Source of the DNA: a virus
Lineage: Duplodnaviria > Heunggongvirae > Uroviricota > Caudoviricetes
Direction: 5' to 3' (one strand)
Virus record (IMG/VR): IMGVR_UViG_2698536379_000025
Length of the DNA: 7,257 bases
Part shown: positions 1 to 7,257 of the stretch, piece after piece
How the letters are laid out: each line of letters begins with the position of its first letter
Numbering within the stretch: position 1 is the first letter of the stretch
The notes under the pieces: model-generated
What the model saw: only the letters and a program-made list of their open reading frames with translations
Database searches by the model: none
What the model was told of the DNA's origin: nothing
Made by a program: the position numbers and the translations under genes

Positions 1-594
1 ATGCTTATTGGCTATGTCCGCGTATCAACAAATGACCAGAACACGGAATTGCAGCGTAACGCGCTGGAGTGTGCGGGATGTGAGCGGATTTTTGAGGATA
101 AAATCAGCGGCACGAAGTCCGACAGGCCGGGACTGAAAAAACTGCTCAGAACATTATCAGCAGGTGACACTCTGGTAGTCTGGAAGCTGGACAGGCTGGG
201 GCGTAGTATGCGGCATCTGGTCATTCTGGTTGAGGAACTGCGCGAACGCGGTGTTAATTTTCGCAGCCTGACGGATGCCATTGATACCAGCACGCCGATG
301 GGGCGTTTTTTCTTTCATGTGATGGGGGCCCTGGCTGAAATGGAACGAGAACTCATTGTCGAGCGGACTCGGGCCGGGCTGGAAGCGGCCAGAGCCAAAG
401 GTCGTATTGGTGGCAGACGTCCTAAACTCACCACGAGTGAGTGGGAGCAGGCAGGACGGTTGCTGGCTGCGGGTGAATCACGTCAACGCGTGGCGCTGAT
501 TTTTGATATTGGCCTGTCCACGCTCTATAAAAAATTCCCCTCATCAGCGACAAAGAATAAATTGTGTCATCCCTTAGCCAACCGGGACAAATAG
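1..594 (+). CDS. Serine recombinase, site-specific DNA invertase (Gin/Pin/Cin/Hin family)
   Basis: 197-aa ORF starting at window base 1. N-terminus MLIGYVRVSTNDQ carries the catalytic Ser (codon 25-27) of the resolvase/invertase domain. Conserved LVVWKLDRLGRS and GRFFFHVMGALAEMERELI motifs, and a C-terminal helix-turn-helix (GRRPKL...STLYKKFP). Family assignment is from recalled Gin/Hin sequences, not a search. Confidence 0.9.
   Translation: MLIGYVRVSTNDQNTELQRNALECAGCERIFEDKISGTKSDRPGLKKLLRTLSAGDTLVVWKLDRLGRSMRHLVILVEELRERGVNFRSLTDAIDTSTPMGRFFFHVMGALAEMERELIVERTRAGLEAARAKGRIGGRRPKLTTSEWEQAGRLLAAGESRQRVALIFDIGLSTLYKKFPSSATKNKLCHPLANRDK
46..108. promoter_or_regulatory. Candidate Fis-dependent recombinational enhancer inside the 5' part of the invertase gene
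   Basis: In Hin/Gin/Cin systems the enhancer lies within the 5' coding region of the invertase (established knowledge). Here two G-N13-C 15-mers (46-60 and 94-108) have centres 48 bp apart, and the second sits in an A/T-rich imperfect palindrome GATTTT-N7-AAAATC (87-105). The Fis motif is degenerate, so this is weak. Confidence 0.25.
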
Positions 595-595
595 C

Positions 596-627
596 CTGAC
601 ATCTCCGGCACAACTGAAAATATCACT
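596..627 (+). promoter_or_regulatory. Possible late promoter region for the FI operon (position not resolved)
   Basis: 60-bp gap between invertase stop and FI start. It contains CTGACA (596-601) and A/T-rich -10-like hexamers (AAATAT/TATCAC, 618-627), but the spacing is not canonical. No perfect TGT-N12-ACA Ogr-type dyad is present between 540 and 650. Confidence 0.2.
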
Positions 628-653
628 CACCCATTAACCACGGAGTTAAACGG

Positions 654-1844
654 ATGAGTGACTATCATCACGGCGTGCAGGTGCTGGAGATTAACGACGG
701 CACCCGCGTCATTTCCACCGTATCCACTGCCATTGTCGGCATGGTCTGCACGGCCAGCGATGCGGATGCGGAAACCTTCCCCCTCAATAAACCTGTGCTG
801 ATTACCAATGTGCAGAGCGCAATTGCAAAGGCCGGTAAAAAAGGCACGCTGGCGGCATCGTTGCAGGCCATCGCTGACCAGTCAAAACCGGTCACCGTTG
901 TCGTGCGCGTGGAAGACGGCACCGGCGACGACGAGGAAACGAAACTCGCGCAGACCGTTTCCAATATCATCGGCACCACCGACGAAAACGGTCAGTACAC
1001 CGGACTGAAAGCCCTGCTGGCGGCGGAGTCGGTAACCGGTGTTAAACCGCGTATTCTCGGCGTGCCGGGACTGGACACCAAAGAGGTGGCTGTTGCACTG
1101 GCATCAGTCTGTCAGAAGCTGCGCGCTTTCGGGTATATCAGCGCATGGGGCTGTAAAACCATTTCCGAGGTGAAAGCCTACCGTCAGAATTTCAGCCAGC
1201 GTGAGCTGATGGTCATCTGGCCGGATTTCCTCGCATGGGATACGGTCACCAGTACCACCGCCACCGCGTATGCCACCGCTCGTGCGCTGGGGCTGCGCGC
1301 TAAAATCGACCAGGAGCAGGGCTGGCATAAAACGCTGTCCAACGTCGGGGTGAACGGTGTTACCGGCATCAGCGCATCTGTATTCTGGGATTTGCAGGAG
1401 TCCGGCACCGATGCTGACCTGCTTAACGAGTCAGGCGTCACTACGCTGATTCGCCGCGACGGTTTCCGCTTCTGGGGTAACCGTACCTGCTCTGATGACC
1501 CGCTGTTCCTCTTTGAAAACTACACCCGTACCGCGCAGGTGCTGGCCGACACGATGGCTGAGGCGCACATGTGGGCGGTGGACAAGCCCATCACCGCAAC
1601 GCTGATTCGCGACATCGTTGACGGCATTAATGCCAAATTCCGTGAACTGAAAACAAACGGCTATATCGTGGATGCGACCTGCTGGTTCAGCGAAGAATCC
1701 AACGATGCGGAAACCCTCAAGGCCGGAAAACTGTATATCGACTACGACTATACCCCGGTGCCTCCTCTCGAAAACCTGACCCTGCGCCAGCGTATTACCG
1801 ATAAATACCTGGCAAATCTGGTCACCTCGGTTAACAGCAATTAA
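654..1844 (+). CDS. FI: Contractile tail sheath protein (P2 gpFI-like)
   Basis: 396-aa ORF beginning MSDYHHGVQVLEINDGTRV, recognised as P2-type sheath protein. GGAG at 642-645 is a Shine-Dalgarno motif 8 nt upstream of the ATG. Stop TAA at 1842-1844. Confidence 0.95.
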   Translation: MSDYHHGVQVLEINDGTRVISTVSTAIVGMVCTASDADAETFPLNKPVLITNVQSAIAKAGKKGTLAASLQAIADQSKPVTVVVRVEDGTGDDEETKLAQTVSNIIGTTDENGQYTGLKALLAAESVTGVKPRILGVPGLDTKEVAVALASVCQKLRAFGYISAWGCKTISEVKAYRQNFSQRELMVIWPDFLAWDTVTSTTATAYATARALGLRAKIDQEQGWHKTLSNVGVNGVTGISASVFWDLQESGTDADLLNESGVTTLIRRDGFRFWGNRTCSDDPLFLFENYTRTAQVLADTMAEAHMWAVDKPITATLIRDIVDGINAKFRELKTNGYIVDATCWFSEESNDAETLKAGKLYIDYDYTPVPPLENLTLRQRITDKYLANLVTSVNSN

Positions 1845-1856
1845 GGAGCCTGACCG

Positions 1857-2375
1857 ATGGCAATGCCGCGCAAACTCAAGTTAATGAACGTCTTTCTGAA
1901 CGGCTACAGCTATCAGGGCGTTGCAAAGTCCGTCACGCTGCCAAAACTGACCCGTAAGCTCGAAAACTATCGCGGTGCGGGGATGAACGGCAGCGCACCG
2001 GTAGACCTCGGCCTTGATGACGATGCGCTGTCAATGGAGTGGTCGCTCGGGGGCTTCCCGGATTCGGTTATCTGGGAGCTTTACGCCGCAACCGGCGTGG
2101 ATGCCGTGCCGATTCGTTTTGCAGGCTCTTACCAGCGCGACGATACCGGCGAAACGGTGGCCGTCGAAGTGGTCATGCGTGGCCGTCAGAAAGAAATCGA
2201 CACCGGTGAGGGTAAACAGGGAGAAGACACCGAGTCGAAAATCTCCGTGGTCTGCACCTATTTCCGGCTGACGATGGACGGTAAGGAGCTGGTCGAAATT
2301 GACACCATCAACATGATTGAGAAGGTGAACGGCGTCGACCGGCTGGAGCAACACCGCCGCAATATCGGCCTGTGA
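1857..2375 (+). CDS. FII: Tail tube protein (P2 gpFII-like)
   Basis: 172-aa ORF beginning MAMPRKLKLMNVFLNGYSYQG. AGGAG Shine-Dalgarno at 1844-1848 overlaps the FI stop. Position directly after the sheath gene matches P2 synteny. Confidence 0.95.
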   Translation: MAMPRKLKLMNVFLNGYSYQGVAKSVTLPKLTRKLENYRGAGMNGSAPVDLGLDDDALSMEWSLGGFPDSVIWELYAATGVDAVPIRFAGSYQRDDTGETVAVEVVMRGRQKEIDTGEGKQGEDTESKISVVCTYFRLTMDGKELVEIDTINMIEKVNGVDRLEQHRRNIGL

Positions 2376-2382
2376 TTTTCAT

Positions 2383-2403
2383 CCGGTCAGCCAGGCTGAC
2401 CGG
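2383..2403. other. Perfect 10+1+10 palindrome (CCGGTCAGCC A GGCTGACCGG) in the FII-E intergenic region
   Basis: Read directly from the sequence, 8 nt after the FII stop. It could fold as a stem-loop of about 8 bp in the mRNA. No U-tract follows, so it is not a canonical intrinsic terminator. Confidence 0.6.
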
Positions 2404-2432
2404 TTAACCCCCGATTCAGAAGTGAGAAAACC

Positions 2433-2708
2433 ATGAACAAAGAAAATGTGATTACCCTGGACAATCCGGTCAAGCGTGGTGAGCAGGTTATCGAACAGGT
2501 CACGCTGATGAAACCCAATGCCGGGACGCTGCGCGGTGTCAGTCTGGCTGCGGTCGCGAACTCTGAAGTCGATGCACTGATTAAGGTGCTGCCGCGCATG
2601 ACGGCACCGATGCTGACCGAGCAGGAAGTCGCCGCGCTGGAACTGCCTGACCTTGTGGCGCTGGCCGGTAAGGTGGTCGGTTTTTTGTCGCCGAACTCGG
2701 TGCAGTGA
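2433..2708 (+). CDS. E: Tail assembly chaperone gpE (0-frame product)
   Basis: 91-aa ORF beginning MNKENVITLDNPVKRGEQV. Shine-Dalgarno-like GTGAGAAAA upstream. Stop TGA at 2706-2708. Lies immediately upstream of the tape measure gene, the conserved position for a frameshifted chaperone pair. Confidence 0.9.
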   Translation: MNKENVITLDNPVKRGEQVIEQVTLMKPNAGTLRGVSLAAVANSEVDALIKVLPRMTAPMLTEQEVAALELPDLVALAGKVVGFLSPNSVQ

Positions 2709-2860
2709 CGTTTCCGAAAAATCTCTCGGTCGATGACCTGATGGCGGATGTGGCAGTGATATTTCACTGGCCGCCATCAGAACTATATCCCATGAGCCTG
2801 ACCGAACTCATCACATGGCGCGAAAAGGCGCTCCGGCGAAGCGGAAACACGAATGAGTAA
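2433..2860 (+). CDS. E+E': Tail assembly chaperone gpE+E' (programmed -1 frameshift fusion, 142 aa)
   Basis: Slippery heptamer T TTT TTG at 2681-2687 lies 7 codons before the E stop. The -1 frame stays open from 2687 to TAA at 2858-2860, encoding ...VAELGAVTFPKNLSVDDLMADVAVIFHWPPSELYPMSLTELITWREKALRRSGNTNE. The total of 85 + 57 = 142 aa matches P2 E+E'. The E' stop overlaps the T start codon. Confidence 0.8.
2681..2687 (+). other. -1 ribosomal frameshift slippery site (TTTTTTG)
   Basis: Heptamer of the X XXY YYZ class, read in the E frame as GGT TTT TTG. The T6G-type slippery sequence is the established site for P2 E/E' and for the analogous lambda G/GT pair. Confidence 0.8.
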
Positions 2861-5300
2861 CAATGTAAAATTACAGGTATTGCTCAGGGCTGTTGACCAG
2901 GCATCCCGCCCGTTTAAATCCATCCGCACAGCGAGCAAATCGCTGTCGGGGGATATCCGGGAAACACAAAAATCACTGCGCGAGCTGAACGGTCAGGCAT
3001 CCCGTATTGAGGGATTTCGCAAGACCAGTGCACAGCTCGCCGTGACTGGTCATGCACTTGAAAAGGCACGGCAGGAAGCCGAAGCCCTTGCCACACAGTT
3101 TAAAAACACCGAACGTCCGACCCGTGCTCAGGCGAAAGTGCTGGAATCCGCAAAGCGTGCGGCGGAGGACTTACAGGCGAAATATAACCGCCTGACGGAT
3201 TCCGTTAAACGCCAGCAGCGGGAACTGGCCGCTGTGGGAATTAATACCCGCAATCTTGCACATGATGAGCAGGGACTGAAAAACCGTATCAGTGAAACCA
3301 CCGTACAGCTTAACCGTCAGCGTGACGCGCTGGCGCGTGTCAGTGCGCAACAGGCAAAACTTAACGCAGTAAAACAGCGTTATCAGGCCGGAAAGGAACT
3401 GGCAGGAAATATGGCCTCAGTGGGCGCTGCCGGTGTGGGGATTGCTGCTGCGGGAACGATGGCCGGTGTTAAGCTGCTGATGCCCGGTTATGAGTTTGCG
3501 CAGAAAAACTCAGAATTACAGGCTGTGCTCGGAGTGGCAAAAGACTCCGCCGAAATGACCGCACTACGCAAACAGGCGCGCCAGCTCGGCGACAATACCG
3601 CAGCCTCGGCAGATGATGCAGCCGGTGCACAGATTATCATTGCGAAAGCCGGTGGGGATGTTGATGCCATTCAGGCGGCAACGCCGGTCACGCTGAATAT
3701 GGCGCTGGCGAACCGCCGCACGATGGAAGAAAACGCCGCCCTGCTGATGGGGATGAAATCCGCCTTTCAGCTTTCAAACGATAAGGTCGCTCATATCGGG
3801 GATGTTCTCTCCATGACGATGAACAAAACCGCCGCCGATTTTGACGGCATGAGCGATGCGCTGACCTATGCCGCACCTGTGGCAAAAAATGCCGGTGTCA
3901 GCATTGAAGAAACCGCCGCAATGGTCGGGGCGCTGCATGATGCAAAAATCACAGGCTCAATGGCGGGGACGGGAAGCCGTGCCGTGTTAAGCCGCCTGCA
4001 AGCACCGACGGGAAAAGCATGGGATGCACTCAAAGAGCTTGGAGTGAAAACCTCAGACAGCAAGGGAAACACCCGGCCAATATTTACCATTCTGAAAGAA
4101 ATGCAGGCCAGTTTTGAGAAAAACCGGCTCGGTACTGCCCAGCAGGCTGAATACATGAAAACTATTTTCGGGGAGGAGGCCAGCTCAGCCGCCGCCGTGC
4201 TGATGACTGCCGCCTCAACCGGAAAGCTGGACAAACTGACCGCTGCGTTTAAAGCCTCAGACGGGAAGACCGCAGAGCTGGTAAATATCATGCAGGACAA
4301 CCTCGGCGGTGACTTTAAGGAGTTTCAGTCCGCTTATGAGGCGGTGGGGACTGACCTGTTTGACCAGCAGGAAGGCGCACTGCGTAAACTCACTCAGACG
4401 GCCACAAAGTATGTGTTAAAACTCGACGGCTGGATCCAGAAAAACAAATCACTGGCGTCAACCATCGGCCTCATTGTCGGTGGCGCGCTGGCGCTTATTG
4501 GCATCATCGGTGCCATTGGTCTTGTAGCATGGCCGGTTATCACCGGCATCAATGCCATTATCGCGGCAGCAGGCGCAATGGGGGCAATCTTCATGACGGT
4601 TGGCAGTGCTGTTATGACGGCCATCGGGGCGATTAGCTGGCCGGTTGTGGCCGTGGTGGCCGCCATTGTCGCCGGGGCGTTGCTTATCCGTAAATACTGG
4701 GAGCCTGTCAGCGCATTCTTTGGCGGTGTGGTGGAAGGGCTGAAAGCGGCATTTGCGCCGGTGGGGGAACTGTTCACGCCACTTAAGCCGGTGTTTGACT
4801 GGCTGGGTGAAAAGTTACAGGCCGCGTGGCAGTGGTTTAAAAACCTGATTGCCCCGGTCAAAGCCACTCAGGACACCCTGAACCGTTGCCGTGACACGGG
4901 GGTCATGTTCGGGCAGGCACTGGCTGACGCGCTGATGCTGCCGCTTAATGCGTTCAACAAACTGCGCAGTGGTATTGACTGGGTACTGGAAAAACTCGGT
5001 GTTATCAACAAAGAGTCAGACACACTTGACCAGACCGCCGCCAGAACTCAAGCCGCCACGTATGGCAGCGGTGGTTATATTCCGGCGACCAGCTCTTATG
5101 CAGGCTATCAGGCTTATCAGCCGGTCACGGCACCGGCTGGCCGCTCTTATGTGGACCAGAGTAAAAATGAATATCACATCAGCCTGACGGGGGGTACTGC
5201 GCCGGGAACACAGCTTGACCGCCAGTTACAGGATGCGCTCGAAAAATACGAGCGGGATAAACGTGCGCGCGCCCGTGCCAGCATGATGCATGACGGTTAA
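2853..5300 (+). CDS. T: Tail tape measure protein (P2 gpT-like)
   Basis: 815-aa ORF. The N-terminal half is coiled-coil-like and rich in A/Q/R/K. A long Gly/Ala/Ile-rich hydrophobic block (about nt 4449-4690) is typical of tape measure proteins. Located after the E/E' pair. Confidence 0.95.
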   Translation: MSNNVKLQVLLRAVDQASRPFKSIRTASKSLSGDIRETQKSLRELNGQASRIEGFRKTSAQLAVTGHALEKARQEAEALATQFKNTERPTRAQAKVLESAKRAAEDLQAKYNRLTDSVKRQQRELAAVGINTRNLAHDEQGLKNRISETTVQLNRQRDALARVSAQQAKLNAVKQRYQAGKELAGNMASVGAAGVGIAAAGTMAGVKLLMPGYEFAQKNSELQAVLGVAKDSAEMTALRKQARQLGDNTAASADDAAGAQIIIAKAGGDVDAIQAATPVTLNMALANRRTMEENAALLMGMKSAFQLSNDKVAHIGDVLSMTMNKTAADFDGMSDALTYAAPVAKNAGVSIEETAAMVGALHDAKITGSMAGTGSRAVLSRLQAPTGKAWDALKELGVKTSDSKGNTRPIFTILKEMQASFEKNRLGTAQQAEYMKTIFGEEASSAAAVLMTAASTGKLDKLTAAFKASDGKTAELVNIMQDNLGGDFKEFQSAYEAVGTDLFDQQEGALRKLTQTATKYVLKLDGWIQKNKSLASTIGLIVGGALALIGIIGAIGLVAWPVITGINAIIAAAGAMGAIFMTVGSAVMTAIGAISWPVVAVVAAIVAGALLIRKYWEPVSAFFGGVVEGLKAAFAPVGELFTPLKPVFDWLGEKLQAAWQWFKNLIAPVKATQDTLNRCRDTGVMFGQALADALMLPLNAFNKLRSGIDWVLEKLGVINKESDTLDQTAARTQAATYGSGGYIPATSSYAGYQAYQPVTAPAGRSYVDQSKNEYHISLTGGTAPGTQLDRQLQDALEKYERDKRARARASMMHDG

Positions 5301-5314
5301 GGAGGTGACGAAAA

Positions 5315-5794
5315 ATGATGCTCGCGTTAGGTATGTTTGTTTTTATGCGCCAGACGCTGCCACACCAGACCATGCAGCGTGAATCGGATTATCGCTGGCC
5401 GTCAAATTCCCGTATCGGTAAACGGGATGCCTACCAGTTTCTCGGTGTGGGTGAGGAAAACATCACACTTGCCGGTGTGCTTTATCCAGAGCTGACCGGC
5501 GGCAAGCTGACGATGACCACGCTCAGGCTGATGGCAGAGGAAGGCCGGGCGTGGCCGTTGCTGGATGGCACCGGCATGATTTACGGCATGTATGTCATCA
5601 GCAGGGTGAGTGAAACAGGGAGTATTTTCTTTGCAGACGGCACACCCCGAAAAATTGATTTTACGCTGTCGCTCACCCGCGTTGATGAATCACTGGCCGC
5701 GCTTTATGGCGATATAGGTAAACAGGCGGAATCACTCATCGGTAAGGCTGGCAGTATGGCAACTAAATTCACGGGTATGACGGGGGCGGGATAA
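5315..5794 (+). CDS. U: Tail protein gpU-like
   Basis: 159-aa ORF beginning MMLALGMFVFMRQTLPHQTMQRESDYRWPSNSRIGKRDAYQFLGVGEENITLAGVLYPELTGG. GGAGG Shine-Dalgarno at 5301-5305, 9 nt before the ATG. The stop overlaps the D start in TAATG. Confidence 0.9.
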   Translation: MMLALGMFVFMRQTLPHQTMQRESDYRWPSNSRIGKRDAYQFLGVGEENITLAGVLYPELTGGKLTMTTLRLMAEEGRAWPLLDGTGMIYGMYVISRVSETGSIFFADGTPRKIDFTLSLTRVDESLAALYGDIGKQAESLIGKAGSMATKFTGMTGAG

Positions 5795-6957
5795 TGCTGG
5801 ATACGCTGACATTTGATGCAGGCAGTACGCTGACGCCGGATTACATGCTGATGCTCGACAGCAGGGATATTACCGGCAATATCAGCGACCGTCTGATGAG
5901 TATGACCCTGACGGATAACCGGGGCTTTGAGGCTGACCAGCTTGATATTGAACTGAACGATGCCGACGGGCAGGTCGGGCTGCCGGTTCGTGGCGCTGTC
6001 CTGACGGTGTATATCGGCTGGAAAGGTTTTGCCCTGGTATGCAAAGGGAAATTTACCGTTGATGAGGTTGAACACCGGGGCGCACCGGATGTGGTCACCA
6101 TCCGCGCCCGGAGTGCAGATTTTCGCGGGACGCTCAATTCCCGCCGGGAAGGCTCCTGGCATGACACCACGCTCGGTGCGATTGTTGAAGCGATAGCCTC
6201 CCGTAACAGGCTGGAAGCCAGTGTCGCGCCGTCACTGGCCGGAATTAAAATCCCGCACATCGACCAGTCGCAGGAGTCTGATGCGAAATTTCTGACCCGT
6301 CTTGCAGAACGCAACAGCGGTGAGGTGTCGGTAAAAATGGGAAAACTGCTGTTTCTCAAAGCGGGGCAGGGGGTGACGGCCAGCGGTAAAAAAATCCCGC
6401 AGGTCACCATCACCCGCAGCGACGGTGACCGCCATCATTTTGCGATTGCTGACCGTGGAGCCTACACCGGCGTAACGGCAAAGTGGTTACACACCAAAGA
6501 CCCGAAGCCGCAAAAGCAGAAGGTAAAACTGAAACGCAAAAAGAAAGAGAAACACCTGCGCGCACTGGAGCACCCGAAAGCGAAACCGGTCACGCAGAAG
6601 AAAGCGCCAAAAGTACCGGAAGCGCGCGAAGGTGAATACATGGCAGGTGAGGCTGACAATGTTTTTGCCCTGACCACGGTATATGCCACGAAAGCGCAGG
6701 CCATGCGCGCCGCTCAGGCGAAGTGGGATAAACTGCAACGGGGCGTTGCGGAGTTCTCCATCAGCCTGGCTACCGGTCGGGCTGATATTTACACGGAAAC
6801 ACCGGTTAAAGTGTCAGGCTTTAAGCGCGTCATAGACGAGCAGGACTGGACAATCACTAAGGTGACACATTTTCTGAATAATAGCGGCTTCACGACGTCC
6901 TTAGAGCTTGAGGTCAGGCTTTCTGATGTGGAGTACGAAACAGAAGATGATGAGTGA
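5794..6957 (+). CDS. D: Tail protein gpD-like (late control gene D family; baseplate hub, VgrG N-terminal-like fold)
   Basis: 387-aa ORF beginning MLDTLTFDAGSTLTPDYMLMLDSRDITGNISD. Its ATG at 5794 overlaps the U stop. Contains a lysine-rich segment at about 6496-6636. Confidence 0.9.
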   Translation: MLDTLTFDAGSTLTPDYMLMLDSRDITGNISDRLMSMTLTDNRGFEADQLDIELNDADGQVGLPVRGAVLTVYIGWKGFALVCKGKFTVDEVEHRGAPDVVTIRARSADFRGTLNSRREGSWHDTTLGAIVEAIASRNRLEASVAPSLAGIKIPHIDQSQESDAKFLTRLAERNSGEVSVKMGKLLFLKAGQGVTASGKKIPQVTITRSDGDRHHFAIADRGAYTGVTAKWLHTKDPKPQKQKVKLKRKKKEKHLRALEHPKAKPVTQKKAPKVPEAREGEYMAGEADNVFALTTVYATKAQAMRAAQAKWDKLQRGVAEFSISLATGRADIYTETPVKVSGFKRVIDEQDWTITKVTHFLNNSGFTTSLELEVRLSDVEYETEDDE

Positions 6958-6975
6958 TGTTTTTATTTTATGTGT

Positions 6976-7004
6976 TTGTTTTATAAGGATAAATTAACTA
7001 AAAT
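6976..7004 (+). promoter_or_regulatory. Putative sigma70 promoter for ogr (TTGTTT-N17-TAAAAT)
   Basis: -35-like TTGTTT at 6976-6981 and -10-like TAAAAT at 6999-7004 with a 17-nt spacer, in the A/T-rich D-ogr gap. The predicted transcription start near 7011 lies downstream of the in-frame ATGs at 6970 and 7003 and upstream of the Shine-Dalgarno GGAAGAGG (7023-7030). Confidence 0.45.
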
Positions 7005-7038
7005 GGCACCATCAACAAAACCGGAAGAGGTGCTCGCG

Positions 7039-7257
7039 ATGTTTCATTGTCCTTTATGCCAGCATGCCGCACATGCGCGTACAAGCCGCTATATCACTGA
7101 CACGACAAAAGAGCGTTATCACCAGTGTCAGAACGTGAATTGCAGCGCCACGTTCATCACTTATGAGTCGGTACAGCGATACATCGTGAAGCCGGGAGAA
7201 GTCCACGCCGTAAGACCGCACCCGTTGCCGTCAGGGCAGCAAATTATGTGGATGTAA
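7039..7257 (+). CDS. ogr: Late gene transcriptional activator Ogr (zinc-finger, Ogr/Delta family)
   Basis: 72-aa product MFHCPLCQHAAHARTSRYITDTTKERYHQCQNVNCSATF... with Cys-X2-Cys...Cys-X4-Cys zinc-binding pattern. Shine-Dalgarno GGAAGAGG lies 8 nt before the ATG at 7039. The track ORF from 6970 is an in-frame upstream extension that is probably not translated. Confidence 0.9.
   Translation: MFHCPLCQHAAHARTSRYITDTTKERYHQCQNVNCSATFITYESVQRYIVKPGEVHAVRPHPLPSGQQIMWM

What the first reader, a model, noticed from the sequence alone, without database searches (positions are those of the whole stretch)
1..653. A Gin/Pin-type DNA invertase sits where P2 carries Z/fun, predicting an invertible tail-fibre segment just upstream
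In P2 the slot between tail-fibre gene G and FI holds the moron Z/fun. Here that slot is filled by a serine invertase that ends 60 bp before FI. In Mu, P1 and e14 such invertases flip an adjacent segment carrying alternative tail-fibre C-termini and assembly chaperones. The window opens exactly at the invertase ATG, so the crossover site and the invertible segment are off-window to the left. Both orientations may coexist in a population, which would make this a host-range switch.
Basis: partly seen in the sequence, partly recalled or inferred. Interest (0 to 1): 0.5.

Follow-up and report, generated by a model that had tools for sequence, protein, structure and literature searches.

The report
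Pin/Gin-type tail-fibre invertase in P2-like prophage
The first gene of this window is an intact Pin/Gin-family DNA invertase of a P2-like E. coli prophage that flips a ~1.9-kb tail-fibre segment lying just upstream of the window; this host-range switch is common and already described, so the finding is correct but ordinary.

Summary
Observation confirmed. Window 1-594 encodes a 197-aa serine recombinase (Resolvase + HTH_7). It is 86% identical to e14 PinE and about 79% to Mu Gin. All catalytic residues are present, including Ser9. The gene ends 59 nt before the P2-type sheath gene FI, in the slot where P2 carries Z/fun.

The window matches draft contig CYAE01000016.1 exactly, and that contig starts only 147 bp upstream. 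Ten other genomes encode the identical invertase. They carry, upstream, gene H, two opposed tail-fibre-assembly genes and an opposed fibre C-terminus cassette, bracketed by 26-bp inverted crossover sites. Two of these prophages (L007, L010) have essentially identical flanks, and the 1905-bp segment between the sites is inverted.

One is a homologue of the recombinational enhancer annotated in P7 cin (nt 19-86). The other is the Ogr-binding site of the pF late promoter (nt 557-585), which overlaps the invertase 3' end.

One oddity: in the source contig, the 17 bp of the proximal crossover site that are shared with the distal site read AAAAAAAAAAACCAGAG. This is either an assembly artefact or a locked switch.

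Flipping in a P2-like E. coli prophage with the same layout has been shown experimentally (PMC4272514). Invertases in the Z/fun hotspot are described (bioRxiv 10.1101/2024.10.15.618418). Already known; low interest.

The parts
1..594 (+). DNA invertase gene (197 aa, stop included), Pin/Gin (Din) family serine recombinase
   Evidence: ORF. Pfam Resolvase E 8e-53 plus HTH_7 E 9e-13. Collinear with Mu Gin crystal-structure sequences 3UJ3/4M6F over residues 1-182, E 1e-94. 86% identical to e14 PinE, 77% to P7 Cin, 75% to SfMu Gin.
25..27 (+). Codon of the catalytic Ser9 (TCA)
   Evidence: Aligns with Ser9 of Gin (4M6F; 3UJ3 carries Ala there) and Ser10 of gamma-delta resolvase. Y5, R7, S9, D33, R42, D64, R65 and R68 are invariant across six invertases. 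M114 is present where the Gin crystal constructs carry Val.
19..86 (.). Probable recombinational enhancer (Fis-dependent 'sis'-type element) inside the invertase coding sequence. Two near-invariant G...C 15-mers lie at 22-36 and 71-85.
   Evidence: The P7 record annotates the cin enhancer at cin nt 19-86. Window 19-86 is 53/68 identical to it and 53/68 to SfMu gin, against about 69-70% gene-wide. Identical codons at conserved residues are more frequent in codons 7-29 than in codons 30-140: 10/19 vs 27/92 for window-P7. Fis binding itself is inferred, not tested.
412..543 (+). C-terminal helix-turn-helix DNA-binding domain (residues 138-181)
   Evidence: Pfam HTH_7. Matches the Hin DNA-binding domain 1HCR, E 1e-8.
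557..585 (+). Counterpart of the P2 pF activator (Ogr) binding site, overlapping the last codons of the invertase. The right-hand junction of the invertase module with the P2 backbone lies at about 562-574.
   Evidence: P2 annotation: activator binding site 17555-17583 and FI ATG 17652. The gap-free alignment from there to FI gives window 557-585. TTGTG and TTAGCCAACCGG are conserved and the middle differs. Megablast homology to invertase-less peduoviruses starts at 562 and to P2 at 574.
628..630 (+). Counterpart of the P2 F-operon transcription start (pF)
   Evidence: The P2 transcription start at 17626-17628 maps by the gap-free alignment. Window 586-660 differs from P2 at 2 of 75 positions.
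654..1844 (+). FI tail sheath gene, first gene of the F operon (context: defines the slot)
   Evidence: Pfam Phage_sheath_1, Phage_sheath_1C and Gp18_domIII_N. 97.6% DNA identity to P2 FI over the part tested.

Best explanation
Window 1-594 is the recombinase gene of a Pin/Gin-type (Din-family) site-specific inversion system carried by a P2-like (Peduovirus) prophage of E. coli, in the G-FI slot where P2 has Z/fun. The invertase binds two 26-bp crossover sites in inverted orientation. One lies inside tail-fibre gene H, about codon 272. The other lies 56-81 bp upstream of the invertase ATG. With the host factor Fis bound to an enhancer inside the 5' end of the invertase gene (window 19-86), the enzyme cuts at the central dinucleotide with Ser9, rotates the subunits and religates. 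This flips a ~1.9-kb segment. Each orientation joins the constant N-terminal part of H to one of two alternative C-terminal receptor-binding cassettes and puts the matching tail-fibre assembly chaperone downstream in the sense orientation. A lysogen population therefore yields virions of two host ranges. Shown here: the protein family and its catalytic residues; the upstream architecture and crossover sites in genomes with the identical invertase; inversion isomers among natural genomes. Inferred from the Gin, Cin, Hin and Pin literature and from homology: Fis and enhancer dependence, the cleavage chemistry, and the host-range effect. Open for this particular copy: whether the proximal crossover site is intact.
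For: Family: Pfam Resolvase plus HTH_7. E 1e-94 to Mu Gin structures over residues 1-182. 86% identity to e14 PinE with all catalytic residues invariant. Source: the window equals L014 148-7404 exactly. Architecture: ten loci with the identical invertase carry H, tfa, opposed tfa and an opposed fibre C-terminus upstream. H is intact in both arrangements, 452 aa or 394 aa. Sites: TTCTCGCATACCTTGGTTTGGGAGAA in H and TTCTCCCAAACCAACGTTTAAGAAAA before the invertase. They share the inner half-site and have opposite central TT/AA. The right site is identical or 1 nt different from the one next to pinE in e14. Inversion in nature: L007 vs L010 flanks are 6031/6031 and 8655/8658 identical, and the segment is inverted at 1903/1905. 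L006, L009, L012 and L013 vs L010 behave likewise. Both right-junction types are common in complete E. coli genomes: 912 and 259 genomes. Selection: identical protein from genes with up to 27 synonymous differences; L001 and L002 show 24:6 and 22:4 synonymous:non-synonymous differences. Enhancer: homology to the annotated P7 cin enhancer. Experiment elsewhere: in EPEC E2348/69, a P2-like remnant with the same order (fibre, tfa, opposed tfa, opposed gp53-like cassette, invertase, sheath), an 81%-identical invertase and the same right site flips within clonal cultures, 93 +/- 4% forward, by WGS (PMC4272514, Table S1). [quoted passage not shown]
Against: In the source contig itself, 17 bp of the proximal crossover site read AAAAAAAAAAACCAGAG instead of CTTCTCCCAAACCAACG (10 substitutions). 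These are exactly the bases shared with the distal site: the inner half-site and the core. The 65 nt on each side are identical to L010. If this is real, this copy cannot recombine at that site. The distal site and the cassettes of this strain are not on the contig, so they could not be examined. No sigma-70 consensus promoter was found between the crossover site and the ATG. Some relatives have decayed switches: the KC618326 invertase is frameshifted after about residue 128, and S164 has degenerate sites. Fis binding, cleavage and host-range change were not tested here.
Confidence: 0.88

Rival explanations
1. Locked switch. In this particular prophage the invertase-proximal crossover site has really been destroyed, so the tail-fibre segment is frozen with the 189-aa-type cassette next to the invertase. 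The intact invertase is then an orphan that could at most act in trans on other Din-type segments in the same cell.
For: L014 66-82 reads AAAAAAAAAAACCAGAG where all relatives have CTTCTCCCAAACCAACG, and the flanks are 65/65 and 65/65 identical to L010. Decayed switches do exist among relatives: L002 has degenerate sites and L003 a frameshifted invertase. Cross-complementation among Gin, Cin, Pin, Hin and Fin is established knowledge (not tested here).
Against: The variant is absent from 5426 complete E. coli genomes (best match 96.2%), from the species-representative genomes and from the metagenome contigs. Ten substitutions, eight of them to A, confined to 17 bp and lying 66-82 nt from a draft contig end, look more like a base-calling or assembly artefact than a mutation. 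The affected bases are exactly the short inverted repeat, a place where assemblers have trouble. The invertase protein is identical to that of prophages that have demonstrably inverted.
Confidence: 0.25
2. The ORF is a Tn3 or gamma-delta-type resolvase, or a plasmid or transposon cointegrate resolvase, inserted as unrelated cargo and not connected with the tail fibres.
For: It has the same Pfam domains as resolvases and matches gamma-delta and Tn3 resolvase structures at E 1e-27 to 1e-33.
Against: It is far closer to the invertases: E 1e-94 to Gin and 86% identity to PinE. No transposase is adjacent. Inverted rather than direct sites flank a segment that is found inverted between otherwise identical prophages.
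Confidence: 0.01
3. The invertase gene is a decaying, non-functional remnant of an e14-like module.
For: The close relative KC618326 has a frameshifted copy lacking the DNA-binding domain. The last ~15 residues of the window protein fall outside the Gin/Pin alignment, and the final seven codons are P2 promoter DNA.
Against: The reading frame is full-length with every catalytic residue and the HTH. The exact protein is listed in 337 blocks of the assembly collection. It is encoded by alleles with only synonymous differences, though those loci were selected for identical protein. Loci retrieved by DNA similarity show 24:6 and 22:4 synonymous:non-synonymous differences. Inversion isomers exist among prophages carrying it.
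Confidence: 0.04

Closest known systems
e14 cryptic prophage P-segment and PinE (E. coli K-12)
   Same: Closest invertase found (86% identity). Same module order: stf, tfa, opposed tfa, opposed stf, pin. The proximal crossover site TTCTCCCAAACCAACGTTTATGAAAA lies 55-80 bp before the ATG; it is identical to that of pro483, L004 and L005 and 1 nt different from L006-L013. Flipping of e14 in culture is documented (PMC4272514).
   Different: e14 is a lambdoid remnant, and pinE is followed by mcrA. Here the module sits in a P2-type tail cluster, is followed by the pF promoter and FI, and the protein has a 13-residue longer C-terminus running into P2 backbone DNA.
Phage Mu G segment and Gin (also SfMu)
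   Same: Same gene order and direction: fibre S, U, opposed U', opposed S', then gin downstream. About 75-79% protein identity. Collinear with the solved Gin structures. The enhancer lies inside the 5' part of the gene (established knowledge; homology).
   Different: Different phage type (a transposable myovirus). In Mu, gin is followed by com/mom, not by a sheath gene.
Phage P1/P7 C segment and Cin
   Same: 77% identity. The annotated enhancer at cin nt 19-86 aligns with window 19-86 at 53/68. The cix sites belong to the same 26-bp family.
   Different: In P7 the invertible segment lies downstream of cin, and cixL overlaps the cin 3' end. Here the segment is upstream.
P2-like prophages and phages with an invertase in the Z/fun hotspot (pro483, S164, 'P2' of O157:H43 T22, Salmonella phage MET_P1_103_31, EPEC E2348/69 P2-like remnant; Fels-2 Fin from my own knowledge)
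   Same: Same invertase-to-FI junction at 95-97% DNA identity. The EPEC remnant has the same layout and the same right site, and flips experimentally (PMC4272514). The phenomenon is stated in bioRxiv 10.1101/2024.10.15.618418. The same adjacency occurs in Citrobacter, Kluyvera and Pantoea genomes.
   Different: Only allelic differences: which cassettes are present, and whether the invertase or the sites have decayed. The source contig alone has the poly-A version of the proximal site.
Salmonella Hin / H segment
   Same: Same family. The window's HTH domain matches the Hin DNA-binding domain structure. The mechanism (26-bp sites, Fis, enhancer in the gene) is established knowledge.
   Different: Hin flips a promoter for flagellin phase variation, not tail-fibre coding cassettes, and the hin gene lies inside the invertible segment.

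Membership tests
Din family of DNA invertases (Gin/Cin/Pin/Hin) | Small serine recombinase: N-terminal catalytic domain with the nucleophilic Ser (Gin Ser9) and the conserved Arg/Asp residues | tested here: met
   Pfam Resolvase E 8e-53. Y5, R7, S9, D33, R42, D64, R65 and R68 are invariant in the alignment with PinE, Cin, Gin and two EPEC invertases. Aligned to Gin and gamma-delta resolvase structures.
Din family of DNA invertases (Gin/Cin/Pin/Hin) | C-terminal helix-turn-helix DNA-binding domain | tested here: met
   Pfam HTH_7 E 9e-13, residues 138-181. Matches the Hin DNA-binding domain 1HCR.
Din family of DNA invertases (Gin/Cin/Pin/Hin) | High mutual sequence identity among members (over 60%), well above that to resolvases | tested here: met
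   86% to PinE, 77% to Cin, 75-79% to Gin. Gamma-delta resolvase matches only at E 1e-33.
Din family of DNA invertases (Gin/Cin/Pin/Hin) | Two 26-bp imperfectly palindromic crossover sites in inverted orientation with a 2-bp core, flanking the segment | tested here: inconclusive
   Met in all ten genomes with the identical invertase. In the source contig only the proximal site is available, and its inner half and core read poly-A. The distal site is not on the contig.
Din family of DNA invertases (Gin/Cin/Pin/Hin) | Recombinational enhancer with Fis sites in cis, inside the 5' part of the invertase gene | tested here: inconclusive
   A sequence homologous to the annotated P7 cin enhancer is present at window 19-86 (53/68 identity) with weakly elevated synonymous conservation. 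Fis binding and enhancer activity cannot be tested with these tools.
Din family of DNA invertases (Gin/Cin/Pin/Hin) | The flanked segment is actually found in both orientations | tested here: met
   L007 and L010 are inversion isomers, and L006, L009, L012 and L013 likewise against L010. Within-population heterogeneity in the source strain was not testable because no reads are available.
Phage tail-fibre host-range switch (Mu G / P1 C / e14 P type) | The segment carries alternative fibre C-terminal cassettes and cognate tfa chaperones in opposed orientation, with one crossover site inside the fibre gene | tested here: met
   Called genes: Phage_tail_fib H of 452 or 394 aa, Caudo_TAP (+), Caudo_TAP (-), and a Gp53-like_C or 189-aa cassette (-). 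The left site lies about 815 nt into H. This was met in relatives; the region is off-contig for the source.
Phage tail-fibre host-range switch (Mu G / P1 C / e14 P type) | The two orientations give virions with different host range | not testable with these tools
   Inferred from the Mu and P1 literature only.
P2-like phages (Peduovirus) F operon | Gene order FI-FII-E-E'-T-U-D-ogr behind an Ogr-activated pF promoter | tested here: met
   Pfam families of all the ORFs. 97.6% DNA identity to P2 from nt 574 over the part tested. The annotated P2 activator site and transcription start map to window 557-585 and 628-630.

The most novel reading that the evidence does not exclude
The poly-A replacement of the inner half-site and core of the invertase-proximal crossover site in the source contig is real. 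That would make this prophage a naturally locked single-host-range variant that still keeps a fully intact, selected invertase. The enzyme would then be free to act only in trans on other Din-type invertible segments of the cell.
Probability: 0.2. Interest if true: 0.25.

Novelty: already known. Interest (0 to 1): 0.12.

Why it matters
Invertible tail-fibre segments let a temperate phage hedge its bets between two receptors, and they cause within-clone heterogeneity and breaks in draft assemblies. For this window the value is correct annotation. The gene is a Pin-like invertase whose substrate lies just off the contig, whose coding sequence probably contains its own enhancer, and whose 3' end overlaps the Ogr-dependent pF promoter. 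Nothing here changes current understanding. The arrangement occurs in a large fraction of E. coli genomes: about 1,560 of 5,426 complete genomes carry at least 80% of the window. It has been described and shown experimentally to flip in a related P2-like prophage.

Tried and rejected
1. I searched for the poly-A crossover-site variant in complete E. coli genomes, species-representative genomes and metagenome contigs. There were no hits, so neither artefact nor real mutation could be proved.

2. I tried to recover the upstream part of the source prophage. The exact tape-measure protein occurs on only three contigs, and the one returned starts 147 bp before the invertase. The distal site and the cassettes of this strain stay unknown.

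3. A sigma-70 promoter scan upstream of the invertase in L008 gave no consensus promoter between the crossover site and the ATG. It found only a weak terminator-like hairpin at L008 7962-7981.

4. Rfam found nothing inside the window, only CyaR beyond its end.

5. The Tn3-type resolvase reading was rejected.

6. The paper on Fels-2 Fin (PMC1347348) is not held. That comparison rests on my own knowledge and on reference 43 of PMC4272514.

7. I compared the enhancer blocks by eye with my recollection of the Fis consensus. Beyond G and C at the ends of the 15-mers the fit looked poor to me, so I make no claim from the Fis motif itself, only from homology to the annotated cin enhancer.

8. Structure prediction was not run. 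About 79% identity to a solved Gin structure makes it unnecessary.

Full report
**What is in the window.** The 7257-base window is the right-hand part of the late tail region of a P2-like (Peduovirus) prophage. ORFs on the + strand are a 197-aa protein (1-594), FI sheath (654-1844), FII tube (1857-2375), E (2433-2708), the E' frame (2705-2860), tape measure T (2853-5300), U (5315-5794), D (5794-6957) and ogr (to 7257). Pfam hits fit each of them. The window is an exact substring (148-7404) of draft contig CYAE01000016.1 of assembly GCA_001277435.1, fetched as L014. That contig begins only 147 bp upstream of the window. Downstream of the window lie the sRNA gene cyaR and then a U32-peptidase gene.

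**The observation.** The first ORF starts at base 1 with ATG and has a Resolvase catalytic domain (E 8e-53) and an HTH_7 domain (E 9e-13). It aligns without gaps over residues 1-182 with the two solved Mu Gin structures (E 1e-94). It is 86% identical to PinE of the e14 element, 77% to P7 Cin and 75% to SfMu Gin. Tyr5, Arg7, Ser9, Asp33, Arg42, Asp64, Arg65 and Arg68 are invariant in that alignment. These correspond to Y6, R8, S10, D36, R45, D67, R68 and R71 of gamma-delta resolvase in the alignment. Position 114 is Met, where the Gin crystal constructs carry Val. From my own knowledge, M114V is the Fis-independent mutant, so this is the ordinary Fis-dependent type. The stop ends at 594 and FI starts at 654. 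In P2 itself the corresponding slot, between G and FI, holds fun(Z) on the opposite strand.

**The prediction of an upstream invertible segment.** The exact 197-aa protein is listed in 337 blocks of the assembly collection, and ten loci with 8 kb of flank were fetched (L004-L013). All show, upstream of the invertase:
- the baseplate genes and tail-fibre gene H;
- a Caudo_TAP tail-fibre assembly gene on the + strand;
- a second Caudo_TAP gene on the - strand;
- a - strand fibre C-terminus cassette (Gp53-like_C, Collar or unannotated).

Two 26-bp sites in inverted orientation bracket this region. TTCTCGCATACCTTGGTTTGGGAGAA lies about 815 nt into H. TTCTCCCAAACCAACGTTTAAGAAAA (or ...TATGAAAA) lies 56-81 bp before the invertase ATG. 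Read on the same strand, they share the inner half-site GGTTTGGGAGAA, have the central TT, and differ in the outer half-sites. That is the anatomy of gix, cix, pix and hix sites. The proximal site is identical or nearly so to the one 55-80 bp upstream of pinE in E. coli K-12.

**Evidence that the segment really flips.** L007 and L010 come from two different assemblies, sit at the same chromosomal position and are equally distant from the window. Their left flanks are identical (6031/6031) and their right flanks nearly so (8655/8658). The 1905 bp between the sites is 1903/1905 identical only after reverse complementation, against 514/1905 when read directly. L006, L009, L012 and L013 relate to L010 in the same way. 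In one orientation H is 452 aa and is followed by the 197-aa chaperone. In the other it is 394 aa and is followed by the 146-aa chaperone. Both are intact reading frames. Among 5426 complete E. coli genomes, the right junction of the first type is covered at 80% or more in 912 genomes and that of the second type in 259. About 1,560 genomes carry at least 80% of the whole window.

The invertase is under purifying selection. Alleles encoding the identical protein differ at up to 27 synonymous sites; these loci were selected for identical protein, which is a caveat. The two phage alleles retrieved by DNA similarity show 24:6 and 22:4 synonymous:non-synonymous differences.

First, the enhancer. 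The GenBank record of phage P7 annotates the enhancer of Cin-mediated inversion at nt 19-86 of cin. Window 19-86 aligns with it without gaps and is 53/68 identical, as it is to SfMu gin. Gene-wide identity is about 69-70%. Two 15-mers with G and C at their ends (22-36 and 71-85) are almost invariant. Codons at conserved residues are more often identical in codons 7-29 than in codons 30-140: 10/19 vs 27/92, 10/20 vs 36/85 and 10/18 vs 32/84. This is weak but consistent evidence for an extra constraint. The cis-acting enhancer of the system therefore probably lies in the window. Fis binding is inferred, not shown.

Second, the pF promoter. Homology to P2 and to invertase-less peduoviruses starts at nt 562-574. 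The annotated P2 pF activator-binding site (17555-17583) maps to window 557-585 and the pF start site to 628-630. So the last seven codons of the invertase are P2 promoter DNA, the protein's C-terminal tail beyond residue ~182 has no counterpart in Gin or Pin, and the module junction lies inside the Ogr site. There TTGTG and TTAGCCAACCGG are kept but the middle is replaced.

**The oddity in the source contig.** The 147 bp upstream of the window cover the position of the proximal crossover site. Bases 1-65 and 83-147 of L014 are identical to L010, placing the 189-aa-type cassette next to the invertase. Bases 66-82 read AAAAAAAAAAACCAGAG where every relative has CTTCTCCCAAACCAACG. These 17 bases are precisely the part of the site shared with the distal site. 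The variant was not found in any complete E. coli genome (best match 96.2%, which is L010's genome), in the species-representative genomes or in the metagenome contigs.

Eight changes to A plus two more, within 82 nt of a draft contig end and exactly on a short inverted repeat, look to me more like a base-calling or assembly artefact than a mutation. I put this at roughly 3:1, but I cannot prove it. If the variant is real, this copy is locked.

Contigs of many draft genomes end 73-205 nt upstream of a homologous invertase (L019, L020, L022, L024, L025, L028, L029, L031, L034, L037). That is what mixed orientations in the sequenced culture would cause. It fits, but does not prove, active flipping.

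**Comparison with what is known.** The module is a Pin/Gin-type tail-fibre switch. Its closest relative is the e14 P segment with pinE. Its layout matches Mu G/gin, with the segment upstream of the invertase, rather than P7 C/cin, with the segment downstream.

The same invertase-to-FI junction is present at 95-97% identity in phages pro483 and S164, in 'P2' of O157:H43 T22 and in Salmonella phage MET_P1_103_31, where it is annotated as DNA invertase. In more distant form it occurs in Citrobacter, Kluyvera and Pantoea genomes. pro483 and KC618326 carry the 444-bp and 603-bp chaperone genes on swapped strands relative to each other.

In EPEC E2348/69, a P2-like remnant has the same gene order, an 81%-identical invertase and the identical proximal site. 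It is one of the loci shown by whole-genome sequencing of single colonies to flip, at 93 +/- 4% forward (PMC4272514, Table S1). [quoted passage not shown] From my own knowledge, the Fels-2 prophage invertase Fin is another P2-family example; it is reference 43 in PMC4272514, and the paper itself is not held.

**Verdict.** The thing is an ordinary, already described member of a textbook system. The only open point specific to this sequence is whether the aberrant crossover site in the deposited contig is real. Interest 0.12; novelty: already known.

Noticed in passing
L014 66-82 (source contig, 66-82 nt upstream region of the window start; off-window): The inner half-site and core of the invertase-proximal crossover site read AAAAAAAAAAACCAGAG instead of CTTCTCCCAAACCAACG, with perfectly matching flanks. 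The variant was found nowhere else. It is either an artefact or a locked switch.
   Followed up: partly
L019, L020, L022, L024, L025, L028, L029, L031, L034, L037 and L014 (contig ends): Contigs of many draft assemblies from several genera end 73-205 nt upstream of a homologous invertase gene, at or near the crossover site. This is the pattern expected if both orientations coexisted in the sequenced culture.
   Followed up: no
window 2681-2687: A TTTTTTG run lies near the end of gene E, just before the overlapping E' frame (2705-2860). From my own knowledge this is the place of the programmed -1 frameshift that makes E+E' in P2.
   Followed up: no
window 6970-7257: The mechanical ORF for ogr is 95 aa, but gene callers in the source contig and in all relatives start it at window 7039 (72 aa, Ogr_Delta zinc finger). 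The window ends exactly at its stop codon.
   Followed up: partly
L014 7509-7594 (-), 105 nt beyond the window end: The sRNA gene cyaR (RyeE) scores 99.9 bits immediately after the prophage end, followed by a U32-peptidase gene, ParDE, and genes with response-regulator, histidine-kinase, MFS and RND-transporter domains. This is probably the integration locus of the prophage.
   Followed up: partly
L003 8001-8620 (KC618326) and L002 6569-6594 / 7920-7945 (S164): Two relatives have decayed switches. The KC618326 invertase is frameshifted after about residue 128 and loses its DNA-binding domain, although its 31-bp inverted repeats are perfect. S164 keeps an intact invertase, but both its sites differ from the search consensus at 7 of 26 positions and most of the opposed cassette is gone.
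   Followed up: partly
L008 7962-7981 (equivalent to L014 109-128, off-window): A weak terminator-like hairpin (AACTGGCATCATCTCCGGTT followed by a T run) sits between the proximal crossover site and the invertase ATG. It may end the V-W-J-I-H-G late operon, as the annotated terminator after G does in P2.
   Followed up: no
L099 4564-8363 (EPEC E2348/69, 1.89 Mb): A second P2-like prophage in EPEC carries a 73%-identical invertase. Here the tail sheath-to-U operon lies on the opposite strand downstream. This is the locus reported as a three-repeat, four-state 'shufflon'.
   Followed up: no
H31 and H34 (NZ_CP048310.1, NZ_CP150989.1): In some complete E. coli genomes the homologous tail operon is interrupted by IS2 or ISEc12 insertions.
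   Followed up: no

Follow-up and report, generated by a model that had tools for sequence, protein, structure and literature searches.

A predicted Fis-dependent recombinational enhancer within the invertase gene of a P2-like Escherichia coli prophage

The start of a prophage invertase gene raises the question of whether the DNA that encodes the recombinase also contains an enhancer at which Fis would act and, if so, which of its bases form the Fis sites. The window, by which we mean the whole 7257-bp stretch of DNA that was analysed, is the tail-gene block of a P2-like (Peduovirus) E. coli prophage. Many E. coli chromosomes are 98% identical to it over its full length, some match to it is present in 2873 of 5426 complete E. 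coli genomes, and its first 600 bp share 95% identity with phage pro483. An open reading frame on the plus strand, at 1-594, encodes a serine DNA invertase of the Gin/Cin/Hin (Din) family, 197 amino acids long, and the candidate enhancer is contained within it. The protein has the composition of a small serine recombinase of a Din-family invertase system, namely a Resolvase domain (PF00239, 8e-53) and a C-terminal HTH_7 domain (PF02796, 9e-13), and is 65-67% identical to Hin, Gin and Cin. The gene is intact and its product keeps the catalytic serine, together with all six of the residues that contact Fis or the enhancer (K47, K48, R51, Q151, R154 and L155 in Hin numbering); its assignment to the Fis/enhancer-type invertases is thus supported. 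Sheath, tube, E/E', tape-measure, U, D and ogr genes follow 3' of the invertase. In pro483 an invertible tail-fibre segment lies directly upstream of the invertase and, as the window starts at the ATG, the crossover sites fall outside it.

A sequence-only reading of this locus had proposed that a Fis enhancer is embedded in the 5' part of the invertase coding sequence, and had assigned its two sites to G-N13-C 15-mers at 46-60 (GAATTGCAGCGTAAC) and 94-108 (GAGGATAAAATCAGC), the second of them overlapping an inverted repeat. As a description of the DNA this is exact. The two 15-mers are centred at 53 and 101, 48 bp apart, and the repeat, GATTTT (87-92) and AAAATC (100-105) separated by 7 nt, is perfect. 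The spacing that it took for the Hin enhancer is likewise correct, being given as ‘47 bp between their centers’ by McLean et al. 2013 (PMC3798978). However, features of this kind are frequent. The window has 543 occurrences of G-N13-C, 7.5% of its positions, of which 43 are in the invertase gene and 9 in bases 1-170, and 57 pairs across it are set 48 bp apart. When bases 1-170 are shuffled by mononucleotide, 33% of the shuffles contain one or more pairs with exactly this 48-bp separation, as do 55% of the real 170-bp segments taken from the window. Perfect 6-bp inverted repeats number 7 in the window with a 7-nt spacer and 31 with spacers of 3-12, and no more than 5 of 38 diverged homologues retain the one at 87-105; on both counts it was rejected as a feature. 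The pair of 15-mers and the repeat are therefore no more than chance gives, and a search by G-N13-C and spacing has too low a specificity to place Fis sites.

The position of the enhancer can instead be read from homologous genes. The GenBank record of phage P1 (AF234172) annotates an ‘enhancer of Cin-mediated C-segment inversion’ at nucleotides 19-90 of cin, and in P7 a putative enhancer is placed at 19-86. As cin and the window gene align collinearly and free of indels here, the P1 enhancer equals window positions 19-90, and a candidate recombinational enhancer of the sis type, its limits taken from the 72-bp cin element, is accordingly placed at 19-90, in the 5' coding region where the mapped or annotated enhancers of homologues lie. 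The hin enhancer is 65 bp long, with a Fis site on each end, and is located ∼100 bp from hix; between its two Fis sites are A/T-rich ATTTA and TAATG patches that are approached by helix B of Hin (McLean et al. 2013, PMC3798978). A scan of genome contigs did not recover Salmonella hin itself, the best match being an 86% Hin-like gene in Pantoea. The hin sequence used here comes from a metagenome contig (L175) with a 100% match to the Hin protein, and was found with a degenerate pattern built on the published ATTTA and TAATG landmarks. On this contig ATTTA occupies hin 50-54 and TAATG 60-64, the centre of hix is 75.5 bp before the ATG, and the end sites 26-40 (TGTCAACAATTGACC) and 74-88 (GTGCAAATTGTGACC) are the two that agree with the Fis motif and are spaced by 48 bp. 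Since hin has one extra codon, these correspond to 23-37 and 71-85 in the window, one site at each end of the enhancer, with predicted centres at 30 and 78, 48 bp apart. No indel occurs between the two sites in any of 146 unique homologous sequences. The 15-bp registers, which are drawn from the text of PMC3798978, the GenBank annotation and motif fit, should hold to within ±1 bp. The sites homologous to those of the known enhancers are thus found ∼23 bases upstream of the pair that had been proposed; aligned with the enhancers of close homologues, that pair maps elsewhere, although the earlier interval and the present one do overlap, at 46-90.

Fis favours G/C at ±7, Y-R steps at ±(3-4), present in ∼80% of regulatory half-sites, and an A/T-rich centre, while central G/C pairs, the wrong base class at ±3 or ±4 and G at ±8 are negative determinants (Hancock et al. 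2016, PMC4784862). The predicted proximal site (23-37, centre 30; TATCAACAAATGACC, bottom strand GGTCATTTGTTGATA), which aligns to hin 26-40, has Y-R steps at -4/-3 and +3/+4, A/T at four of its five central positions and C at +7. It carries T at -7 and the unfavourable G at -8, both exactly as in hin, and is nearly invariant in DNA across 38 diverged enteric-type invertases. The predicted distal site (71-85, centre 78; GTGCGGGATGTGAGC) aligns to hin 74-88 and to GTGCAGGATGTGAAC in Mu gin, and has G at -7, C at +7, both Y-R steps and T at -8; its G/C-rich centre (3 of 5), a negative determinant, is shared with gin and cin. Neither site therefore presents the full motif, the distal one failing in its centre and the proximal one retaining only the C at +7 of the outer pair; these deviations are common to the functional sites of hin, gin and cin. 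Scored by our own rule-based heuristic, built from the determinants in PMC4784862, 71-85 reaches 7.3, the best value in bases 1-170 and within the top 0.1% of the window, and 23-37 reaches 5.1 (top 3%). The corresponding values are 7.0 for 94-108, in the top 0.2% of window 15-mers, and 1.4 for 46-60, a score equalled or exceeded by 43% of them.

A strict G-N13-C search missed the pair at 23-37 and 71-85 because the proximal site has T, not G, at -7, as it does in hin. The strict G-N13-C 15-mer beside it, at 22-36 (GTATCAACAAATGAC), was considered as an alternative register and rejected: it places T at +4 and loses both Y-R steps, scores 2.6 against 5.1, and has a spacing to 71-85 of 49 bp instead of 48. 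Around the proximal site, and overlapping it, are two more Fis-like 15-mers, 16-30 (centre 23, score 6.2) and 34-48 (centre 41, score 5.2), with offsets of 7 and 11 bp from it. Hengen et al. are said to have described, in 1997, extra Fis sites beside the proximal ones of hin and cin, at distances of 11 and 7 bp, respectively. The 15-mers centred at 23 and 41 are not conserved as high scorers in the family, a score of 5 being reached in 29% of sequences, and are not counted here among the parts of the enhancer. Within the distal site, G at nucleotide 75 (Ala GCG rather than GCA) is found in 2 of 24 sequences that are at least 93% identical, the window included; seven others have TGT changed to TGC at +3 of the same site.

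Whether these bases are conserved beyond the needs of the protein was assessed from synonymous change. A set of 181 invertase genes from viral, genome and metagenome collections, aligned over 420 nt without indels, comprised 146 unique sequences, and thinning to below 93% nucleotide identity left 62 representatives, which were split by protein residue 6 into 38 enteric-type genes and 24 non-enteric genes termed ‘GYAR’. For the enteric group, a neighbour-joining tree was built from nucleotides 121-420 only, and the synonymous changes at each codon, counted by Fitch parsimony, were compared with amino-acid-specific expectations. Across the enhancer (codons 7-30), 172 synonymous changes were observed against 229 expected (P = 4e-5). 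The deficit falls on the two ends: codons 9-12 (nt 25-36) show 5 changes where 36 are expected (P = 1e-10) and codons 25-28 (nt 73-84) show 15 where 29.6 are expected (P = 0.002). The spacer codons 14-23 are unconstrained (97 observed, 98.4 expected; ratio 0.99), and the ratio for the rest of the gene is 1.06. The patch at codons 9-12 is the lowest of 136 five-codon windows, the lowest windows are all located on the two end sites, and a pairwise method ranks the constrained regions in the same order. In the alignment, TCAACAAATGACC and GCAGGATGTGA (GCAAATTGTGA in the Hin clade) are nearly frozen, and the adjoining third positions vary freely. Conservation beyond coding need is thus evident at both end sites, which makes this a clean case of dual-use coding DNA, with two patches of 12-15 nt frozen at synonymous positions. 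The earlier idea that the sequence serves coding and cis-acting roles at once was sound in kind, although the bases that would carry the second role are not the ones it named.

Synonymous constraint by itself names no ligand, and the 5' ends of genes often show lower synonymous change. The patches at 25-36 and 73-84 might therefore serve some other role in nucleic acid, as an mRNA structure, a translation signal or a secondary recombination site, and for such a role it can be counted that, reportedly, Huebner and Arber found in 1989 a weak crossover site also within the P1 enhancer. As to mRNA structure, RNAalifold applied to the sense strand of the 38 homologues found none for 1-120, 15-95 or 19-90, the consensus energy being 0.0 kcal/mol and no better than that of column shuffles, and on this result a conserved mRNA structure was rejected as the cause of the constraint. 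It also counts against such another role that TCA and ACA are not known as preferred codons in E. coli. Moreover, the constraint takes the form of two discrete ∼12-nt patches set 48 bp apart around a free spacer, with no 5' gradient, and the patches agree with the published description of hin and fall at the two ends of the enhancer annotated in P1. We consider any such other role very unlikely, and a pair of Fis sites to be the better account of the two patches.

The constraint is specific to one clade. In the GYAR group (n = 24) there is no synonymous dip at the two site positions, and no Fis-like score is seen there, the medians being 2.8 at centre 30 and 1.3 at centre 78, where the enteric genes have 5.1 and 6.8. 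The residues K47, K/R48, K/R51, Q151, R154 and L155 are specific to Fis/enhancer-dependent invertases (McLean et al. 2013, PMC3798978). They characterize the enteric group, and in the window protein they are K, K, R, Q, R and L, whereas GYAR proteins have A47, E51, S151 and K154. Fis-contact residues and DNA sites therefore go together: the relatives without those residues have lost both DNA signals. The GYAR recombinases presumably use a different accessory system or none. They form a widespread group (loci L119-L163), found in non-enteric Proteobacteria and on plasmids and 57-61% identical to Hin; the 420-nt sequence of one member, L141, is common to 17 loci. Two other loci in the collection deserve mention. 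A contig assigned to Vagococcus sp. WN89Y (L085, 1501-2046) carries a gene with enteric-type Fis sites whose identity to Salmonella Hin is 86%, and its presence in a Firmicute-labelled assembly suggests contamination or recent transfer. On a 3.2-kb metagenome contig (L173), the 5' part of a hin-like gene occurs twice in inverted orientation, at 366-388 on the minus strand and 2788-2810 on the plus strand, which could be an assembly artefact or an inverted duplication.

With these groups defined, the 15-mers first proposed can be weighed against the predicted pair. For 46-60 and 94-108 as the functional Fis sites, it can be said that both are G-N13-C with centres 48 bp apart, and that 94-108 combines an A/T-rich centre with its high rule-based score. 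The first of them, however, lies inside the spacer between the predicted sites (38-70), a segment of fixed length and free sequence whose A/T-rich patches at ∼47-51 (AATTG) and 57-61 (TAACG) align to ATTTA and TAATG of hin. The 15-mer at 46-60 aligns to GATTTACAGCGTAAT in hin, that is, to the inter-site spacer approached by helix B of Hin; Y-R steps are absent from its ±3-4 positions, +4 is a T and the centre contains G/C, and a Fis score of 5 is reached at this position in none of the 38 homologues. Synonymous change is as expected at both 46-60 (50 observed, 51.2 expected; ratio 0.98) and 94-108 (41 observed, 41.7 expected; ratio 0.98). Together with the chance-level frequency of the 48-bp pair, the location of 94-108 outside the 72-bp element annotated in P1 and the similar look of that position in relatives lacking the enhancer, this leaves the original assignment of sites extremely improbable.

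The 15-mer at 94-108 nevertheless merits consideration on its own, as a possible third site. Its centre is 23 bp beyond that of the distal site, which puts it just past the 3' limit of the P1-annotated enhancer. The position is Fis-like in both groups, with a median score of 6.55 in the enteric and 5.5 in the GYAR genes; the equivalent in hin lacks the C at +7, and the equivalents in gin and cin score high. Since the position is Fis-like also in relatives without the enhancer, the resemblance stems from the coding of a conserved E-D-K-x-S-G, and it is most likely that 94-108 is a by-product of encoding E-D-K-I-S, rather than a required part of the enhancer. It would be no surprise if Fis bound here in vitro. 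A true third Fis site, auxiliary to the other two in the Gin/Cin/P2-like lineage, might tune the frequency of inversion or the expression of the invertase; a function is argued against by the free synonymous change, the location outside the P1 enhancer and the Fis-like character of the position in enhancer-less relatives, and we regard such a site as unlikely.

The predicted pair can also be compared directly with the named systems. One close counterpart is the 72-bp sis element of P1 cin, in the same position of a collinear gene without indel and with the same 48-bp spacing. Its proximal site differs by one base (TATCAACAAATGAAC in cin, TATCAACAAATGACC in the window) and its distal site by two (GCGCAGGATGTGAGC in cin, GTGCGGGATGTGAGC in the window), whereas many synonymous positions differ in the spacer. 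The arrangement around the gene is different, as the P1 invertible segment follows cin, with cixL where the gene ends, and that of the window system is, to judge from relatives, upstream, as in Mu. In Mu gin, which was compared by sequence only because no enhancer is annotated in the Mu record, the proximal 15-mer matches that of the window at every base (TATCAACAAATGACC) and the distal site differs by two bases (GTGCAGGATGTGAAC against GTGCGGGATGTGAGC); the tail-fibre G segment is likewise upstream, its boundary 67 bp before the start codon. The hin enhancer occupies the same place in its gene, shifted by 3 nt through the extra hin codon, with A/T-rich patches in its spacer, a proximal site nearly identical to the window's, including the unusual T at -7, and a recombinase whose contact residues K47, K/R48, K/R51, Q151, R154 and L155 are kept in the window protein. 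It differs in the centre of its distal site (AAATTG, against GGGATG in the window), a difference that tracks the encoded A-N-C of hin and A-G-C of the window; in a distance from hix to the proximal Fis centre that is longer by roughly one helical turn (∼107.5 against ∼97.5 bp); and in what is controlled, Hin acting on flagellin and not on tail fibres.

The geometry on the window side is taken from relatives, the crossover sites being outside the window. In 41 relatives, including genes ∼97% identical in DNA to that of the window, the ATG is preceded by a 26-bp gix/cix-like crossover site (TTCTCCCAAACCAACGTTTATGAAAA), whose centre is 68.5 bp from it, and in pro483 tail-fibre and assembly genes separate this site from its inverted partner, at a distance of 1875 bp. 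The crossover and proximal Fis centres are about 97.5 bp apart here, ∼96 bp in Mu and ∼107.5 bp in hin.

An enhancer that was inherited but has become weakened or inactive in this particular prophage is a further possibility. The rare G at nucleotide 75 adds a G/C pair beside the already G/C-rich distal centre, making the site slightly more G/C-rich than in relatives, and the invertase has an unusual C-terminal extension (…SSATKNKLCHPLANRDK, window 541-594), with 197 amino acids against 186-193 in Hin, Gin and Cin. However, nucleotide 75, at -3 of the site, is a purine in either case and the Y-R step is preserved; the gene is intact and encodes every catalytic and Fis-contact residue; and near-identical prophages are widespread in E. 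coli. Loss of activity in this copy therefore appears improbable, and a functional enhancer is the reading that we favour.

That reading is that 19-90 is a Fis-dependent recombinational enhancer, homologous to those of hin, gin and cin, with predicted Fis sites at 23-37 and 71-85, and we assign it a probability of roughly 85%. It is based on positional homology (the P1 annotation and the hin landmarks), motif fit, clade-specific synonymous constraint and a co-occurring protein signature. Fis binding at 19-90, stimulation of inversion and the exact register (±1 bp) are what we infer from this evidence. The sequence-only reading was right, as far as homology, motif fit and synonymous constraint can strongly support it, in placing a Fis enhancer inside the 5' coding sequence of the invertase. 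The element itself is an ordinary homologous member of a well-known class.

By analogy with Hin, one Fis dimer would bind at each end of the enhancer, at 23-37 and at 71-85, and, as the centres are 48 bp apart, the two dimers would stand in the helical phase seen in Hin. The bent Fis-enhancer segment could then capture the pair of invertase dimers occupying the inverted crossover sites that would flank the upstream tail-fibre segment. In such a complex, the β-hairpin arms of Fis would be expected to touch helix 1 of the DNA-binding domain of the invertase (Q151, R154 and L155, Hin numbering), and basic helix B (K47, K48 and R51) to sit on the spacer at window 38-70. Tetramer formation and strand exchange would thereby be triggered, inverting the tail-fibre segment and potentially switching host range. 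If this is true, the tail-fibre inversion systems of P2-like prophages, matches to which occur in more than half of the complete E. coli genomes examined, would be under the same Fis/enhancer control as Hin, Gin and Cin. The importance of the finding is modest, and consists mainly in correct annotation, with the predicted sites placed to within about a base.

Some minor features of the surrounding DNA were also recorded. The 3' end of the invertase gene is within 60 bp of the start of the sheath gene, and the region between them is where we would presume the P2 late promoter of the sheath operon to lie. A scan of window 1-700 for sigma-70 promoters found nothing, as expected for an Ogr-dependent promoter, and four terminator-like matches are within coding sequence. 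Near the end of the E-like tail-chaperone open reading frame (genes at 2433-2708 and 2705-2860), a TTTTTTG slippery heptamer is present at 2681-2687, and an E' open reading frame overlaps in the -1 frame relative to the E-like frame; we take this arrangement to be the known P2 E/E+E' programmed frameshift. At 6970-7257, an open reading frame of 95 amino acids holds an Ogr-like zinc-finger protein (MFHCPLCQH...) that begins at an internal Met, and the 23 codons upstream of this Met are probably not translated.

Follow-up and report, generated by a model that had tools for sequence, protein, structure and literature searches.

A conserved plus-strand RNA hairpin between the tail tube and chaperone genes of P2-like phages: a putative 3′ boundary of the sheath–tube message

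How does a tail operon transcribed from a single late promoter supply sheath and tube proteins, of which each tail contains about 100 or more copies, together with a chaperone, a tape measure protein, gpU and gpD, which are required in few copies? In bacteriophage P2, the reference system for temperate myoviruses and tailocins of a very large family, the disparity between sheath and tube on the one hand and tape measure, gpU and gpD on the other has so far been credited mostly to translation, and our literature searches returned no transcript, 3′-end, half-life or terminator data for P2-like late operons. A possible contribution at the level of mRNA is raised by a 7,257-nt stretch of viral DNA (IMG/VR record IMGVR_UViG_2698536379_000025; hereafter, the window), in which an earlier reading made from the sequence alone singled out a perfect 21-bp palindrome at the boundary between the high-copy and low-copy genes and suggested that it might be a partial terminator or attenuator, an RNA processing or stability element, or a protein-binding site.

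Results

Location and fold of the palindrome

The window represents the tail operon of a P2-type prophage, with 97% identity to Escherichia phage P2 over practically its full length, and gene names were obtained by carrying the curated P2 annotation over onto the map of open reading frames (ORFs). In this map, FI (sheath) occupies positions 654–1844; FII (tail tube) 1857–2375 on the plus strand, with its TGA stop codon at 2373–2375 (an assignment drawing on the ORF list, the 97% identity to P2 and the annotation of gpFII in P2); E (tail assembly chaperone, with the E+E′ frameshift product) 2433–2708, also on the plus strand; T (tape measure) 2853–5300; U 5315–5794; and D 5794–6957, with ogr starting at 6970. 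According to the transferred annotation, all these genes are driven by the late promoter pF, located upstream of FI. The labels FII and E, which the sequence-only reading had assigned to the genes flanking the palindrome, are correct, the interval at 2376–2432 being the FII–E intergenic gap, with E the first of the genes (E, T, U and D) on its 3′ side. This gap of 57 nt accounts for 0.8% of the window and is the sole long gap within the operon: FI and FII are separated by 12 nt and T and U by 14 nt (P2 figures), U and D abut, and E′ overlaps T. At the other end of the window, a 197-amino acid ORF at 1–594, a DNA invertase in the closest records, occupies the place of fun(Z) in P2; homology to the P2 reference begins only at position 574, which makes the sequence preceding pF an exchanged cargo module.

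The palindrome reads CCGGTCAGCC-A-GGCTGACCGG at positions 2383–2403, exactly as first described, with arms at 2383–2392 and 2394–2403 that are 100% complementary around a central A at 2393, and lies 7 nt past the FII stop codon and 29 nt ahead of the E start codon. Because a 1-nt loop cannot form, the RNA fold predicted with ViennaRNA consists of a 9-bp stem (2383–2391 paired with 2395–2403) closed by the 3-nt loop CAG (2392–2394), with a centroid energy of −16.5 kcal/mol and an energy of −15.8 kcal/mol for the isolated hairpin; the folding calculation that had been suggested for this region thus yields a stable stem-loop of about −16 kcal/mol. Seven of the nine pairs are G-C, and the dimensions of stem and loop fall within those of terminator-type stem-loops (5–14 bp and 3–8 nt, respectively). 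In long naked-RNA contexts, the pairing probability of the hairpin ranges from 0.36 to 0.97. On the plus strand, the GC-rich hairpin is separated from the stop codon by a pyrimidine-rich 7-nt spacer, TTTTCAT (2376–2382), in a flank that is 78% pyrimidine across the family, and is followed by a pyrimidine-rich tail, TTAACCCCC (2404–2412), a degenerate U-tract with only two U directly past the stem. The remainder of the gap (2413–2432) is an A-rich single-stranded linker, which contains a weak Shine–Dalgarno-like GAG(A) for E at 2424–2427 and is a candidate entry region for an endonuclease.

Taken alone, the palindrome is only mildly unusual. Of dinucleotide shuffles of the 7,257-nt window, 8% contain a perfect inverted repeat whose arms measure ≥10 nt and whose loop is no longer than 8 nt (mean 0.12 per shuffle), and the z-score of the 75-nt fold is only −1.6; it is the position of the element and the family-wide conservation of its structure that make it non-random. 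An Rfam search of positions 1800–2900 on both strands (E-value ≤10) gave no match overlapping 2376–2432, and the curated GenBank record of P2 places terminators and an attenuator elsewhere and none at FII–E, an earlier mention in the original P2 papers being possible. A separate perfect 10-nt inverted repeat, CTGATGGCGG / CCGCCATCAG, is found at 2738–2747 and 2771–2780 with a 23-nt spacer; perfect like the FII–E palindrome, it is coding, being located within the E′ extension about 70 nt 5′ of the start of T.

Conservation among P2-like phages of Enterobacterales

Among close relatives, represented by 80 IMG/VR loci with tube proteins identical or near-identical to that of the window, the central base of near-identical copies is freely A or T, and is C in a copy from Escherichia albertii (L090). 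The rare stem variants in near-identical P2 copies are C-to-U or A-to-G transitions that keep the pairing in the plus-strand RNA, and one variant among such copies opens just the loop-closing pair. The copy in P2 itself is imperfect, CCGGTCAGCC-T-GGCTGGCCGG, with T at the center and an A-to-G change in the 3′ arm that produces a U.G wobble, and the U-A pair that makes the window copy perfect is present in only 4 of 73 distinct core hairpins. The perfect 21-bp palindrome, initially put forward as the defining feature, is hence not the conserved state. The exact element occurs in 1550 of 5426 complete E. coli genomes, with a median of one copy and a maximum of three per carrying genome, always between the tube and chaperone genes, and the FII–E gap is the only intergenic occurrence of the core motif in P2. 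A dispersed repeat of the REP/BIME kind, the hallmark of which is the presence of many copies, was considered and rejected, as the element is single-copy per prophage.

To cover a broader range, the Enterobacterales were scanned with one genome per species, yielding 80 loci with tube proteins 70–100% identical to that of the window, which together with annotated phages provided 85 distinct tube-to-E gaps (P2/186-like). A GC-rich hairpin with a stem of 7–12 bp and a loop of 3–6 nt is present in 84 of the 85, the sole exception being Yersinia aldovae (L149), with a 29-nt gap (2020–2048) that lacks it. The position is also narrowly confined: the distance from the stop codon to the hairpin is 5–8 nt in 73 of the 85 gaps (range 4–14, median 7), and that from the hairpin to the ATG of E is 23–40 nt in the relatives (median 32). 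Hairpins of −12 kcal/mol or lower were found in 72 of 75 gaps, compared with 17 of 150 control windows from the tube gene (96% vs. 11%); a threshold of −9 kcal/mol is reached by 26–35% of the control windows. The dyad, the conservation of which across related phages had been named as a check on its function, is thus kept as a structure, with significant compensatory changes (see below).

Several other features of these gaps were recorded. Of the 85 distinct gaps, 15 have the motif CCTGA or CCCTGA(C) next to the hairpin on its upstream side and 25 on its downstream side; the motif is also present in hairpin-free gaps and in the FI–FII gap of the window (1845–1856; GGAGCCTGACCG). The presence of CCCTGAC on either side of one hairpin (L006) led us to consider a mobile hairpin with a target-site duplication, but flank repeats do not exceed in length those in shuffled pairings (78 sequences, p = 0.9), and this candidate was discarded as a general feature. 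An antisense gene was dismissed as well: the minus-strand ORF at 2379–2777, which ends in the hairpin, is open in just 8 of 87 distinct relatives and is spurious. Two contigs labeled Chryseobacterium sp. (L091) and Vagococcus sp. (L167) carry enterobacterial P2-like tube genes (94% and 86% amino acid identity, respectively), and their host labels probably reflect assembly contamination or mislabeling.

Covariation and strand specificity

Across the family, the hairpins share the stem core GGYCRG/CYGGCC, with variable outer and inner pairs. Covariation was assessed in an alignment of 60 distinct hairpins with gap-free stems of 9 pairs (alignment A3), in which standard pairs fill 96.7% of the cells. 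Changes on both sides of the stem are found at 4 of the 9 pairs (C-G/G-C/A-U, C-G/U-A, A-U/G-C and C-G/U-A/G-C), with 23 double-change cells against 5.9 expected and a covariation score of 0.235 against 0.140; neither value is reached in any of 500 shuffles. Sliding the 3′ partner by 1–3 columns reduces the pairing to 9–48%. Judging from these comparisons, the hairpin is clearly under selection.

The substitutions further discriminate between the strands. Across the stems, G.U wobbles number 60 and A.C or C.A mismatches only 3, and of the hairpins compared, 43 fold better in the sense than in the antisense orientation, 12 fold worse and 10 do equally well (Wilcoxon p = 3 × 10⁻⁸). These counts are not phylogenetically independent, but the wobbles are spread over several pairs and take either orientation. 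At one of the pairs, U.G is the commonest state (34 of 60 sequences), so most relatives have no DNA palindrome at all, and instead of the half-site symmetry of a palindromic protein-binding site in DNA, the family displays asymmetries that are almost exclusively of the G.U type. Because G.U pairs far outnumber A.C mismatches and the sense fold surpasses the antisense one, these patterns point to a constraint acting on the plus-strand RNA helix, with an antisense RNA disfavored and a symmetric protein-binding site in DNA unlikely. Of the initial suggestions, a stem-loop at the boundary between high- and low-copy genes is upheld, whereas the protein-binding site has lost ground to the wobble pairs and the strand bias.

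Terminator-like features

The tail that follows the stem in the window, UUAACCCCC, has two U after the stem and then five C (T-score 1.72), and thereby falls short of the U-tract of a canonical intrinsic terminator (about ≥5 U in the 8 nt after the stem). The d-score of the d'Aubenton-Carafa type is −12.9 for the window hairpin vs. +18 to +40 for the P2 terminators tQ, tV and t_ogr, and a simple consensus terminator scan of the window did not call the FII–E site, in agreement with the original judgment that the element lacks a U-tract and is not a classic intrinsic terminator. That scan did match a terminator-like sequence at 2660–2690, where a hairpin, GCTGGCCGGTAAGGTGGTCGGT, precedes TTTTTTG; this is the annotated −1 programmed frameshift site of E+E′ (P2 19685), and its T-run is the slippery sequence rather than a terminator tail.

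In the family as a whole, the median d-score is −16, and only 9 of the 85 orthologues have values above 0 and score as canonical terminators, among them examples with full U-tracts, such as L160 (tail UUUUUCUUC) and L126 (tail UUAUUUUUCC). Nevertheless, T makes up about 50% of positions +1 to +3 past the stem vs. 26% in the rest of the gap, the subsequent positions being C-rich and G-poor, and it is concentrated beside the stem, with a mean T-score of 1.57 compared with 0.72 in shuffles (42 of 58 tail classes positive, p = 9 × 10⁻⁴). Within the family, then, there is a gradation from true terminators down to hairpins whose U-tract is vestigial, with the P2 group at the weak end. Since the hairpin is kept without a U-tract, its retained function would not require efficient termination; the concentration of T after the stem and the orthologues that score as canonical terminators, by contrast, would be superfluous for a pure decay barrier and thus fit a role in termination.

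Pairing with the ribosome-binding region of E

In the minimum free energy fold, the 5′ flank UUUUCAU pairs with the ribosome-binding region of E, and several relatives seemed to covary, which made an anti-Shine–Dalgarno element a candidate. It was ruled out by comparing cognate with non-cognate duplex energies, for both the upstream flank (p = 0.70) and the tail (p = 1.0). Indeed, the hairpin tail pairs less well with its own Shine–Dalgarno region (−2.5 kcal/mol) than with those of other phages (−3.2 kcal/mol; 85 gaps, permutation p = 1.0), which hints at selection to keep the ribosome-binding site of E unpaired.

Hairpins in more distant P2-like phages

More distant phages carry unrelated GC hairpins in the same gap between the tube gene and E, including Fels-2 (GGCGCGG-GCAG-CCGCGCC), phiCTX (CCGCCGGC-CCG-GCCGGCGG), Klebsiella Dagavirus, phage 500465-1, Burkholderia Milagro, Erwinia ENT90, Yersinia 56.17, and a Shewanella phage in which the hairpin is followed by AUUUUUUAAUU. 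In the phages examined, the FI–FII gap is 9–12 nt long and hairpin-free, with the exception of phiCTX (L168), where the 56-nt sheath–tube gap (890–945) contains a hairpin, CTCCCCGGACGGGGAG, unlike in the other phages. A strong hairpin in the tube–E gap is present in only ~38–40% of 40 distinct phiCTX-like sequences (mostly environmental; L214–L253), and in the remaining ~60%, this gap is ~17–35 nt long and has no strong hairpin. The hairpin behaves as a separate module subject to gain, loss and replacement, useful yet dispensable, given that Y. aldovae and ~60% of the phiCTX-like relatives do without it. Such natural variants (L149, L214–L253; 17–35-nt gaps) could serve as controls for its function.

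Discussion

The palindrome gives the late message of the P2 F operon (FI-FII-E-E′-T-U-D) a hairpin on the plus strand. Our preferred reading, to which we assign about even odds, is that an mRNA 3′ end is generated or protected at this intercistronic hairpin, which would block exonucleases and terminate transcription weakly at most, such that FI–FII mRNA would exceed E-T-U-D mRNA. Under this scheme, the hairpin would be the 3′ boundary of an FI–FII segment more abundant than the segment downstream. As the tail UUAACCCCC is a poor U-tract, RNA polymerase would mostly read through, and a minority of transcripts may end at the hairpin. An endonuclease, such as RNase E, would cut the weakly translated E-T-U-D part, whereupon 3′-to-5′ exonucleases would trim the message back to the 9-bp GC stem and stall there. 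PNPase and RNase II are stalled by GC stems of about 7 bp or more. The outcome would be a stable, translatable sheath and tube message: the chaperone, the tape measure protein, gpU and gpD would be served by less mRNA than the two proteins of which a tail needs ~100 or more copies. The Shine–Dalgarno sequence of E (GAGA) is weaker than that of FII (GGAG), which could lower the ribosome cover downstream and direct cleavage there, as in a published model of differential decay (PMC5927463). The precedents are well documented: a 3′ protective structure at malE-malF, differential decay of operons across the E. coli genome (both PMC5927463), and the wide use of weak terminators by phages to balance expression (PMC9163698). 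The FII–E element has the structural and evolutionary attributes of a protective 3′ stem-loop of the malEFG type, namely a stable sense hairpin just 3′ of the higher-expressed cistron that is conserved in 84 of 85 gaps with covariation above that in all 500 shuffles. In the P2 group, an exonuclease barrier after downstream cleavage is probably the dominant mode, with a small contribution of termination being likely. Weighing against this reading are the variable pairing probability in long naked-RNA contexts, the T-rich start of the tail, the orthologues that score as terminators, the lineages that lack the hairpin and the silence of the curated P2 record on this site.

The main competitor to this decay barrier is a predominantly leaky intrinsic (Rho-independent) terminator, at which a fixed fraction of RNA polymerase would stop, so that E-T-U-D would be less transcribed and the terminated transcript would be stabilized as well; we regard it as possible, albeit somewhat unlikely. 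The geometry is terminator-like, with a GC stem of 8–10 bp and a loop of 3–5 nt, T is enriched at +1 to +3 and concentrated there relative to shuffles, 9 of the 85 orthologues are canonical by score with several more near the threshold, and in Shewanella and some Pseudomonas-type relatives, the hairpin is followed by a U-run. Furthermore, P2 late promoters are Ogr-activated and are not known to be subject to antitermination, so internal terminators would act, and the balancing of expression by weak terminators has been documented for phages (PMC9163698). Against this, the stem in the window is followed by two U and then five C, with a d-score of −12.9 compared with +18 to +40, the consensus scan is silent, and most orthologues score below 0 even though the hairpin is conserved. 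A mainly transcriptional attenuator and a decay barrier are hard to separate other than by experiment. A translational insulator would also fit the narrow spacing of the element. Hairpins may block the scanning of ribosomes after termination, and an insulator of this kind would prevent ribosomes that leave the heavily translated tube gene from sliding to, or re-initiating at, E, the expression of which would be set by its own weak ribosome-binding site with the mRNA level unchanged. We know of no direct precedent for such a hairpin in phage tail operons. The junctions FI–FII and E/E′-T-U-D span 0–14 nt or overlap and are likely coupled, and the sole long gap holds the hairpin, which is placed behind a terminating ribosome (5–8 nt from the stop) and just beyond the initiation footprint (~32 nt to the ATG); the weaker pairing of the cognate tail with the Shine–Dalgarno region likewise suggests that the ribosome-binding site is kept open. 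Yet, an insulator leaves the enrichment of T after the stem and the orthologues with full U-tracts unexplained, and a hairpin-free gap would uncouple translation too, which makes this an improbable account. The same spacing would permit a translation-gated attenuator, in which formation of the hairpin, and with it termination or 3′-end protection, would depend on the distance between ribosome and RNA polymerase through FII: because the 5′ arm starts 5–8 nt past the stop codon in most relatives, the base of the stem would be hidden under a ribosome positioned on the tube stop codon. Such gating, which we deem quite improbable, would tie expression of the downstream tail genes to synthesis of the tube protein. 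A related possibility is that a specific RNA-binding factor reads the nearly invariant GGYCRG/CYGGCC core.

The remaining explanations run against the strand bias, the covariation or the shortness of the stem. That the hairpin is functionless, a neutral leftover or a hitch-hiker, could be argued from the lineages that lack it and from the frequency of moderate hairpins in GC-rich coding DNA, but it is very hard to reconcile with the compensatory changes, the 96% vs. 11% occurrence at −12 kcal/mol and the independent occurrence of hairpins at this site in remote clades, and we rate it as very unlikely. Equally unlikely is an RNase III site, since that enzyme requires roughly 20 bp of duplex RNA and the stems, at 9–10 bp here and 7–12 bp in the relatives, are too short. 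Least credible is a role of the palindrome in DNA, as a cruciform, a hotspot of recombination or the binding site of a dimeric protein: the window copy does have a perfect 21-bp dyad, but the symmetry is broken in most relatives by a T-to-G change that remains paired, as G.U, only in the plus-strand RNA, the stem sequence is wholly different in other clades while the structure stays, and the central base is free to vary.

Both leaky terminators and protective stem-loops can be found in textbooks, and a decay barrier at FII–E would introduce no new principle and would hardly surprise specialists. What the conserved hairpin at the boundary between high- and low-copy genes offers is a simple, testable layer of control at the mRNA level and, for the engineering of tailocin or phage operons, a small part with which gene ratios could be tuned.

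Comparison with known systems

The P2 late operons hold several GC hairpins without a U-tract, one of which is the 'putative transcription attenuator' of the O operon (AF063097, 8399–8417). Like the FII–E element, it is a GC hairpin, GCTGGCACGCTGTGCCAGC, in a late operon and lacks a U-tract (T-score 0.13); however, it is part of the coding region of lysC, is itself only putative in function and has no sequence in common with the FII–E hairpin. In the same genome (L334), the 99-nt M–L gap (5901–5999) contains a GC-rich fold of −46 kcal/mol followed by ACUUUUCAG, which the P2 record leaves unannotated; lying behind the block of capsid genes, it may constitute another intercistronic element.

Gene ratios are set by leaky terminators within operons at T-phi of T7, after the major capsid gene, and at the rplL-rpoB attenuator. 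These two, along with the weak phage terminators detected by ONT-cappable-seq (PMC9163698), resemble the FII–E element in having a GC hairpin directly after an abundant structural gene, within a longer transcription unit whose downstream genes depend on read-through. They have U-tracts and measured termination, in contrast to the FII–E hairpin with its tail UUAACCCCC and d-score of −12.9.

Segmental mRNA stability conferred by intercistronic hairpins has been proven experimentally in the puf operon of Rhodobacter. The proposed role of the FII–E hairpin would have in common with puf that the stoichiometry of structural proteins made from one promoter is set by segmental mRNA stability; puf, however, belongs to another organism and has a larger, multi-hairpin structure, and the mechanism is experimentally proven only there. 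A further counterpart is the malE-malF stem-loop (PMC5927463), which is also a stable sense hairpin directly 3′ of the cistron with the higher need, lacks a U-tract, is conserved in structure between species, and is accompanied by lower ribosome loading downstream, as we predict for FII–E. The malE-malF element is a multi-copy REP repeat, unlike the single-copy FII–E hairpin, which bears no resemblance to REP, and most of the protective structures in that study (PMC5927463) lie inside the downstream coding sequence, whereas the FII–E hairpin is intergenic and its role in decay is a prediction. On the strength of these parallels, the mode of action proposed for the FII–E hairpin, that of a protective stem-loop between cistrons or of a leaky terminator within the operon, belongs to a known type of operon control.

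Follow-up and report, generated by a model that had tools for sequence, protein, structure and literature searches.

The -1 frameshift in tail gene E of bacteriophage P2 is said to have been placed at around 10% by Christie, Temple, Bartlett and Goodwin in 2002 (J Bacteriol 184:6522), who are also said to have found E' essential. The corresponding gpG/gpGT frameshift of bacteriophage lambda was reportedly described by Levin, Hendrix and Casjens in 1993 and by Xu, Hendrix and Duda in 2004, 2013 and 2014. In P2, a shift at TTTTTTG yields a 91-residue E and a 142-residue E+E' (PMC3091744, citing Christie et al. 2002), and the site operates without a downstream hairpin (PMC3091744). The P2 shift is counted among the conserved tail chaperone frameshifts of the lambda G/GT type, the ORFs of which show low sequence similarity between different phages (PMC5009743), and its efficiency is given as two to three times the ~1:30 of lambda (PMC5009743, citing Christie et al. 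2002). The RefSeq record of P2 (NC_001895; P2p25/P2p26) places E at 19430-19705 and joins the E+E' coding sequence from two pieces spanning 19430-19857; the note attached to this entry reads 'shares amino terminus with gpE; -1 frameshift; essential tail protein'. The same record also marks the base of the shift, with a misc_feature 'site of -1 translational frameshift'.

Outside phage tails, the frameshift signals of E. coli dnaX and of IS911 and IS3 combine a tandem-slippage heptamer with an upstream Shine-Dalgarno (SD)-like element, and Sharma et al. 2014 describe the type and spacing of that element as experimentally stimulatory there. The heptamer found in P2 performs poorly in the systematic E. 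coli series of the same study. U_UUU_UUG is among the weaker heptamers there, supporting 0.118% -1 frameshifting in reporters without a stimulator, 0.247% when combined with the IS911 SD and stem-loop, and 0.765% when combined with the IS3 pseudoknot (Sharma et al. 2014).

Here we analyse a stretch of 7,257 nucleotides of tailed phage DNA (IMG/VR record IMGVR_UViG_2698536379_000025), referred to in its entirety as the window. A sequence-only reading of the window had proposed a programmed -1 frameshift that yields E and a minor E+E' homologous to those of P2. The P2 record, the literature, Pfam and comparative tests all agree with that proposal. The arrangement as a whole is almost certainly explained by the P2 E/E+E' -1 recoding site, carried within a P2-like prophage tail operon.

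Results

The window is a P2-like tail operon

All features of the window lie on the plus strand. A serine recombinase (invertase) gene (1-594) stands directly upstream of FI, the tail sheath gene (654-1844), and is followed through FI by the tail tube gene FII (1857-2375), the tail assembly chaperone gene E (2433-2708) with its -1-frame extension E' (2687-2860), the tape measure gene T (2853-5300), U (5315-5794), D (5794-6957) and ogr, which extends as far as the window end. Recombinase, FI, FII, U, D and ogr are assigned from the ORF list and Pfam, FII by its match to Phage_tube. T is an ORF encoding an 815-residue tail tape measure protein, the presumed client of E and E+E', and is identified by Pfam PhageMin_Tail (E = 2.4e-45) and by the P2 annotation of T. 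E, with E', has FII, the tail tube gene, on one side and T, the tape measure gene, on the other, in the order known from P2.

A megablast search with 2380-2960 returned 74 phage records at 95-99% identity, all of them P2-like Peduovirus phages of Escherichia, Yersinia and Salmonella. Window-related sequence is found in 2873 of 5426 complete E. coli genomes, and in 1558 of those a single match covers at least 80% of the window, the best matches being ~98% identical. The source element is a P2-like (Peduovirus) prophage tail operon of a very common type. A Rfam scan of the entire window returned no family, and a PDB sequence search with E+E' returned no solved relative.

Alignment to P2 NC_001895 shows that 2576-2900 is identical save for one base, 2785, where CTA stands against CTG; both encode Leu and the change is synonymous in the -1 frame. 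The proposed homology to P2 E+E' is borne out by this near identity. Across the whole of E, the nucleotide sequence departs from that of P2 E (the counterpart at 19430-19705) by a handful of differences, most of them silent. The element is nonetheless not P2 itself, being ~98% identical overall and having the recombinase gene at the position upstream of FI that the Z/fun gene occupies in P2, and these differences in overall identity and upstream gene leave the recoding site unaffected. Because the sequence is essentially the same, the result reported for P2, in which the fusion is made at a set frequency and is essential, should transfer to the window.

The slippery heptamer is in register and precedes an open -1 frame

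The E frame, which starts at 2433, reads GG-T TTT TTG at 2681-2687 in the X XXY YYZ register, and the base marked as the frameshift site in the P2 record is equivalent to this heptamer. Downstream of TTG, six sense codons (SPNSVQ) precede the TGA at 2706-2708. The earlier description of T TTT TTG, with the E stop as the seventh codon after TTG, proves correct in both coordinates and register. From G2687 the -1 frame reads VAELGAVTFPKNLSV...RRSGNTNE, comprising 57 codons ahead of the TAA at 2858-2860, and when joined to E codons 1-85 it gives a predicted E+E' fusion of 142 residues beside the 91 residues of the zero-frame product. Translation agrees equally with the claim that this open frame of 57 codons terminates within the T start region. 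The T start codon (ATG, 2853-2855) overlaps the end of E' by 8 nt, the junction at 2853-2860 reading ATGAGTAA, and the layout is the same in P2, where the start of T at 19850 and the end of E+E' at 19857 give an identical 8-nt overlap.

Both parts of the fusion have Pfam families of their own. E matches Phage_TAC_7 (E = 2.6e-12; 47 bits against a cut-off of 25), and the -1-frame part matches Phage_P2_GpE (E = 1.2e-21; 76 bits against a cut-off of 23) over fusion residues 104-139. That heptamer and open frame are a functionless coincidence might be argued from the frequency of such heptamers, as in-register XXXYYYZ sequences are not rare and number seven in the window's genes. However, the open stretch exceeds 33 codons after one of the seven alone, TTTTTTG at 2681-2687. 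On average the -1 frame of these genes stays open for 15.6 codons, and at least 57 open codons lie downstream of just 2.3% of their -1-frame positions. Also against coincidence stand the Pfam match of the -1-frame peptide (E = 1e-21), purifying selection in the -1 frame, and the retention of the arrangement from Escherichia to Burkholderia and Vibrio phages. We assign coincidence no probability at all, the comparative data presented below having already refuted it.

Selection changes frame at the heptamer

Close relatives were represented by 80 Enterobacterales chromosomal loci in which E identity is 62-100%. Their heptamer is T6G in 76 loci, T6A in three and T6C in one. Twelve distant phages were compared alongside: 186, Fels-2-like RE-2010, Burkholderia KS5, Ralstonia, Pseudomonas Sirocco, Aeromonas, Halomonas, Acidovorax, Stenotrophomonas Smp131, Vibrio MAR, Mannheimia PHL101 and Xuanwuvirus P88. 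T6G, T7 or T6C is present in 10 of these, with the lambda heptamer G GGA AAG taking the place of T6G in Mannheimia PHL101 and, tentatively, A AAT TTT at the equivalent site in Xuanwuvirus P88. Across close and distant relatives alike the X XXY YYZ register is strictly kept, and T6G is strongly favoured over T6C or T7 across the family. The third positions of the heptamer codons are invariant among 78 distinct aligned sequences (TTT in 78/78, GGT in 77/78).

The -1 frame could be read to its stop in 77 of the 80 loci, two others ending at contig ends and one having no readable stop within the locus. Stop codons interrupting this frame in relatives would have refuted the proposal, and the frame proved open in all 77. 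In 76 of them it runs to 57-58 codons, and in the remaining locus (L044) to 62. In the distant phages the -1-frame peptide ..DDxMADIAVIFHW..WRE.A..RSG.. is kept in 12 of 12. Upstream of the heptamer, the zero-frame codon-position entropy of 60 distinct sequences is 0.55/0.23/1.25; past the E stop, where only E' is encoded, the -1-frame values are 0.41/0.20/0.88. The entropy pattern thus switches from the zero frame to the -1 frame, and purifying selection therefore changes frame at the heptamer.

The same relatives bear on whether a frameshift is needed at all. A 51-residue ORF runs from GTG 2705 to 2860, and PGAP and many GenBank records list it on its own as a 'GpE family phage tail protein' or a hypothetical protein, which would make E' a separate small gene with its own start. 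The start-codon survey of the 80 relatives led us to reject independent initiation at GTG 2705: only two have a GTG at that position, and in 59 the -1 frame is free of ATG, GTG and TTG from the heptamer to the conserved MAD motif. The SD energy of GTG 2705 in the window is at background (-3.0). Moreover, the peptide encoded between the heptamer and the GTG position (VAELGA / VxxFGx) is conserved in relatives, the heptamer is invariant at synonymous positions, and a fusion is what both the curated P2 entry and the published accounts give. A separate E' gene is accordingly very improbable, and the stand-alone 51-residue E' of PGAP and GenBank is an annotation artefact.

An SD-like element lies upstream of the slip site

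Signals of the dnaX type have stimulators on either side of the heptamer, and both sides were considered here. Downstream, the fold of 2688-2770 is unremarkable (z = -0.64), matching the literature on P2 (PMC3091744), and a conserved downstream RNA structure was rejected as a stimulator on this evidence. Upstream, AAGGTGG at 2670-2676 forms a duplex of -8.4 kcal/mol with the anti-SD sequence, and values of -7 or below are reached in just 7% of 21-nt segments across the window. The element contains AGGTG and GGTGG, both on the SD-like list of Sharma et al. 2014, and AGGTG is located 6 nt upstream of the slip site, in agreement with the AGGKG/GGNGG and 6-17 nt criteria of that study.

Of 68 distinct close relatives, 61 have an SD-like motif of this kind, compared with a frequency of 13% at background positions; among the 12 distant phages, 8 have one. 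Its codons are also constrained at synonymous positions. The Lys codon of the element is AAG in 65 relatives and AAA in two, while other conserved Lys codons in E stand at AAA 49:AAG 17 and AAA 40:AAG 36 and Lys usage in the window's tail genes is AAA 91:AAG 36. The Val codon of the element is GTG in 70 of 77, and of 46 conserved codons the four that vary least in their third position are the three of the heptamer and the SD-like AAG. Presence in relatives and synonymous constraint are the reasons for listing the element as a probable 5' stimulator, and on these sequence comparisons its AGGTG probably helps the -1 slip. A search of the literature found nothing specific on an SD-like stimulator or on T6G efficiency in P2, which papers beyond the search may cover, and the P2-type cluster does not occur in the searched text of Sharma et al. 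2014.

The run of T residues raises a further account of the fusion, in which RNA polymerase adds one U on T6 and a subset of mRNAs encodes E+E' directly, with the junction GFF|VAELG. A one-base insertion would produce the identical frame change. A G·U-rich hairpin at 2660-2681 that adjoins the T-run was flagged as terminator-like and would perhaps help, its -10 kcal/mol in the window being reached by 0.8% of shuffles. However, the equivalent segment in relatives averages -4.75 kcal/mol, near the shuffle mean. Across 71 distinct sequences the hairpin pairs and covaries no more than shuffled controls do, and three of its central pairs are lost in 38-54% of the set. Being neither conserved nor covarying, the hairpin was rejected as a family-wide terminator-like or polymerase-slippage element. 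Six U also fall short of the run of ~8-9 at which bacterial RNA polymerase slips efficiently. In Mannheimia PHL101, G GGA AAG contains no homopolymer run and supports tRNA re-pairing; as a tandem-slippage heptamer of the lambda type, its sequence argues for ribosomal rather than polymerase slippage. The non-conserved hairpin, the strict X XXY YYZ register in all relatives and the Mannheimia heptamer together argue against polymerase slippage, which we consider scarcely credible as the source of E+E'.

The E' stop overlaps a weakly led T start

Each of the 71 distinct close relatives whose T start could be assigned has an E'/T overlap of 8, 11 or 14 nt; L044, with no assignable T start, lies outside the count. 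At all 71 distinct junctions a long ORF begins at an ATG or GTG ahead of the end of the extension, and ATGAGT at the T start is nearly invariant. The overlap is present in 8 of 12 distant phages and absent in the other four, namely Smp131, Vibrio MAR, Acidovorax Alfacinha3 and Mannheimia PHL101. The SD of T is the weakest in the operon at -3.5 kcal/mol, compared with -5.0 to -13.4 for FI, FII, E, U, D and ogr. It is near the background mean of -3.25 and is weak in relatives too (-3.0 to -5.6).

In a single-sequence minimum-energy fold, the T AUG and the E' UAA fall within a 7-bp stem (z = -0.87). When 46 relatives are folded as an alignment (-3.8 kcal/mol), this stem at the T start disappears and no pairs covary, and a conserved structure occluding the T start was rejected on that basis. 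Among the distant phages, the SD strength of T shows no correlation with overlap. Whether phages without the overlap compensate with a stronger T SD gave mixed results, the annotated starts in those phages being uncertain. Lambda H has the same 8-nt overlap with T (ATGGCTGA) yet a strong SD of its own, at -10.3 kcal/mol.

The sequence-only reading had gone on to suggest that T initiation is coupled both to E' termination and to the frameshift rate. When the weak T SD and the kept overlap are set against the exceptions among distant phages, the lambda arrangement and the lack of a conserved structure, such coupling is plausible for the P2/186 lineage.

Discussion

The window feature is the textbook P2 E/E+E' recoding site, already known, curated and experimentally characterised in P2. 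Its recognition here is a rediscovery: RefSeq curates the recoding event, Pfam devotes a family to it, and experiments on P2 demonstrated it in 2002. The practical value of the analysis lies in annotation, since E' is often called as a free-standing 51-residue gene from a non-conserved GTG in what is a widespread sequence. The SD-like element, the efficiency of the weak U6G heptamer and the T/E' coupling are minor leads for recoding specialists.

The comparative evidence is consistent with the following molecular model. Most ribosomes translating E would pass T TTT TTG and stop at TGA 2706, producing the 91-residue E. A minority would slip one base back at this site as tRNA-Phe and tRNA-Leu re-pair with UUU UUU, and would read 57 -1-frame codons to TAA 2858 to produce the 142-residue E+E'. 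The slip is probably aided by the SD-like AGGTG 6 nt upstream and would proceed without any conserved RNA structure on the downstream side. If lambda gpG/gpGT is a guide, the shared E part may bind the tape measure T and the E' domain may recruit the tail tube protein, in which case the slip would fix the chaperone ratio for tail assembly. Ribosomes at the E' stop would sit on the T start codon, and some termination-reinitiation onto the weak-SD T is plausible. The form of the slip would be written into the fusion itself. After tandem slippage the junction would be GFL|VAELG, within the peptide ...VVGFLVAELGAVTFPK, and after a P-site-only slip, or after insertion of a U by polymerase, it would be GFF|VAELG, within the peptide ...VVGFFVAELGAVTFPK.

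In reporters the heptamer is weak (0.12-0.77%), whereas the P2 site is reported at several percent (PMC5009743). Context effects, or a slip of tRNA-Phe in the P site while awaiting the UUG decoder, could account for the P2 efficiency. A more ambitious reading holds that the P2-type site exceeds the bare heptamer through the SD-like AGGTG and possibly a P-site slip of tRNA-Phe, and that ribosomes finishing E' are the main source of T initiation, which would tie T output to the frameshift rate. We regard this combination as unlikely. Neither of its parts came up in the literature searched, though other papers may treat them.

Compared with the signals of E. coli dnaX and of IS911 and IS3, the window is similar in pairing a tandem-slippage heptamer with an upstream SD-like element. 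Its spacing of 6 nt is at the short end of the stimulatory range (Sharma et al. 2014). The dnaX and IS911/IS3 signals have a 3' structure, whereas the window site is without a conserved 3' stem-loop or pseudoknot, and in E. coli reporters U6G is intrinsically much weaker than A AAA AAG (Sharma et al. 2014).

Closer at hand are the P2-like phages 186 (orf51/orf52, a P2 E homologue), Burkholderia KS5, KS14 and KL3, Smp131 and Salmonella RE-2010, which share T6G (T7 in Smp131), the conserved E' peptide and an annotated frameshift product at 45-74% E identity. Their overlap with T varies, being 4 nt in KS5 and 8 nt in 186 and RE-2010, and is missing from Smp131, where another ORF intervenes. P2 itself matches the window in heptamer, in products of 91 and 142 residues, in the 8-nt E'/T overlap and in the gene order FI-FII-E-T-U-D-ogr.

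With lambda the likeness is one of layout, which was checked directly in the lambda sequence: the window likewise has overlapping ORFs with a frameshift near the end of the first. Lambda gpG/gpGT takes the same position between the major tail/tube gene and the tape measure gene, the slip occurs 5 codons before the short-product stop in lambda and 6 in the window, and both extensions run 8 nt into the tape-measure gene (ATGGCTGA in lambda, ATGAGTAA in the window). The presumed role is also common to the two, with the short form coating the tape measure and the long form linking it to the tail shaft subunit (PMC5009743). The protein families differ, the window having Phage_TAC_7 and Phage_P2_GpE, as do the heptamers, G GGA AAG in lambda and T TTT TTG in the window. 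The SD of the tape-measure gene is stronger in lambda H (-10.3 kcal/mol) than in the P2-type T (-3.5 kcal/mol), and the reported frameshift efficiency is two to three times higher in P2 than in lambda (PMC5009743). The two arrangements serve tails of different construction, contractile in P2 and non-contractile in lambda.

Discussion

The slip site of the window, U_UUU_UUG (2681–2687, plus strand), is a poor −1 heptamer in E. coli reporters. In the systematic E. coli reporter study of Sharma et al. (2014), it gives a −1 shift of 0.12% without a stimulator, rising to 0.25% with the IS911 stimulator and to 0.77% with that of IS3. Yet among the relatives compared the same T6G heptamer is strongly favoured across the P2-like phage family, and the P2 frameshift site is reported to be 2–3 times as efficient as that of lambda (PMC5009743).

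Upstream of the heptamer lies an SD-like element (2670–2676, plus strand) that falls within the published description of a 5′ frameshift stimulator. Its codons are under synonymous constraint among the relatives, with AAG in 65 against AAA in 2, and GTG in 70 of 77. Among close relatives 61 of 68 carry the motif, as do 8 of 12 distant phages, compared with 13% of background positions; no mention of the element was found in the P2 literature searched. A G·U-rich hairpin (2660–2681, −10 kcal/mol) adjoins the T-run and was flagged as terminator-like. Neither conservation nor covariation of this hairpin was found among 71 relatives, which argues that it is probably incidental.

The −1-frame extension E′ is entered as a free-standing gene of 51 amino acids (2705–2860, start GTG 2705) by PGAP in RefSeq E. 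coli genomes and in many GenBank phage records, where the product is named either a 'GpE family phage tail protein' or a hypothetical protein. Just 2 of 80 relatives share GTG 2705, whose Shine-Dalgarno is at background level; the stand-alone E′ gene looks like a widespread annotation artefact.

A second, perfect 9-bp hairpin, CCGGTCAGC-CAG-GCTGACCGG, occupies 2385–2405 in the FII–E intergenic region. Phage 186 carries the annotation 'tI; partial terminator of pJ transcript' at the equivalent site, and the hairpin could keep E, T, U and D expressed at a lower level than sheath and tube. A simple terminator scan of the window passed over the hairpin, since it lacks a T-run on its 3′ side.

Directly upstream of FI, a gene for a serine recombinase or DNA invertase (1–594; Pfam Resolvase and HTH_7) stands in the position presumably held by Z/fun in P2. 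In E. coli ARS-C301 (locus L096, 1874–2970) the recombinase gene adjoins fragments of tail-fibre and fibre-assembly genes in opposite orientation, an arrangement that suggests a putative Gin/Cin-type invertible host-range segment.

The E′/T overlap is absent in the distant family members PHL101, Smp131, Vibrio MAR and Acidovorax Alfacinha3. Within the window a second stop/start overlap occurs at the U/D junction (5792–5796), where the end of U and the start of D share the single base 5794, so that overlapping junctions are general in this operon rather than peculiar to E′/T. At the site equivalent to the window heptamer, Smp131 carries a T7 heptamer (locus L085, 737–743) and Vibrio MAR a T6C heptamer (L087, 734–740), while Mannheimia phage PHL101 has G GGA AAG (L088, 782–788), the heptamer also used by lambda.
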